Positions 1 through 61,583 of a stretch of DNA of 61,583 nt are shown one piece after another. The stretch comes from a virus. Its lineage: Duplodnaviria; Caudoviricetes. The stretch is from the IMG/VR virus record IMGVR_UViG_3300025085_000018, positions 1-61,583 of that record; one strand, given 5' to 3'. The notes below the pieces were generated by a model. It did not search any database and was not told where the DNA came from. It saw only the letters and a list, made by a program, of their open reading frames with translations. Position 1 is the first letter of the stretch, and each line of letters starts with the position of its first letter. The translations under genes were made by a program, and so were the position numbers.

Positions 1-1
1 A

Positions 2-3000
2 GAAATATTATCCGATATTGGAGCAGTTGCTCCTAGTACATTAGGAAGTTATTTGCCACTAACAGCTGGGTCGACTAAAAAACTTACAGATACTTTATAT
101 ATACAAGGCACAAATACAACTAACGCAGAGTCTGTATTAGTTAGGGGTGTATCATCTAATGACGGAGATTGGTTGGGTAGTATAAGAACAGCAAATACAG
201 GCGGTTATAACCAAGAAATGAGGTTTTATACATCTGATGCAAATGGAACAACTAATGAAAATTTAACTTTAACTTTAAGTCCTAATAAAAACGCTACTTT
301 TGCTGGAGCAGTTTCTACAGGTGGTTATTTAACATTAAATGCAGCAGATAATATTCCAAGATTAGTTTTCAATGGCGGTGGAGATGACTTCATGTTTAGC
401 AATACTGCGAATTATTTTGGTTTATATAATGATACCGATAGTAGATGGGACATTCAAGTAGATGGTGCAGGTAACACAACTTTTTCAGGTGATGTAACAG
501 TTGGGGGTAACCTAATTGTTAATGGTACAACCACTACATTAAACACTACAACCGTAGAAGTTGAAGATAATATACTACAGCTTAATACCACACAAGGAAC
601 ACCAGATACTGCGACAGCAGCTACATCTGGTATCTCTGTTTATAGAGGTGATGGTGTTACACAAGCAAGTTTAATATTTGATGATGCAGATGACACTTGG
701 GATTTAACTAATAATTTAAATATTGGTGGCAACTTTGTTAGCTCTGGCTATGTTCAAGCTTTTGGTTTGTTGTACTTAAGGTCTAGTGTTGAAGTAATGA
801 ACAAAGCTGCTGATGGGTTTTTAAGTCTTGCTACAAGAAACACTAGTGGTAATGAAGCAGTATATGATTTATCAAATATAGGAACGTTAAGCACCTCTGG
901 TAACGCAACGTTTGCAGGTGCTGTAATTATTGAAGGTGGAACTTTAGAGATAGGTAAAGCAGATACAGCATCTGGTCATATTAATGCTAAAGAGTTAATG
1001 ACATTTAATATTGACACAGACAATGATGATACTAATAGATATTTTGCTTGGTATAAAGATAGTTCTTCTGGTAGCGGTACTGAACTTTTTAAAATTGAAG
1101 AAAGTGGTAACGCAACTTTTGCAGGTAATGTATACTTAAAAGCTGCATCAAATGAAGGTAACTTATTTTTTGGGACTGCTGATGCTAATTATAAGATTTT
1201 TGGTGGTGGTACTTACGGTTATATGGGGTATAACACAGGTGGTTATCATAGATTTTTAATAAACGGCTCAGAAAAATTTAAAATAAATAGTTCCGGTAAT
1301 TCAATCTTTTCAGGTAATATAGTACTTCCAGGAGAAGAATCTAATAATTTTAAAATAGCATTTACCGGTGCATCTGCTAGTTCAGGTTTATCTACAGTAG
1401 ATCAAAGTGGAGCGGGATTATATATAGGAGCAAATTCAAGAGTAAATAATTCTGGTAATGTTGTTTATGACAATTCTGCATTACCAAGTAGTGGTATATA
1501 TTTTGATGGATGGAACGGTGATGATATGGAGTTTTATACCGGAACATCAGGAAACCCTTCTAAAAGACTTACAATCTCAGGTGCAGGAGATGCCAATTTT
1601 TTAGGCAAAATAGGTATTGGAACGACAACTGCTCCTACATACGATATAGATATACATAATAACAACGGTAGAATTAGAATGCTGGGTAGTACTGGATATC
1701 TTTCTTTAGATTTACAAAATAATGGTCAAAGTTTTTATTTATCACGAAACGGTGCTACAGTAGATTCTTTTGCAACCGGCAATACTGCTTATGCTGGTAT
1801 TTTAGCAGTTCAAGGTAATTATAATTTAGAATTTGCTACGAATGGCGTTGTTAGACAAACTATTAATGGTTCTGGAAACGTTGGTATAGGTGTTGACCCA
1901 TCTGGCAATACAGATAGGCTTCAAATAGATAATCCCGCAAATCCTACATCTATTAGAATAGGTGATAATACAACTGATGACTGTTACGTTATATTTAATA
2001 CAGACGGAAATGACTGGAGCATAGGAACAGACAGAAGCGATAGTAATAAATTTAAAATATCTGACTACAGTAGAGTTGGTACAAATGATAGGTTTGTAAT
2101 AGATACTTCTGGAAAAGTAGGAATAGGAACTACTAATCCTGGTACAGCTTTACAAGTTGGTGGATTAGATGACGGTAGCAACTACGATATAACATTAGGT
2201 TGGAACGCAGTTAACACTCAAGCTGTAGGTACTAAAAGATCCGCTTTAACTTTTAAGACTAGTCAAACAGGAGTTAACAACTTAGATATATACAAGTGGG
2301 ATATAGCTATGGTAACAGCTCCCGCAACTGCCGCAAACGAGCCTTTTGGTTCTGATTTAGCTTTTTTAAGAAGCACTAGAAATTCAACATCTGTTGATGA
2401 AACAACCATGATACTCACACAGTTAGGCAACGTAGGAATTGGGGTTACTGACCCTCAAGCAAAACTAGAGGTTAAGGGCACTAGCGCTACACCTGCGGAT
2501 GGAAATGAAATAATTTCTGTGACTAATACGACTGGAGGATCTAAATTACTTTTAGGAGTTGTAGAAAATAGCTATAGTTGGATTCAATCTGCAGAAGGTG
2601 GAACTTTAAGAAATTTATTATTAAATCCTAGCGGTGGAAACGTAGGTATCGGGACGACTAGTCCTAGTAGTAAACTAGAAGTTAATAGTACTTCAAATTC
2701 AGAACCGCATATACTAGTTAAAAAACAAACTCCCGGTGGTGGCGCTGAAATACTATTTGAACATAATAGCGGCGCTACTCAAAACGCTAGTATTAAATAT
2801 ACTCAAAATGGTGATAATCAATTATATATCACAACTAATTACGATTCACCAAATGATTTAAATAGAATATATTTCCAACCAGGAGGTGAAACTGCTATGA
2901 CAATTAGAGGTGGAAGTAACGCAACTGGAAATGCAGGTAACGTAGGTATAGGTACTACTAGTCCTGTCTCAAAACTACAAGTTACTGGTGGTATACAAAT

Positions 3001-3529
3001 GGCTAATGATACAGCCACAGCTTCAGCAGATAAAGTAGGTACAATGCGATATAGAACTGATACAGAATATGTAGAGGTTGATGGAGAAGAGTTAGTTACT
3101 AATGGTGGTTTTGATACTGATAGCGATTGGACTAAAGGAACTGGTTGGACTATTAGTGGGGGAAAAGGCAACGGAGCCTCAGCTGGAGGTGATTTAACTC
3201 AAACAATTTCAATTTCAGTAAATAAAACATATAAAGTAACTTATACAATATCTAATTACATATCAGGCATATTCCGAATAATTTTAGGAGGATATACAGC
3301 AGGCACTAATAGAAATGCAAATGGAACTTACACTGATATTATAACGGTTACAAACGCAAGTTCGAATTCACTTTTATATCTTGCAGGTGATGTAAGTGCT
3401 GTTACTTTATCTATAGACAACGTATCTGTAATAGAAGTAACAGAAGAAGACGCAAGCTACGCAGATATGTGTATGCAAACAGGTAGTTCAACATACGAAT
3501 GGGTTAACATAGTAAGAAATACATATTAA
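2..3529 (+). CDS. Tail fibre / receptor-binding protein 1 (5'-truncated)
   Basis: Frame is open from position 2 (EILSDIGAVAPSTLGSYLPLT...), so the true start lies upstream of the window. Gly/Thr/Asn-rich, with about six G(N/K)(V/I)GIG repeats and GNATFAG repeats; C-terminal ELVTNGGFDTDSDW carbohydrate-binding-like module. Confidence 0.85.
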   Translation, partial: EILSDIGAVAPSTLGSYLPLTAGSTKKLTDTLYIQGTNTTNAESVLVRGVSSNDGDWLGSIRTANTGGYNQEMRFYTSDANGTTNENLTLTLSPNKNATFAGAVSTGGYLTLNAADNIPRLVFNGGGDDFMFSNTANYFGLYNDTDSRWDIQVDGAGNTTFSGDVTVGGNLIVNGTTTTLNTTTVEVEDNILQLNTTQGTPDTATAATSGISVYRGDGVTQASLIFDDADDTWDLTNNLNIGGNFVSSGYVQAFGLLYLRSSVEVMNKAADGFLSLATRNTSGNEAVYDLSNIGTLSTSGNATFAGAVIIEGGTLEIGKADTASGHINAKELMTFNIDTDNDDTNRYFAWYKDSSSGSGTELFKIEESGNATFAGNVYLKAASNEGNLFFGTADANYKIFGGGTYGYMGYNTGGYHRFLINGSEKFKINSSGNSIFSGNIVLPGEESNNFKIAFTGASASSGLSTVDQSGAGLYIGANSRVNNSGNVVYDNSALPSSGIYFDGWNGDDMEFYTGTSGNPSKRLTISGAGDANFLGKIGIGTTTAPTYDIDIHNNNGRIRMLGSTGYLSLDLQNNGQSFYLSRNGATVDSFATGNTAYAGILAVQGNYNLEFATNGVVRQTINGSGNVGIGVDPSGNTDRLQIDNPANPTSIRIGDNTTDDCYVIFNTDGNDWSIGTDRSDSNKFKISDYSRVGTNDRFVIDTSGKVGIGTTNPGTALQVGGLDDGSNYDITLGWNAVNTQAVGTKRSALTFKTSQTGVNNLDIYKWDIAMVTAPATAANEPFGSDLAFLRSTRNSTSVDETTMILTQLGNVGIGVTDPQAKLEVKGTSATPADGNEIISVTNTTGGSKLLLGVVENSYSWIQSAEGGTLRNLLLNPSGGNVGIGTTSPSSKLEVNSTSNSEPHILVKKQTPGGGAEILFEHNSGATQNASIKYTQNGDNQLYITTNYDSPNDLNRIYFQPGGETAMTIRGGSNATGNAGNVGIGTTSPVSKLQVTGGIQMANDTATASADKVGTMRYRTDTEYVEVDGEELVTNGGFDTDSDWTKGTGWTISGGKGNGASAGGDLTQTISISVNKTYKVTYTISNYISGIFRIILGGYTAGTNRNANGTYTDIITVTNASSNSLLYLAGDVSAVTLSIDNVSVIEVTEEDASYADMCMQTGSSTYEWVNIVRNTY
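1313..1576 (+). repeat. ~88-codon module shared between the two tail fibre genes (copy 1; copy 2 at ~5675-5938)
   Basis: PGEE.N.FKIAFTGASASSG.STVDQSGAGLYIGANSRVN.SGNVVY..SALPSSGIYFDGWNGDDMEFYTG.SGNP.KRLTI occurs in both ORFs. Confidence 0.95.
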
Positions 3530-6500
3530 ATGGGTACAGGAAAAACATATTCAACAAGATATTTACTAGATAGTAACAATAACTCTGGCGTTGCGGGACA
3601 AGTTCTTGTAACAACAGCTACAGGTGTTAGTTGGCAAAATGCTGAGAGCACAGGAGATAACCAAACTCAAGGATCGTTATTTGACTCTAAGATAATATTA
3701 ATAGATACTCCAAACGGAGGCTTAAAACCATATAGAGTTATAACTGACGAGTATGGAGAATGGATTCAGGTAGGTAGATTTGCTGCTAATGCAATGACAT
3801 CTATTCAAGCAAGTTCTTGGAGCTCTGTTAGTGGTTTAAGTACAGGGACATCGCAAAGCGAAACTACACAGTTTTCTGCAGATTTTGGTGATTGTTTTCC
3901 GGATGAAGTAAGGATAATGGGTGCCACTGATTTTAACAATTGGAGAAACACAAGAACTATTGATTTTGTCTATAAAGTTCCAGCAGGTAGAAAATGGAAA
4001 CATTTCTTTAGTAATGGCTCAACCACTGGTATGGGGATAGTTGACGGTGTTAAATACGGATGGACTGTTAACGGAGCCTATGATGGTTTTGGCAGATGGA
4101 CAAACCCTAGCTTAACCAGTATAAGAATGTCTGATTTTGGTACAGCACCAGCAAACCCGCCAGCAGCATTTACTACAGCAACCACTAATGCTTTTTATTG
4201 GAACCCTATGGGTGATGCGAAATTCAGTGTATCAGCTACAAGAACTTTCTGTGGGCAAGATACATTTGTTACTTCAGGTGTTGGTGTAGATGACAGTCAA
4301 GCTGGATTTTTTGACGAGTATCCGAATGAAACAAATAACATGGGAGGGGGCGCTGATTTTAGCTCTGCAGTATGGGTATTAATAAAAATACCAGGTGGCG
4401 CAAGTGGTGGCGGTGGAGATGATTCTTATTGGAGCGCTAATGGTAATGATATACACAATGATAATACAGGCAACGTAGGGATTGGTGAGGATACTCCTAC
4501 TGCTAAATTACATTTGGGTGTAGACTCTGCAAATGATGATACTTTTCATATATTTAACGGAAGTGTTAGAACTCATCTATTAGCTTCGGAATCCACCAAT
4601 GGAGTTATTTATATGCGTAGCTCTGCTAACACCAACACAGTAAGAATAAACGCCTCAGGTGATTCATATTTTAACGGAGGCAACGTCGGGATCGGGTCGA
4701 CTAATCCTAGTTTCCAATTATCAATTGAAAACCACGCTACAACTACCTCAACTGCAACAATGGAGTTAGACGGTAAAAGAACAGATGGAACCGACGGTCC
4801 TGTTGGAGAAATGATATTTAGTAATAATGGTGATACTTTTGCTACAGTAGCTGGTTTTAGAGATGGGGCAGATAATAAAGGTTCTTTGCAATTCCAAACT
4901 CAAGACGGTACCTTTACTACAAAAATGACAATATCGTCAGAGGGAAAAGTCGGGATAGGAACAACTGATCCTGGTCAAAATTTGGAAGTTATTGGAAACG
5001 TAGGTTTAGGATTAAGCGAATCAACTACAAGAACAGCTCTTATAGCTAATACTTTTGGGTACAGTACAGCTTGGAAAACTTTAACACTAGGAAGCGCAGG
5101 AACTAATTACCAGACCGACGCAGTTTCTCTTTGTTTTAATGTTGTTTTAAATCAAAATTCAAGTGGTTCTTATACTGGTAATGGTAGTGAATATTTTTGG
5201 AGGAAAGCCGGAAAATTTATGACTCCTAATTCAGGAAACAATGGATACAATGTTATTTTCAATTGGAGTTCAAGTGGAAAGGTATTAAATCTTGCGCCCT
5301 ATAATGGCATTACATTTGCTGATGGCCAAGAAGCGGTTGATGCTGCAGGTCAAATTATACCACCACCTGGAAGGTCTTCAAGCCCTGACCCTGAGGATTA
5401 TCAAAGATCTTTTTCTACAGAATTTAAAGGAAAAACAGCCGCAGGATCTCCTAGCACGGGTAGTAGTTGGATTGGGCTTATGTCTATGTCCCCATACAGA
5501 CCATCGATTTCTGGATTTTACACAACTCAATTAGGTTTTGGTGCTGATGGAACAAACGGGGATATGTTCATAAGAAGAGGAACTACAACTACGTGGGGAA
5601 GTTGGAATAAAATTTTAACTGAAGGCAATTCTGGAACAGGGCCTTTCTTACCACTGACTGGTGGGACAATGACTGGTAATGTAATTTTTCCAGGAGAAGA
5701 AGCTAATAGTTTTAAAATAGCTTTTACTGGAGCATCTGCAAGTTCAGGCATATCTACAGTAGATCAATCTGGAGCTGGTTTATATATAGGAGCAAATTCA
5801 AGAGTGAATCAATCTGGTAATGTTGTTTATCACGATTCTGCGTTGCCAAGTAGTGGTATATATTTTGACGGGTGGAATGGTGATGATATGGAGTTTTATA
5901 CAGGCTCTTCTGGTAACCCTACTAAAAGGTTAACTATTGATTCAGATGGATTACTTAAATTTTCTAAGACCGCTACTACTGGTACTGCTGTCGCAAGTAT
6001 AAATCACGCAAGTAATAATTTCTTATATATAAATGGTGGAACAGAAGGTGTAGCTATTGGAGACGATAACCAAAATACCAGAATGGTATGTTACAATGAT
6101 GCTTACATAAGATTTGATTCTGCGGGTGTAGAAAGAATGCGTTTAACGCCTGATGGTAATAGCACGTTTCTTATACTAAAAGCTAAACCGTCTACTTTCA
6201 ATTCAAAATCATTCATTACATTATATGGTACAAATTCTAATACTTATGGTGGTAGTGTAATTGCTAGATCATCTATTAGTTCCGAAACAGACGGAACCGC
6301 TTATGGTTCAATTTTAAAATTTACAACAAATGATACTTCAAATGTAGAGCAAAATAGGTTGACAATTTTATCTAATGGCAGCGTCGGAATTGGAACTACG
6401 AATCCTGCTAGTGAAGCAAATTTATCTTTAGCCGCTAATTCAACATCAGAAGGTGGACATCTTGCTTTGTTTAAAGGAACTTCACAAACTCAAGCAACTC

Positions 6501-8362
6501 ATTTAGACAACTACGCTAATACATTTAGAATAATGAATGGTGCTGACGCTTCAAGTGGAGCAGTGCAATTTTCTTTAAACCATACAACAGCTGCTGCAAC
6601 TTTTGCGGGTAATATAACAACGCCAACTCAAGAATTAAGCACCGCTGCAACACCAACTAGCTTTGGAACTTATACGTCAGAAATTAGATTAATAGATACT
6701 CCTAATGGTGGACTAAAAAAATGTAGAGTAATTACAGATAATTACGGTGAATGGATTTTAGTAGGTAGATTTGCAGCTGATGCAAGAGCTAATATTCAAG
6801 GTACTTGGTCTTCTGAAAGTGGCTTAGATACATCTACAGCACAGAACAATATAACTAGATTTTCTGCTGATTTTGGAGATAGCTACCCTAGTGAGGTAAG
6901 AATAATGGGGGCGACAGACTTTACAAAATGGAGGGATACTAGAACAATTGACTGGGTGTATGGTGTACCAGAAGGTAGAAAATGGAAGAATTTCTTTAGT
7001 GGAGGAACAAATAGTGGTATGGCCCTAAACGTAAAATATGGGTGGGAAATAAACGGGGCTTATGACGGTTTTGGTAGATGGGTGAATCCAGCTCAAACTT
7101 TTGTAAGAATGTCGGATACTAACGTTACAAATCCATCATCTGCATATACAACGGCGACTACAAATGCTTTTAGTTGGAATACAGCTAGTGACGCTAAAAT
7201 GACCGTATCTTCTTTTAGAGCTTACAGTGGGCAAGATACTACGGAAACAGCTGGTTTTGGTGCTGATGATAATATTCAAGGGTTTTTTGATGTATATCCT
7301 AGCGAAACAAACAATATGCAAGGTGGAACTGGTTTTAATTCTGCTGTATGGGTGTTAATAAAATTACCTACCGCTTTAAGCAGTGGTAGTGGGGGTGGAA
7401 CAGGTAATCAATGGGCTGGTGGTCCAGATGATATACACAACACTAACACGGGTAATGTCGGAATTGGAAACACTTCACCTGATAAATTACTACACGTTGG
7501 TAATGGAAGCGCGACCTTAAACGCGCCTCAAGGAGCGGAAATTGAAGGGTATAATAACACTCTAGATGTAAAAACCAATGAAGGAAACAACATAGCAGAC
7601 TTTACTGCTGCTTTAAATTTATTTTGTGATGGCGTTACTGGATCTTCAGGAACTGGAACAGGTATTTATTTTAGAGCTAAAACTGGTGGTGGTGGCGGTG
7701 GTGAATACACTAAAGGAAGAATACAAGGTGCTGTTTATACAAGTTGGACAACAAATACAGATGCTACAAGAACATCAAAATTAGTAATACAAACAACTAA
7801 TAATGGAACACACGCGGATAGAGTAACTATATTAGGTAATGGAGATTTTGGAATAAACGATACTAGCCCTAGTAATAAGTTAGACGTTAACGGAGATATA
7901 AGAGGTACTCAATATAAATTAAGAGGTAACGTTAGCAATCCTACAAACACAGCGGCAACTATATATGATCAATCTGGTGTAGGGCTTACACTTTCAGCTC
8001 ACAATGTTGAACTAAGAAATTATAACGGTAGTTCTATGGTTCGATCTGTGTTTTTTACTCATAACTCTGCAACTTTCACTGGAACATGCACTGCTACAAA
8101 CTTTATATTATCTTCTGATAAAACATTAAAAGAAAATATAAAAGATATAGACAAAAAACATATTGATGTTAACTGGAAAAACTTTGAATTAAAATCTGAA
8201 CCAGGTGTAAAAAGAGCAGGTGTTATAGCTCAAGAACTTGAAGCAAAACATCCAGAGTTTGTAAGAACAAATGAAGATGGCTTGAAGTCTGTAGCTTATG
8301 TAGATTTACTAATAGCTAAAATTGCTGAGTTAGAAGCAAGGTTAGAAAAAGCAGGCATATAA
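3530..8362 (+). CDS. Tail fibre protein 2 with C-terminal intramolecular chaperone (peptidase S74-like)
   Basis: GNVGIG repeats; C-terminal SSDKTLKENI...GVIAQEL...PEFV...AKIAELEARL is the S74 auto-cleaving chaperone signature; two copies of a ~230-aa globular domain. Confidence 0.9.
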   Translation: MGTGKTYSTRYLLDSNNNSGVAGQVLVTTATGVSWQNAESTGDNQTQGSLFDSKIILIDTPNGGLKPYRVITDEYGEWIQVGRFAANAMTSIQASSWSSVSGLSTGTSQSETTQFSADFGDCFPDEVRIMGATDFNNWRNTRTIDFVYKVPAGRKWKHFFSNGSTTGMGIVDGVKYGWTVNGAYDGFGRWTNPSLTSIRMSDFGTAPANPPAAFTTATTNAFYWNPMGDAKFSVSATRTFCGQDTFVTSGVGVDDSQAGFFDEYPNETNNMGGGADFSSAVWVLIKIPGGASGGGGDDSYWSANGNDIHNDNTGNVGIGEDTPTAKLHLGVDSANDDTFHIFNGSVRTHLLASESTNGVIYMRSSANTNTVRINASGDSYFNGGNVGIGSTNPSFQLSIENHATTTSTATMELDGKRTDGTDGPVGEMIFSNNGDTFATVAGFRDGADNKGSLQFQTQDGTFTTKMTISSEGKVGIGTTDPGQNLEVIGNVGLGLSESTTRTALIANTFGYSTAWKTLTLGSAGTNYQTDAVSLCFNVVLNQNSSGSYTGNGSEYFWRKAGKFMTPNSGNNGYNVIFNWSSSGKVLNLAPYNGITFADGQEAVDAAGQIIPPPGRSSSPDPEDYQRSFSTEFKGKTAAGSPSTGSSWIGLMSMSPYRPSISGFYTTQLGFGADGTNGDMFIRRGTTTTWGSWNKILTEGNSGTGPFLPLTGGTMTGNVIFPGEEANSFKIAFTGASASSGISTVDQSGAGLYIGANSRVNQSGNVVYHDSALPSSGIYFDGWNGDDMEFYTGSSGNPTKRLTIDSDGLLKFSKTATTGTAVASINHASNNFLYINGGTEGVAIGDDNQNTRMVCYNDAYIRFDSAGVERMRLTPDGNSTFLILKAKPSTFNSKSFITLYGTNSNTYGGSVIARSSISSETDGTAYGSILKFTTNDTSNVEQNRLTILSNGSVGIGTTNPASEANLSLAANSTSEGGHLALFKGTSQTQATHLDNYANTFRIMNGADASSGAVQFSLNHTTAAATFAGNITTPTQELSTAATPTSFGTYTSEIRLIDTPNGGLKKCRVITDNYGEWILVGRFAADARANIQGTWSSESGLDTSTAQNNITRFSADFGDSYPSEVRIMGATDFTKWRDTRTIDWVYGVPEGRKWKNFFSGGTNSGMALNVKYGWEINGAYDGFGRWVNPAQTFVRMSDTNVTNPSSAYTTATTNAFSWNTASDAKMTVSSFRAYSGQDTTETAGFGADDNIQGFFDVYPSETNNMQGGTGFNSAVWVLIKLPTALSSGSGGGTGNQWAGGPDDIHNTNTGNVGIGNTSPDKLLHVGNGSATLNAPQGAEIEGYNNTLDVKTNEGNNIADFTAALNLFCDGVTGSSGTGTGIYFRAKTGGGGGGEYTKGRIQGAVYTSWTTNTDATRTSKLVIQTTNNGTHADRVTILGNGDFGINDTSPSNKLDVNGDIRGTQYKLRGNVSNPTNTAATIYDQSGVGLTLSAHNVELRNYNGSSMVRSVFFTHNSATFTGTCTATNFILSSDKTLKENIKDIDKKHIDVNWKNFELKSEPGVKRAGVIAQELEAKHPEFVRTNEDGLKSVAYVDLLIAKIAELEARLEKAGI
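3701..4393 (+). repeat. Duplicated ~230-aa domain in fibre 2 (copy 1; copy 2 at ~6692-7369)
   Basis: IDTPNGGLK...YGEWI.VGRFAA...FSADFGD..P.EVRIMGATDF...NGAYDGFGRW.NP...SAVWVLIK occurs twice. Confidence 0.95.
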
Positions 8363-8781
8363 TGGGTGTACCAAATACTACGACTTTTACCTTACAAAAT
8401 GTTGTTGATGAAATTGACAATGATGATAATTTAGTAGGATGTTTTAACGATGCTAACGCTAACTACTTTGATCCATCATATGAAGGCAGCCAAAATCAAC
8501 TGCTTAATTTTAGAAACTATGGATCACAAAATGCTTTAACACAGTTTACTGGAAGCGGTGGGCAAAATGATATTAAGTTTATTTGCACTCAATCTATTAC
8601 TACAAATTATTGGCACAATGGTAGCGCTACTTATCCACAAGTAAATGACGATGTATATACTAATTCAACTGGAACAACTTCATTTGGATCTACTTATATG
8701 TTAACTTCAGGAACTGGTGGTTACTACTTAACATGCTCAAGCGGAAGAGTTACCAGTGTAGCTTTCTGTAGCCCACCATAA
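8362..8781 (+). CDS. Small tail-fibre-associated protein
   Basis: Translationally coupled (TAATG) to the fibre gene; Thr/Gly-rich. Confidence 0.6.
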   Translation: MGVPNTTTFTLQNVVDEIDNDDNLVGCFNDANANYFDPSYEGSQNQLLNFRNYGSQNALTQFTGSGGQNDIKFICTQSITTNYWHNGSATYPQVNDDVYTNSTGTTSFGSTYMLTSGTGGYYLTCSSGRVTSVAFCSPP

Positions 8782-8805
8782 TAAATAAATAAATAAATAA
8801 ATAAA
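8782..8805 (+). repeat. (TAAA)x6 tandem repeat in an intergenic leader
   Basis: Directly visible upstream of the ATG at 8826. Confidence 0.9.
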
Positions 8806-8825
8806 TCAATCTTTAAAATTAAAAA

Positions 8826-9257
8826 ATGGCAATTATTTACAAATGGGATATCCCACAAATGAACGCTCACATTCAATCAGAAGGTGAAGACAATGTAATT
8901 TACACAGTACATTACAGATACACAGGCTCTGAAGAGTCTGGAGGCGAAACTTATTCAGCAACAAACATTGGAACACAGAGCTACGAGTATGTAGCAGGTG
9001 AACCTTTTGTGCCTTATGAAGATACAGAAGCTTTTGAAAACGTAGTTATTGGGTGGTTAGAAGGATCGTTAGATGTACCTGCAATGCAAGCTAGCATAGC
9101 TGCAACTATTCAATCTGAGATTACACCAGTAAACGAAGACTTATATTTTACATGGCAAAATCCGCCAATACCACCTACGCCAGATCCAGACCCAGATCCA
9201 GATCCAGCACCAGAGCCTCCAAAAGAAGAGGAAGAAGAAGAGGAAGATGAGGAATAG
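8826..9257 (+). CDS. Hypothetical protein, possibly tail fibre assembly factor; PD-repeat and poly-Glu tail
   Basis: Follows the fibre genes; C-terminus PDPDPDPDPAPEPPKEEEEEEEDEE. Confidence 0.6.
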   Translation: MAIIYKWDIPQMNAHIQSEGEDNVIYTVHYRYTGSEESGGETYSATNIGTQSYEYVAGEPFVPYEDTEAFENVVIGWLEGSLDVPAMQASIAATIQSEITPVNEDLYFTWQNPPIPPTPDPDPDPDPAPEPPKEEEEEEEDEE

Positions 9258-9269
9258 GTAAATTTCACT

Positions 9270-9286
9270 AAAAACAAGTAATAATA
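9270..9286 (+). promoter_or_regulatory. Candidate late promoter motif AAAAACAAGTAATAATA (copy 1)
   Basis: An identical 17-mer occurs at 32313-32329; both copies are intergenic and just upstream of + strand genes. Confidence 0.55.
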
Positions 9287-9335
9287 CAAATATGCATAAC
9301 GCATATAACCAGTGTATAATTAAAAACCAAAACCA

Positions 9336-9653
9336 ATGACACTATTTTACCAGACTAACTCGTGGATTAGTCAACCACAACAAAATGAAAAACGATTGAA
9401 CCTATGGAACCACATTGCTAAAAAAGCAAACTGGCGTATAGTTCAATTACCAAACGGCTATTATCAAACAGAGTACAAAGATCCTGATTGTGAGTGTAAT
9501 CCTGAAAAGGATACGTGCTGCGAAAAATGGATAGATGTGACTAGGAGAGAATCAATGCAAGCCGCCGAAACCTCAATAGATAAAACTATTGAACACTACC
9601 AAAAGAAAGTTGAATTTTTAAACGGACCAAAAGTAGTAAAGACCTTTAAGTAA
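9336..9653 (+). CDS. Hypothetical protein
   Basis: Clean ORF with A-rich leader; WRIVQLPNGYYQTE and a Cys cluster. Confidence 0.7.
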   Translation: MTLFYQTNSWISQPQQNEKRLNLWNHIAKKANWRIVQLPNGYYQTEYKDPDCECNPEKDTCCEKWIDVTRRESMQAAETSIDKTIEHYQKKVEFLNGPKVVKTFK

Positions 9654-9685
9654 AACCAAACCAATCTAATCAAATTAAATCAAAT

Positions 9686-11239
9686 ATGGACGGAATTGTC
9701 AAAAACCTTAGCTTTGGTGACGAAGCTAAACAAAAGGTATTTAAAGGAATAGATAAACTCACTAAAGCTGTTAGCTCTACATTAGGGGCTAGCGGCAAGT
9801 GTGTTATCATGGAGGATAACTCTGGTGTTCCTATAATAACAAAAGATGGTGTAACAGTAGCTAATTCTGTTATACTAAGAGATCCTGTAGAAAATATGGG
9901 TGCTACGTTATTAAAAGAAGCAGCTAGAAAAACAGTAAGAGAAGCTGGCGACGGTACAACTACAGCTACAGTATTAGCACACTCAATAATGAATAGTGCT
10001 AAAAGTAGTGATAGAAAAGTAAGAGATGGTATATCATCTGGTGTAGATAAAGTTATTGATTACTTAAAATCTATATCAATACCTGTAAAAGGTAAAATGA
10101 TTGATGACATAGCTACTATATCTACAAATAACGACAAAGAACTTGGTAAATTAATAGCTGATGCTTTTAGATCAGTTGGCCAAACAGGTGTTGTTACTAT
10201 GGAGCCATCAGAAGGTGGTTTAACAGAAGTTGAAATAGTAGAAGGTGTTGAGTACGAAAAAGGTTTTTCTCACGGTGAATTTATAACAGATAAAGACAAA
10301 GGTACAGCTGAGCTAGACAATGCTTTAGTTTTACTTATGGATTCTAAGATAGATTCAATAAGACAAATACAACCAGTACTAGAACATGTTATAAAAGGTA
10401 ACAAGGCTTTGTTAATTATTGGTGAAGTTGAAGCTGGTGTTTTATCAGCTCTTGTAATGAACAAGAAAAAAGGTAATATAAAAATAAATGTTATAGAACC
10501 ACCTGCTTTTGGATTAAGAAGAAAAGAAATATTTAACGACTTATCTTTATTAACAGGAGCAACTATTATAAACGAAGATTTAGGTGATGATTTAAACACT
10601 ATACAAGTTAATTATCTTGGTAAATGTGTTAAGTCAACATCCACTCAAGATGAAACTATTATACAAATAAATGATGTGTCTGAAGAGGTAGACGATATAA
10701 TAGAAAAAATAAAAAAAGATTTAAAAAAGAAAAATAAAGCACATATTCAAATTGGTCTTGAAAAAAGATTAGCTAGATTAAGTGCAAAAGTAGCAATAGT
10801 TAAAATTGGTGCTAATTCTGATATTGAATTAAAAGAAAAAAGTGATAGAGTCGAAGATGCTATTTGTGCTACTAAAGCTGCTATTAAAGAAGGTATTGTA
10901 CCAGGTGGTGGTATTGCTTTGCTTAACGCTTCTAGTGTTTTAAAACCTGAGAACAAAGGTGAAGAAGTATTACTTGAAGCTATAAAAGCACCGTTTAACA
11001 CATTATTAAGTAATGCCGGTATAGTTTTAACGTCTGAACAATTAAAAAATTTACATTCAAACGAAGGTAAAGGATTAGATGTGGTTACAGGAAATATGGT
11101 AAATATGGTAAAGCTAGGTATTATAGATCCATTACTGGTAACAAAAAGCGCTTTAATAAACGCAGCTTCTGTAGCTACTACAATACTTTCAACTGATTGT
11201 GTAATAAATAACATGAGGATAGATGAAGGCAATAGGTAG
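9686..11239 (+). CDS. groEL: Chaperonin GroEL (phage-encoded)
   Basis: ITKDGVTVA, GDGTTTATVLA, EDAICATKAAIKEGIVPGGG and GIIDP motifs; no C-terminal GGM tail. Confidence 0.97.
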   Translation: MDGIVKNLSFGDEAKQKVFKGIDKLTKAVSSTLGASGKCVIMEDNSGVPIITKDGVTVANSVILRDPVENMGATLLKEAARKTVREAGDGTTTATVLAHSIMNSAKSSDRKVRDGISSGVDKVIDYLKSISIPVKGKMIDDIATISTNNDKELGKLIADAFRSVGQTGVVTMEPSEGGLTEVEIVEGVEYEKGFSHGEFITDKDKGTAELDNALVLLMDSKIDSIRQIQPVLEHVIKGNKALLIIGEVEAGVLSALVMNKKKGNIKINVIEPPAFGLRRKEIFNDLSLLTGATIINEDLGDDLNTIQVNYLGKCVKSTSTQDETIIQINDVSEEVDDIIEKIKKDLKKKNKAHIQIGLEKRLARLSAKVAIVKIGANSDIELKEKSDRVEDAICATKAAIKEGIVPGGGIALLNASSVLKPENKGEEVLLEAIKAPFNTLLSNAGIVLTSEQLKNLHSNEGKGLDVVTGNMVNMVKLGIIDPLLVTKSALINAASVATTILSTDCVINNMRIDEGNR

Positions 11240-11483
11240 AAACTTAATAATAGAGAAAATAGAAGAAGGAACTACTGAAACAAAAGGTGGTTTATTGCTA
11301 GCAGAGCTTCATAGAGACGATATAAGGTACATTAGAGCTAACGTAATAGAAGTTGGAGATGAAGTGTTAGGTTTAAAAAAAGAAGACCTTATATACTATG
11401 ATCGACATGCTGGTCACAAAATAGAAATTGAAAATAAATCATATCACGTAATAAAAACACAAGATGTGGTTGTTGTTTTATGA
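11223..11483 (+). CDS. groES: Co-chaperonin GroES
   Basis: 86 aa; mobile-loop TKGGLLL, VIEVG and C-terminal YHVIKTQDVV; overlaps the groEL stop. Confidence 0.9.
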   Translation: MKAIGRNLIIEKIEEGTTETKGGLLLAELHRDDIRYIRANVIEVGDEVLGLKKEDLIYYDRHAGHKIEIENKSYHVIKTQDVVVVL

Positions 11484-11923
11484 AAAAGCTAGACGCTGGA
11501 GACCTAAAAGATCTCAATTTGCTAAAACATTATCGTATAATACGTAAGTGGGCTTGTAAAAACAATAACCTTCGTGAAGCTGATTTAGAATTACTACTAT
11601 ATTTAGATTGTATAGACTTGTTTACAAAGAAAGATTTTGAAGCAGGTGTATACTCTTATAGTTGGGATAACAGAAGATGGTCTAGGTTAATAAAAGAAGA
11701 CTGGATAGTTGTTTGGAGAAAAAGAAATAGAACTACGCAAACTTATAATATATATAAGGTTTCTTTTAAGGGTAAACAGTTAATAAATAGAATATATAAA
11801 ATAATGTTAGGTAAAGAAAAAATACCTACTAGTTTTAGAAGAAATAAAATAATGGAAGGTAAATCTTATATGGACAAGGTTTTAACAAAGTCCATAAAAG
11901 ACGTAAATAAAGATACAATATGA
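11480..11923 (+). CDS. Hypothetical basic protein, possible winged-HTH
   Basis: L..ADLELLLYL...RLIKEDWI...YKVSFKGKQLI resembles MarR-type wHTH spacing. Confidence 0.45.
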   Translation: MKKLDAGDLKDLNLLKHYRIIRKWACKNNNLREADLELLLYLDCIDLFTKKDFEAGVYSYSWDNRRWSRLIKEDWIVVWRKRNRTTQTYNIYKVSFKGKQLINRIYKIMLGKEKIPTSFRRNKIMEGKSYMDKVLTKSIKDVNKDTI

Positions 11924-12261
11924 TACCAAATTTAGCAGCAATAGTACAACAAGCTCAGTCTATGGGTTTAGATCAAAATAGTAGCGCAGTTGCGCCACAA
12001 CCTAATAACGGTGGTACTGTAGTTGGAACAGGTACTAGTGTAAATGATTTATCTTATTTTTCAAAACCTATGGGTATAGAAGCTCAATCAGCTGATGAAG
12101 TTAGAGCGCAAGCAACAACAAATATGATGAATCAATCTCAAATGTTATCTAGCCCTATAAATCCAGATGGTTTTTCAAGATCAGAAGAAGAAATAACAAA
12201 CATGTTTAATCCTCAAAGACAAGAAGATTTAACATACAATCCAACTAAACAAATAAAATAA
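11920..12261 (+). CDS. Hypothetical protein
   Basis: ATGA overlap with the previous ORF; polar, low complexity. Confidence 0.6.
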   Translation: MIPNLAAIVQQAQSMGLDQNSSAVAPQPNNGGTVVGTGTSVNDLSYFSKPMGIEAQSADEVRAQATTNMMNQSQMLSSPINPDGFSRSEEEITNMFNPQRQEDLTYNPTKQIK

Positions 12262-12266
12262 AAATT

Positions 12267-12485
12267 ATGCATAAAACAGATCCAAATTATAACGAAGTAA
12301 TGGCATCTAAAAACGCTCATGGTGTTGTAGGTGAAAGCGCTATATGGGATGGGCCATTAGACCAAACAGGTAGAGCTCATGGAAAAGGTAATAGCTCAGG
12401 AATAACAGGTATGCAAATACTAAAAGCAGATTTACCTTACAAAGGTATAAATGCGGTAATGTGCGCTCAAGGTAAAAAATATTAA
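12267..12485 (+). CDS. Hypothetical protein
   Basis: Tightly packed ORF in the operon. Confidence 0.65.
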   Translation: MHKTDPNYNEVMASKNAHGVVGESAIWDGPLDQTGRAHGKGNSSGITGMQILKADLPYKGINAVMCAQGKKY

Positions 12486-12496
12486 AAGACAAAGAA

Positions 12497-12817
12497 ATGG
12501 GATTATTTAAAACACAAGACTCTACTATAAGTCAAGCTATGCCTTTAACGGCTGCTATGATAGCTAGTATTGACGCTAGACCAGCTTGGGCATTTGAAAA
12601 CCAAAGTGGGACATTAGGTACTAACCTAAACTCATCTGTAATATATTGTGGTGTAATGCCAGCAGATGCATCAATAAGCGTGAGACTACCAGGTAGTTCA
12701 CAAGTAATAACTTTTGAAGGTTTACAATCTGGATCAATACTTCCAGTAGCTGTTGATTATGTTACAGCTGTGGCAGGTACTGGTGTAACAGTAGGTGACT
12801 TTATAGTAGGAAAATAA
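12497..12817 (+). CDS. Hypothetical beta-rich protein, possibly virion-associated
   Basis: IYCG...ITFEGLQSGSILPVAVDYV pattern seen in small phage structural proteins. Confidence 0.6.
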   Translation: MGLFKTQDSTISQAMPLTAAMIASIDARPAWAFENQSGTLGTNLNSSVIYCGVMPADASISVRLPGSSQVITFEGLQSGSILPVAVDYVTAVAGTGVTVGDFIVGK

Positions 12818-12820
12818 GAT

Positions 12821-13057
12821 ATGGAATCAAAAAAAGGATACACAGGACATTACTCGGGTAATCACCCTAAGCACTCTAAAGTTACTAAAAGTAATTTAGA
12901 TGCTACAAGAAGAGATGACGAAGCTCACATGAAATATTTAAAAGAAGATGTAGACTATGATAATAAACATGGTCACAGTGATATAGATATGACTGCAGAT
13001 GAAAAACATATATCAAAACTTGCAGGCGATTTAAAGTACGACGAAAAGCATCATTAA
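12821..13057 (+). CDS. His/Asp-rich hypothetical protein
   Basis: Internal repeat DEAHMKYLKEDVDYD / DEKHISKLAGDLKYD. Confidence 0.65.
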   Translation: MESKKGYTGHYSGNHPKHSKVTKSNLDATRRDDEAHMKYLKEDVDYDNKHGHSDIDMTADEKHISKLAGDLKYDEKHH

Positions 13058-13087
13058 AATAAACAGAGTAAACTGACAAATCAAAAA

Positions 13088-13118
13088 AACATTTAACATT
13101 TAACATTTAACATTTAAC
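13088..13118 (+). repeat. (AACATTT)x4 tandem repeat in a gene leader
   Basis: Directly visible, ending 10 nt upstream of the ATG at 13129. Confidence 0.9.
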
Positions 13119-13128
13119 AAAAAAAATT

Positions 13129-13419
13129 ATGGCAAATTACATTAAAATTAAAGCAGCAGATATCAATGTTGCTGATCAACTTTCAGACGTAATAATCGGA
13201 GGCGTTGATTCTGTTTATCAAGGAATAGCAAACGGAACAGGAGCTCCTAACACCTTTGTAGTATATTCAGGAGGTAAAAGTTATTTATTTACAGTTACTG
13301 CAAAAGGTAAAGAGTGGGCTGATCAATTTATTTCAGCTGTCACTGCTAACCCAGGTGGACCTTTAGCAATCGTGCAAAACAGCACTGGCGTAAAAATTAC
13401 TGACATAGTAATAGCATAA
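13129..13419 (+). CDS. Hypothetical protein, possibly structural
   Basis: Clean ORF with strong A-rich leader. Confidence 0.7.
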   Translation: MANYIKIKAADINVADQLSDVIIGGVDSVYQGIANGTGAPNTFVVYSGGKSYLFTVTAKGKEWADQFISAVTANPGGPLAIVQNSTGVKITDIVIA

Positions 13420-13421
13420 CC

Positions 13422-13577
13422 ATGCAATCTAGAGGATTAGGCGACAGTATTGCTAAGTTCACTAAAAAAACAGGTATTAAGACCATTGTAGATAGAATGT
13501 CTGATGGTCTTAATCTACCTTGTGGTTGTGAACAAAGGCAATCGTGGTTTAATGAAAAGTTTCCTTACAATAAATAA
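13422..13577 (+). CDS. Small GLGD...CGC protein (51 aa, not in ORF track)
   Basis: MQSRGLGDSIAKFTKKTGIK...PCGCEQRQSWFNEKFPYNK; fills the gap exactly; this motif pattern recurs in small phage proteins. Confidence 0.75.
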   Translation: MQSRGLGDSIAKFTKKTGIKTIVDRMSDGLNLPCGCEQRQSWFNEKFPYNK

Positions 13578-13578
13578 C

Positions 13579-13920
13579 ATGGCATTTAAAATAACACCAC
13601 CGTTCGACTTAACAGATATGAGCACCTCTATATTCGAAAGAGATATGGGTGAAGATCCTGTTTATGCTAGAACTCCTAAAAATGGTGTTATAGTTTTGAA
13701 CAAGGATTTAAAAGATCCTATTGAAAAAGCTAAAACTATCGCTCATGAGAAAGTCCACATAGATCAATACAAAAGTGGAGAGCTTGATTACGAGGTTGAT
13801 GGTGCTGGTAAAGGTTATGTTGATTTTAGAGGAAAAAGATTCGATTATTCAATAATGCAAAAAGGTAAAGGGCCTTGGGAAAAACCAGCCTACGCCGCAG
13901 AAAAAAAAATAAATATATAA
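13579..13920 (+). CDS. Small zincin-like metallopeptidase
   Basis: IAHEKVH (HEXXH) with downstream PWEKPAY; start moved to the ATG at 13579, after the GLGD gene. Confidence 0.65.
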   Translation: MAFKITPPFDLTDMSTSIFERDMGEDPVYARTPKNGVIVLNKDLKDPIEKAKTIAHEKVHIDQYKSGELDYEVDGAGKGYVDFRGKRFDYSIMQKGKGPWEKPAYAAEKKINI

Positions 13921-13925
13921 AAAAT

Positions 13926-14855
13926 ATGAAAACAAATCAAGATGGCGGAAGTGATTCTGCTAAAAAACCAAGCGCTCCAGCAGAGCAGATAGCGGGAAAT
14001 CAAAAAGGCGCGGCTAAATATGGTCACCATAAAGGAGCAGCTGATTATAGCGTAAAAAAAGGATCACACGATCACCCACACGGAGCACCTAAAATGGGTT
14101 ACAAACAATCATTTGGAGCAGGTAAAGCAAACTGCTATGCAAAAGGCGCTGCTAAGGTAGCTGAAATAATGACATTTGGAGCTTCTAAATATGGTCATCA
14201 CAAAGGAGCTGCTGATTCAGGTCACGGTGGACCTGCTGGTCATACTCATCCTAGTATGACAACAAAATCTATAGAGACTTCAGGTGGCGGATCTAGTTCT
14301 TCTAGTTCTTCAACAAAAGGTGGAAGCTCTAGCTCTAGACAATCAACAAATAATTTATCTAGTTACCAAGCTACTTTAAAAGACTTAGGACCTAACTTTA
14401 AACCTACAGCGGAGCAAACAGCAAAAGCTAACGCTAGAGTTGCATTACTTAAAAAGAAAGATTCAGAAGCTAGAAAAGCTAACTCTACTTCATCAAGCTC
14501 TTCTTCTAACAATACTAATAGCGGAAGTACAACTAGAAAAAGTGAAACTATAACTTCTAAAAAATCTATGGGCGCTGTTCAAGAAAAAGGGAAAATAGCA
14601 GATGAGAATAGAGCTTCAAAAAATGCTTATAATAGAGAGATGACTAATATAAGAGCGGCTAGCGATTCTATTTCTGCACGTAACAACTTTTTAAATAAAA
14701 AACCAGCGCACCTGCAAAATCATCCAAAAGCACTCAGTACAGCTGCGGCAATTGGTGGTGTTGAAGCTAAGAAAACTAGAATCAAAAGTGGTGACTTTAG
14801 TTTTACAGAAGCTAATAAGATCCAAAAAGCAGGTCGAAACAGTAGCGGAAGATAA
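13926..14855 (+). CDS. Basic, low-complexity (Ser/Gly/His/Lys) protein
   Basis: Repeat GA(A/S)KYGHHKGAAD twice plus poly-Ser tracts; start moved to ATG 13926. Confidence 0.7.
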   Translation: MKTNQDGGSDSAKKPSAPAEQIAGNQKGAAKYGHHKGAADYSVKKGSHDHPHGAPKMGYKQSFGAGKANCYAKGAAKVAEIMTFGASKYGHHKGAADSGHGGPAGHTHPSMTTKSIETSGGGSSSSSSSTKGGSSSSRQSTNNLSSYQATLKDLGPNFKPTAEQTAKANARVALLKKKDSEARKANSTSSSSSSNNTNSGSTTRKSETITSKKSMGAVQEKGKIADENRASKNAYNREMTNIRAASDSISARNNFLNKKPAHLQNHPKALSTAAAIGGVEAKKTRIKSGDFSFTEANKIQKAGRNSSGR

Positions 14856-14857
14856 TT

Positions 14858-15259
14858 TTGAAAAAAATATTTCAATGGCTTACAGGTGGCGTTATCAAAG
14901 AAGTTGGTGACGTCATCGATAAGTTAACTACTACGGATGAAGAGAAACTGCTGATTAAAAAGCAAGTTCAAGAAATAATGAACAAAGCTAATGCTGATGC
15001 AGAGAATCAAATAACAAGGCGTTGGGAGAGTGATATGAAGTCAGATTCATGGCTTTCTAAGAACACACGACCTTTAGCCCTTATATTTTTATCAGTTATG
15101 GCTATATCATTTATATGGGTTGATAGTCATGAGGAAATATCTTTTACAGTAGAACAAGAGTGGATTGCATTATTAAAGCAATTACTTACAACTGTTTATA
15201 TAGCATACTTTGGTTCTAGAGGTATGGAAAAATTCAAAACTATAAGTAATAATAAATAG
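14858..15259 (+). CDS. Putative 3TM-type holin (GTA holin-like)
   Basis: RWESDMKSDSWLSKNTRP + hydrophobic helices + YFGSRGMEK; TTG start. Confidence 0.7.
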   Translation: MKKIFQWLTGGVIKEVGDVIDKLTTTDEEKLLIKKQVQEIMNKANADAENQITRRWESDMKSDSWLSKNTRPLALIFLSVMAISFIWVDSHEEISFTVEQEWIALLKQLLTTVYIAYFGSRGMEKFKTISNNK

Positions 15260-15285
15260 TAGGAATATTAATTAAATCAAATTAA

Positions 15286-15627
15286 ATGAAAAACTTAATT
15301 ATTACATTAGGTCTTTTCTGCTCTGTGTTTTCATATTCACAAGATAGGAAAGATTTTGCAGGTGTTTGGCAAGATGTTAAAAATGACGACACATTATTAG
15401 TAATTTATCACAACGAAACCATAGGCTCTTTAAAGTTCTGGAATTTTAAACTAGACAGAGAGTGGAGTATAAATGAAGATTTTTTATACGAAGAAAATGG
15501 CTTAGTAAAAACAATGCATGAAGATGCTTTAAACAGTGTTAAATTTTCAAACCAATATACGTTAAAAGATGGCGTATTAACAAAAGAAGCAAATGGTATG
15601 TTTCAAGAATTCACTAAATTAAATTAA
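15286..15627 (+). CDS. Secreted protein with Sec signal peptide
   Basis: MKNLIITLGLFCSVFSYS|QD with Gln at +1 (Bacteroidota Q-rule); FAGVW lipocalin-like start. Confidence 0.7.
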   Translation: MKNLIITLGLFCSVFSYSQDRKDFAGVWQDVKNDDTLLVIYHNETIGSLKFWNFKLDREWSINEDFLYEENGLVKTMHEDALNSVKFSNQYTLKDGVLTKEANGMFQEFTKLN

Positions 15628-15635
15628 ATCAAATT

Positions 15636-15884
15636 ATGAGTAAAGTAAACAAGATTAAAGACGAAGAGCTACAAAAAATTGTAGAAAAAACTAAAGAGCA
15701 AAACGAACTATTAAGAACAATAGGTGTTCTTGAAACTCAAAAACAAGGTGTTTTAGTTCAGTTGGCTAATAGTAATAAAGATCTAGAGGAAATTAAAAAA
15801 GAACTAGAAGATGAATACGGTCAGGTAACTGTAAACCTAGAAGACGGTAGTTATACTGAAATCGAAAAAGAAGATGACAAATAA
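15636..15884 (+). CDS. Coiled-coil hypothetical protein
   Basis: Heptad-rich, ending LEDEYGQVTVNLEDGSY. Confidence 0.75.
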   Translation: MSKVNKIKDEELQKIVEKTKEQNELLRTIGVLETQKQGVLVQLANSNKDLEEIKKELEDEYGQVTVNLEDGSYTEIEKEDDK

Positions 15885-16101
15885 TATTAGAAAGATCAGT
15901 ATCGGATCTGACTACAAAAATGATGCTATGCATTATTCAGTAGGGCAACAAGTATATGGTGGTCATGAAATATCACATATATTGCTAGATGATTCTGATA
16001 AATCTTATAATATACACATCAAAAAAAACAACGACGTATTGCCATGGAAAAAATTTAATTCTAACATGGCAATATCAGTTGAATATGATTTAGAGTATTA
16101 A
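15874..16101 (+). CDS. Hypothetical protein
   Basis: Overlap-coupled ORF (IRKISIGSDYKNDAMHYSVGQ). Confidence 0.75.
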   Translation: MTNNIRKISIGSDYKNDAMHYSVGQQVYGGHEISHILLDDSDKSYNIHIKKNNDVLPWKKFNSNMAISVEYDLEY

Positions 16102-16706
16102 TGAGAAGTTTATATGACTTTATAGTTAAACCTGTAGGAGAAGAATATGACAATGAAAAATCTATAGGTGATAAAAAAATTATATTAAATACTAAAATAG
16201 AGAGTTTTAAATTTGTAAATAATTTAGCTGAGGTTGTAGAAACACCTAAAGCATACAAAACTCCTATTGAAAAAGGTGATTTAATAATAATACATCATAA
16301 TGTTTTTCGTACGTTTTACGATATGAAAGGCAATAAAAAGAAAAGTAGATCATCTTTTATAGATGGTTTATATTTTTGTGCTTTAGATCAAGTGTATCTT
16401 TATAAAAAAGATATAAAATGGAAGTCTATAAATAGTAGATGTTTCATAAAACCGTTAAAGATAAAAGACGGATTAGAAGTAGCTAAAGAGAAAAAGCTTA
16501 TTGGTATATTAAAAATAGGTAATAGCTCGTTAGAAGCGCTAGGAATAAACGAGGGTGATACTGTTGGTTATACTCCATACGGTGAATATGATTTTATTGT
16601 TGACGAAGAGCGTTTATATTGTATGAAATCAAATGATATTGTTATAAAGTATGAAAACGAAGGAAACGAAGTTGAATATAATCCACGCTGGGCAAGTAGC
16701 AGTTGA
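16101..16706 (+). CDS. Tandem GroES-like protein (two Cpn10-like folds)
   Basis: Two units: FIVKP...AEVVETP...IEKGDLII and CFIKP...GILKIG...INEGDTV...LYCMKSNDIV. Confidence 0.65.
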   Translation: MRSLYDFIVKPVGEEYDNEKSIGDKKIILNTKIESFKFVNNLAEVVETPKAYKTPIEKGDLIIIHHNVFRTFYDMKGNKKKSRSSFIDGLYFCALDQVYLYKKDIKWKSINSRCFIKPLKIKDGLEVAKEKKLIGILKIGNSSLEALGINEGDTVGYTPYGEYDFIVDEERLYCMKSNDIVIKYENEGNEVEYNPRWASSS

Positions 16707-16926
16707 GGAGTTAATAAAGGTAGCTAAAGAACCTATAGTAGATTCAGACGATGACATATCAGCTGACAGACTTAAAAACGCGGCAGCTACAAAAAAGCTA
16801 GCTATATTTGATGCTTTTGAAATACTAAGCAGGATACAACAAGAAGAAGAGTTATTAAACGAAAAACCTAAAGAAGTTAAGCAAGAAAAAGCTTTTAAAG
16901 GTTTTGCTGAAGGTAGATCTAAATAA
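16651..16926 (+). CDS. Putative terminase small subunit
   Basis: Small helical protein directly upstream of, and coupled to, the large terminase; positional inference. Confidence 0.45.
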   Translation: MKTKETKLNIIHAGQVAVEELIKVAKEPIVDSDDDISADRLKNAAATKKLAIFDAFEILSRIQQEEELLNEKPKEVKQEKAFKGFAEGRSK

Positions 16927-19139
16927 TGTACGAGCAGCAGTTATATAAAGTATTAAATAACTATATAGATTCTAAAACTTTAAATCATAAGAATAAATAT
17001 AAGAAATGGGATTACGGTTATAATGAAGAATATGATGTTGTTGTTATAAGTAAAACCGGAGAAATAGGTGAGGTTTATGAGATACAAAACTTAAAAATTG
17101 CATTACCTAAAAAACATGATGTAATTAAATTTGAGAATAACAAATGGACTTACTCAGGTTATCCTAAGGAATTAAAAAAAATTAAATCAGTATTTGACTG
17201 GGAAGAATACCCTTTAGATTTTAAAGAAAAATGGTATGATTATATCGACAAAGAGTTTACAAGGCGTGAAGAAGGTTTTTGGTTCATTAATAAAAATGTT
17301 CCTACTTATATTACTGGCACTCACTATATGTACTTGCAGTGGAGTAAAATTGATGTTGGGCAACCAGACTTTAGGGAGTCAAACAGATTATTCTATATAT
17401 TCTGGGAAGCTTGCAAAGCAGACACAAGATCTTACGGAATGTGTTATCTTAAAAACCGTAGGTCTGGATTCTCTTTTATGTCATCAGCCGAGTCAGTTAA
17501 CCTTGCTACAATATCCACAGATTCAAGATTTGGCATATTGTCAAAATCTGGTCCTGACGCAAAGAAAATGTTTACCGACAAAGTTGTACCAATATCAGTC
17601 AACTACCCGTTCTTTTTTAAACCAATACAAGACGGTATGGATAGACCAAAGACCGAACTTGCGTACAGGGTACCTGCTTCTAAATTCACCCGTAGAAAAC
17701 TTGATGATAACACTAAGTTGCAAGAGATCACGGGCCTGGACACCACTATTGATTGGAAAAATACAGGGGACAACTCTTATGATGGTGAAAAACTAAAGTT
17801 ATTAGTTCACGATGAATCAGGTAAGTGGGAAAGACCAAACAATATATTAAACAACTGGCGTGTTACAAAAACAACACTTAGACTGGGTAGTAAGGTTATA
17901 GGTAAGTGTATGATGGGAAGTACATCAAACTCTTTAGATAAGGGTGGTGATAATTTTAAAAAATTATATAACGATTCAGATGTTACAAAAAGAAACGCCA
18001 ACGGACAGACTAGCTCGGGACTCTATTCTTTGTTCATACCTATGGAATGGAATTACGAAGGATACATTGATTCTTATGGCATACCTGTCTTCGACACACC
18101 AAAAAAACCAGTTGAAGATCCTCACGGGACTAAAATAAAAATAGGTGTAATAGAGTACTGGCAAAACGAAGTAAACGGTTTAAAGGAAGATCAAGATGGT
18201 TTAAATGAATTTTATCGTCAATTCCCAAGAACAGAAGAACATGCTTTTAGAGATGAGGCTAAATCATCTTTATTTAATCTAACTAAGATATACCAACAAA
18301 TAGATTGGAATGCTGATTTAAAAAACAGTGGAATAATAACTCAAGGAAATTTTCAATGGGTAAATGGAGTAAAAGATACTAAGGTATTATTTATGCCAAG
18401 CAAACAAGGTAGGTTTTTCTTATCTTGGACACCACCTATTGAAATGCAAAACAGAGTTGTAATTAAAAATGGATTAAAATGGCCAGGTAACGAACATACT
18501 GGAGCTTTTGGTTGTGATAGCTATGATATATCAGGTACTGTTGACCGAAGAGGTTCTAATGGTGCTTTAACAGGTTTAACCAAGTTTAGTATGGAGAACG
18601 TTCCACCTAATCATTTTTTCTTAGAATATATCGCTCGTCCACAGACGGCTGAGATATTTTTTGAAGATGTATTAATGGCTTGCGTTTTTTATGGTATGCC
18701 AATACTAGCAGAGAACAACAAACCAAGACTTTTATATTATTTTAAAAGAAGAGGTTATAGAGGTTACTCAATGAACAGGCCAGATAAAAAATATAATAAG
18801 CTTTCTACAACAGAAAGAGAAATAGGTGGAATACCTAATTCAAGTGAAGATATCAAACAAGCACACGCTGCAGCTATAGAGTCGTATATAGAAGAACATG
18901 TAGGTTTAAAGGAAAATGGTGATTACGGTGATGTGTATTTTCAAAGAACATTAGAAGATTGGGCTAAGTTTAATATAAACAATAGAACATCTCATGATGC
19001 TTCTATAAGCTCAGGTTTAGCTATAATGGCTTGCAACAAAAATAAATATAGACCAAATCCTGTTATTCAAAGAAAAGTTTACGATTTAGGTTTTAAAAAA
19101 TATAACAACAAAGGTACATTGTCAAAAATAATCGAATAG
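16926..19139 (+). CDS. Terminase large subunit
   Basis: Deviant Walker A LKNRRSGFS, Walker B LLVHDESGKW, MMGST coupling motif, nuclease GCDSYD and a late Asp (SHDASIS). Confidence 0.9.
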   Translation: MYEQQLYKVLNNYIDSKTLNHKNKYKKWDYGYNEEYDVVVISKTGEIGEVYEIQNLKIALPKKHDVIKFENNKWTYSGYPKELKKIKSVFDWEEYPLDFKEKWYDYIDKEFTRREEGFWFINKNVPTYITGTHYMYLQWSKIDVGQPDFRESNRLFYIFWEACKADTRSYGMCYLKNRRSGFSFMSSAESVNLATISTDSRFGILSKSGPDAKKMFTDKVVPISVNYPFFFKPIQDGMDRPKTELAYRVPASKFTRRKLDDNTKLQEITGLDTTIDWKNTGDNSYDGEKLKLLVHDESGKWERPNNILNNWRVTKTTLRLGSKVIGKCMMGSTSNSLDKGGDNFKKLYNDSDVTKRNANGQTSSGLYSLFIPMEWNYEGYIDSYGIPVFDTPKKPVEDPHGTKIKIGVIEYWQNEVNGLKEDQDGLNEFYRQFPRTEEHAFRDEAKSSLFNLTKIYQQIDWNADLKNSGIITQGNFQWVNGVKDTKVLFMPSKQGRFFLSWTPPIEMQNRVVIKNGLKWPGNEHTGAFGCDSYDISGTVDRRGSNGALTGLTKFSMENVPPNHFFLEYIARPQTAEIFFEDVLMACVFYGMPILAENNKPRLLYYFKRRGYRGYSMNRPDKKYNKLSTTEREIGGIPNSSEDIKQAHAAAIESYIEEHVGLKENGDYGDVYFQRTLEDWAKFNINNRTSHDASISSGLAIMACNKNKYRPNPVIQRKVYDLGFKKYNNKGTLSKIIE

Positions 19140-21554
19140 ATGAAAATATATACTAATTCAAATAGTGCTTTTCCAAGTCAGGTAGTACCGGATGCGGAAA
19201 AAGCTTCATGGGAGTATGGATCTCAAGTAGCTTCTGCTATTGAAACTGAATGGTTTGACCAAGGGAGAACTAACGGTAATAGATACTTAACGAGTTGGAA
19301 TAACTTTCACAGTCTAAGACTATATGCTAGAGGTGAACAGCCTACACAGAAATATAAAGATGAATTGTCAATAAACGGCGATTTGTCTTATTTAAATTTA
19401 GACTGGAAACCAGTACCAGTTATATCTAAGTTTGTAAATATAGTTGTAAACGGTATATCACAAAAAGAGTTTGATATAAAAGCTTTTTCACAAGATCCTG
19501 AGTCAGTTAAAAAAAGAACTAACTACGCAACGGCTATTGCTGAAGATATGTTTGCTAGAGAGCAAATAGCTTTAGCTCAACAAACATTAGGTATTGACGC
19601 TTCTCAGTCTAATATACCGCCACCGTTATTACCAGAAACAAAAGAAGAATTAGAGCTGCATATGCAGTTAAGTTATAAGCAGTCAATTGAAATAGCAGAA
19701 GAAGAGGCTATATCAACAACACTAGCTAAAAATAGATGGGAGTTAACTAAACGTAGAATTAACGAAGATTTAGTTGTATGCGGAATAGCTTGTGCTAAAA
19801 CAAACTTTAATAAATCTAACGGCGTAACAATAGATTACGTTGATCCAGCTCACGTTATATACTCTTACACAGAAGATCCTAACTTTGAAGACATATACTA
19901 TGTTGGTGAAGTTAAGTCTATAACTATACCGGAACTTAAAAAACAATTTCCGCAAATTAGTGAAGAAGAGCTAGAGAAAATACAAAAAATGCCTGGAAAT
20001 AGGCAATACATAACAGGTTGGGGTAATTACGACGCTAACACTGTTCAAATATTATATTTTGAATATAAAACTTATATGAACCAGGTTTTTAAATTAAAAC
20101 AAACAGATAATGGTTTAGAAAAAGTTATTCAAAAAACGGATGAATTTAATCCACCACCGGCAGATACTTATGATAGAGTTTCAAGAAGTATTGAAGTACT
20201 ATACAGCGGCGCTAAAGTCTTAGGCACTAATACTATGTTAAAATGGGAATTAGCTGAGAACATGACAAGACCAGCTTCAGATAGTACTAAAGTTGAAATG
20301 AATTACGCTATATGTGCACCTAGAATGTACAAGGGTAGAATAGAATCTTTAGTAAGCAAGATAACTGGTTTTGCTGATATGATTCAAATAACTCATTTAA
20401 AAATGCAACAAGTATTGTCTAGAATGGTACCGGATGGTGTATTCTTAGATATGGATGGTTTAGCAGAAGTTGACTTAGGTAACGGTACAAACTATAACCC
20501 GGCAGAAGCATTAAACATGTATTTCCAAACTGGTTCTATTGTTGGTAGATCGTTAACACAAGATGGTGAGTTAAATAGAGGTAAAGTACCTATTCAAGAA
20601 TTAACATCATCAGCTAGTGGCGCCAAACTACAGAGTCTTATACAGACTTATAACTATTATTTACAGATGATACGTGATGTCACGGGGTTAAATGAAGCTA
20701 GAGATGGTAGTATACAAGATAAAGACTCGTTAGTAGGTATAGCTAAAATGGCCGCTAATCAATCTAATATAGCAACTAAGCATATTAATCAAGCTAGCTT
20801 ATATTTAGCGCTTAGAATATGTGAAAATATATCTCTAAAAATAGCAGATGTATTGTCTTTCCCTTTAACAAGAAACGCTTTAATTGAAAGCATATCTCTT
20901 TATAATGCTCAAACGTTAGGTGAAATATCTAATTTAAATTTACATGACTTTGGTATATATTTAGAGTTAGAACCTGACGAGGAAGAAAGAGCTCAGTTAG
21001 AGCAAAACATACAAATAGCTTTAAAAAATAACGGTATTGATCTTGAAGACGCTATAGATATTAGACAGATAAAAAATCTAAAGCTAGCTAATCAATTACT
21101 GAAACAAAAAAGAAAAAAGAAAATAAAAAGAGATCAAGCTCAACAAAAGCAAATGATTGATGCGCAAGCACAAGCAAATGCTAAAGCTTCTGAAGCTGCT
21201 GCTATGGCTGAGGTTCAAAAGAATCAAGCTATGACAGAGTCTAAAGTTCAAGTTGAACAAGCTAAGTCTCAGTTTGAAATACAACGTATGCAAACAGAGT
21301 TAACCGTTAAGCAACAATTAATGGCTCAAGAGTTTGAATACCAAAAACAACTAGCTCAAATAAAGCTAGGCGTAGAAAGTGAAAAAGAAAAAGAAATAGA
21401 AGATAGAAAAGACAAAAGAGTTAAATTACAAGGAACTCAACAAAGTCAATTAATAAATCAACGACAAAATGATTCTGCTCCTGTAGATTTTGAAGGAACA
21501 GACTCATCACAACTAGGCACGTTTGGTTTACAAAATATGATGCCGCCTAGTTAA
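19140..21554 (+). CDS. Portal protein
   Basis: 804 aa immediately after the terminase; helical with a long Gln-rich C-terminal coiled coil (P22-like barrel). Confidence 0.85.
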   Translation: MKIYTNSNSAFPSQVVPDAEKASWEYGSQVASAIETEWFDQGRTNGNRYLTSWNNFHSLRLYARGEQPTQKYKDELSINGDLSYLNLDWKPVPVISKFVNIVVNGISQKEFDIKAFSQDPESVKKRTNYATAIAEDMFAREQIALAQQTLGIDASQSNIPPPLLPETKEELELHMQLSYKQSIEIAEEEAISTTLAKNRWELTKRRINEDLVVCGIACAKTNFNKSNGVTIDYVDPAHVIYSYTEDPNFEDIYYVGEVKSITIPELKKQFPQISEEELEKIQKMPGNRQYITGWGNYDANTVQILYFEYKTYMNQVFKLKQTDNGLEKVIQKTDEFNPPPADTYDRVSRSIEVLYSGAKVLGTNTMLKWELAENMTRPASDSTKVEMNYAICAPRMYKGRIESLVSKITGFADMIQITHLKMQQVLSRMVPDGVFLDMDGLAEVDLGNGTNYNPAEALNMYFQTGSIVGRSLTQDGELNRGKVPIQELTSSASGAKLQSLIQTYNYYLQMIRDVTGLNEARDGSIQDKDSLVGIAKMAANQSNIATKHINQASLYLALRICENISLKIADVLSFPLTRNALIESISLYNAQTLGEISNLNLHDFGIYLELEPDEEERAQLEQNIQIALKNNGIDLEDAIDIRQIKNLKLANQLLKQKRKKKIKRDQAQQKQMIDAQAQANAKASEAAAMAEVQKNQAMTESKVQVEQAKSQFEIQRMQTELTVKQQLMAQEFEYQKQLAQIKLGVESEKEKEIEDRKDKRVKLQGTQQSQLINQRQNDSAPVDFEGTDSSQLGTFGLQNMMPPS

Positions 21555-21581
21555 CATTTAATAATTATATAATATTTTATC

Positions 21582-22808
21582 ATGTCAGAAGAAACAAAAG
21601 TAAACGAACCTGTCAAGCAAGAGGGTGAGTTTAAAATCAAAAAAAAGAAACCTAAAAATTTAGGAAATCAAGGTAAAGATAACTTAATAAAAGTAGATCT
21701 TACTAAACCAGAGGCTCAGGGTGAAGTTATACCTGAGGTTACAAAAGTCACAATTCCTAAAGATGCATTAAAAGAAGAAGACGATGCCATTCAAATCGGA
21801 GAAACAGAGACAGTGGATGTGGGCGAACAAACCGGAGATAGCGCTAAAGTGGACGAACAAGTACCAGAGTCCAGCGAGGTTGTTGAAGAAATTACACCAA
21901 TCCAAGAAATAACAGAAGAAGAAGTAAAGGAGATAACACAAGATGTTAAAGAAGCTAAGAGAGATGAAAAAGTCTTAGGTAAACCTTTACCAGAAAACAT
22001 AGAAAAGTTAGTTTCATTTATGGAAGAAACTGGTGGAACTGTACAAGATTATGTAGCTTTAAACAAAGACTACAGTAACTACAGTCCTAAAGATGTTTTA
22101 AGAGAATACTATACAAAGGCAAAACCTCATTTAGATCAAGAAGAGATTAGCTTCTTAATGGAAGATAATTTTGAGTTTGATGAAGATGTAGACGAGCCAA
22201 GAGATATACGCAAGAAAAAACTTGCGTTTAAAGAAGAGGTTGCAAATGCTAAACAATTTCTTGAAAGTTCAAAAAGTAAATATTACGACGAGATCAAGTT
22301 GAGACCGGGCGTTACTCAAGAACAACAAGAAGCAATTAGTTTTTACGACCAATACAAGCAGCAACAAGAAACTGCAACACGATTACACGGTGATTTTAGA
22401 GATCGTACAAAAAAGCTTTTCAGTAACGAATTCAAAGGTTTTGACTTCAATGTTGGTGATAAGAAATTTAGATACGGTATTAAAGATCCTAGTAAAGTGG
22501 GTGAAACGCAGGTTGACGTACAAAACTTTGTTAGTAAATATACTAATGAAGAAGGTAGTTTAACTGACCCAGCGGGTTACCACAAAGCTATGTATGCTGC
22601 TATGAATGCTGATAAAATCGCTCATCATTTTTACGAGCAAGGAAAAGCGGATGGTGTTAAAGACATTATTCAAACTTCCAAGAACCCATCACAAGACGGA
22701 CCGAGGCAAGTTGCCGATGGAAACGTTTTTATAAACGGATTAAAAGTAAAAGCTATTAGTGGATTAGACTCAACAAAATTAAAAATTAAAAGAAAAAAGT
22801 TTAACTAA
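21582..22808 (+). CDS. Putative capsid scaffolding protein
   Basis: Very acidic N-terminus; lies between portal and capsid genes. Confidence 0.65.
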   Translation: MSEETKVNEPVKQEGEFKIKKKKPKNLGNQGKDNLIKVDLTKPEAQGEVIPEVTKVTIPKDALKEEDDAIQIGETETVDVGEQTGDSAKVDEQVPESSEVVEEITPIQEITEEEVKEITQDVKEAKRDEKVLGKPLPENIEKLVSFMEETGGTVQDYVALNKDYSNYSPKDVLREYYTKAKPHLDQEEISFLMEDNFEFDEDVDEPRDIRKKKLAFKEEVANAKQFLESSKSKYYDEIKLRPGVTQEQQEAISFYDQYKQQQETATRLHGDFRDRTKKLFSNEFKGFDFNVGDKKFRYGIKDPSKVGETQVDVQNFVSKYTNEEGSLTDPAGYHKAMYAAMNADKIAHHFYEQGKADGVKDIIQTSKNPSQDGPRQVADGNVFINGLKVKAISGLDSTKLKIKRKKFN

Positions 22809-22823
22809 AAAAAAATTTAAATT

Positions 22824-24287
22824 ATGGCTTTAAGTCCTCAATTTGGTGATATTACACCAAGTCAAAGTCAACAAACGTTGGCTAGTAACTACTTAAACTT
22901 CGCTGGAGCAAATGGTGTGAATTTTTCACAACAATATTTACCAGAGCTTTACGAAGCAGAAGTAGAAAGATATGGAAACAGAACTTTATCTGGTTTCTTA
23001 AGAATGGTTGGCGCAGAAATGCCAATGACATCTGATCAAGTAATTTGGTCTGAACAAAACAGATTACACATCTCATACGAAAACGTAGTAATAAGTGGTG
23101 GTGGTCTAATACTAACAATACCTGTTACAGCTGCTAACGCTGCTGTGCCAATATTAAACGTAATCTCTCCAGGCTCAACAATTGTTGTAATGGATGATTT
23201 CGGTGGTGAAGCAAAATGTTTAGTAACTGCTTCTGACACAGGCGCTGCTGGTGCTGCTGGTAACCCAGGACAATTAACAATTCAACCTTACACTGTAGCT
23301 AACCTAAATGGGTTAACTGGAACAGTAAAGATATTTGTTTATGGTTCTGATTTCCAAAAAGGAAGTTCTACTGTTAACGCTGCAGTTGGAGCAAATGTTA
23401 TTGATCAAAATGCTAATCCTATGGTAACTGTGGATCCTGCATTCAGTACTTTTGTAAATTCTCCAATAATCATTAGAAGCCAATATACTGTAAACGGTTC
23501 TGACACTGCTCAGATCGGTTGGGTAGAAGTTGCTACTGAAGATGGAACTGGTGGATACTTATGGTATTTAAAAGCTGAGTCTGAAACAAGACTTAGATTT
23601 GAAGATTACCTAGAAATGGCAATGGTTGAAGGTGAACTAAATTCAGCTGGTGTTGTACCTGCTGCTCAAGGTGGTACTCAAGGTTTATTTGCTGCTATCC
23701 AAGACAGAGGTAACGTAGAAGTAGGCTTTACAGCTGCTGCTGGGTTAGACGCTTTTGATGCTATACTAAAGAACTTAGATACTCAAGGAGCTATCGAAGA
23801 AAACATGTTATTCTTGAACAGATCTACTGCTCTTGATTTTGACGATATGTTAGCTTCTATTTCTGGTGGATTCGCTGGAGGTACTGCTTTTGGATTATTT
23901 GAAAATTCTGAGGAAATGGCATTAAATTTAGGTTTCTCTGGTTTCAGAAGAGGTTCTTATGACTTCTACAAAACTGACTGGAAATACTTAAACGATGCTT
24001 CTACTCGTGGAGGATTAGTTGGACCTGCATCTATTGAAGGTGTATTAGTACCAGCTGGAACTTCTACAGTATACGATCAAATCTTAGGAACAAACATTAG
24101 AAGACCATTCTTACACGTACGTTATAGAGCTTCACAAGCTGATGACAGACGAATGAAGTCTTGGTTAACTGGTTCTGTAGGTGGTGCTTTCACTTCATCT
24201 TTAGATGCAATGGAAGTAAACTTCTTATCAGAAAGATGTTTAGTAACTCAAGCTGCGAATAACTTCGTATTATTCAAAGGAATCTAA
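22824..24287 (+). CDS. Major capsid protein
   Basis: 487 aa, strongly biased codons, followed by a strong hairpin; position after portal and scaffold. Confidence 0.85.
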   Translation: MALSPQFGDITPSQSQQTLASNYLNFAGANGVNFSQQYLPELYEAEVERYGNRTLSGFLRMVGAEMPMTSDQVIWSEQNRLHISYENVVISGGGLILTIPVTAANAAVPILNVISPGSTIVVMDDFGGEAKCLVTASDTGAAGAAGNPGQLTIQPYTVANLNGLTGTVKIFVYGSDFQKGSSTVNAAVGANVIDQNANPMVTVDPAFSTFVNSPIIIRSQYTVNGSDTAQIGWVEVATEDGTGGYLWYLKAESETRLRFEDYLEMAMVEGELNSAGVVPAAQGGTQGLFAAIQDRGNVEVGFTAAAGLDAFDAILKNLDTQGAIEENMLFLNRSTALDFDDMLASISGGFAGGTAFGLFENSEEMALNLGFSGFRRGSYDFYKTDWKYLNDASTRGGLVGPASIEGVLVPAGTSTVYDQILGTNIRRPFLHVRYRASQADDRRMKSWLTGSVGGAFTSSLDAMEVNFLSERCLVTQAANNFVLFKGI

Positions 24288-24308
24288 TTGATTCAACAAA
24301 TGTAATTC

Positions 24309-24336
24309 TTACCCTCGTTGTAACTACGGGGGTAAT
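24309..24336 (+). terminator. Hairpin / probable terminator after capsid gene
   Basis: TTACCCTCGT-TGTAACT-ACGGGGGTAA, followed by an AT-rich tract. Confidence 0.65.
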
Positions 24337-24371
24337 TATTACTCTTATAAATTATTTAATTATATTATATC

Positions 24372-25136
24372 ATGGCAAAACAAAAAACAACTCAACCAGA
24401 TGGTTGGGAAATAAAAGATAGAAACTATTATCTAACAGGTAGTAAAACTCCACTAACACTTACGTTACCAAGCAAGCACACAACAAAACATCCTTTATTG
24501 TGGTTTGACGAAGAGCTAGGTGCTCAAAGAGAGTTAAAATATGCTACTAATCAAGCTTCATCATTTGTAGATGAGCAAAAAGGTGAATCAACAATGGGTC
24601 ACATTACGTTCAAAAACGGTGTGTTAAGAGTAGAAAAAAGATATCAAGCATTACAAAAAATGTTATCTTTATATCACCCATCAAGAAATCACTTATATAA
24701 AGAATTAAAACCTCAGCAGATTGCTAAAGAAGAACTGCATGATTTAGAATATGAGATAGAAGCTATGAACATGGCTTTATCTTTAGATATTGATCAATGT
24801 GAAGCAATACTAAGAGTTGAAGTTGGATCTAAAGTAAACGAGTTAAGCTCTAAAGAAGTAAAAAGAGACTTATTAATGTTTGCTAAAAGAAATCCAGTTT
24901 TATTTGTAGAATTAGCTAAAGACGATAATGTACAGCTTAGAAACTTAGGAATAAAAGCAACTGAAGCTAACATTATTAGGCTATCTCCAGATCAACGCTC
25001 GTTCACGTGGGCATCAAACGGTAAAAAACTAATGACGGTTCCTTTTGAAGAGAATCCTTATTCAGCATTTGCCGCTTTCTTGAAAACAGACGAAGGTGTT
25101 GAAATATTTAAGTCTATCGAGAAAAAACTTAAATAA
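24372..25136 (+). CDS. Hypothetical protein in head-tail module
   Basis: 254-aa ORF between capsid and tail genes. Confidence 0.75.
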   Translation: MAKQKTTQPDGWEIKDRNYYLTGSKTPLTLTLPSKHTTKHPLLWFDEELGAQRELKYATNQASSFVDEQKGESTMGHITFKNGVLRVEKRYQALQKMLSLYHPSRNHLYKELKPQQIAKEELHDLEYEIEAMNMALSLDIDQCEAILRVEVGSKVNELSSKEVKRDLLMFAKRNPVLFVELAKDDNVQLRNLGIKATEANIIRLSPDQRSFTWASNGKKLMTVPFEENPYSAFAAFLKTDEGVEIFKSIEKKLK

Positions 25137-25153
25137 CATGTAATACTAATATA

Positions 25154-25173
25154 GGGCTCGTTCACTCGGGCCC
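25154..25173 (+). terminator. GC-rich intergenic hairpin
   Basis: GGGCTCG-TTCACT-CGGGCCC in AT-rich spacer; U-tract weak. Confidence 0.5.
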
Positions 25174-25195
25174 ATATTATAATAAACAAATTAAA

Positions 25196-26128
25196 ATGGC
25201 AATAAACATAGATCAAGTTTATAAAACAGTCTTGTTGATAATAAATAAGGAACAAAGAGGTTATTTAACACCTAATGAGTTTAATAAGCTAGCTACTCAG
25301 GTTCAACTTGATGTGCTAGATAATTATTTTGAGACCTTAAATCAACAGATTAGAGTGCCACAAAATGAAAGCGAATATGGAAATCGCTACAAATCAGTAC
25401 AAGAAAAGTTAGACGCTTTTAAAAAAATAGGTGATTGTACTTATAATGCACCAGCTGGCACAAATCCAGCTTTTTTTACGCTACCAACTTCTTCAGGTGC
25501 GGCTAGCGGAACGCAGTTAATATCAACTGTAACAAATCAAATAACATATCCCTTAACATCTATAACTCAAAGTCAAGTAGAAGACAGCACTGTTGTTGTC
25601 ACTTACCAAGGTTTAGCTTACACGAACTTTACTATATCAGGAGGTATATTTAGTTTAACAGCAGGTTCTCTACCTACTGGAGCGGCTAATAATATAGTTA
25701 TAACTTTATATCCTCAAGATTTTTATAAACTAGGAACTGTTTTATATAAAGATGATAGAGTCGTGCAACCTATACAAAGAAACGAGTTAGCGTTGTTAAA
25801 TATGTCACCAATAAGTAAACCTGTTGAATATTTCCCAGTTTATTTATTTGAACAAAACAAAGTAATTATACATCCTCAAACAATAAGCGATAGCGTTAAA
25901 GCTAGTTATATTAAAAAACCAGCAAACCCTAGTTGGAACTTTGATTCTTCTTCAGGGTACTACGTTTGGGATCCAGCAACTTCTGTTAATTTTGAATTAG
26001 ATGCAACAGAGCAAGTTAACGTAATAATACAGATATTATTATACGCTGGTATAGTTATAAAAGATCCAACAATAGTACAAGCTGCAGCTAGTGAAATAGC
26101 ACAGGAAGCTCAAAACGAAAGAAATTAA
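25196..26128 (+). CDS. Tail ring / head-tail adaptor protein
   Basis: NKEQRGYLTPNEFN...YIKKP pattern and position; resembles ring proteins of crAss-like podoviruses. Confidence 0.6.
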   Translation: MAINIDQVYKTVLLIINKEQRGYLTPNEFNKLATQVQLDVLDNYFETLNQQIRVPQNESEYGNRYKSVQEKLDAFKKIGDCTYNAPAGTNPAFFTLPTSSGAASGTQLISTVTNQITYPLTSITQSQVEDSTVVVTYQGLAYTNFTISGGIFSLTAGSLPTGAANNIVITLYPQDFYKLGTVLYKDDRVVQPIQRNELALLNMSPISKPVEYFPVYLFEQNKVIIHPQTISDSVKASYIKKPANPSWNFDSSSGYYVWDPATSVNFELDATEQVNVIIQILLYAGIVIKDPTIVQAAASEIAQEAQNERN

Positions 26129-26134
26129 TAAACG

Positions 26135-27394
26135 ATGGCTATACAACCTAAAAGTAACGGATTAATAACTGAAAATGCTCAACAGTATTATCAAGGATCA
26201 CAAGGATTTAGAGCAGCTGCGTCAGGTGTTAACCAGACGTTTGTAACGGATTTTAATACTGAACTTATATTAGGTGACTGGAATCCAGCTAATCAAAATT
26301 ACAGTTTAAATAACTTTAAAGTTTACACAAGTCCATCAGGTATATCTGGGTCTTGGTCTGAATGGATTACAAGTATGTCTGTAGGTAGTGATGGTAGAAC
26401 AATAACTCTTGCAGCTGCACCTAGTGCTAACGCTTATGTTGTTGTTCAATTAACTATATTAACAGGTGGTAAATACGGTAACACTGAGGCAGAAAAAGCA
26501 TATGGTGAAACAGTAGAGGATAACTATGGTAGTTATCAATACACTAAAGTTAATGATGTTATAAATAACTTTTTAGTTGCGTATGTTGGGCAGAATAAAT
26601 TAATACCTAACGTAAATAGAACTGATGTTATATTTCATGCTAAAAGAGCTATGCAAGAGTTTAGCTACGATACTTTAAAAAGTATTAAGTCAGCTGAACT
26701 AACAGTACCAGCTAGCTTAACATTAGTTTTACCTCAAGACTTTGTTAACTACGTTAAGATGTCTTATATAGATCAACTAGGTGTTAAACACCCTATATAT
26801 CCTACAAATAACTTAACAACAAGTCCTTACTATACACAAACACAGGATTCTGCTGGTATACCAACACAAGATAATTTTGGTAATGATACAGAGGGCACGT
26901 CTATAACGCAAGATAGATGGCATAATGCAAATCAACAATTTATAAATGGAGATTTTACAAATGACTTTACTAATGATATGTGGGCTTACAATTGGGACGA
27001 CATGGGTAATGTCATAGGTTCTGGATACGGTGAAATGTATGGCTTAGACCCTCAGTACTCTCAAGTAAATGGTTGGTTTAATTTAAATGAAAGAGAAGGT
27101 AAATTATCTTTCTCTAGCAATTTAGTTGGTAGACTAATTATACTAGAATACATATCAGACGGATTAGCTTATGACTTAGATAGTAGAGTTCCTAAGTTAG
27201 CAGAAGAAGCAATGTATGCTTACATACTACATGCTATAATATCTACTAGAATAGGTCAACCAGAATATATAGTGCAAAGACTTAGAAAAGAAAAAAGCTC
27301 TAAATTAAGAAATGCAAAGATAAGATTATCTAATATTAAGCTTGATGAAATAGTTCAAGTAATGAGAGGTAAATCTAAATGGATAAAATCATAA
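26135..27394 (+). CDS. Tail tubular / ring protein
   Basis: LPQDFVNY...LEYISDG...VPKLAEEA pattern typical of tail tubular protein A-like folds. Confidence 0.6.
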   Translation: MAIQPKSNGLITENAQQYYQGSQGFRAAASGVNQTFVTDFNTELILGDWNPANQNYSLNNFKVYTSPSGISGSWSEWITSMSVGSDGRTITLAAAPSANAYVVVQLTILTGGKYGNTEAEKAYGETVEDNYGSYQYTKVNDVINNFLVAYVGQNKLIPNVNRTDVIFHAKRAMQEFSYDTLKSIKSAELTVPASLTLVLPQDFVNYVKMSYIDQLGVKHPIYPTNNLTTSPYYTQTQDSAGIPTQDNFGNDTEGTSITQDRWHNANQQFINGDFTNDFTNDMWAYNWDDMGNVIGSGYGEMYGLDPQYSQVNGWFNLNEREGKLSFSSNLVGRLIILEYISDGLAYDLDSRVPKLAEEAMYAYILHAIISTRIGQPEYIVQRLRKEKSSKLRNAKIRLSNIKLDEIVQVMRGKSKWIKS

Positions 27395-27397
27395 TAC

Positions 27398-30300
27398 ATG
27401 GCTGAAATTAAAAATAGTTTCATTAGGTCTAAAATGAATAAAGATTTAGACGAGAGACTAATACCAAACAATGAATACAGAGATGCTTTAAACGTAGCTG
27501 TCTCTAGGTCAGAAGCTAGTGATGTTGGTGCTTTAGAGTCTATATTAGGTAACTTCCTAAGAATAGACAACGGTAATATAAATATAGAAATAATAGGTGT
27601 ATACGTAGATCAAAGCAGAGGTTTAGCTTATTATTTTGCAACAGATCACTCTGGTACAGCACAAGCTCCTCTTTCTGCTAGTTGTTTTATTGCGGTATAT
27701 AATACAGCTAGTAACAACTCTACTAAATTAGTTTCTGGTAGTTGGTTAAATTTTTCAAAAGATTTCCCAGTACATGGTATAAGCTTGATAGAAGATTTAT
27801 TGTTTTTTAGTGATAACAATAATCAACCTAGAAAAATAAATATAACTAAAGACTTTGGTTATTATAATAGTGAAGATCAAATATCTGTAGCTAAGTTCGC
27901 GCCATATTTGGCGGCTGAATTTATAGATTTAAGATCAAACTCTTTATTAAAACCATCTACAATGTCTGATGCTTCTGATCCTTTGCAAACAAACATAGGC
28001 TCTATAACAGTATCAGCAGTTAATCTAAATGTTTCTAGCTATAGAAACGGTGATCCTATACCTGAAGCTCAGTCAAACCAAGCTTGGGCAGACGCAGACG
28101 CTAACGAACAAGGTGCTTGGTGTTATTATGAAAACTCATTAGCTAATGGATCAGTTTACGGTAAACTTTATAATAGATATGCTATAGAAGACCCTAGAGG
28201 TTTAGCGCCTATTGGTTTTAATGTTATACCATCAGGTGTATGGAGCAGTGATATAATAAGTGGTACAACTCCAGCTACAAGACTTAAATCAACAACTTCT
28301 TGGGATGCTAATCCTGGTACTAACACTACAGGTTTTAATGTTCTAGCTGCTGGTCATAGAGACGCTGCTGGAACTTTTGCTGGTTTAGGTACGGAAGCTA
28401 GATTTTGGGCAAGAGAAGATACAACACCTACCCCACCTTTGAGTGCTACTGGTGATTACATATTGATGACGTCTGCTGATCAAGCGGCTACAAAATTATC
28501 TGCAGCACCAGAAGCTGACAACATAAATGGTTATTCTGTTAGATTACTTAAAGATGCTGGTTATAATGGCTGGAACGGTGATCCAGATTATTTAAGAGAT
28601 AAATTTGTAAAATTTAGTTATAGATTTAAATTTGATGACAACGAGTATTCTGTTGTAGCTCCCTTTAGTCAAGATGTTTTTATTCCAGAACAAGAAGGGC
28701 AGTTTTTAAATGATGATGAAACAAAAGCTTTTGTCTCTACGGTTGTAGAGTTTATGCAAAATTCTATAAACAATGCTATATTAAATATAACACTACCTAG
28801 TCTAAATATATTAACAGATTACAAAATAAAAGGTATAGATATATTATTTAAACAATCTGACACACAAGCTTATCAAATACTAGAATCTATAGTTGTTGAT
28901 CAATCTTTTATAGATAATTTAAATAATACTAATATATATCAATACGACTATCAGTCTACATTACCAATAAAAACATTACCATCTCAAGAAGCGGCTAGAG
29001 TTTTTGATAAAGTGCCTGTAACTTCTTTAGCACAAGAAACATCAGGCAACAGAATAATGTATGGTAATTTTGTGCAAGGTAAAAGCGGGCAAAAAGGTTT
29101 AGATTACTATGTAGATATAGCTGAAAAAGACAATCAAATATTTACAGAATATCCTCAGCACTCATTAAAGCAAAATAGAAATTATCAGGTTGGTGTAATT
29201 TTAGCTGATAAATTTGGTAGACAAACAGATATAATATTATCAAACTATGATAACTTATTAGATTCAGAAGGTAATCCACAACCAGGTTCTAATGTTTTTA
29301 GTAACTATAATAATGTATCGTTTAACGGTAGTGTTGCTGGTTGGCAAGGTGATACTTTAAAAATAAACTTTAATAGTTTAATACCTGAACTAGCTAACGC
29401 TAACAATGTTAGTGGTTATCCAGGTGTTTACGCTATTGGTAATTATTACACTATCACTACAGCTTCAGTATCTTATCCTATATTTTTTAGGGACCTATCA
29501 ACTCAATCTATAACATCTACAGCTAATCAAACTGTTTTTGTATTTAATGGTTTAGTTTATGACGATGCGATTCAAGCTAGCAATTCTTATTGTGTTTATA
29601 AAAACATAGGTGATGGTTTTATAAAATTAGAATCATCAGAATACTCTATTGTAGATGATGGTAATGATCAACCTCAAGTTACTCTCGCTTCAGGTGCAAA
29701 TCTAGGAGATGTAATAAAGTTTGAATTATTGTTTACAGCAGATAACTATTATAAATATCAAACAGGAACTACTAACGCTGCGCAGCCTTTATTCCAAGAT
29801 TTTGAAACAACTTATCAAAATTATTTTACTATAGGTAAAACGTTTGCAGGTTTATTTACTGACTATGTAGACATTAAAACTGTAACAACTATCGGTACAC
29901 CTGTTACTTCTGTTGAAGTTTTTACAAACCAAGAGGTTGCTGAAAAGTATTTATTTGATAATACAAGTACTGGTAGACCTGAACCAGCACTAACAACTAA
30001 TGATTTACCTAGATCTTACGCTACTTATGATATAAATGTAGATGGCTTTTATAGCTATAGAATAGGTGTTAAACAGCAACAACAAGATTATTACAATGTA
30101 TATTTACCTGGTTTTGTTAATGGTTATCCTATAGATGGTTCAACATTAGAACAAGGTGAAACAGCTTTTACAACGTTAGTATCTGATAATATAAACAAAT
30201 TACCTAGAAACCTACAAGAGGTTGGGCCGCTGCAAAATCAGTTTACAAGTGATGAAAGAGTTTTCCCAAGAGTAACTAATACAGTTCAAGTAACATCTAC

Positions 30301-32299
30301 CTCAGGTGCAATATATAGAAATACTCAATTTAGCCCTTCTTCGTCTGCAGATGACATAGAATTAATAGGTACAACAAAAGACGTTTTTCCAGAAATAACT
30401 TTTAACACAGCAGTTTCAGCGGGAACTGGTAACCCATTTTGTATATATGATTTTGACACAAATCCTTATATATCTAAAATCTCCACACAACAAGCTATTG
30501 GGGTTACTGAGGTTGAATTTACTTCACCATCTGGCACGTATGATTACCCAGCGGTTATGGGTCTAGCTGTTCTAGAGACATCACCTTTTGTTTCTCAATT
30601 AGAATTATTTTACGAAGCAACAACAACTGGTTTAATATCTGATTTAAATTATGGCGTACAAAATACAACTGGTGGTATAAACGGTATTAGCATAAGCCCT
30701 AACCAAAGCTTTAGTGAAGATGCCGCAAGTGGTTCTAGGGTAACGCCTGATTTTTTTCCTACAAGCGGTGGTGTAATCAACACGCTTTACAATGCTACCT
30801 TAATATCTGTATTTAATTACTCTTACGGTACATCTAATTTAAATAGTACTAATTATGGATTACCTAATTTAGATCAAAGGTTTTCTTTACAACCTGGATC
30901 AGTGACTGGTAGTTATAAAATACAAACTGAAGATACTTTTTACGCTGGTAGTATAAATGAAATTGGTGCTGATGCTGATTACAGCGGTAAATATTTAGCT
31001 ACCGTAAGATTTACACTAGGCTCTGTTTCTGTAGATCAAACTATAGTAATGCAACTTGTAAATTCAAATCCTACAGTGCAAACAGTACCAAGCCCTAGCC
31101 CAACAGGGTCTATTAGTGGTGAAACTATATTTACCGTAAATAGTTCACCTAGAGGTTTCAACGGTAGTGCGACTAACCCTGCTACACCTGGAGCGCCAAA
31201 TAATGCTAACTGGTCTATTTTTCAACCTTCAAATAGTTTTGGGTGGAGCATACAGTCAGTCACAACAACTAGTCCAACTAATGTTCAAACTCAATACACC
31301 ACAGCATCCTCTATAACTAGTGTCTTAAAAATAACCGATCAACAGGTGATTGATGGTTCTTTAAGATTTAAGTTAGTATCTAGCGGTACAAATGGTAATC
31401 AATCAGGTTATACTTACTTAGTTGTTATGAAATTAACAGATACTAGAGGTGGCACAGTGACTACAAACGTAAGCTATAGCGTAGCTGCTTCAACATATAC
31501 TAGTTCACAGGTAGCTGCAACATATTACACGTCTGGAACTGGTTATACTACGAATGATACAGCAATGACATCAAGTACTAATTTTGGTGTAATTTCAGGC
31601 ATGGGCTTGTCAATGCCTAGGTTTATAGGTCAAATTCAAAACTGGACAACACAAGATATATGGTTGGTTGCTTACTTAGAGGTTAGTGGAACCCCTCCTA
31701 ACACTTATGCAAATGGATTTAGTATGCGTTTTGGTGAAGTTCAAAATGCTGATACATGGAACACTGGTACAATAGGTCAAAGATTAAATGGCGGATCTGG
31801 TGGCAGTGGATATGCTTTAGAAGCAGCTAGAAAAGTTGAACTTAGTGGAGGTCCTAGCTTTCAAAATGTGTGGTCTGGATCTCTTGGTAAGTTAAAAGCT
31901 TTTACCGCAAACAACGGATCTACAGCAGGTCAAACAATGATTAACGCAGGTGTTAGACCTGGACAAGTTAATACAGCTGGTGGAAACTTAGGTAATTACG
32001 ATTTTTCAGACTGTGCTTTAGTTAATTTAGCTTTTAGTATATCAGGTGGTTACCCTGATCCTAACACTCTTTTACCACCTAACACTAGAGTAGCGCTACC
32101 TCCATATACTGTAATAGCAAAATTATACTGGACAACACAACAACCACAATTTAACGTTGCCCCATACCAACCAACGTTAATACAGAATCTTATAGATTCA
32201 CCATCACTACCATTTTATCCAGCTACAGTTGGTGGAACAAACTTTGCTGTATCACCTACAGCAACAGGCACTCCAGCTGCAACAGGACCAGCTAATTAA
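27398..32299 (+). CDS. Large tail (stabilisation/nozzle-like) protein with inserted Fib_succ_major-like domain
   Basis: N-terminal MNKDLDERLIPNNEYRDALN; beta-propeller-like LLFFSDNNNQPRKINI; inserted domain at ~27992-28555. Confidence 0.75.
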   Translation: MAEIKNSFIRSKMNKDLDERLIPNNEYRDALNVAVSRSEASDVGALESILGNFLRIDNGNINIEIIGVYVDQSRGLAYYFATDHSGTAQAPLSASCFIAVYNTASNNSTKLVSGSWLNFSKDFPVHGISLIEDLLFFSDNNNQPRKINITKDFGYYNSEDQISVAKFAPYLAAEFIDLRSNSLLKPSTMSDASDPLQTNIGSITVSAVNLNVSSYRNGDPIPEAQSNQAWADADANEQGAWCYYENSLANGSVYGKLYNRYAIEDPRGLAPIGFNVIPSGVWSSDIISGTTPATRLKSTTSWDANPGTNTTGFNVLAAGHRDAAGTFAGLGTEARFWAREDTTPTPPLSATGDYILMTSADQAATKLSAAPEADNINGYSVRLLKDAGYNGWNGDPDYLRDKFVKFSYRFKFDDNEYSVVAPFSQDVFIPEQEGQFLNDDETKAFVSTVVEFMQNSINNAILNITLPSLNILTDYKIKGIDILFKQSDTQAYQILESIVVDQSFIDNLNNTNIYQYDYQSTLPIKTLPSQEAARVFDKVPVTSLAQETSGNRIMYGNFVQGKSGQKGLDYYVDIAEKDNQIFTEYPQHSLKQNRNYQVGVILADKFGRQTDIILSNYDNLLDSEGNPQPGSNVFSNYNNVSFNGSVAGWQGDTLKINFNSLIPELANANNVSGYPGVYAIGNYYTITTASVSYPIFFRDLSTQSITSTANQTVFVFNGLVYDDAIQASNSYCVYKNIGDGFIKLESSEYSIVDDGNDQPQVTLASGANLGDVIKFELLFTADNYYKYQTGTTNAAQPLFQDFETTYQNYFTIGKTFAGLFTDYVDIKTVTTIGTPVTSVEVFTNQEVAEKYLFDNTSTGRPEPALTTNDLPRSYATYDINVDGFYSYRIGVKQQQQDYYNVYLPGFVNGYPIDGSTLEQGETAFTTLVSDNINKLPRNLQEVGPLQNQFTSDERVFPRVTNTVQVTSTSGAIYRNTQFSPSSSADDIELIGTTKDVFPEITFNTAVSAGTGNPFCIYDFDTNPYISKISTQQAIGVTEVEFTSPSGTYDYPAVMGLAVLETSPFVSQLELFYEATTTGLISDLNYGVQNTTGGINGISISPNQSFSEDAASGSRVTPDFFPTSGGVINTLYNATLISVFNYSYGTSNLNSTNYGLPNLDQRFSLQPGSVTGSYKIQTEDTFYAGSINEIGADADYSGKYLATVRFTLGSVSVDQTIVMQLVNSNPTVQTVPSPSPTGSISGETIFTVNSSPRGFNGSATNPATPGAPNNANWSIFQPSNSFGWSIQSVTTTSPTNVQTQYTTASSITSVLKITDQQVIDGSLRFKLVSSGTNGNQSGYTYLVVMKLTDTRGGTVTTNVSYSVAASTYTSSQVAATYYTSGTGYTTNDTAMTSSTNFGVISGMGLSMPRFIGQIQNWTTQDIWLVAYLEVSGTPPNTYANGFSMRFGEVQNADTWNTGTIGQRLNGGSGGSGYALEAARKVELSGGPSFQNVWSGSLGKLKAFTANNGSTAGQTMINAGVRPGQVNTAGGNLGNYDFSDCALVNLAFSISGGYPDPNTLLPPNTRVALPPYTVIAKLYWTTQQPQFNVAPYQPTLIQNLIDSPSLPFYPATVGGTNFAVSPTATGTPAATGPAN

Positions 32300-32312
32300 A
32301 GTTAATAATCAA

Positions 32313-32329
32313 AAAAACAAGTAATAATA
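32313..32329 (+). promoter_or_regulatory. Candidate late promoter motif AAAAACAAGTAATAATA (copy 2)
   Basis: Exact match to 9270-9286; ends 4 nt upstream of ATG 32334. Confidence 0.55.
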
Positions 32330-32333
32330 TAAT

Positions 32334-33650
32334 ATGGGCTTTCCTCTACAGATAAAATACTACAATACCTATGTATTAAAGAAAATTGCGGACTCATCGC
32401 TTTCAGATAGAAACTGGTATGTGGAAGAGTCTAGAATAAGAGGTGGATACAACAACGTGCAAACAGGTTTGTCTCCAAGAGCTTTTTTAGTATCTGAAAA
32501 TAATGCACAAGAAAATTTATCTAACTCTATTATATATTCAGGTATATTTAACTCTAGAACTGGTATAAATCAATCTAACCAATTTCCATCTGGTCAAGAT
32601 ATAACTAGAACCGTAGACCCATCAAAAGGTAGTATACAAAAGCTTTATGCGGAAAATACTAATCTTACTATATTTCAAGAAAGAAAAGTAAATAGAGCAT
32701 TGATAGATAAAGATGCTGTATATACACAAGAAGGAGTACCTATGCAAACGACTTCAAACGTTGTTATAGGTGCAATACAACCTTACGCTGGTGAATTTGG
32801 TATATCTACTAACCCTGAAAGCTTTGCTGTACATGGTTATAGAAAATACTTTACTGATGCTAAGCAAGGGTCTGTTTTAAGGCTATCACAAGATGGTATA
32901 ACAGAAATATCTAACTATGGTATGTATGACTTTTTTAGAGATCAACTAGGGTCTTTATCTAGTGGTAAGGCTATAGGTGGTTACGATATACATAACAAGT
33001 GTTACACGTTGTCTATACAACCAGCATCTAGTTCTTTAACACCGCAAACCATTAGTTTTGATGAAAACGTTAAAGGTTGGACAAGTAGATATAGTTACAT
33101 ACCAAGTAACATGTTTAGCGTACAAAATAATTTTTATTCTACTGTTAGGTCTCAAGAAAAAATAGAGAAATATAATGCAACAGGAGAAGAAATAGGTGAT
33201 ATATACCAACATTATAACGATAATGTAAATAGAGGTAATTTTTACGCAACTCAATATACTAGTGAAATACAAAGTATATTTAATATAAATCCATCTGTAG
33301 TGAAAAACTTTCAAACAATAAACTACGAAGGTGGACCTAACTGGTCTATGACTAGCTTTGTTACAAACGAAGATCAGGCTAATGCTATTGGAGTGTTCAA
33401 CATGCCTTTAACTTTAGCCGACATGGAAGTTAGTTTATTAAAAAATGAGTTTAAACAAAAAGAAGATAAATACTTTGCTGACTTAATTAACACAAGTGCT
33501 TTTACGCAAGGCGAAGTTATTTATGGTAAATCAGTATCTGGTGTTAAAGGATTCTTTGCAACAGTATCTTTACAAGCTACTAATACAGCTACATCTGGCA
33601 CTAACGAACTTTTTGCCATATCAACAAACTATAAAGAATCATCTTATTAA
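32334..33650 (+). CDS. Tail stabilisation-like protein
   Basis: GEFGISTNPESFA...YFTDAKQGSVLRLSQDGITEIS...GWTSRYSY propeller-like motifs. Confidence 0.65.
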   Translation: MGFPLQIKYYNTYVLKKIADSSLSDRNWYVEESRIRGGYNNVQTGLSPRAFLVSENNAQENLSNSIIYSGIFNSRTGINQSNQFPSGQDITRTVDPSKGSIQKLYAENTNLTIFQERKVNRALIDKDAVYTQEGVPMQTTSNVVIGAIQPYAGEFGISTNPESFAVHGYRKYFTDAKQGSVLRLSQDGITEISNYGMYDFFRDQLGSLSSGKAIGGYDIHNKCYTLSIQPASSSLTPQTISFDENVKGWTSRYSYIPSNMFSVQNNFYSTVRSQEKIEKYNATGEEIGDIYQHYNDNVNRGNFYATQYTSEIQSIFNINPSVVKNFQTINYEGGPNWSMTSFVTNEDQANAIGVFNMPLTLADMEVSLLKNEFKQKEDKYFADLINTSAFTQGEVIYGKSVSGVKGFFATVSLQATNTATSGTNELFAISTNYKESSY

Positions 33651-33651
33651 T

Positions 33652-34062
33652 ATGAAAAAAATAATAATCATAGCATTAACATTAATACTTACGTCTTGCG
33701 GAAGTAAATATAATTTTTCAAACTATAAAATCAAAAGCATACTAACTATAACAGAAGCAGGTGATACACTTGCTGTACCTGTTAGAGATTTTAAGTTTAG
33801 AGTGCTTGATAGAAGAATAGAAGAATTAATAGATCGTAATGCGTTTAGATATCAATATAGACAAGACTGGAGATGGAACTATAATGTGTATCCTATTCCA
33901 CGTTCAAACCAAAGACCTAGCTTTAATAGACCTAGTTCTATAAAACCTAACTACACAAAACCAAGAGTAGTTAAACCAATAGAAAACTCAGTGCCATTAA
34001 AACCTAGTATAGGTAGGCCAGAAGTTAATTCTACCAAAGTCAAGTCTAGAATAAAAAATTAA
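33652..34062 (+). CDS. Predicted lipoprotein
   Basis: MKKIIIIALTLILTS|C lipobox; start moved to 33652; Pro/Arg/Ser-rich tail. Confidence 0.75.
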   Translation: MKKIIIIALTLILTSCGSKYNFSNYKIKSILTITEAGDTLAVPVRDFKFRVLDRRIEELIDRNAFRYQYRQDWRWNYNVYPIPRSNQRPSFNRPSSIKPNYTKPRVVKPIENSVPLKPSIGRPEVNSTKVKSRIKN

Positions 34063-34464
34063 ATGAAATTAAGAACATTAACAGAGCAAGACTGGGATAC
34101 CTTATGTAACTGGTGGGAGGCTTGGCCTGAGTGGGTTAATCCACCTAAATCTTTTTTACCTGATAACGGTAAAGGAGGTTTTATGGTTGAAAAAGAAGGA
34201 AAACCAATATGTGCTGGATTTATATACCTAACTAACTCTGATGCGGTTTTATTAGAGTGGATTGTTTCTGATCCAGAATACAGAGAAGATGACCGTAAAG
34301 ATGCTTTAGAATTGCTTATAACAGGCGCTGAAGCTGCTTGTAAAGAGATAGGTAAGAAATATATGTTTACTATAGGTAGAAATAAAAACCTAATAAACAC
34401 ACATAAGAAATTAAGATGGAATGTTGACACTAAACCATCGTATGAAATAATAAAAACAATATAA
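34063..34464 (+). CDS. GNAT-fold acetyltransferase-like protein
   Basis: GFMVEKEGKPICAGFIY...LEWIVSDPEYR; located just before the ejection proteins, as in many podoviruses. Confidence 0.65.
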   Translation: MKLRTLTEQDWDTLCNWWEAWPEWVNPPKSFLPDNGKGGFMVEKEGKPICAGFIYLTNSDAVLLEWIVSDPEYREDDRKDALELLITGAEAACKEIGKKYMFTIGRNKNLINTHKKLRWNVDTKPSYEIIKTI

Positions 34465-34465
34465 T

Positions 34466-35197
34466 ATGGCAGTAGGAACAGCATTAGCAATTGGAGCAGG
34501 TATTTCTGCAATAGGAGGTGCGGTAGCATCTAACCAAGCGGATAAAGCTGGTAAAAGAGCAGGTCGAGCAGCAGCTAGAGCTCAGGCAGAAATTGATAGA
34601 ATAAAAAACTCTAGGGTTACTTTAACAAATCCTTATGCAGGTAATCAAAACTTGTCTAGTTTAGCTCAAGATTTAAGTGCTATGATAACAAATCCTTTCG
34701 CGAGTTTATCTGTAGCTACGCAGGCTGCTGAAATACAAATGGAGCAATCTGATATAGCTTTAGCTAATTCACTAGATACATTAGCAGCAACAGGTGCTAG
34801 CGCGGGTGGCGCAACAGCTTTAGCTCAAGCTGCTTTAGCTAGTAAAAAAGGTGTATCATCTAGTATAGAACAACAAGAAGTTGCTAACGAGAAACTAAGA
34901 GCAGATGGTCAATCTAAAATGGAGCAAATGAAAATGCAAGAAGCTCAAAGAATACAAGGTGTACAAATAGCAGAAGGTCAAAGAATGCAAAGTCAGCAAG
35001 CTGCTGGGCAACAATTCTTAACTCAAATGCAAGAAAATAGAACAACAATGGACTTAAACGCTGCGGCGGGTCAAAAACAACAAGCAATGGCTAATCAAGC
35101 TTCTGCAGCTCAAGCTCAAGCTCAAGCCTGGGGTGGTGCTATAAGTGGTGTAACTGGTATGATTGGTGCAGCTGCTGGTGGTGGAGCATTTGAGTAA
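34466..35197 (+). CDS. Internal virion / DNA ejection protein (small)
   Basis: Ala/Gly/Gln-rich with hydrophobic Gly-rich termini. Confidence 0.7.
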   Translation: MAVGTALAIGAGISAIGGAVASNQADKAGKRAGRAAARAQAEIDRIKNSRVTLTNPYAGNQNLSSLAQDLSAMITNPFASLSVATQAAEIQMEQSDIALANSLDTLAATGASAGGATALAQAALASKKGVSSSIEQQEVANEKLRADGQSKMEQMKMQEAQRIQGVQIAEGQRMQSQQAAGQQFLTQMQENRTTMDLNAAAGQKQQAMANQASAAQAQAQAWGGAISGVTGMIGAAAGGGAFE

Positions 35198-35215
35198 CTA
35201 AATCAAAAACAAAAA

Positions 35216-36850
35216 ATGGGAGCATACGATAATCCAACAATAATAAAAGACATGTACGGAGCTGAAGCTTGGGCGGCAGCTGCTAACCAAATTTCTAACG
35301 CTTCTGTTGGCATGGTTAAGTCATTTGCTGATGCTGCTGTAAAAAGAGCAGATAAAGCTGAAAAAGAAGAAAAAGATAGAGCAGCTCTTGAAGCAAGTGT
35401 AACCATTAAGCAAGCTGAAGCTGCTAACAAAAACTTTAATTCTGAAGAATGGCAAAATACACCCAAAAGTTTAATGGACCAAGCTAAAGATTATAATAAT
35501 TTTAATATGCTAGGTGGTGTTCATAATATAAATGGAGTGGATGTTGATTTTGGTATTGGTTCTGTTAAAGCTGAAATGTTAGTAAACGATCCTAACACTT
35601 CTTCAGAAGATAGAGTTAAATACATGTCTATAGTTAATGATGCTAAAAATTCACTAAGTACATTTGCTCAAGAAGCAGGTTTAGTTTTAGCTGATGAAAA
35701 AGACTTTAACGCTTCTTTAACATCAACTGGATCTTATTATTCTGGTACTGATAATCTTGAAAGATTTGAAAGTCAACTAGTGGCTAACGCTTTATATAAT
35801 AAAAACGGTATAATGCCAGAAGGTTTTGATGTTCAAAAAACATATTCTAAAGTATTTAAAGATGATCAGTCTAAGTTTTCACAAACACTTTTAACTTTTG
35901 ATTTTACAACTAACATAAATAATCCTTTATTACCTGAAGATCTTCGTGCTAAACTTGAAAAAAGCCAAGATGAAAATGGTAATGTAACAATTAAAAAAGA
36001 ATACAACTTAAGTGATGGTAGTTGGGATGGTAATTTAATTAATCCTAAAGAGTTAGAAAACGCTGATTACTTATCAGCCTCTAAAGGTTTAACTAATGAG
36101 TCGGGTGTTTTTAGTGATAAAATGGAAGTACCTTTAGCTAGTACCTCTAGTATAAGAAAAGGTAAAGATTTAAATGTTCAAACAGTATCTAAATGGATGG
36201 ATGTTAGTGCTTACGAATCAGCCGTTAAAGAAACTACTAAAAAACAAGCAGCGTCAGCTTTTGCTTTAATGAGTCAAACACAACAAGGTTTTGAGGCTTA
36301 TCTTAGAAACATGGAGCCTAAGTCAGCTATACCTGAGTATAATGAATTACTTAAAAACAAAAAACTAACTTCCAGTGAAATACTTTCTTTATTAGAAGAA
36401 ACAGAAATGAAGTCAGCTAAGTATAAAGTAGGTTTACTAGAAGGTGTTTCTGATCCAGATGGTTTTCAAATGACAAGAAGAGCAATAACACAAGCTGAAA
36501 TAAATGATTTAAAAGCTGCAGGTATACCAGCTGCTGAAAATATGAATGTAGGTGACATGCAGTATTTTAAAACTAAGTCTACAGAAAAACAAAAAGTAAA
36601 ATCAAGTAGTAGTGGTAGTAGTAGAAAAGGTAATACTGAAAAACAACAAGAAAAAATTGATTTTGCTAGTGACGTTGCTAATAACCCTGATTCTTTTAAA
36701 ATAATGAGAACAATACCTGGATCAGGTGGTAGAAAAATAAAATTAAATAGTGATGGAACTTATAAAATTTATGGAAAAGACAATAGTCCTGTTCCAGGAA
36801 GAACTAGCGTAAGCAAAGAAGATTTAATGAAAATTTATCCAATTAAATAA
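35216..36850 (+). CDS. Internal virion / ejection protein (middle)
   Basis: Position between small and giant ejection-type genes. Confidence 0.55.
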   Translation: MGAYDNPTIIKDMYGAEAWAAAANQISNASVGMVKSFADAAVKRADKAEKEEKDRAALEASVTIKQAEAANKNFNSEEWQNTPKSLMDQAKDYNNFNMLGGVHNINGVDVDFGIGSVKAEMLVNDPNTSSEDRVKYMSIVNDAKNSLSTFAQEAGLVLADEKDFNASLTSTGSYYSGTDNLERFESQLVANALYNKNGIMPEGFDVQKTYSKVFKDDQSKFSQTLLTFDFTTNINNPLLPEDLRAKLEKSQDENGNVTIKKEYNLSDGSWDGNLINPKELENADYLSASKGLTNESGVFSDKMEVPLASTSSIRKGKDLNVQTVSKWMDVSAYESAVKETTKKQAASAFALMSQTQQGFEAYLRNMEPKSAIPEYNELLKNKKLTSSEILSLLEETEMKSAKYKVGLLEGVSDPDGFQMTRRAITQAEINDLKAAGIPAAENMNVGDMQYFKTKSTEKQKVKSSSSGSSRKGNTEKQQEKIDFASDVANNPDSFKIMRTIPGSGGRKIKLNSDGTYKIYGKDNSPVPGRTSVSKEDLMKIYPIK

Positions 36851-36857
36851 AAATAAA

Positions 36858-39800
36858 ATGGCAATAGATCCAATTTATATACACCCACTATATGGAGAGC
36901 TTTCAGCTGAAGAAATTAACGCTTTAGCTGAAGAGAACAATATGAGTTTAGAAGATTATTTAGCAGATCAAAATGTTGAATTCAAAGAATCTGAACCTGT
37001 AGGTACAGGTACTGTTCTTAGAAACGAAGAAGTTGACTTAGATTCTTTTTATGATCCATCAAAAAAAGTACCAGTTGTTGCAGCAGAGGATGCGGGTGTA
37101 GCAACGGAGATAGACGAGACATCCAAGTTGGAATCACAATTGGAAGATATTTTATCGGAATACAAAAAAGTAAATAATAGTTTTTATGGTGATACATACA
37201 ATGGTAGTGTTGCTGGTAAAATGTTACTTGATGAGCGTTATAGTAATGTAAGAAGTAAATTAAAAAAAGCTTATCAAAATTCTGAAATGGACATAAATAA
37301 ACCTATGTCTATTATAGATAAAACAGAAGAAGAAGTTCAGTCTTTTTTAATGAACGAGTATCCTGGTGTTTATATAGAACAGACTGGTGTAAGAAATGCA
37401 TTAAATATAACTTTACCTGGAGAAAATAAATCTACAGAATTAGACTTACAACCTTTCACTTTAGATGGTAGAGACGAAGCTGTAGATATACTAAAAAAAT
37501 TAGATAAAGCATATAAAAACCAGACAGACGAAGAATTGGTTATTAATACTGTTGGTCAATTAGCTGATGTATTAGGCGAAACAAAAGATGATAGGTCTAT
37601 AAATAAAGCTTTAGAAGGTACAGGTTATAGCGTTTCTATTAATGCAGCTAGTGGATCTTTCAAAGACGGTACTAATCAACCATACTCTTATAATGTTATA
37701 AAAGACGGTAATGTAATTAAGGAAAAACTAGATGTTTCTGAGTTAAGATCTTTTATGACAGAAGATTTAGGTAAAGAAGGTTACGCGGCTATAATGAAAA
37801 ATAGCTATGAAGCAACTAGCAATTACTTAGAAACAAAAGCTAGAGATATAAAAAAAGAAGAGACAGTTATAAAATCTGATAAATCTCTAGATTTAAAATA
37901 TTTTAAAAATACTTTTGCTGATGATATAATAGCAAACATAAATCAAGTTTTACCAGAAGACTTAAGCTCTGAAGAACAAGAGCAAATTAAATCTTACATG
38001 GAAAATAACGCTATAGGTGAAATGGTTTATAACGCTAAGCTAGATAAAATGGTTAAAGCGCCTAGCAAAATTGATGATGACGTTAATAAAATGAAAGATC
38101 TAAGTGGTTTACCACAAGCTATCTTAGATAAAATACAACAAGCTGGTGGCGTAAAATTTATACAAGGTATGTATAAAGCTGGTATTGAAAACCTAAAAAA
38201 AGAAGAACTGCTTGACAGATCTAGAACCATAGGTGAAAAAATAATGGCTAATTCTGGTAATCAAAACCTAATAAGATTAGGTCAAGGCATTGCTGGAATT
38301 GAAAAAAATAAATTTGATCAAAGAATAAAAGAGCAAGTCAAAGAGCTTCCTAAAATATACGAAGAAAGATTTGGAGAGGTATTAAATACTAGAGCAAAAG
38401 AAATATTAGAAAATGCACCAAGAGATACTAAGTTAAGTATAGACTACACGCCAAGTGGTGATCCTATTTTTTCTTTAACAAATGATAGAAATCTTAGTAC
38501 TGAGGAAGGTAGATTATTTAAAGAAGCAGAGTCTCAAATATTTAAACTACAAAATGACTTTGCTAATCTTCAATTAGATTATTCTGCTACATTAAGTAAT
38601 ATGCAGCAAGAAGTTTCTGAGTTTTATGCTGCTAATCCTGTTGATGCTGATGTTTTTAAAGATTCTATGAAAGAATATGGACTAGGTAGTTTGTTTGCTA
38701 AAGATGTCAACGATGCTTTTGCTGGAATATTATTAGCCGCACCTACTTTAGTTAACTCTGATTGGGCTTTAGAAGCTCAAAAAAGATTAAATGCTAAAAA
38801 TGATTACTTTGAAACAATGGGTAGCTATGATGATGGGGATTTTGGTACTTTCTTTTTTAGAACATTAGGCCAGCAATCGGGTAATATAACACTAGCTATA
38901 GCTACCGGAGGTATTGGCTCTGCTGCAGGACTATCTTCTGCTATGACAGCTAATGCTATTGGTGGTTTATTTGGTTTGTCATCAGGTACACAAACATACA
39001 GAGATCTTAAAACACAGCAACAAATAGTAGGAACAGCTGATAAACAAGCTAAAATTGCTCTAGACGCTTACGAAAATGGAGTTATAGATTTATATACTTA
39101 TACTAATACTATGAGAGATATAAACAAAACTAAAGCTATGAGTGAAATAAGCGACGATCAAATAGTTAGCGCATCATTAGCTAATGGTATAATTGAAGGT
39201 ACTGTAACTAGATTTTTAGGTACAGCACCAAACACAATAAAGCTTTTAAAAGATTTTAAAGCACCTACGTCGTTAACAAGTGTATCTAAAAATTTATACG
39301 CGAATAAATACGAAAAAATAGCTGACTTAATAGGTAAACCACTATTAATGCGTGGTTCAGGAGAACTTGCTGAAGAAGAATTAATATATGGTGGTCAACA
39401 GTTTATAACAGAGTTTGGTATACTTGATAGAGAATTAGATCTTAGTGCTTGGGATGATACCGCTATGTCTACCATAATAACACTAGGTGTTTCACAAAGC
39501 CCAGGTGTTGCTTATTCTGGTATGGTAAATTATAATGCTACAAAAGATTTTGAAAAGAAAATAAACAAACTTAGAGTTAACAACAATGAGCTTAGCACAT
39601 TAATACAAGACTCTAAGTTAGACGCTAAACAGAAAAAATTATTACTTTCTGATATGGCTGAAAACTTAAAAGAACAAGGTTTAGAAGTTGACAGACTAGG
39701 CGTAGACATATTAGGTCGTAATTCTAACGATATAAAAAGATTAATAGGTACGGAGTTAATTAAATCACAGATTTTAGCTCAAGCAGGTGTTATGCCAGGT

Positions 39801-42800
39801 ATGTCAGATGTAGATAAAGCTGAAGTTATAAAGTCTTATAAAGAATCTTTAACAAAAGAACAAGCTAAAGTATTTGAAACTCAATTAAATGTTTTAGACA
39901 AACAAACTAATGTTATAAAAAACAAACCAACAAGCTTAACTAAAGCTAAAGAAAGCTTAGGTAGCATATGGACTACTAACGATTCTTACTTGAGTAAAAC
40001 AAACAAAGATGGTTATAATGAAAAATCTACAGAAGATAAGTTAGTAGCTGTTATAAACCAAGTAAGAGAGAGTGTAGGTAGGTCTAGTAAGAAAGCAGCA
40101 AAAGCAAATCCTGATATTGTTGCTATGGTTGAAAGCGAAACAATAAACGATAAACCTTTAAATAAAAAACAAAAGGAAATAAGATATCGTGAGCTTGGAG
40201 ATTTGATGGCTTTGAATCAATCAAGAGCTATATCTGTTGCAGAAGGTGTTAATGCTAAAGCCGCAGACATATTTGCAGACATAGATAATGTAAATATAGT
40301 AGAATACAAAACCGCAGAAGAACTAGAAACTGCTTTACTTGCTAATGGCGTAGAGGTTAATACTCCAGAGTATAACGAAGCTATTAAAAAGTTTAACAAT
40401 GGTCAAACATATGGAGCTGTTATGGGTAACACTATAATAACTCAAAATGCTGAGCAAGCTAAAAAAGATCTTGAAAATGGTGAAATAAGAGCTGGAACTG
40501 TTATAATACATGAATTTGCTCATATTGTAGATGATGCCCGTATAAAGCCAGAGAATAGAAAAATATATGCTGAAAATTTAGCTGCAGCAGCTGCTAACAC
40601 CGATAATCAAGCTATAAAAGCTGTGGATAGATCAGTTAGAAACATGCTTGATAATTTATACTCTAAAGACAATTTAACTTTTGAAAACAGTGATAAGTAT
40701 AGAGATGAGTATACTAAATACATGCAGGAAAGTTTATACGCTTTTGAAGATGAGGTTCAAATAGAAAAAGAAGATAGTTTTATAACTAGAGTATTTAATA
40801 GTACTGATCCTAACAAACTTAATACACCTGAAAAAGCTTTAGATTATTTAGCCGCAAACAACGCTGCGTTTAGATCTGGCAAGATAAGTAAGAAAACTAA
40901 AAAAGCTTTAAAAGATTTTAAAGGAAAAGAAACTAAGTTATCAGATAAATCTAGTGTTAATAAGTTAGCTATAGAATTTAAAAATAACCCTAAAGACTTT
41001 AAAGCTGACAAAGCTAAGTTTACTAATTTCTTTATACAAGCCCAGTCTGTAGCTATAGATGCTATGGGTTACAATGTAGCTAAGGGAGATATACTTGCAA
41101 GTGACGCAGCACAATTTGTTGCTACTGAAATTGAAAGCGTAATTAATACTTTTGATCCTAGTAAAGGAGCTTTTACAACACATGTTGTTAATAGTTTTAA
41201 AAACAGAAGAGCAAATAAGTTTTATAAACAAGAGTTTGCACCTAAAGATATAAAGAAAACTAGAATAGGTACCGGTTTTGACATAGTAGACCAAAGCTCT
41301 ACTGAAACTCTAAGCGAAAGACAAGCTAGAGAAGATAAAGAAACAACATCTAAAGTAGATCCTAGAAAATTTAAGATTGTTGCTTCTGATATAAAAAACA
41401 TGGAGAGTATGGTTGATGTTAAACCTAGCGATGTTGCTCCATTTAAATTAGACTTTAAAGAAATAAGTAGTAGATATGGTAGTAAACTAGCAGCTGCTAT
41501 GTACAATATATCTAATGATAAAATATCTAAAAACTCTAACTTAACTTATGCTAAGAAAATAGTAAATGGTATACCAGAAAATTCAGAAGCTGGTAGAATA
41601 CAAGATGACTTTAGAGATGCGCAAGAAGTTAAAAAGTTTTTAAAATCATTACCACCTACAAACGTTACATCTAAAGAGTCACAAGTTGGTCCACAGGGTG
41701 AAATGGTTCCGGTGTCAAAAGATACACAAGGTAGATCTATTGGTTTAAAAGGTAGAGTATTAGATTACTTTTATGCTGATAAAACAGGTGAAAGATCATC
41801 TGGTTTAACTAGCCAGCCATTTATAAGAAGATTAAAACCAGAATTTACAGGAGCTATATCTAGCGAAACTATAAAAAAGTTACAAGAAGACATGGGTATA
41901 ACGCCTATGGGTCAGCTCAATAACTACAATAGAAATATAGGTACTTTCTTAAATGGTATAGCTAAGTTAAAAGGTTCTATAATAGCTAACACAATAGCAA
42001 GAGATAAAGTTTCAAAGTTTACAGAAAGATCATCTAGGTCACCTAAACAGATACAAGCTGATATGGGCGCTGGTAGATCTGAAGTTCAGTTTAGTGAAAA
42101 AGTAAAAAGCATATTATCTAATCCAACTTTTAAACTAGAGACAAGAGGTATTGATGGTTTATTAAAAGCTTATAATATAGACGGTACTTTTAAATTTAAA
42201 ACTAGAGATGATGTAGATAAATACATTGCTGAAGTTAAAAAGAATTTACTACCTTTAATGCCAAAAGATTTTTGGTTTGGAAAACCTAATAAAAAAGGAA
42301 ACTATGGAACTGTATTTACACCAAGTTCTAAAGTTTTAGGAACCACAGATGTTAGTAAAGCTCTATATAAAGAATACTATGTAGATCAAATGAAAAAATT
42401 AGCTTTAGACACTAACCAAAAATACGGAGCGCCTATAAAAGGTGTTAGTGATTTTTCAGTTTCTGGATACGATACGTTGTTTAAAACTAAAGCTATAATA
42501 AAAGCTAAAATAAAGTCAGGTGATATAGATGCTTTTAATAAAAAAGTAAGTAAAATCCATCAAGCTATGTGGTATAGATTTAATGAAGCTATACGATCTA
42601 ATAAGGAAAACGCTAGAGTAATAGGTAATTATCTAAAAATAACTGGAAGCGACACTGGTCATTGGCATAAGCTAGGTGCTCAGTTCGTAGGTTACTCTAA
42701 TGAAATAACAGGCAGTAGATTTGAATACGAGCATGCTATGCCTGCTACGTCTGCTTACTTGTATTTGCTAGATGTAGCGTTGTCTAAAAGTGCATTTGAA

Positions 42801-45800
42801 AGCGCTTATGATTTTATTATAGACAACTACAAGCTTATATCCTTAGATAAAGCTATGGACAAAAAACTTATAGCTGTAGGTCTTCGTAGCGAAATGCCTG
42901 TTAATTGGAACTTATTAGAAAACAATTGGTATGATAGGTATTTTAGTAAACTAGTAGCAACGCAAGACGGTGGTATAGATCCAAGAGGATTAATAAGTAT
43001 TGACGGAACTAATTTCCAAGAAAAATATAATATAAATGCCGATGGTAGTTCTTATATAAGAGGAACTTTTAAGCCAGAGGCTAAATCACAAATTGAAAAA
43101 GATAACATAGCTGATAAAGCTATGAGAAATGCTAGAAGCCCTAAGTATTCTGAGAAAATTAAAAAAGCTAGAGTATTTGATTTTGACGATACATTAGCTA
43201 AATCTAATAGCAAAGTACTTGTTGAAACATTGGATGGTAATACATTTAAAATAAACGCAACAGAGTTTGCACGAAGAGCGGCAGAGCTAGAACAACAGGG
43301 TGCTAAATTTGATTTTACTGAATTTGAAAAAGTTATTGATGGTAAAAAAGGACCTTTGTTTGAAGTAGCTAAAAAAATACAAGATGCTAGAGGTTCAGAA
43401 GATATATTTGTTTTAACAGCTAGGCCTCAAAACGCAGATAAAGCTATAAAAAACTTTTTATCTAGTTTAGGTTTAAACATACCTTTATCTAATATAACTG
43501 GTTTATCAGACGGAAAACCTCAAGCAAAAGCAGACTGGATGCTTGGAAAATTTGCAGAAGGTTATAACGATTTTTACTTTACAGATGATGCAATGAAAAA
43601 TGTTAAAGCTGTTAAAGATGTTTTAAGCGTTCTTGATGTTAAATCTAAAGTACAGCAAGCTAGAATAAAGTTTAGCGAAAAACTTAGTGATGAGTTTAAC
43701 GCTATGATAGAAAGAAACAAAGGTGTTCCTGCTAAAGCTACTTTTTCAGACGCATTAGCTAGAAGAAGAGGCCAAAAACAAAAAAGATTTTCATTTTTTG
43801 TACCACCTTCAGCTGATGACTTTAGAGGTTTAACAATGTACACTTTTGCTGGTAAAGGCAAACAAGGTGAAATGGATCAAGAGTTCTTTGACAAAGCCTT
43901 AATAAAACCTTACATGAGAGGTATTGGTGCTGTAGAGCAAGCTAAACAAAGAATAACAAACGATTATAGAGCTTTAGTTAAGAAATATCCTAAAATAAAA
44001 AGAAAACTAAGAAAAAAGTTTGAAGAAACTAAATACACTACAGATGAAGCTATTAGAATATTTTTATGGGATAGAGCAGGTTTTGTTATACCAGGTTTAT
44101 CTAAGACTGATCAAGCTAAAGTAGTTAAATTAGTTTCTAATGATACAGATTTAGTTCAATTTGCAGATGGTGTTGAGTTAATAACTAGATTAGATAAATT
44201 TGTAGAACCTACAGATTTCTGGGATGCTAGCACAATAATAGGTGATTTAAGCAGAGTAGGTAGAGATATTAATAGAAAAGAATATTTAGCTGAGTTTATA
44301 GAAAACGTAGATATAATATTTTCACCTGAAAACTTAAATAAAGTACAAGCTTTATATGGGTTTAGAATAAGAGAATCGCTAGAGAACTCTATAAAAAGAA
44401 TGAAGAGTGGTAGTAATAAAGCTACAGGGGGTGGAAGATTAGTAGAATCTTGGAATAATTGGGTTAACAACTCTGTTGGTGCAATTATGTTCTTTAACAG
44501 AAGATCAGCACTATTACAGTTAATGTCTTCAGCTAACTTTATTAATTGGTCAGACAATAACCCAGCACAAGCAGCTTTAGCTTTAGCAAATCAACCTCAG
44601 TATTGGAAAGATGTTATAATGTTATTTAATTCACCTAAACTAAAACAAAGAAGATCTGGTTTAGAGGGTGATATACAAGAAGCTGAAATAGCACAAGCAT
44701 CTAGAAAAGGTGGTATGACAGGTGTTATATCTTACTTGTTAAAAATAGGTTTTACACCTACACAAATAGCAGATAGTATAGCTATATCAACAGGTGGTGC
44801 AACTTTTTATAGAAACAGAGTTAATACTTACAAGAAAGATGGCTTTGAAACAGCTGATGCAGAAGCTAAAGCTTTTGAGGATTTTAGTGCTATATCTGAT
44901 GAAACACAGCAATCAGCAGATCCAATGCTTATATCAGGCCAACAAGCTAGTGTATTAGGTAGATTAGTTTTAGCTTTCCAAAACACACCTATGCAATATA
45001 CTAGGTTAATTAAAAAAGCTGGTCAAGATCTTATAAACGGAAGAGGTAGTAAAAAGCAGAATATATCTAAAATACTATACTATGGAGCTATACAAAACTT
45101 TATATTCAACGCTTTACAAAACGCATTGTTTGCTTTAATACCAGGGTTTGATGACGAAGATGAAGATTTTGCAACAGATAAAGAAAAAGAAAAATACGAC
45201 GAAAAGAAAATTAGAGGTGAAGAAAATAAAATAGCTAGAATAGCTAATGGTATGGTTGATTCAATTGTTCGTGGTTCTGGTTTAGCAGGTGCGGTAGCTG
45301 TTACTGTTAAAAACACTATAAGAGAGTTTATAGAATACCAAGAAAAACCTGTGTTCTCTAGAGAAAAAGGAGATATCGTTTTAGCTGCACTTCAAATATC
45401 ACCGCCAATAGGTTCTAAAGCTAGAAAAATAAATGCTGCATTACAAACTTTACAATATGAAAAAGATGTAATTGATGAAAGAGGCTTTGATGTTACAATA
45501 GATGGTAAGTTTCAACTTAGTCCTACGTACAACATGATAGGTTCATTATCAGCTGCAACACTTAATTTACCTTTAGATAGAGCTGTAGATGAAGTTAATT
45601 CTATAACAGAAGCTTTAGATACTAGAAACACACAATGGCAAAGAATAGCTCTTGCTTTAGGTTGGAGATCATGGGATACAGGTGTTAAAATTGAAGAACA
45701 TGATTTAATAAAAACAAAAGCTAAAGAAGCTAGAAAAATAGCTGGTAAAGAAAAAGCTAAAGAAACTAGAAAAATAAACAAGCAAAAAACAAAAGAGTAT

Positions 45801-45941
45801 AAAGCTTACAGATTATTAGTTTTAGAATCGGTTCCAGATAATGTTCTTGAAATGATTTATTCAGAAGAAAGAAAAACAGGTAAACCATACCCTGCTTTTA
45901 AACTTCAAAAAATATATGATAAATATTCAGATTTAAAATAA
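36858..45941 (+). CDS. Giant (3027 aa) internal virion / polyvalent protein
   Basis: HEFAH zincin motif (~40509), sigma region-2-like FDPSKGAFTT (~41151), EHAMP (~42729), HAD motifs FDFDDT / LTAR / FTDD (~43176-43590) and hydrophobic Gly/Ala segments. Confidence 0.8.
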   Translation: MAIDPIYIHPLYGELSAEEINALAEENNMSLEDYLADQNVEFKESEPVGTGTVLRNEEVDLDSFYDPSKKVPVVAAEDAGVATEIDETSKLESQLEDILSEYKKVNNSFYGDTYNGSVAGKMLLDERYSNVRSKLKKAYQNSEMDINKPMSIIDKTEEEVQSFLMNEYPGVYIEQTGVRNALNITLPGENKSTELDLQPFTLDGRDEAVDILKKLDKAYKNQTDEELVINTVGQLADVLGETKDDRSINKALEGTGYSVSINAASGSFKDGTNQPYSYNVIKDGNVIKEKLDVSELRSFMTEDLGKEGYAAIMKNSYEATSNYLETKARDIKKEETVIKSDKSLDLKYFKNTFADDIIANINQVLPEDLSSEEQEQIKSYMENNAIGEMVYNAKLDKMVKAPSKIDDDVNKMKDLSGLPQAILDKIQQAGGVKFIQGMYKAGIENLKKEELLDRSRTIGEKIMANSGNQNLIRLGQGIAGIEKNKFDQRIKEQVKELPKIYEERFGEVLNTRAKEILENAPRDTKLSIDYTPSGDPIFSLTNDRNLSTEEGRLFKEAESQIFKLQNDFANLQLDYSATLSNMQQEVSEFYAANPVDADVFKDSMKEYGLGSLFAKDVNDAFAGILLAAPTLVNSDWALEAQKRLNAKNDYFETMGSYDDGDFGTFFFRTLGQQSGNITLAIATGGIGSAAGLSSAMTANAIGGLFGLSSGTQTYRDLKTQQQIVGTADKQAKIALDAYENGVIDLYTYTNTMRDINKTKAMSEISDDQIVSASLANGIIEGTVTRFLGTAPNTIKLLKDFKAPTSLTSVSKNLYANKYEKIADLIGKPLLMRGSGELAEEELIYGGQQFITEFGILDRELDLSAWDDTAMSTIITLGVSQSPGVAYSGMVNYNATKDFEKKINKLRVNNNELSTLIQDSKLDAKQKKLLLSDMAENLKEQGLEVDRLGVDILGRNSNDIKRLIGTELIKSQILAQAGVMPGMSDVDKAEVIKSYKESLTKEQAKVFETQLNVLDKQTNVIKNKPTSLTKAKESLGSIWTTNDSYLSKTNKDGYNEKSTEDKLVAVINQVRESVGRSSKKAAKANPDIVAMVESETINDKPLNKKQKEIRYRELGDLMALNQSRAISVAEGVNAKAADIFADIDNVNIVEYKTAEELETALLANGVEVNTPEYNEAIKKFNNGQTYGAVMGNTIITQNAEQAKKDLENGEIRAGTVIIHEFAHIVDDARIKPENRKIYAENLAAAAANTDNQAIKAVDRSVRNMLDNLYSKDNLTFENSDKYRDEYTKYMQESLYAFEDEVQIEKEDSFITRVFNSTDPNKLNTPEKALDYLAANNAAFRSGKISKKTKKALKDFKGKETKLSDKSSVNKLAIEFKNNPKDFKADKAKFTNFFIQAQSVAIDAMGYNVAKGDILASDAAQFVATEIESVINTFDPSKGAFTTHVVNSFKNRRANKFYKQEFAPKDIKKTRIGTGFDIVDQSSTETLSERQAREDKETTSKVDPRKFKIVASDIKNMESMVDVKPSDVAPFKLDFKEISSRYGSKLAAAMYNISNDKISKNSNLTYAKKIVNGIPENSEAGRIQDDFRDAQEVKKFLKSLPPTNVTSKESQVGPQGEMVPVSKDTQGRSIGLKGRVLDYFYADKTGERSSGLTSQPFIRRLKPEFTGAISSETIKKLQEDMGITPMGQLNNYNRNIGTFLNGIAKLKGSIIANTIARDKVSKFTERSSRSPKQIQADMGAGRSEVQFSEKVKSILSNPTFKLETRGIDGLLKAYNIDGTFKFKTRDDVDKYIAEVKKNLLPLMPKDFWFGKPNKKGNYGTVFTPSSKVLGTTDVSKALYKEYYVDQMKKLALDTNQKYGAPIKGVSDFSVSGYDTLFKTKAIIKAKIKSGDIDAFNKKVSKIHQAMWYRFNEAIRSNKENARVIGNYLKITGSDTGHWHKLGAQFVGYSNEITGSRFEYEHAMPATSAYLYLLDVALSKSAFESAYDFIIDNYKLISLDKAMDKKLIAVGLRSEMPVNWNLLENNWYDRYFSKLVATQDGGIDPRGLISIDGTNFQEKYNINADGSSYIRGTFKPEAKSQIEKDNIADKAMRNARSPKYSEKIKKARVFDFDDTLAKSNSKVLVETLDGNTFKINATEFARRAAELEQQGAKFDFTEFEKVIDGKKGPLFEVAKKIQDARGSEDIFVLTARPQNADKAIKNFLSSLGLNIPLSNITGLSDGKPQAKADWMLGKFAEGYNDFYFTDDAMKNVKAVKDVLSVLDVKSKVQQARIKFSEKLSDEFNAMIERNKGVPAKATFSDALARRRGQKQKRFSFFVPPSADDFRGLTMYTFAGKGKQGEMDQEFFDKALIKPYMRGIGAVEQAKQRITNDYRALVKKYPKIKRKLRKKFEETKYTTDEAIRIFLWDRAGFVIPGLSKTDQAKVVKLVSNDTDLVQFADGVELITRLDKFVEPTDFWDASTIIGDLSRVGRDINRKEYLAEFIENVDIIFSPENLNKVQALYGFRIRESLENSIKRMKSGSNKATGGGRLVESWNNWVNNSVGAIMFFNRRSALLQLMSSANFINWSDNNPAQAALALANQPQYWKDVIMLFNSPKLKQRRSGLEGDIQEAEIAQASRKGGMTGVISYLLKIGFTPTQIADSIAISTGGATFYRNRVNTYKKDGFETADAEAKAFEDFSAISDETQQSADPMLISGQQASVLGRLVLAFQNTPMQYTRLIKKAGQDLINGRGSKKQNISKILYYGAIQNFIFNALQNALFALIPGFDDEDEDFATDKEKEKYDEKKIRGEENKIARIANGMVDSIVRGSGLAGAVAVTVKNTIREFIEYQEKPVFSREKGDIVLAALQISPPIGSKARKINAALQTLQYEKDVIDERGFDVTIDGKFQLSPTYNMIGSLSAATLNLPLDRAVDEVNSITEALDTRNTQWQRIALALGWRSWDTGVKIEEHDLIKTKAKEARKIAGKEKAKETRKINKQKTKEYKAYRLLVLESVPDNVLEMIYSEERKTGKPYPAFKLQKIYDKYSDLK

Positions 45942-46204
45942 TGAAAAATTCAACTTACGAAAAACAAAACAGAGCAATGCGTTCAGAGTATAAGTCTGAA
46001 ACAGGCAAGACGTTAGGTAAAAGACTAACTAAAGGTAAAAACAAACGTAGAGTATCTTTCGCGTGTAGATTTGCAGGCATGGCTGGAGCTATGAAAGACG
46101 CTAAAGGTAAACCAACTAAAAAAGCAATAGCTTTAAAAAAATGGGGTTTTGGAAGTGTAGCTGCTGCTAAAAGTTTTTGCAACGCTAACAAAGAGAAGAA
46201 ATGA
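45941..46204 (+). CDS. Small basic protein
   Basis: Lys/Arg-rich, RRVSFACRF...ALKKWG. Confidence 0.7.
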   Translation: MKNSTYEKQNRAMRSEYKSETGKTLGKRLTKGKNKRRVSFACRFAGMAGAMKDAKGKPTKKAIALKKWGFGSVAAAKSFCNANKEKK

Positions 46205-46626
46205 GAGATATAAATAAAATTATTGTTCATTGCTCTGCAACGCAAGAAGGTAAAGAGATAGATGCTGCGGAAATAAATCTTTGGCATTTAAAAAGAGGTT
46301 GGAGCGGTATAGGTTATCACTACGTAGTATTATTAGATGGTACTATAGAGTATGGCCGTAGCATATACAAACAAGGCGCTCATGTTAAGGGTGAAAACAA
46401 AGGTTCTATAGGAATTTGTTATATTGGAGGCGTTGAATCAGAACGTGGTTCTAATGGCAAATGGATTGCTAAAGATACTAGAACACCAGAACAAAAAGAA
46501 AGCTTATTATTATTGCTTAAAACATTAAAAAAGATGCATAAAAATGCTACAATACATGGCCACAACGAGTTCGCGGCTAAGAGTTGTCCGTGCTTTGATG
46601 CTAACAAGGAATATTGTAACATATAA
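46201..46626 (+). CDS. N-acetylmuramoyl-L-alanine amidase (T7 lysozyme-like endolysin)
   Basis: IIVHCSAT, IGYHY, GAHVKG.N..SIGICYIGG, GHNE and KSCP zinc ligands. Confidence 0.95.
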   Translation: MRDINKIIVHCSATQEGKEIDAAEINLWHLKRGWSGIGYHYVVLLDGTIEYGRSIYKQGAHVKGENKGSIGICYIGGVESERGSNGKWIAKDTRTPEQKESLLLLLKTLKKMHKNATIHGHNEFAAKSCPCFDANKEYCNI

Positions 46627-46636
46627 AAAAAATAAA

Positions 46637-46798
46637 ATGGACTTTCAACAAATAAAACTTTACGTTATAAATGCTTCTACTTTAGGAGTAACTACTTTCA
46701 CTAACATCGAAATGGGTTTAAAATTAATATTATTACTAGTAACAATAGGATACACTATAGATAAATGGATAAAACTAAAAAAAGATAAGAAAAAATGA
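46637..46798 (+). CDS. Small membrane protein, possible holin
   Basis: 53 aa, hydrophobic LKLILLLVTIGYTI and basic C-terminus, right after the amidase; start moved to 46637. Confidence 0.55.
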   Translation: MDFQQIKLYVINASTLGVTTFTNIEMGLKLILLLVTIGYTIDKWIKLKKDKKK

Positions 46799-46941
46799 TA
46801 GAAAAACTAATTAAAGGAGCTGCTAAAAAGAAAACAAGTTGCTGGACAGGTTACAGTAATATTGTAAATGGAAAACCTACATATAAAAAGAAGGGCAAAA
46901 GAATGGTGCCTGATTGTAAACCAATTAAAAAGAAAAAATAA
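46795..46941 (+). CDS. Small basic CWxGY...VPxC protein (48 aa, not in ORF track)
   Basis: MIEKLIKGAAKKKTSCWTGYSNIVNGKPTYKKKGKRMVPDCKPIKKKK; ATGA overlap with the previous gene. Confidence 0.7.
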   Translation: MIEKLIKGAAKKKTSCWTGYSNIVNGKPTYKKKGKRMVPDCKPIKKKK

Positions 46942-47042
46942 TGGGAAAGTTAATTATTAAAATAGGTGAAAAAATAGTGTCTGTTGAAAATTTTTTAAAA
47001 AATAAATGGAACTTATTTATTAGTAATTTAATGTTTAAATAA
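46941..47042 (+). CDS. Small hypothetical protein (33 aa)
   Basis: TAATG coupling; last ORF of the + arm. Confidence 0.45.
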   Translation: MGKLIIKIGEKIVSVENFLKNKWNLFISNLMFK

Positions 47043-47090
47043 AAAGGAACAAGATAAAATAGGCGTACCATACCTAAAGTTCCTGTAACC

Positions 47091-47123
47091 AAGAAGGGCC
47101 CTCATTACGAGAGCCCTTTTTTG
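47091..47123. terminator. Bidirectional intrinsic terminator between the convergent arms
   Basis: AAGAAGGGCCCTC-ATTAC-GAGAGCCCTTTTTT. Confidence 0.8.
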
Positions 47124-47137
47124 ATTTAACTAACTAA

Positions 47138-48856
47138 CTAACCATCACAAGACAAACAATCTTCATTCATTGCTTGTTGTGCGATATCTCCACGTAAGAC
47201 AGATTCTGTCCTCGTATAATATAAGGTTTTAACACCTTTTTTCCACGCTTCAAAATGTACTTTATTAAGCCATTTAGGCGTTGCTTCACTAGGGAAAGCT
47301 AAGTTCAAACTTACCGACTGGTCAACGTACTCTTGTCTAAGTCCAGCTTGATTAACTAACTCTAGCTGATTTATTTCTTTAAAAGTTTTAAAAACTTCCT
47401 TAGCAGATATACCGTGTCCCACTTTAATATCTTCAAGCTCAGGTATGTCTTGAACAGAACCTCCATCAGCAAGAATTTTATCCCATATTTCATTTGTATT
47501 TATTTTATGTTTTCTTAATAATTTTAATAGCGTAGGGTTTTTACGTATAAAAGTACCTTTAGCAGACTGCTCTGTAAATACATTTGCGGCCCAAGGTTCT
47601 ATACCCGCTGAAACATTCCCACTAAGCTTACTGTTAGAAACAGTGGGAGCAACAGCACGTAAATGAGTATTACGCATGCCAGTTCCAACACACCATAAAG
47701 GTTCTCCGTAAGTCTCTGCAAGTGCCATACTAGCCCTTTCGCTTTCAATTTTAATTTGACTAAATACTTTCCTAGTTTCAAACTGAGATAGTAAACCTTC
47801 GAATGGTAGTCCTTTTTCTTGTAAGTATGTGTGCCAGCCCAAAACTCCCAAGCCAAGCGCTCTTCCTTTCGTAGCTGACCTAACCGCATTTTCAAAGCCT
47901 CGTAAGCCTTTAGCTCGTTGTATAAACTCTTCCATGACTCCATCAAGGAACCATATACTGTCATAAATAAGGTTAGTACCTTTCCATTCTTCATACTTTG
48001 CTAAATTTAATGATGATAAACAACAAACAAAACTATGATTCTCATCGGTATGTAGTGTTATTTCTGAACATATATTAGTCATATGCACTTTTAAGCCATT
48101 TTCTTTATAAGCTTTAGGGTTCTTCTTGTTAACATTCCCTTTAAACATAATGTACGGTTCTCCAGTTGCTTTTCGCTTTCTAAGAAGTTTACTCCATCTA
48201 GCTCTAGCAACCGTATCTCCTTGTTCAAGTTTACGCATAAACTTATCGCCAACAACTGCGCACTGATGTAAGTTAAGCGACTGTCTGTTAATGTCTCCTT
48301 TAGGTTCTCTAATTTCAAGCCACTCCTCAAAATCTCCGTGCTCAATGTTGATGTTAACTGATGCAGCTCCTCTTCTAACTGATCCTTGATTAGTGGCAAG
48401 TATTGTTGAATCGTATATTTTACAAAAAGGGACGACTCCGTCTGATGTTCCATTTCCTGTTATTCTAGCGCCGGCGGGTCTTATTTGATTAATTCCGACA
48501 CCAACTCCACCGCCGTGCTTAGCGAGTAGCATCATCTCTAAATTTTTACTTCCTATATCTTGTATACTATCAGCCACATCAATACCGAAACAGCTAATAG
48601 GCAAACCGCGATCAGTACCTGTATTAGATAGTACTGGGCTAGCGAGACAAAGCCAACCATTCCATATGTACTCGAAGAAAGTTTCTGCCATTTCTGGTTT
48701 ATATAATCTACGAGCAACCGTTTTAGCGACTCTTTTGTATGCTTCACGAGGCGTTTCTCCGTCAAATAGATATCCCCCGGATATAGTCTTCTTGTATACG
48801 TCTGTATTACCCCACGCAGGGTAATCTTCTCCTTTAATCCATTCATTATTCCACAT
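47138..48856 (-). CDS. nrdA: Class I ribonucleotide reductase alpha subunit (no ATP cone)
   Basis: PISCF, TNICSEI (thiyl Cys), VAPTVSNS, KTLYY, C-terminal CLSCDG; start moved to ATG 48856 (MWNNEW). Confidence 0.95.
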   Translation of the reverse strand: MWNNEWIKGEDYPAWGNTDVYKKTISGGYLFDGETPREAYKRVAKTVARRLYKPEMAETFFEYIWNGWLCLASPVLSNTGTDRGLPISCFGIDVADSIQDIGSKNLEMMLLAKHGGGVGVGINQIRPAGARITGNGTSDGVVPFCKIYDSTILATNQGSVRRGAASVNINIEHGDFEEWLEIREPKGDINRQSLNLHQCAVVGDKFMRKLEQGDTVARARWSKLLRKRKATGEPYIMFKGNVNKKNPKAYKENGLKVHMTNICSEITLHTDENHSFVCCLSSLNLAKYEEWKGTNLIYDSIWFLDGVMEEFIQRAKGLRGFENAVRSATKGRALGLGVLGWHTYLQEKGLPFEGLLSQFETRKVFSQIKIESERASMALAETYGEPLWCVGTGMRNTHLRAVAPTVSNSKLSGNVSAGIEPWAANVFTEQSAKGTFIRKNPTLLKLLRKHKINTNEIWDKILADGGSVQDIPELEDIKVGHGISAKEVFKTFKEINQLELVNQAGLRQEYVDQSVSLNLAFPSEATPKWLNKVHFEAWKKGVKTLYYTRTESVLRGDIAQQAMNEDCLSCDG

Positions 48857-48858
48857 AT

Positions 48859-49104
48859 TTATCCTATAAAGTGTTTTGTCCAAGCAACTAAACCGTTTAA
48901 GTTTAGTATAACTAAGTTCCATTGTTTTCTTGATGATGTCTGTATCATGACGCATATAAATCCTATTATAAATAATCTAGGATCTAACGTCCATTGTCCT
49001 GCTATCAAAAAAGCTGCGCCAAAGTATCCTATACGTGACGCAAACTTTTGATATGATGTAAGCTTATTTGTATAAGCTAATATCTTTAATAATTTTCTAT
49101 TCAT
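48859..49104 (-). CDS. Small multi-pass membrane protein between nrdB and nrdA
   Basis: Hydrophobic segments IGYFGAAFLIAG, LFIIGFICVMI and LVILNLNGLVAW; start coupled to the nrdB stop. Confidence 0.7.
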   Translation of the reverse strand: MNRKLLKILAYTNKLTSYQKFASRIGYFGAAFLIAGQWTLDPRLFIIGFICVMIQTSSRKQWNLVILNLNGLVAWTKHFIG

Positions 49105-50072
49105 TACCAAATATCTTCATAATCTTCGTTTTCACCTGCTTTACTGTAGTCAGTTGGCCTAATCGCGAAGAAATCAGTATGAGTGACCCCGCCGGTAAGA
49201 TGATAGAACCAATCAAGATTAGACGCTGCTTCAGTGTCATACGAGAAATACGATCCCAAATCGATATAACCGAGTTCTGCAAGTTTTTCATTTGTTCTTT
49301 TTCTTATAAATTGTTTTAAGTCATTTGCTTTAATGCCTTCAATGTCACCCATTTCAAACATTTTATCAATATAACTTTCTTCTAGTTTAATCATAGTTGA
49401 TGCTGCTTCTGTAACATTATGTCTGCAAGCTTCTAGTAACGTATCGTCTTCTTGACACATTTGTCTAAACAGTTGACAACCCATTTTACTATGCAATGAT
49501 TCATCTCTTACAGACCATTTCATTTGCTGCCCAATTCCTTTGAGTAAATTACGTAGTTGAAAACTATATAACACAGCGAAAGCACTATATAAACTAACAC
49601 CCTCTGCGAAGGCGGAAAATATAGCCAAGCTTGTACCGATGCCGACACTGCTAGTCCCGTCATAAGCAACCAAATTATCAAAACGTCTAGCCGTTGCAGG
49701 TTCGTGTAAAAATGCTTCATAATCTTCTAGTTTTAAAGTTTCGTTTAAATAACTATAAGCCACAGCGTGTACTGTTTCTTGTGAGCCAAACATCATGGCC
49801 ATCTGTCTTATTTCGTGTTTAGGAAACCACGATACGACCTTCTGGGTCCAATAGTCTGAAACAGCGCATTCGGTCTGCGCGAATCCAAGAAGTATGTTCC
49901 CAACGAGGTTTTTTTCTTTTTTGTCAAGTTTTTCATTCCAATCTTTTATATCGCTCTGCATTGAGATTTCAGTATGTAACCAAAATGCTTGAGCTTGTTT
50001 TAACCAGCCTTCTGTGTAATATTCAGGATAATCAAATGGTTTGTACGCTACGCGCTCATCAAACAATCCCAT
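49104..50072 (-). CDS. nrdB: Class I ribonucleotide reductase beta subunit
   Basis: FW, ETVHAVAY, EGVSLYSAF, RDESLH and C-terminal TDFFAIRPTDY. Confidence 0.95.
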   Translation of the reverse strand: MGLFDERVAYKPFDYPEYYTEGWLKQAQAFWLHTEISMQSDIKDWNEKLDKKEKNLVGNILLGFAQTECAVSDYWTQKVVSWFPKHEIRQMAMMFGSQETVHAVAYSYLNETLKLEDYEAFLHEPATARRFDNLVAYDGTSSVGIGTSLAIFSAFAEGVSLYSAFAVLYSFQLRNLLKGIGQQMKWSVRDESLHSKMGCQLFRQMCQEDDTLLEACRHNVTEAASTMIKLEESYIDKMFEMGDIEGIKANDLKQFIRKRTNEKLAELGYIDLGSYFSYDTEAASNLDWFYHLTGGVTHTDFFAIRPTDYSKAGENEDYEDIW

Positions 50073-50218
50073 TACTTAAATATCTCTAAAGCTATGTCTA
50101 TTAAAGGCAAATACAATACGTGAGTTGTTTGTTCGTCTTCCTCATAGGTTCTTATTCCAAGTAATAAACCTGGATAAGTACCCACTGAAAGGCTCCAGTT
50201 TTTTTTAGTTTTTTCCAT
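50072..50218 (-). CDS. Small hypothetical protein (48 aa, not in ORF track)
   Basis: MEKTKKNWSLSVGTYPGLLLGIRTY...; stop overlaps the nrdB ATG. Confidence 0.65.
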   Translation of the reverse strand: MEKTKKNWSLSVGTYPGLLLGIRTYEEDEQTTHVLYLPLIDIALEIFK

Positions 50219-50384
50219 ATACTTTAATATTATATTTATCTTGTTGTTCTACTAATTCTTTAAATTTAATTTTTCCTCTTATATTCCAACTCCATTTACA
50301 CCATTTATCTATCTGACGTTCCGCATACATTTTTCTAGCTAATCGTTTAGCTTGTCTAGGATTAATCTTACTGTCTCGTCGCAT
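50205..50384 (-). CDS. Small hypothetical protein (59 aa, not in ORF track)
   Basis: MRRDSKINPRQAKRLARKMYAERQIDKW...; fills the gap. Confidence 0.55.
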   Translation of the reverse strand: MRRDSKINPRQAKRLARKMYAERQIDKWCKWSWNIRGKIKFKELVEQQDKYNIKVYGKN

Positions 50385-50794
50385 TCTTTTTGATTTTGTG
50401 GTTTGTATAATGTAAAAGGATCTAGTCTTTGATTTGCTATAAGTTTTTTAAACATTTTCCATCTTAAAGGAAAAGACTCATTGGCTCTACCTTTTGTTTC
50501 AATTATAAAATTTTTACCTATAAAATCAGGTGTATATTTTATATTTAAAATCCTTTTGTTACCTCTATTTTTATAATCTCCTTTACCATTACCACATCTT
50601 TCATATGATGCAAAAGGAAAATCAAAAGGTTCCTGTAATTCAAATGTTTTACCTTCGTATAAAGCTTTTATTTTAGCTTTTTTTAAAGCCATATACATAT
50701 AACGTTCTAAACCAGAAGCGAAGTTGATCCCATCATATGAGATCTTCTTCGATTGTACTGGTCCTTTTTTTCTTTTATAAGATTTCTTCCTCAT
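50339..50794 (-). CDS. PD-(D/E)XK endonuclease, T7 endonuclease I / resolvase-like
   Basis: FASGLE...YE...YTPDF...IIETKG. Confidence 0.8.
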   Translation of the reverse strand: MRKKSYKRKKGPVQSKKISYDGINFASGLERYMYMALKKAKIKALYEGKTFELQEPFDFPFASYERCGNGKGDYKNRGNKRILNIKYTPDFIGKNFIIETKGRANESFPLRWKMFKKLIANQRLDPFTLYKPQNQKECDETVRLILDKLND

Positions 50795-51071
50795 TTATTT
50801 CTATATTATAAAGCCCTGTTTCAAGACTTTCAGATCTTTTAAGCATAACCTCTTCAACCTCATCTTGCAAACATCTTCTAGCTGCTTCTATATAAAGTAA
50901 AGCATCCATTAATTCTTCTTGCACATCAATTAAAAAACGATCTAGGTTTTTTTCTTGACCTTCAATTTCTTGCATCATGGTAGCGCCATACTTTTTTTGA
51001 CCTATTAAACTACGTTCGTCCATCTTCCTTAGTACTTGTTGTACTATCTTGTCTTCTGTTTTAATCTGCAT
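50775..51071 (-). CDS. All-alpha (MazG-superfamily-like) nucleotide pyrophosphatase-like protein
   Basis: R...GQKKYG...QEELMDALLY acidic helix motif. Confidence 0.55.
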   Translation of the reverse strand: MQIKTEDKIVQQVLRKMDERSLIGQKKYGATMMQEIEGQEKNLDRFLIDVQEELMDALLYIEAARRCLQDEVEEVMLKRSESLETGLYNIEINEEEIL

Positions 51072-51870
51072 CTTTTACAAATGTTCCGTTAATCATTTTA
51101 CCTGTTCTTGCTGCTATAACTTTGTAAGCTTCATCAATACAATATTCTATATCGTATCCTTGTAGATGAGCTAAGTTTGTAAGTACTACAACCATATCAC
51201 CTATTGCGTCTACAATCTCTGGTTGATCATTTTTAAGTAATGCTTTAGCTAGCTCACCAGCTTCTTCTTGTAACTTTACAAATTGAGTATGTGAATTACC
51301 TTCACTGTATAAGCCTCTTGTTGCTGCCCAATCTCTAATAAGATCAAATCTTTCATCTGTCTTTGAAACTGTACCTGCTTCGTTATTAGCCATCATAACT
51401 AATATATCTATATCTGCTGAATCTTTAGGATTAAAAAATGCTTCATAAAAAGCTTTATTATAAATGTAAGATCTATCGTTGTTAAACATAGATGTTTTAA
51501 CATTTTGCATTATCCAAGGTATATTTTTTGTTGTTAACTCAAATGTACCAAACTGTGGATGCTTCCACTTTAAACCTACGTTATCCATTAATCTGCCTTT
51601 TAATTTGTTTACAGGTAGAGGAAACGTTGTTGTTTGTTCTGTTATATTTATTTTCATTTTATTAAATAGTTTTTTATAAGGTTTTATATCTACTTTATAG
51701 CCGTAAGACTTTTGAAGTTCTATTTCACGGTCTGATATATAATTTACATCGTCTGACTGTTCAAGAACTTCATACTCACCCTCCTTATAGCCTTGCATAA
51801 GGGTTACTCTGTTATTAAGATTACGTGTAACACCAATCTTTTTACCTGGTATGTGGTATATATAATACAT
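51061..51870 (-). CDS. GIY-YIG-like N-terminus fused to MazG-like NTP pyrophosphatase
   Basis: N-terminal YYIYHI...KIGVT...R...E; C-terminal KLQEEAGEL...EIVDAIGD...R.GKMINGTFVK. Confidence 0.75.
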   Translation of the reverse strand: MYYIYHIPGKKIGVTRNLNNRVTLMQGYKEGEYEVLEQSDDVNYISDREIELQKSYGYKVDIKPYKKLFNKMKINITEQTTTFPLPVNKLKGRLMDNVGLKWKHPQFGTFELTTKNIPWIMQNVKTSMFNNDRSYIYNKAFYEAFFNPKDSADIDILVMMANNEAGTVSKTDERFDLIRDWAATRGLYSEGNSHTQFVKLQEEAGELAKALLKNDQPEIVDAIGDMVVVLTNLAHLQGYDIEYCIDEAYKVIAARTGKMINGTFVKDAD

Positions 51871-51878
51871 ATTTTATT

Positions 51879-52520
51879 TTAAAGTTTATTGTTATACAAA
51901 TGCATGTTGTGTGCATGATGGTAATACCATCCGACGTCCATAGACAGTCTGTCTGCAATCATTTTTTGTAATGATGAAAATTGATACTGATCATTACAGA
52001 AACCGTACCAGATGTCATTAGAACGCATATAAACAGACATACATAATTTATTATTAATTATTGTAAATTGTACAGCATATGTACACGGAGTATCTTTACT
52101 ATATTTATCATACTCTTTACAATCATATATACTTATAGCCGCGTGTCTAGTATCAGGATTATCTTTTAACTTAGCTATGACATAATCAATTTGATTATTA
52201 CGTTGCCATTGATAACCGTAGTTACTATTAACATTACCATCACTATCAGCCATACGTTCCCATATTGGTGGTATCTTACCATATAGTTGACCTAGCTTAA
52301 TTATGTTAGGGTCACCTGACAAATACCATTGCCATTCAGCTTCAGCATATTCAAGACTCCATTTACGTTCTCTATTTTTAATATGATTGTCTAATGGATC
52401 TTCTATAGTAAAGCCTACGTTGAATAATGCTTTAGTATCACCGAAGTCTATGCCTTCAACTCGTAGTTCATGTAATATACAGTTGAACGCTTCGTTTGCA
52501 TGTAAAAATTTAGTTCGCAT
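51879..52520 (-). CDS. Thymidylate-synthase-fold enzyme, dCMP hydroxymethylase-like (T4 gp42 type)
   Basis: NSNYG, catalytic PCT, MRSNDIWYGFCND with Asp at the ThyA-Asn177 specificity position, NMHLY; start moved to 52520. Confidence 0.8.
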   Translation of the reverse strand: MRTKFLHANEAFNCILHELRVEGIDFGDTKALFNVGFTIEDPLDNHIKNRERKWSLEYAEAEWQWYLSGDPNIIKLGQLYGKIPPIWERMADSDGNVNSNYGYQWQRNNQIDYVIAKLKDNPDTRHAAISIYDCKEYDKYSKDTPCTYAVQFTIINNKLCMSVYMRSNDIWYGFCNDQYQFSSLQKMIADRLSMDVGWYYHHAHNMHLYNNKL

Positions 52521-52752
52521 ATTTTTTATAATAATATTTATAATAGTTAAATATAGTCGGCCATATCTCTCTTGGATCAAAATATTTAGGCGACCTGTTT
52601 ATTTTCTTGTTTATTTCTACATCTATATACCATGAAGTAAAGTTTTCTTTACAAAATGGAGATATATAAATGCCATTGTTAATACACCAACGATAAGCTT
52701 TAAACTCTTCAGGTGTATATTGATAACCAGTTGACTTCTTTTTTACTCCCAT
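52510..52752 (-). CDS. Hypothetical protein
   Basis: Overlap-coupled ORF between helicase and hydroxymethylase. Confidence 0.65.
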   Translation of the reverse strand: MGVKKKSTGYQYTPEEFKAYRWCINNGIYISPFCKENFTSWYIDVEINKKINRSPKYFDPREIWPTIFNYYKYYYKKYAN

Positions 52753-54461
52753 GGCATTGGTTCATCATTTATAGCTATAGGCTCATGAGGTATAAAACAA
52801 CCTGACTTTGGCTCCCATTTAAAATGAGCTTCAGCACCGTTCTCACCAAGGTTTTGAAACTTAACTTTAAGAACTTTAGCTTTAACAGTCTTAGCTTCGT
52901 AATCTCTGTGAACTAATATACCGTGATAACTAGCATCGTACCATTCACCACCACCTTTAATATTGTACATTGTAGGTTCTTCAATCTTACCATCTTGTGT
53001 CTTATACATTTTAGTAGGGTGAGCTACAATAAATACTAGTACGTCATATTTTTTAGCAAATATTTCTATCTTAGTTAAATATTCCATAGTATATCTATTA
53101 ACGTCTTCAGTCCTACAGTCTACGTCTCTAACCTTATTATAAGGATCGATAACTAAACATTTAATACCTTTACGTTTTACTAGCTCAGCACCTTTACGTA
53201 ATACAGACTCTAATGTGTAACGTTCCATATCAATATGAAAGTAATTAGTATTGCAATGATCTGCAACTTGGTTCCATTTATCACCGTGTATATCAGCTGC
53301 TGTTGGCATACCCTCCCATGTTTTACGCATTAATTTATGTGCGTGTAAATATGTAGGTTGATTCTCTGGTGATGCAAAAGCTGTTTTCCAGCCATAGTTA
53401 CGATTGTAACCTACAACCATTTGGTCAACAAAATCAGACTTACCACTACTAGGTATCCCAGTAACAGTAATAAACTGGCCGGTATATGTAGAAAAAATAT
53501 CGTCAAAGTTTTGTAAGCCAATTTGATATCCTTTCTTAAAACCATTGCGAACAAAATCCGTAACCTCGTCCTCAATATCTTTAAATGTTGTAACGTTTTC
53601 AAGCGGCACGGGCCTTGCTCCGGTAATACGCTCTTGTAATTTTTCTTTGCCATATGTTATTAAGTATTCGTTAGCATCTTTACAGTCATCAAACGACGCT
53701 AGGTAACAAACTTCAGCTCCAAGCCTACGGACTAATTCTGATTGTAATGCTTGCCCTGCTTCATCTGAGTCAACTGCTAGTATTATTTTTTCTTTGTCTT
53801 CAAAGTAATCTATACAGTTATCAAGATAATCTAAGTTATTACTATTTAACGTAGCTCCATTAGGAACTGATATCGCGTTTTTAATACCAGCTTCATGTAA
53901 AGCTAATACATCCATTTCTCCTTCGGTTATAACACAAGTGTCATAGCCTACTATACTGTTTATATTATAAAATACTTTTTCAGCGCCTTTATATAGTTTA
54001 AAGTTTTTTCTACCGTCTCTATATTTAATGTTAATAAGCTGATCACCCATTATATAATTAAACTGAATTGTATTCTCAGGCTTGCCAGTTTGAGGCATAT
54101 ATTCAGAACCTTCTGTTACACATAAGTCATCTAAGGTTTTCTGTGATATACCTCTTGTTTTAAACCATTCATATACTTTAGATCCTAACTGTTCAGGATC
54201 TGCCACGTGTAACGCGTTGGGCCTAACGTATTCTTTTTCGCTAGCGCCCTTGCGTTGATATGTATGTAATTGAAATGATGTATCACAATTGTGACAAGTA
54301 CCGAGACCCCGTTCCCAATCGTAAGACGCGCATTTTGCCTTTCGATTCTTGGGTTTTCTATCGTGAGAACACAAAGGGCATATACCCTGCTTTTTTCCCT
54401 CTTCAAGCTTATATTGATTGAAATCATCAATCAAGAATCCATTGATCTCTGTTGTCTGCAT
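52743..54461 (-). CDS. Primase-helicase (T7 gp4 / Twinkle-like)
   Basis: Zn finger CPLC...CHNC, TOPRIM EGEMD and DSDEAG, Walker A GIPSSGKS, Walker B LVIDP. Confidence 0.95.
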   Translation of the reverse strand: MQTTEINGFLIDDFNQYKLEEGKKQGICPLCSHDRKPKNRKAKCASYDWERGLGTCHNCDTSFQLHTYQRKGASEKEYVRPNALHVADPEQLGSKVYEWFKTRGISQKTLDDLCVTEGSEYMPQTGKPENTIQFNYIMGDQLINIKYRDGRKNFKLYKGAEKVFYNINSIVGYDTCVITEGEMDVLALHEAGIKNAISVPNGATLNSNNLDYLDNCIDYFEDKEKIILAVDSDEAGQALQSELVRRLGAEVCYLASFDDCKDANEYLITYGKEKLQERITGARPVPLENVTTFKDIEDEVTDFVRNGFKKGYQIGLQNFDDIFSTYTGQFITVTGIPSSGKSDFVDQMVVGYNRNYGWKTAFASPENQPTYLHAHKLMRKTWEGMPTAADIHGDKWNQVADHCNTNYFHIDMERYTLESVLRKGAELVKRKGIKCLVIDPYNKVRDVDCRTEDVNRYTMEYLTKIEIFAKKYDVLVFIVAHPTKMYKTQDGKIEEPTMYNIKGGGEWYDASYHGILVHRDYEAKTVKAKVLKVKFQNLGENGAEAHFKWEPKSGCFIPHEPIAINDEPMPWE

Positions 54462-54479
54462 TTAATTTAATTTAATTTA

Positions 54480-54566
54480 TTATTCCTCGTCCCTACAGTC
54501 TGGGCATATATCACAAAATAGATATTCATCTAGTGTCATGCCTTCTCCACATATTTCACACTCCAT
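54480..54566 (-). CDS. Micro zinc-finger protein (28 aa, not in ORF track)
   Basis: MECEICGEGMTLDEYLFCDICPDCRDEE; start coupled to the SSB stop. Confidence 0.65.
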   Translation of the reverse strand: MECEICGEGMTLDEYLFCDICPDCRDEE

Positions 54567-54874
54567 TAAAACGGTAGGTCATCAGCTGGAGCAGCCGCTT
54601 GAGCAACTTGCTGAGGCTGATCTTGTCTTGGTGCTGCAGCCACGTTGTCACCGTTAGTCCATACTACTTGTACGTTACCTAAATAAACCTTAGGTGTTTT
54701 AGTTTCTCTTTCTTCTTTAGACTGAGCTACAACTATAGGTCCTTGGTTTCCGAACTGATCAGGCTCGTCGTTTACTGTAATTGTTATAGGTAGGTATTTA
54801 CCTTTTTTACCTTCTATGATCTTTGTTTTATCAATGTTATTTAAATTGATACTTGCTTTAATAATACTTGCCAT
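54566..54874 (-). CDS. Single-stranded DNA-binding protein (Bacteroidota phage type)
   Basis: GKKGKYL...DQFGN...YLGN and acidic C-terminal DDLPF tail. Confidence 0.8.
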   Translation of the reverse strand: MASIIKASINLNNIDKTKIIEGKKGKYLPITITVNDEPDQFGNQGPIVVAQSKEERETKTPKVYLGNVQVVWTNGDNVAAAPRQDQPQQVAQAAAPADDLPF

Positions 54875-54876
54875 AA

Positions 54877-55608
54877 TTATAATGTTTTGTTAATAAAATA
54901 TTGAGATGGATCAAAGCCTTCAGACTTGTAAAATAATTCATAAGCCTGTACCGCTCTTTCAACTTTGTCTCTACCTCTTTCATAAAAATCTGTTGAGCAG
55001 TCAAAAATACCTATTTGACCTGTATTTTTGTCTATAGCTATAAATATCATTTCATAGCCAAATAGTTTACTATAAATATAAGCTTGACTGTCATAATTGT
55101 ACTTAGAAGCTGACCATTTAAACTTCTGAAGATCTGCTGTCGTTTTTAAATCGATAATCAGTTTTTCATCATGGTTTACAATATCAGCTTTACCTTTCCA
55201 TTTATGTCCTTCTAGCTCTGTAATGCCTGGTCTTTCATATTCTACATTACCAAGTCTAATCAGTTCTTCACATACTTTATTAGACATCATTTTGTCTGTT
55301 AATTTTTCTATGTTATCAACCTCATGTTGTAGTAAGCATAATTCTCCTCCGGACATCTCCTTATAAGCCTTAGTATTTCTAGTTGTTGCTTCTATTATCT
55401 TAAACTTTTTAAGCTTGTCTGGCTCAAGTATAGCTGTATGAAAATATCCGCCTACTAAAAATGCTGGTCTAGCCTCTGAAGCTTTACCAAGGTTTAAAGG
55501 GTTTGTAAGTAAAGTAGAGATATCAGAATTACTAAGGTACTTTTTACCAAAATCACCGTAGTAGTGTTCATCTGATTCTAACTTTTTTAATACATCTTCT
55601 TTTTTCAT
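54877..55608 (-). CDS. RecE / exonuclease VIII-like PD-(D/E)XK exonuclease
   Basis: LSNSDI, GGYFHTAILEP, KGKAD, IIDLKTT, YDSQAYIY. Confidence 0.85.
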   Translation of the reverse strand: MKKEDVLKKLESDEHYYGDFGKKYLSNSDISTLLTNPLNLGKASEARPAFLVGGYFHTAILEPDKLKKFKIIEATTRNTKAYKEMSGGELCLLQHEVDNIEKLTDKMMSNKVCEELIRLGNVEYERPGITELEGHKWKGKADIVNHDEKLIIDLKTTADLQKFKWSASKYNYDSQAYIYSKLFGYEMIFIAIDKNTGQIGIFDCSTDFYERGRDKVERAVQAYELFYKSEGFDPSQYFINKTL

Positions 55609-56162
55609 TATAGTGTTGTTAATTGTTGTTCTACCTCTTGTGATAGACTATATTTGGCTTTAATAGCCGCTACTTTACCGCCTGCTTTTACATAATCCTT
55701 TGCTTTAGCAAATGCTGGATCTTTAGTTGAGGTTAAAGTTGGTTTGTTTGTTTTTGGTACAAATTTCTTTTTACCGTGATCATTTGTAGCGTCACTATCA
55801 GCTGTATCATCAATCAAGAATAAATTACCTAACGCATACTTTTTTGCATAAGAAGACGCTGAACCAAATTGCTGAGGTACGTTCATACCTTTTTGGTTTA
55901 AGTCAACACCTACAATAGCTGTAGCGCTTATACTGTTTTCACCATCACTTACGTTTGCAGTAGACTGCATCATAGGTAATGGATCAACACTGATAATTTC
56001 TTCATTGATCGTTACTGATACTCCTAACTCTAATAGAAAGGGTTTAGTTGCTTCTAGGATGTCTTCGGCTGATCTGAAGTTATACTTGCCGAAGGAGTTA
56101 AATCTACTTTTCTTCGATTTAAACTTTGTTTGGATTGTCGCTAATTTTTCGTTTATGTTCAT
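55608..56162 (-). CDS. ERF-family ssDNA annealing protein
   Basis: FGKYNFRSAEDIL, QQFGSASSYAKKYALGNLFLIDD..DSD. Confidence 0.9.
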   Translation of the reverse strand: MNINEKLATIQTKFKSKKSRFNSFGKYNFRSAEDILEATKPFLLELGVSVTINEEIISVDPLPMMQSTANVSDGENSISATAIVGVDLNQKGMNVPQQFGSASSYAKKYALGNLFLIDDTADSDATNDHGKKKFVPKTNKPTLTSTKDPAFAKAKDYVKAGGKVAAIKAKYSLSQEVEQQLTTL

Positions 56163-56227
56163 TCGTTTGTTTTTAAAATTGCTTATTTATATAATTACAT
56201 ATTTAATTACTGTTTTACACAGGTAAA

Positions 56228-56983
56228 CTAAAGATAATCAAGCACTTGCGAGTGATCTACATTATCTATTAATTTTTGTACAGCTTGCTTTTTTAGCTCA
56301 GATACACGTACATAATCACTAACACCTACTATGTTTAATTCTTTAGCTATTGCTTTTGCTGAATACTTATCACAGTCTAAACCGTAAGACATTCTTAACA
56401 CTTCATATTCATTGTGAGTTAAATGCTTCTGCATAAGACTCTTTAAATACAAGTTCATTAACTGTATGTTATAAGGTTCTGACTTATCTGCTATTTGATA
56501 CATCATATTTTCTTCATCATCATTTGTAACTTGTGCATCTATTGATAAAAATATACTATTGAAAAATATTTCTACCATCTTTTTATCTTTAGGATTTTTA
56601 CGCATGTTATTAAGCTGATGCTCAGGTATTCTCATATCACCTCTATTTCTGTCTATTGCTCTACGTATAGCTCCTTTAATTCTTTTAGATAAAAAAGATT
56701 TTAATGTTTTTTCTATGTCTTCTGATTCACCTAACATATTCCAATCTATTTTATCAACAGCTTTTGTTAATCCTGAACAACCTTCTTGTATTATATCGTT
56801 TATACTCATAACACCTGAAGCTTGCTGTGTTGTTGAAAACTTACGGCCTAGGTTTTCTACCAAAGGCATAAATTTTATTATAAGTTCTTTTCGTGTATAT
56901 TTATCATAAGGTTTATCATCGGGCATAGACTTCTTAACATCTTCCTTATATCTTATATAGTTTTGTACGTTATATTTCTTCAT
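56228..56983 (-). CDS. Sigma-70 family RNA polymerase sigma factor
   Basis: Region 2 LVENL...DIIQEG..GL.KAVDK...IKGAIRRAID...RIP; region 4 LTHNEYEVLRMSYGL...IAKELN...RVSELKKQAVQKL. Confidence 0.9.
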   Translation of the reverse strand: MKKYNVQNYIRYKEDVKKSMPDDKPYDKYTRKELIIKFMPLVENLGRKFSTTQQASGVMSINDIIQEGCSGLTKAVDKIDWNMLGESEDIEKTLKSFLSKRIKGAIRRAIDRNRGDMRIPEHQLNNMRKNPKDKKMVEIFFNSIFLSIDAQVTNDDEENMMYQIADKSEPYNIQLMNLYLKSLMQKHLTHNEYEVLRMSYGLDCDKYSAKAIAKELNIVGVSDYVRVSELKKQAVQKLIDNVDHSQVLDYL

Positions 56984-57584
56984 TTAATATTTGTTTTTCA
57001 TTTCTTAAAATATTGTTTAAATTACGTTGTACAGTTCTTGTAGAACAATTTAATAGCCCTGCAACTCTACCCCATGTTATATTTTTACCTGTTTCGTTTA
57101 AATCTAACATGCATTGATATATGTTTTCTTCATCAACTCTACTAGATCTACCTATTAGCTTACCTACGATACTCATTTTCTCACTAGGTGTTAAACCGCT
57201 ATAGTCTTTAAATATTATTTTACGTTTCTTATTTACAGGAGGTTCACCACCTATAACAAATACATCATCTATCATCTGTTGTAATTTTTTATCACTAATA
57301 AAAAACGTAACAAATCCATTGTTTTTATCTGCTATAAATTCATATACATGTGAAGGTAGTAAACCATTGTCCTGATTTAAATAATATAATACTAAGAAAT
57401 GCCACTTTAAAGATCTATAAGTTGTGATCTTTGCTTTACTTCGAAACAAGTGATAACATTCGTATGTACCATTTTCATAGTACTTATACAAAGCGGTTTC
57501 TTCAGTTGGTTTATCGTTAATAGGATCTTGTCGATACCTTATTTTACGATCATTCAACCATTTCATGTTTCTATCTTGTGACAT
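56970..57584 (-). CDS. DNA-binding protein with C-terminal HTH (possible replication initiator)
   Basis: C-terminal ITWGRVAGLLNCSTRTVQRN HTH; helical middle domain reminiscent of PriCT/replicase proteins (weak). Confidence 0.55.
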   Translation of the reverse strand: MSQDRNMKWLNDRKIRYRQDPINDKPTEETALYKYYENGTYECYHLFRSKAKITTYRSLKWHFLVLYYLNQDNGLLPSHVYEFIADKNNGFVTFFISDKKLQQMIDDVFVIGGEPPVNKKRKIIFKDYSGLTPSEKMSIVGKLIGRSSRVDEENIYQCMLDLNETGKNITWGRVAGLLNCSTRTVQRNLNNILRNEKQILNEEI

Positions 57585-57706
57585 TAGCCTCTTACTTTAT
57601 TATCTTTACGGGCTTTTGTCACCCTTGGTTTTCTAAAATTTTTAATTTTATCTTGTATACCAAATAAATTGGTACTAATTAAATGTATTGCTTGTTTTCT
57701 ACTCAT
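57584..57706 (-). CDS. Small basic hypothetical protein (40 aa)
   Basis: MSRKQAIHLISTNLFG...; overlaps both neighbours. Confidence 0.5.
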   Translation of the reverse strand: MSRKQAIHLISTNLFGIQDKIKNFRKPRVTKARKDNKVRG

Positions 57707-58037
57707 TTATAATTGTTATTTTAACGTTATTCCATTTGCCTCCTTTTACGTCTTTATTCACAAGGAAGTCTATTCTTTTTTTCCATCTTTTATTCATACG
57801 GTCTTCAACAGTCCATTCACCACTCAACTGTCCTGCTCCTTCAACACAAACTTTAGTTCCAAACACAAACCCGTGTTTTTCTAGATCCCTAGATACCGCT
57901 ATCCAGCGATGTCCTTGAGGATTAGCTTCATTAATTGTTTTTAATGATGCTGTAGTTAAATAATCTGCGTTTGTTTGAGCAGGATCAGCATGGTATATGG
58001 TTGCTACTACCGTCATGTATAGCATAAATAATTTCAT
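57699..58037 (-). CDS. 3D-domain (MltA-like) cell-wall hydrolase-like protein
   Basis: ATIYH...TAS...IAVSRDL...GTKV.VEG...VEDRM...RIDFL. Confidence 0.75.
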   Translation of the reverse strand: MKLFMLYMTVVATIYHADPAQTNADYLTTASLKTINEANPQGHRWIAVSRDLEKHGFVFGTKVCVEGAGQLSGEWTVEDRMNKRWKKRIDFLVNKDVKGGKWNNVKITIINE

Positions 58038-58503
58038 GTGGTCTAAATTTAAATTCTTCGTTTTTATTAGCTACTGTATACTTATCTTGTTCATAATAAT
58101 TCCAATAAGCTGTTACGCTACAATCTGGAACTTTGTGATGGTCTGGCATACATTGAGGAGGTTCTGTAAAAGTACTGTCCGGTATTGCTGGTGGTAATTG
58201 TTTTAAAACGTTTTTGCATTTAATAATTGTTAAGTGTGTTTTGTTATATCTTTTAGTATATTCCTTACCTAGTGCAATCATGTGATCGTATAACCACATG
58301 TATTGACTAGAGTTTTGCCTACACCATATGGTAGACGGATGATTGTAATGTGCTTTTTTATAAGGTACATTATCTCCGTTACCATAATGATGATGAGCTG
58401 TACAGAGCATTTGAGCTGATTCTAGTATCATTTTAACTTTATGTTTATCATAGAAATAGCTTGCAGCTTTTGCAGGATCTTTATGTAAATAAAATATATT
58501 CAT
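57985..58503 (-). CDS. Pyrimidine-dimer DNA glycosylase-like protein
   Basis: MNIFYL...DKH.VKMILESAQML.T, HYNHP..IW, EY..RY.K.H, PQCMPD. Confidence 0.8.
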   Translation of the reverse strand: MNIFYLHKDPAKAASYFYDKHKVKMILESAQMLCTAHHHYGNGDNVPYKKAHYNHPSTIWCRQNSSQYMWLYDHMIALGKEYTKRYNKTHLTIIKCKNVLKQLPPAIPDSTFTEPPQCMPDHHKVPDCSVTAYWNYYEQDKYTVANKNEEFKFRPHEIIYAIHDGSSNHIPC

Positions 58504-58610
58504 TAGTATCTTCGTTTGCTTGTTCTGTTATAATGTGCATCTAATAATAAGTGTACTACCTCTTCGCTTATCATATTGTCATTGTATAGTTGGTATATTA
58601 ACTTACTCAT
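58503..58610 (-). CDS. Small hypothetical protein (35 aa)
   Basis: MSKLIYQLYNDNMISEEVVHLLLDAHYNR...; overlaps both neighbours. Confidence 0.55.
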   Translation of the reverse strand: MSKLIYQLYNDNMISEEVVHLLLDAHYNRTSKRRY

Positions 58611-59445
58611 AATTACGTATAGCTTTAAATTGTGGATGTCTGTAACTACCTGCTGGAGTACGTTCGAAATATGTAAACGTAGCTGTTTTGCCTATATAGT
58701 CATGAATATTATTTAGTATATTGGTTAACATACTATAGTCATAGCCCTTACCTGGAGGACAACCGAACTCTATGCCTTCATCATCAATCATTAAGAACTT
58801 ACCTAACGTGCCTGTACGCTTACCTTTACCTGGCACATAGCCTACAATAGTAGCCTCTGTGTCATGAAAGTCTTTGAACTTTTGTAAATTGTAAGAACGC
58901 TTACGTTGATAAGGCTCATCTAGACGTAGTATAGAACCTTCGTAACCATCTTTTAAATTGGTTTCATGTAATTCTTTAGCGCCTTTGTAAGAATATACGA
59001 GCTTAGTAGGTACGTATTTTACACAATAAGAATAAAAATCACTACAAACAAGGTTGTTCATACGTGAGCTGTAGTTTTCTTGTGTATTAGCATAGTCGTA
59101 GCAATGAAATTGTACTAGTTTAGCAGCCTCAGATCTGTCTAGATCAGTTGGTTTAGTTTTTCTGACTAATGATATAATCTTATTGAAATCGTCTCTTAGA
59201 TCATGATTATACAATTCACCGTCTAGTATCATGTCTGGATTTAAGTCAAATGAAGGTTTTAAATCTTCTAGTATGTGAGCTATATTTAGCCACGGTTTAC
59301 CTGTACGAGAGTATGCATATACTTCACCTTTGTCATTTAACTGAATTATACAGCGAACGCCGTCTAATTTTGGTTGCATAAATACTTTCTCGGACCAGTC
59401 GATTGGTTTTTTGTCGACTTTGTATGCGAGCATTGGTTTTATCAT
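58603..59445 (-). CDS. ATP-dependent DNA ligase
   Basis: KPMLA, QPKLDGVR, LDGELY, EGSILR, LQKFK, YRHP. Confidence 0.95.
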   Translation of the reverse strand: MIKPMLAYKVDKKPIDWSEKVFMQPKLDGVRCIIQLNDKGEVYAYSRTGKPWLNIAHILEDLKPSFDLNPDMILDGELYNHDLRDDFNKIISLVRKTKPTDLDRSEAAKLVQFHCYDYANTQENYSSRMNNLVCSDFYSYCVKYVPTKLVYSYKGAKELHETNLKDGYEGSILRLDEPYQRKRSYNLQKFKDFHDTEATIVGYVPGKGKRTGTLGKFLMIDDEGIEFGCPPGKGYDYSMLTNILNNIHDYIGKTATFTYFERTPAGSYRHPQFKAIRNYE

Positions 59446-59446
59446 A

Positions 59447-59689
59447 TTATTTAAATTTATTTAGTTTATTTTCTATTACTGCTATTCTGTTTTTAATTCT
59501 TTCACACTGACTATAGTTTTCTTTTTTTAGATTATAATCTAATTCTGTCATAGCTTGTGCTAATTGAGTTAATAATAACTGTTCTTCTGTTTCTTCATCT
59601 TCTAAAGATACTAATTCACTTTGAATTATACCTTCTAGCACTAATTCAGAAACTTTTTGTGCTATTTTGTTAATTTCATCATCTGTCAT
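59447..59689 (-). CDS. Small protein with UVR (UvrB/C-like) coiled-coil motif
   Basis: L...LKKENYSQCERIKNRI; start moved to MTDDEI at 59689, just downstream of a promoter-like motif. Confidence 0.55.
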   Translation of the reverse strand: MTDDEINKIAQKVSELVLEGIIQSELVSLEDEETEEQLLLTQLAQAMTELDYNLKKENYSQCERIKNRIAVIENKLNKFK

Positions 59690-59692
59690 ATA

Positions 59693-59727
59693 TATATTAT
59701 CTAATTTTATCTGTATTTTGTTTGTAA
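59693..59727 (-). promoter_or_regulatory. Candidate early/middle promoter TTACAAAC-WAAATACA-N10-GATAATATA (copy 1)
   Basis: Same bipartite motif with identical spacing at 61190-61224. Confidence 0.65.
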
Positions 59728-60167
59728 AAATTCCAATCAGTGTAATCCATGTTGTTATCATACTTTTCTATAACTTTATCTACAGGTAAAACAAAAACGT
59801 TTACTTGTTTATAATTGTTATAGCAACTTATCCATACATCAGGCTTACCTGTCCATAGTATATAAGTGTAATGATGATCAATACTTTTTACACTAGGATA
59901 TAAATATTGACTATTGTAATGAAAATCTTTAACTAAGTGTGATGCTATTCGTGATCCATCACCAAAGTTAGTAAATCCTTGATCTTGCTGCATATGCTTT
60001 ACCCAATTAGCTAACTGTACACCCTGCCATTGAGGGTAACCGTCGTGATGTAAATACATATTTACATAGCTTTTGTCACGTAATAAAGCTGGTTCGCATG
60101 CAAAACCTAGTTCGTTGTGTTCAGCATCTGACCTGTCTACAACCATTGTTAAGTTTCTTGTACTCAT
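59697..60167 (-). CDS. Hypothetical early protein
   Basis: MSTR...YLHHDGYP...G..L motif common in phage early regions. Confidence 0.75.
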   Translation of the reverse strand: MSTRNLTMVVDRSDAEHNELGFACEPALLRDKSYVNMYLHHDGYPQWQGVQLANWVKHMQQDQGFTNFGDGSRIASHLVKDFHYNSQYLYPSVKSIDHHYTYILWTGKPDVWISCYNNYKQVNVFVLPVDKVIEKYDNNMDYTDWNFYKQNTDKIR

Positions 60168-60187
60168 TGTTTATTATTTAATATTAG

Positions 60188-60261
60188 GTGCGCAGGGAGG
60201 ATTCGAACCTCCGACCTCGAGTTTATGAGACTCGCGAGCTAACCATCTGCTCTACCGCGCA
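60188..60261 (-). tRNA. tRNA with CAT anticodon (Met-type, atypical)
   Basis: TGCGCGG TA GAGC AGATGGTTA GCTC G CGAGT CT-CAT-AA ACTCG AGGTC GGAGG TTCGAAT CCTCC CTGCGCA C; full cloverleaf, CCA not encoded. Confidence 0.93.
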
Positions 60262-60266
60262 ATTAC

Positions 60267-60728
60267 TTATAATTTTTGTTCTACGTAACCTTCGTCAATA
60301 AGAACGTCTATTATTTCTTGTTCTTGTATCTCACAAATACTTTGATATATTTCACTAAACATATCGCTTAGCCAATATTCATCTGTGAAATCACTAGCTA
60401 CGTATATTTCTTCGCAACTACCATCTCTTATAGCACTTTCTAATTCTGTTGATAAACCACCGTCATAGTAGTGCACATGTTCGTTTACACATATGTTTCT
60501 ATCGTCATATGTAGCTATAAAAACTTCATAACCATCTGCTGTTGTTTCAGGATATACATAGTAATCTGCATTACTAGTATAATCATCGTGCATAATAACG
60601 TCATAGTATTTTAATACTGTTGATTTTATAAAATCTTCATCGCTTATTCTATCGTCGTCTGACGTAGGAAAGCCTAGTTTTATCATTTTTGATTCAACTA
60701 TCTCGTCTGTAATAATTTTTTTACTCAT
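60267..60728 (-). CDS. Highly acidic hypothetical protein
   Basis: 153 aa, very Asp/Glu-rich. Confidence 0.75.
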   Translation of the reverse strand: MSKKIITDEIVESKMIKLGFPTSDDDRISDEDFIKSTVLKYYDVIMHDDYTSNADYYVYPETTADGYEVFIATYDDRNICVNEHVHYYDGGLSTELESAIRDGSCEEIYVASDFTDEYWLSDMFSEIYQSICEIQEQEIIDVLIDEGYVEQKL

Positions 60729-60939
60729 TTAATTCTATTAATTTTGCAATATGACTCCATACTTGCAGTTCTACTTTAGTGCCTCTGTATACACTCCTTA
60801 ATTCTTCTATAGTTATACCACCTGTGAGTCCGTTTTTTAAGTCGTCTTTAAGCTTATCAATCTCAATTTTAAGCATTGTGATTTTAGCAAAAGCTTTTCT
60901 TGACGCTCTTTGTGATATTTCGTAGTTTGAAACTCTCAT
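60721..60939 (-). CDS. Hypothetical protein
   Basis: Coupled ORF in the early operon. Confidence 0.65.
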   Translation of the reverse strand: MRVSNYEISQRASRKAFAKITMLKIEIDKLKDDLKNGLTGGITIEELRSVYRGTKVELQVWSHIAKLIELNE

Positions 60940-61172
60940 TACTTTACGATTTTGTTACCATACATAAAGCTTAAATTGTCTAGTTTCCAAGAATCTAGAT
61001 CACCATATGTCAATAGATCTCTAACCTCGTCAATTGTTAGTTCTGACCACATTAACTTTGACATTAACGTGTACTTTAATCTTTTAGCTGAGCTGTATTT
61101 TCTTGCGCTAGCTTGTAAACTTGTTTTAACGTCGGGCAATAGATTGTCGTAGACGGTTTTCATTTTTGTCAT
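60939..61172 (-). CDS. Hypothetical protein
   Basis: First ORF downstream of the promoter-like motif at 61190-61224. Confidence 0.65.
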   Translation of the reverse strand: MTKMKTVYDNLLPDVKTSLQASARKYSSAKRLKYTLMSKLMWSELTIDEVRDLLTYGDLDSWKLDNLSFMYGNKIVK

Positions 61173-61189
61173 ATTTATTATTATTTAGT

Positions 61190-61224
61190 TATATTATCAA
61201 AATACATTTGTATTTAGTTTGTAA
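61190..61224 (-). promoter_or_regulatory. Candidate early/middle promoter (copy 2)
   Basis: TTACAAACTAAATACA-AATGTATTTT-GATAATATA, ending 17 nt upstream of ATG 61172. Confidence 0.65.
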
Positions 61225-61229
61225 TAAGT

Positions 61230-61308
61230 TACCGGCTGTCACTACGACTGGCTTTGTACAATTGATACCTCGAAGAAGCCGAGACGTCGATTTACTGTTA
61301 GGCCGGTA
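61230..61308 (-). ncRNA. Putative structured ncRNA A (79 nt, bulged rod)
   Basis: Nested stems TACCGGC/GCCGGTA, CGAC/GTCG, GGCTT/AAGCC, GTAT/GTAC. Confidence 0.55.
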
Positions 61309-61316
61309 TTATATTA

Positions 61317-61404
61317 AGAGAGATGTGCCCACGAAGTACTTCGCTTACGTAAATCCGCCGTGTTTGTTTGGACAAGTATATCTCTGCATATCTGCCATCT
61401 CTCT
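61317..61404 (-). ncRNA. Putative structured ncRNA B (88 nt)
   Basis: 9-bp closing stem AGAGAGATG/CATCTCTCT, inner TGTCCA/TGGGCA and CGAA-GTAC-TTCG hairpin. Confidence 0.5.
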
Positions 61405-61409
61405 GTTAG

Positions 61410-61488
61410 TGGAAGTGGGCGGAATCGAACCGCCGTTTAAGTTAGTGTGACTTTCGCCTCCTATTTCTTAGCTTACCTTATCACTCCC
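61410..61488 (-). ncRNA. tmRNA-like RNA reduced to the tRNA-like domain (element C, 79 nt)
   Basis: Acceptor GGGAGTG/CACTTCC + A73 with G3-U70; stemless D-loop; helix 2 capped by GAAA; 3-nt linker AAC; T-arm GGCGG-TTCGATT-CCGCC. Confidence 0.75.
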
Positions 61489-61491
61489 TTT

Positions 61492-61569
61492 TCGAGGCAC
61501 CAGTCGCGGACCGGTACTAACTAGTATTATGCTTTATCCGCGCTTTTGACCAGTATGCCGCCGCCTCGA
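61492..61569 (-). ncRNA. Putative structured ncRNA D (78 nt, bulged rod)
   Basis: Nested stems TCGAGGC/GCCTCGA, ACTGGTC/GACTGGT, GCGGA/TCCGC, TACT/AGTA. Confidence 0.6.
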
Positions 61570-61583
61570 TTGCTAGCTATTCA

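What the first reader, a model, noticed from the sequence alone, without database searches (positions are those of the whole stretch)
61410..61488. Mini-tmRNA: tRNA-like domain only, no mRNA-like domain
Seen: the - strand reads GGGAGTG ATAAGGTAAGC TAAG AAA TAG GA GGC-GAAA-GTC ACA CTA A CTTA AAC GGCGG-TTCGATT-CCGCC CACTTCC A. It has a 7-bp acceptor stem with G3-U70 and A73, an 11-nt stemless D-loop containing GG, a bulged helix closed by a GNRA tetraloop, a 3-nt linker and a perfect T-arm. There is no anticodon loop. Established: G3-U70 and A73 are alanyl-tRNA synthetase determinants. A stemless D-loop plus helix 2 plus a 3-nt GAC-like linker is the tmRNA tRNA-like domain that binds SmpB and EF-Tu. 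Bacterial tmRNA carries a few hundred nt of pseudoknots and a tag ORF where this RNA has only GAAA; tag-less tmRNAs are known to me from some protist mitochondria. Inference: a phage RNA that could titrate SmpB and suppress host trans-translation, add Ala to stalled chains without a degradation tag, or act as a decoy for tRNA-targeting defences.
Basis: partly seen in the sequence, partly recalled or inferred. Interest (0 to 1): 0.88.

Follow-up and report, generated by a model that had tools for sequence, protein, structure and literature searches.

The report
Phage mini-tmRNA, tRNA-like domain only
This marine phage carries a 79-base gene for only the alanine-accepting, tRNA-like end of the bacterial ribosome-rescue RNA (tmRNA), a kind known from one mycobacteriophage, and here it belongs to a conserved phage family whose middle hairpin is swapped freely.

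Summary
On the minus strand, 61488..61410 reads as written and folds as proposed.

It is a family, not chance. 54 matches (36 distinct sequences) lie in 43 IMG/VR contigs, one MAG contig and the window. 98.5% of cells are paired, against 77.6% when shuffled. Compensatory changes occur in the acceptor stem, the T stem and all 5 modelled helix-2 pairs. G3:U70 is kept in 33 of 36 sequences while neighbouring pair 4:69 covaries.

Rfam's tmRNA model matches only its two ends (28.1 bits, below the gathering score of 47). My model finds the published "TLD only" tmRNA of mycobacteriophage DS6A as its only hit there.

No full-length tmRNA is hidden upstream. ARAGORN finds none in 55 family loci, and the upstream context differs between loci.

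Terminase similarity points to Flavobacteriia phages. Cultured relatives phi38:1 and Calle_3 carry full-length tmRNAs.

Function is inferred: host-matured, probably alanylated, competing for SmpB. The central hairpin also occurs inside another RNA scaffold in relatives, so a carrier role stays open.

The kind is already in print (PMC4131195, PMC11915505). This scan has also reported the family on other DNA.

Verdict: a new variant of a known kind.

The parts
61410..61488 (-). Whole TLD-only mini-tmRNA gene (79 nt, G1 = 61488, A73 = 61410)
   Evidence: Sequence. MFE fold. Model R1 scores 74.5 bits. RF00023 aligns end to end with the middle skipped, 28.1 bits.
61482..61488 (-). Acceptor stem 5' strand, GGGAGUG (G3 at 61486)
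   Evidence: Pairs with 61411-61417. Pair 3:70 is G:U in 33 of 36 distinct family sequences. Pair 4:69 covaries: AU 27, CG 7, GC 2.
61472..61481 (-). Stemless D-loop analogue, AUAAGGUAAG, with GG
   Evidence: Nearly invariant in 22 aligned sequences: 9 of its 10 columns identical in all, one at 90% or more. RNA-library contigs of relatives diverge from the window at 61472 (loose ends).
61438..61471 (-). Helix 2 plus cargo hairpin (a bulged C, UAAG/CUUA, UAG/CUA, GGC-GAAA-GUC)
   Evidence: Hypervariable in sequence and length (28-132 nt) across 25 distinct members. The ends always pair, and 5 of 5 basal pairs covary. The same hairpin sits inside 'module A' of L080, L155 and L084.
61435..61437 (-). 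Linker AAC
   Evidence: The AC is invariant. Host-class tmRNAs have GGAC here, 30 of 30.
61418..61434 (-). T arm, GGCGG-UUCGAUU-CCGCC
   Evidence: 3 of 5 stem pairs covary across subtypes. The 22-mer made of the T-arm 3' part plus the acceptor 3' strand is identical to 11 true tmRNA genes among 12 exact prokaryote matches.
61410..61417 (-). Acceptor 3' strand, CACUUCC (U70 at 61413), and discriminator A73 (61410)
61407..61409 (-). 3' trailer CUA in place of CCA
   Evidence: CTA follows 52 of 56 family copies and CAA follows 4. Only 3 of 30 sampled Bacteroidia tmRNA genes encode CCA. The full-length tmRNAs of phi38:1 and Calle_3, and the DS6A TLD, also end A-CUA.
61492..61569 (-). Neighbour, not part of the TLD: upstream structured RNA 'module B'
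   Evidence: Precedes the TLD in many relatives but not all. Unknown to Rfam.
61232..61403 (-). Neighbours, not part of the TLD: two downstream structured RNA modules (about 61318-61403 and about 61232-61306)
   Evidence: Conserved as shuffled cassettes in relatives. Covered by RNA-library contigs. Unknown to Rfam.

Best explanation
The element is a real phage gene for a tmRNA reduced to its tRNA-like domain (TLD). It keeps the acceptor stem with the alanine identity pair G3:U70 and A73, a stemless D-loop, helix 2 and the T arm. It has no pseudoknots, no resume codon and no tag frame. I put this identity at about 0.9.

Inferred working:
- It is transcribed on the minus strand with the neighbouring small structured RNAs and the tRNA genes.
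- Host tRNA-maturation enzymes cut it out (RNase P at G1, 3' trimming after A73).
- The host enzyme adds CCA, because none is encoded. The same holds for most host-class tmRNA genes.
- Host AlaRS charges it through G3:U70.
- Host SmpB binds it, since the phage encodes none.

Lacking a message, it competes with the host tmRNA for SmpB, and perhaps for EF-Tu and stalled ribosomes. That would damp or redirect host trans-translation and protein tagging during infection.

Shown here: the sequence, the structure supported by covariation, the tmRNA ancestry, and presence in RNA libraries. Inferred: processing, charging, SmpB binding and the effect on the host.
For: - Structure and family: 54 matches (36 distinct), 98.5% paired, 9 of 17 pairs compensatory. 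G3:U70 is kept in 33 of 36 and is never G:C, while 4:69 covaries.
- The family was also recovered independently of RNA sequence, through a neighbouring protein gene: 23 of 26 loci carry it.
- tmRNA ancestry, model evidence: RF00023 is the best family of the tRNA clan and matches both ends.
- tmRNA ancestry, 3' 22-mer: it is identical to 11 ARAGORN-called tmRNAs among 12 exact prokaryote matches, Bacteroidales included.
- tmRNA ancestry, subtype 4 (L144, L147, L149): it has the D-loop ACCUGGUUUUGAC, identical to Bacteroidia tmRNAs L181, L182 and L186.
- Same kind as the published case: model R1 finds the DS6A TLD as its only hit in 60.6 kb (24.8 bits), and RF00023 aligns DS6A in the same two-ends way.
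[quoted passage not shown] 2009). PMC11915505 says the DS6A form inhibits endogenous tmRNA in E. coli.
- Dependence on the host: no SmpB, CCA-adding enzyme or integrase domain in the window.
- The missing CCA is normal: 27 of 30 sampled Bacteroidia tmRNA genes lack it.
- RNA libraries: contigs from 4 of 4 marine RNA runs (4 studies) cover parts of the RNA block. One 89-nt contig covers 61408-61488 at depth 47, against 17 for the nearest coding contig of that run.
Against: - Nothing here shows alanylation, SmpB binding or any effect on the host.
- In 30 of 30 sampled host-class tmRNAs the D-loop ends in GAC and GGAC precedes the T arm. The window's type has AAG and AAC there, which may weaken SmpB recognition. 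That these bases matter for SmpB is recalled, not tested.
- 2 of 36 distinct members have A3:U70, and one is unpaired at that position.
- The element is dispensable: L134, the closest relative by the neighbour protein (99%), and L143 both lack it.
- The Rfam score is below gathering. RF00023 also gives 26-29-bit two-ends hits to about 77-nt loci in bacterial genomes, probably tRNAs.
- The central hairpin is exchanged with other scaffolds, which hints that the function may lie in the cargo.
- The RNA evidence is contigs only: no ends, no strand, and DNA carry-over is possible.
Confidence: 0.5

Rival explanations
1. Carrier or scaffold reading. The tRNA-like domain serves mainly as a stable, correctly processed handle, a natural 'tRNA scaffold'. 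It displays interchangeable small hairpins, and the hairpins are the active parts.
For: - Helix 2 beyond its base is unalignable among 25 distinct members that have identical flanks.
- The window's exact hairpin, and at least four other tips or inserts, also occur inside a different scaffold (module A) or as a free module in other phages.
- Inserts of 60-110 nt are tolerated at the tetraloop position in L004, L007 and L157.
Against: - A plain scaffold would not need G3:U70, which is kept in 33 of 36.
- It would not need the tmRNA-type D-loop either.
- The hairpins could be neutral stuffers moved by recombination between conserved flanks.
- No ligand or partner is known for any hairpin.
Confidence: 0.2
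2. Tag-less ribosome rescue. The alanyl-TLD with SmpB enters ribosomes stalled on broken host or phage mRNAs and accepts the nascent chain. The ribosome is then freed without a degradation tag, as proposed for CDS-less organelle tmRNAs.
For: - Retention of the alanine identity pair argues that charging matters.
- CDS-less tmRNAs persist in jakobid mitochondria and Mallomonadaceae plastids alongside SmpB (PMC11915505, passage read).
- Related cultured flavophages carry full-length tmRNAs, so supplying rescue RNA is a theme of this phage group.
Against: - With no stop codon there is no known way to release the peptidyl-TLD.
- The one experimental precedent reports inhibition, not rescue (PMC4131195, PMC11915505).
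Confidence: 0.15
3. Processing punctuation only. The tRNA-like shape merely supplies RNase P and 3'-end cleavage sites that separate the neighbouring small RNAs from one precursor.
For: - The element lies head to tail with other structured RNAs and tRNAs, with spacers of 3-6 nt.
- Two TLDs can be separated by CUA alone, as in L154 and L113.
Against: - The tRNA genes in the same arrays could do this job.
- Alanine identity and the tmRNA-type D-loop are not needed for it.
- In L016 the TLD directly follows a coding region, with no upstream RNA module.
Confidence: 0.07
4. Decoy or bait for host defences that cut or sense tRNA or tmRNA.
For: Phages are known to use t(m)RNA-derived fragments in counter-defence (AcrIIIA1; PMC11662646, passages read). 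The element is expressed in the early region with phage tRNAs.
Against: It has no anticodon loop, the usual target of tRNA nucleases. No defence-related gene was linked to it here.
Confidence: 0.05
5. Not a separate gene: the 3' part of a full-length tmRNA whose 5' part lies beyond the contig end, an attP-type ssrA fragment, or a chance fold.
For: With upstream sequence included, Rfam reported the match as cut off at the 5' end. The contig ends 95 nt upstream.
Against: - Given the element alone, the model aligns both ends.
- ARAGORN finds 0 tmRNAs in 55 family loci, 448,706 nt.
- The upstream context varies: module B, module A, another module, or a coding region.
- No integrase domain is present.
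- No second copy of the element appears among the listed repeats of the window.
- Covariation is strong.
Confidence: 0.02

Closest known systems
'TLD only' (CDS-less) tmRNA of Mycobacterium phage DS6A (JN698994, 28478-28557; PMC4131195, PMC11915505; Mao et al. 2009 not seen)
   Same: - About 80 nt: acceptor stem with G3:U70, stemless D-loop, short helix 2, T arm, no tag frame.
- RF00023 aligns only the two ends (43.2 bits).
- Model R1, built from the marine family, finds it as the sole hit in the genome.
- CUA follows A73.
   Different: - DS6A is a GC-rich temperate phage of mycobacteria (the record annotates a tyrosine integrase) and a single reported case.
- Here it is a family in 45 records of AT-rich marine phages, with at least four acceptor and T-arm subtypes, sometimes two copies in tandem.
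- Helix 2 is hypervariable and swapped with other scaffolds.
- The gene sits inside an array of other small structured RNAs.
Full-length phage tmRNAs of cultured flavophages Cellulophaga phage phi38:1 and Calle_3 (Callevirus)
   Same: - Phages of the same host class; large terminase 36.5-36.6% identical.
- G3:U70 acceptor, a Bacteroidia-type D-loop like subtype 4, and the same A-CUA 3' end.
   Different: These are 362 nt, score 87 bits against RF00023 (above gathering), and have an ARAGORN-predicted tag frame. The window's RNA has 34 nt where they have about 300.
CDS-less organelle tmRNAs (jakobid mitochondria; Mallomonadaceae plastids, about 65 bp)
   Same: tmRNA reduced to the tRNA-like domain, with no tag frame (PMC11915505, passage read).
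   Different: [quoted passage not shown] This one is viral and must use the host's SmpB. No sequence comparison was made here.
Bacterial tmRNA (Rfam RF00023) of class Bacteroidia
   Same: G3:U70, A73, a GG-containing stemless D-loop, a UUCGAnU T loop, and no encoded CCA in 27 of 30.
   Different: It lacks PK1-4, the resume codon and the tag frame. It has AAG/AAC where 30 of 30 host-class genes have GAC/GGAC. The acceptor sequence GGGAGUG was not seen in the 30 sampled.
Engineered 'tRNA scaffold' for expressing recombinant RNAs (recalled, no call)
   Same: A foreign hairpin replaces the anticodon arm of a tRNA-shaped RNA, which the cell then processes and stabilises.
   Different: That is a laboratory device built on true tRNAs. 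Here the arrangement is natural, the scaffold is tmRNA-derived, and the benefit is only inferred.

Membership tests
tmRNA (RF00023), tRNA-like domain | 7-bp acceptor stem with G3:U70 and discriminator A73 | tested here: met
   G:U in 33 of 36 distinct family sequences, with 4:69 covarying.
tmRNA (RF00023), tRNA-like domain | D-loop analogue without a D stem, containing GG, and a T arm with a UUCGAnU loop | tested here: met
   T-stem covariation in 3 of 5 pairs.
tmRNA (RF00023), tRNA-like domain | GAC at the end of the D-loop and GGAC before the T arm, as in 30 of 30 sampled Bacteroidia tmRNAs | tested here: not met
   The window has AAG and AAC. Subtypes 3 and 4 of the family do keep GAC, with GGAC or GGAA.
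tmRNA (RF00023), full molecule | mRNA-like domain with resume codon, tag frame and stop | tested here: not met
   Only 34 nt lie between the D-loop and the linker. ARAGORN finds no tmRNA in the window or in 55 family loci.
tmRNA (RF00023), full molecule | Pseudoknots PK1-PK4 | tested here: not met
   302 model positions are skipped in the alignment.
tmRNA (RF00023), full molecule | Rfam gathering score (47 bits) | tested here: not met
   28.1 bits for the window, 36.6 for L135 and 43.2 for DS6A.
TLD-only / CDS-less tmRNA (DS6A type) | Both tmRNA ends joined by a short helix, about 65-110 nt, no tag frame | tested here: met
   Searches show the same alignment pattern. R1 cross-detects DS6A.
TLD-only / CDS-less tmRNA (DS6A type) | Alanylation, SmpB binding, inhibition of endogenous tmRNA | not testable with these tools
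   Known for the DS6A-like molecule only through PMC4131195 and PMC11915505, which cite Mao et al. 2009 (not held).
tRNA (RF00005) | Anticodon arm with a 7-nt loop, and a D stem | tested here: not met
   A GAAA tetraloop closes the central helix. ARAGORN makes no tRNA call. RF00005 scored below RF00023 in the clan competition.
Permuted (two-piece) tmRNA (RF04321) | Acceptor 3' piece upstream of the 5' acceptor strand and coding piece | tested here: not met
   The order is standard: 5' strand, then T arm, then 3' strand. RF04321 matches only the T arm (11.8-24.6 bits). A true permuted gene looks like L005.

The most novel reading that the evidence does not exclude
These phages may run a modular small-RNA system. 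A tmRNA-derived, alanine-type tRNA-like handle carries interchangeable 'cargo' hairpins, and a second unrelated scaffold does the same. The cargo is drawn from a common pool and swapped between scaffolds and phages. In this reading the handle does more than imitate tmRNA. It would give the cargo tRNA-style processing and stability, and possibly deliver it, through SmpB and EF-Tu, to stalled ribosomes. That would be a natural counterpart of the laboratory tRNA scaffold, used by a virus.
Probability: 0.2. Interest if true: 0.85.

Novelty: new variant of a known kind. Interest (0 to 1): 0.6.

Why it matters
TLD-only tmRNA is in print for one phage, DS6A, and for a few organelles. In the papers I read, the phage case gets a sentence or two and a table entry.

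Here the same design is conserved and under selection in a widespread group of uncultured marine phages, probably of Flavobacteriia. There is enough natural variation to read off which parts matter:
- the alanine identity pair, the D-loop and the T arm are fixed;
- helix 2 needs only to pair;
- the distal hairpin is free and exchangeable.

This makes two questions testable. Do phages shut down or redirect host trans-translation with a cheap RNA sponge? How small can an SmpB- and AlaRS-competent tmRNA be?

The hairpin exchange between two scaffolds, if functional, would be a new way for viruses to build small RNAs.

A practical point for annotation: ARAGORN and Rfam at gathering threshold both miss these genes.

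Tried and rejected
- Wrap-around or hidden 5' half. The window is the whole record, and it starts inside a long open frame (2..3529 +). Among the repeat families listed (20 direct, 25 inverted) none repeats the element. I planned a circular ARAGORN run but did not do it; only printed the help text.
- Cultured carriers. blastn of the 684-nt end of the window against 50,697 phage records found nothing at E 1e-5. The element alone gave only T-arm-sized partial matches: 0 of 81 records covered 80% or more. R1 on 5 cultured relatives gave two weak hits, an ARAGORN tRNA-Asp and a terminator-like hairpin. No cultured member was found among those searched.
- Host by exact match. The 22-mer occurs in Saccharibacteria and other Patescibacteria, an unclassified uncultured bacterium and Bacteroidales tmRNAs, not in a marine Flavobacteriia genome. 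None of 30 sampled Bacteroidia tmRNAs has the GGGAGUG acceptor. The host is inferred only from terminase similarity.
- A tag frame in the flanks. I read candidate frames by eye in the 95 nt upstream and in the downstream module. They are not conserved in relatives, so I dropped them.
- The idea that CUA in place of CCA marks a deliberately unchargeable RNA. Rejected, because 27 of 30 host-class tmRNA genes also lack CCA.
- A promoter-like motif before the next gene. With up to 2 mismatches there are 15 matches against 7.1 expected (0 of 100 shuffles reach 15); all but one of them carry 2 mismatches and only 61189-61201 has 1. I did not use it.
- RNA runs. Only contigs were available, so no ends, strand or added CCA could be read. 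The near-absence of cover over 60270-60899 may simply reflect divergence of relatives. It is not used as evidence.
- Mao et al. 2009 is not held. Its content is known to me only through the two citing papers. Supplementary files were not consulted.
- Literature searches for a marine or flavophage mini-tmRNA returned only PMC4131195 and PMC11915505 for the kind. PMC8776804 records one tmRNA in phage Calle.

Full report
**What is there.** The window is a whole IMG/VR virus record of 61,583 bp, linear, 95% complete by CheckV.
- acceptor strand GGGAGUG
- a 10-nt stemless loop, AUAAGGUAAG
- a bulged helix closed by GAAA
- linker AAC
- T arm GGCGG-UUCGAUU-CCGCC
- acceptor strand CACUUCC, then A

CUA follows, not CCA. 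The unconstrained minimum-energy fold is this structure (-22.7 kcal/mol; z -2.32; 3 of 200 shuffles as good). ARAGORN finds only tRNA-Met at 60187-60261, and Rfam at gathering threshold finds only the same tRNA. The element lies in a non-coding block of more than 350 nt with GC 0.45-0.48, against about 0.30 in the genes next to it. That block reaches the contig end.

**Is it more than chance?** An exact search for the 22 bases of the T-arm 3' part plus the acceptor 3' strand found 19 viral loci. 17 of them carry the same 5' strand and D-loop at the right distance. The other two are a true permuted tmRNA (L005, tag ANDEQFALAA) and a tRNA. Most were chance matches, but 13 further loci carry the element, now with C instead of U in the T loop.

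Both searches fix the acceptor strands. I therefore also collected loci through the conserved 77-aa protein gene that follows the RNA block (26 loci). I searched them with a covariance model built from 22 members (A1 and R1). 23 of the 26 carry a match of 26.5 bits or more. One more has only the 3' end at its contig start. L134 and L143 have none.

These unbiased loci revealed diverged subtypes:
- GGGCGUG/CACGUCC with T stem GCAGG/CCUGC
- GGGGGUG/CACCUCC with GACAG/CUGUC
- GGACGUG/CACGUCC, which has A3:U70

Over 55 sources there are 54 matches, 36 of them distinct. On their model-fitted alignment:
- 98.5% of 594 cells pair, against 77.6% when shuffled (0 of 500 shuffles reach it) and 44-58% in slid registers.
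- 9 of 17 pairs show compensatory change: all 5 at the base of helix 2, 3 of 5 in the T stem, and 4:69 in the acceptor stem (AU 27, CG 7, GC 2).
- Pair 3:70 is G:U in 33, A:U in 2 and unpaired in 1. It is never G:C.

The alignment leans towards the model's structure, as the tool warns, but the margin is large. In all, the element is in 43 IMG/VR contigs from 36 datasets, in one 903-bp contig filed in a MAG (L129), and in the window.

**What it is.** Given the element alone, Rfam's tmRNA model is the best of the tRNA clan. It aligns from model position 1 to 374 with 302 positions skipped: 28.1 bits, E 2.2e-10, below the gathering score of 47.

That score alone is not proof. In bacterial genomes the same model gives 26-29-bit two-ends matches to loci of about 77 nt that are probably tRNAs. 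The other evidence is specific.
- Of 12 exact matches to the 22-mer in 185,579 species' genomes, 11 are ARAGORN-called tmRNA genes with tag frames. They come from Saccharibacteria and other Patescibacteria, an unclassified uncultured bacterium, a Bacteroidaceae MAG and a Bacteroidales MAG. The twelfth is L129, another mini form.
- The 5' ends of those tmRNAs resemble the mini form closely.
- Subtype 4 has the D-loop ACCUGGUUUUGAC, identical to that of three sampled Bacteroidia tmRNAs.
- Model R1 finds, as its only hit in the 60.6-kb genome of mycobacteriophage DS6A, the 80-nt locus at 28478-28557. Rfam aligns that locus in the same two-ends way, at 43.2 bits.

That DS6A locus fits the published case. 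Hudson, Lau and Williams list DS6A as 'TLD only'. [quoted passage not shown] 2009). The 2025 database paper repeats this. It adds CDS-less forms in jakobid mitochondria and Mallomonadaceae plastids (PMC11915505, passages read).

**The full-length rival.** With upstream sequence included, Rfam flagged the match as cut at the 5' end, so I checked relatives that extend further. ARAGORN in tmRNA mode finds nothing in 55 family loci, 448,706 nt. What lies directly upstream differs between loci: one structured module in many, a second module in others, a third in L006, L013 and L014, and a coding region in L016. In relatives such as L008 and L135 the array continues upstream of the window's end with one more module and then a small Cys-rich ORF. 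The window has no integrase domain, and none of the repeats listed for it is a second copy of the element. An attP-type ssrA fragment is therefore also excluded.

**Phage and host.** The large terminase is 64% identical to an uncultured podovirus genome. It is 45% identical to the Flavobacterium 'elemo' phages, 37-38% to Cellulophaga phages and 31% to Tenacibaculum phage Gundel. The likely host is therefore a marine member of Flavobacteriia. This is an inference.

None of five cultured relatives has the mini form. Two of the five, phi38:1 and Calle_3, carry a full-length 362-nt tmRNA (87 bits, with an ARAGORN tag frame). Its gene also ends A-CUA, and PMC8776804 records one tmRNA for Calle. A descent from host ssrA through a phage tmRNA to the mini form is plausible but untested.

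**The missing CCA.** CUA follows 52 of 56 family copies and CAA follows 4. I considered that this marks an unchargeable RNA. However, only 3 of 30 sampled Bacteroidia tmRNA genes encode CCA, so post-transcriptional CCA addition is the host's norm. The window encodes no CCA-adding enzyme domain and no SmpB. The RNA must therefore rely on host enzymes.

**Expression.** Nine listed runs on record as RNA hold 0.20-0.24 of the sampled words of the 684-nt end region; five more listed as possibly RNA hold 0.27-0.29. I laid contigs of four runs from four studies on 59500-61583. All four have contigs at 90% identity or more on parts of the RNA block and on the tRNA.

In run X9 an 89-nt contig covers 61408-61488 at depth 47. 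Neighbouring modules stand at 22-35, and the nearest coding contig at 17. Contigs of relatives part from the window at 61472, where the variable helix begins.

Contigs show neither ends nor strand, and DNA may be present in such libraries. This is weak support for transcription and no evidence for an 80-nt product.

**The variable middle.** Among 25 distinct type-1 sequences the flanks are identical, but the central segment (28-132 nt) cannot be aligned. In 23 of 25 it folds on its own with its ends paired.

The window's hairpin occurs with two compensating changes inside a different scaffold in L080 and L155. An insert-bearing form of it occurs in L084. Four other tips or inserts are likewise shared between TLDs and that scaffold or free modules. 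In L142 a TLD carries the core of the module that lies free downstream in the window. So the distal hairpin behaves as exchangeable cargo.

**How it most likely works.** The conserved alanine identity pair, D-loop and T arm point to a host-processed RNA that AlaRS charges and SmpB binds. So do the dependence on host factors and the published inhibition by a DS6A-like molecule. Having no message, such an RNA would compete with host tmRNA. I give this 0.5.

Against it:
- There is no biochemical test.
- The window's type has AAG/AAC where 30 of 30 host-class tmRNAs have GAC/GGAC.
- Two members have A3:U70.
- The element is absent from the closest relative.
- The cargo exchange suggests more than a sponge.

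Rivals: carrier for cargo hairpins 0.2; tag-less rescue 0.15; processing punctuation 0.07; defence decoy 0.05; not a gene 0.02.

**Novelty and verdict.** The kind is known, from one phage and some organelles. My searches found no paper that describes a marine phage family of it, its subtypes, tandem copies or hairpin exchange. Mao et al. 2009 and all supplements were not seen.

This scan has already followed up the same family and other phage mini-tmRNAs on other DNA. Those follow-ups reached the same closest known case. I reached my reading before seeing those notes.

It is a new variant of a known kind. Interest 0.6.

Noticed in passing
window 61492-61569 (-): The upstream 78-nt module looks like a closed pseudoknot. 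CUGGU pairs with ACCGG and CGCGGA with UCCGCG, interleaved, inside a 7-bp closing stem. Longer relatives (L003, L011) show CAGGU/ACCUG and GUGGA/UCCAC, which is compensatory by eye. Rfam does not know it.
   Followed up: partly
window about 61318-61403 and about 61232-61306 (-): Two more conserved structured modules sit between the TLD and the next gene. They occur as shuffled cassettes in relatives and are covered by short RNA-library contigs, for example 74-75-nt contigs at 61324-61397.
   Followed up: partly
window 61572-61583 (-); L008, L135: The contig ends inside the 3' end of a further RNA module ('module A'). In relatives this module carries a variable hairpin and is preceded by a small Cys-rich ORF. 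The RNA array is therefore truncated in this record.
   Followed up: partly
L134 about 2754-2857; L143; also L006, L017, L144-L146: A different tRNA-like module occupies the array in the two relatives that lack the TLD. It is about 100 nt, with the T arm GG-UUCGAAU-CC and the acceptor-like stem AACUAG/CUAGUU, and has no G3:U70. R1 does not match it.
   Followed up: no
L154 2398-2576; L113 79-257; L153 2335-2571: Some phages carry two TLDs. In L154 and L113 (one contig) they lie in tandem, of different subtypes and separated only by CUA; one copy has A3:U70. L153 has two copies about 70 nt apart, both with defects in the acceptor or T stem.
   Followed up: partly
KC821614 26803-27164 (-); MT732434 42950-43311 (+): Cellulophaga phages phi38:1 and Calle_3 carry a full-length 362-nt tmRNA. 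ARAGORN predicts an unusual tag ending in GV rather than AA, and the gene ends A-CUA.
   Followed up: partly
L177-L206 (30 Bacteroidia genomes): Only 3 of 30 sampled tmRNA genes of class Bacteroidia encode CCA after the discriminator. All 30 keep a C at the first trailer position.
   Followed up: yes
L005 (IMG/VR contig of 5,179 bp): A viral contig holds a complete permuted two-piece tmRNA (tag ANDEQFALAA) just after a Gly-rich ORF. Its T arm and acceptor 3' strand are identical to the window's.
   Followed up: partly
G001 C2 70460-70536 and similar: RF00023 gives 26-29-bit 'both ends' matches to about 77-nt loci in ordinary bacterial genomes, probably tRNAs. A sub-threshold two-ends tmRNA hit therefore does not by itself identify a mini-tmRNA.
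   Followed up: no
window 9686-11239 (+), 47138-48955 (-), 58603-59445 (-): The phage encodes a GroEL-type chaperonin, a ribonucleotide reductase large subunit and an ATP-dependent DNA ligase (PHROG matches).
   Followed up: no
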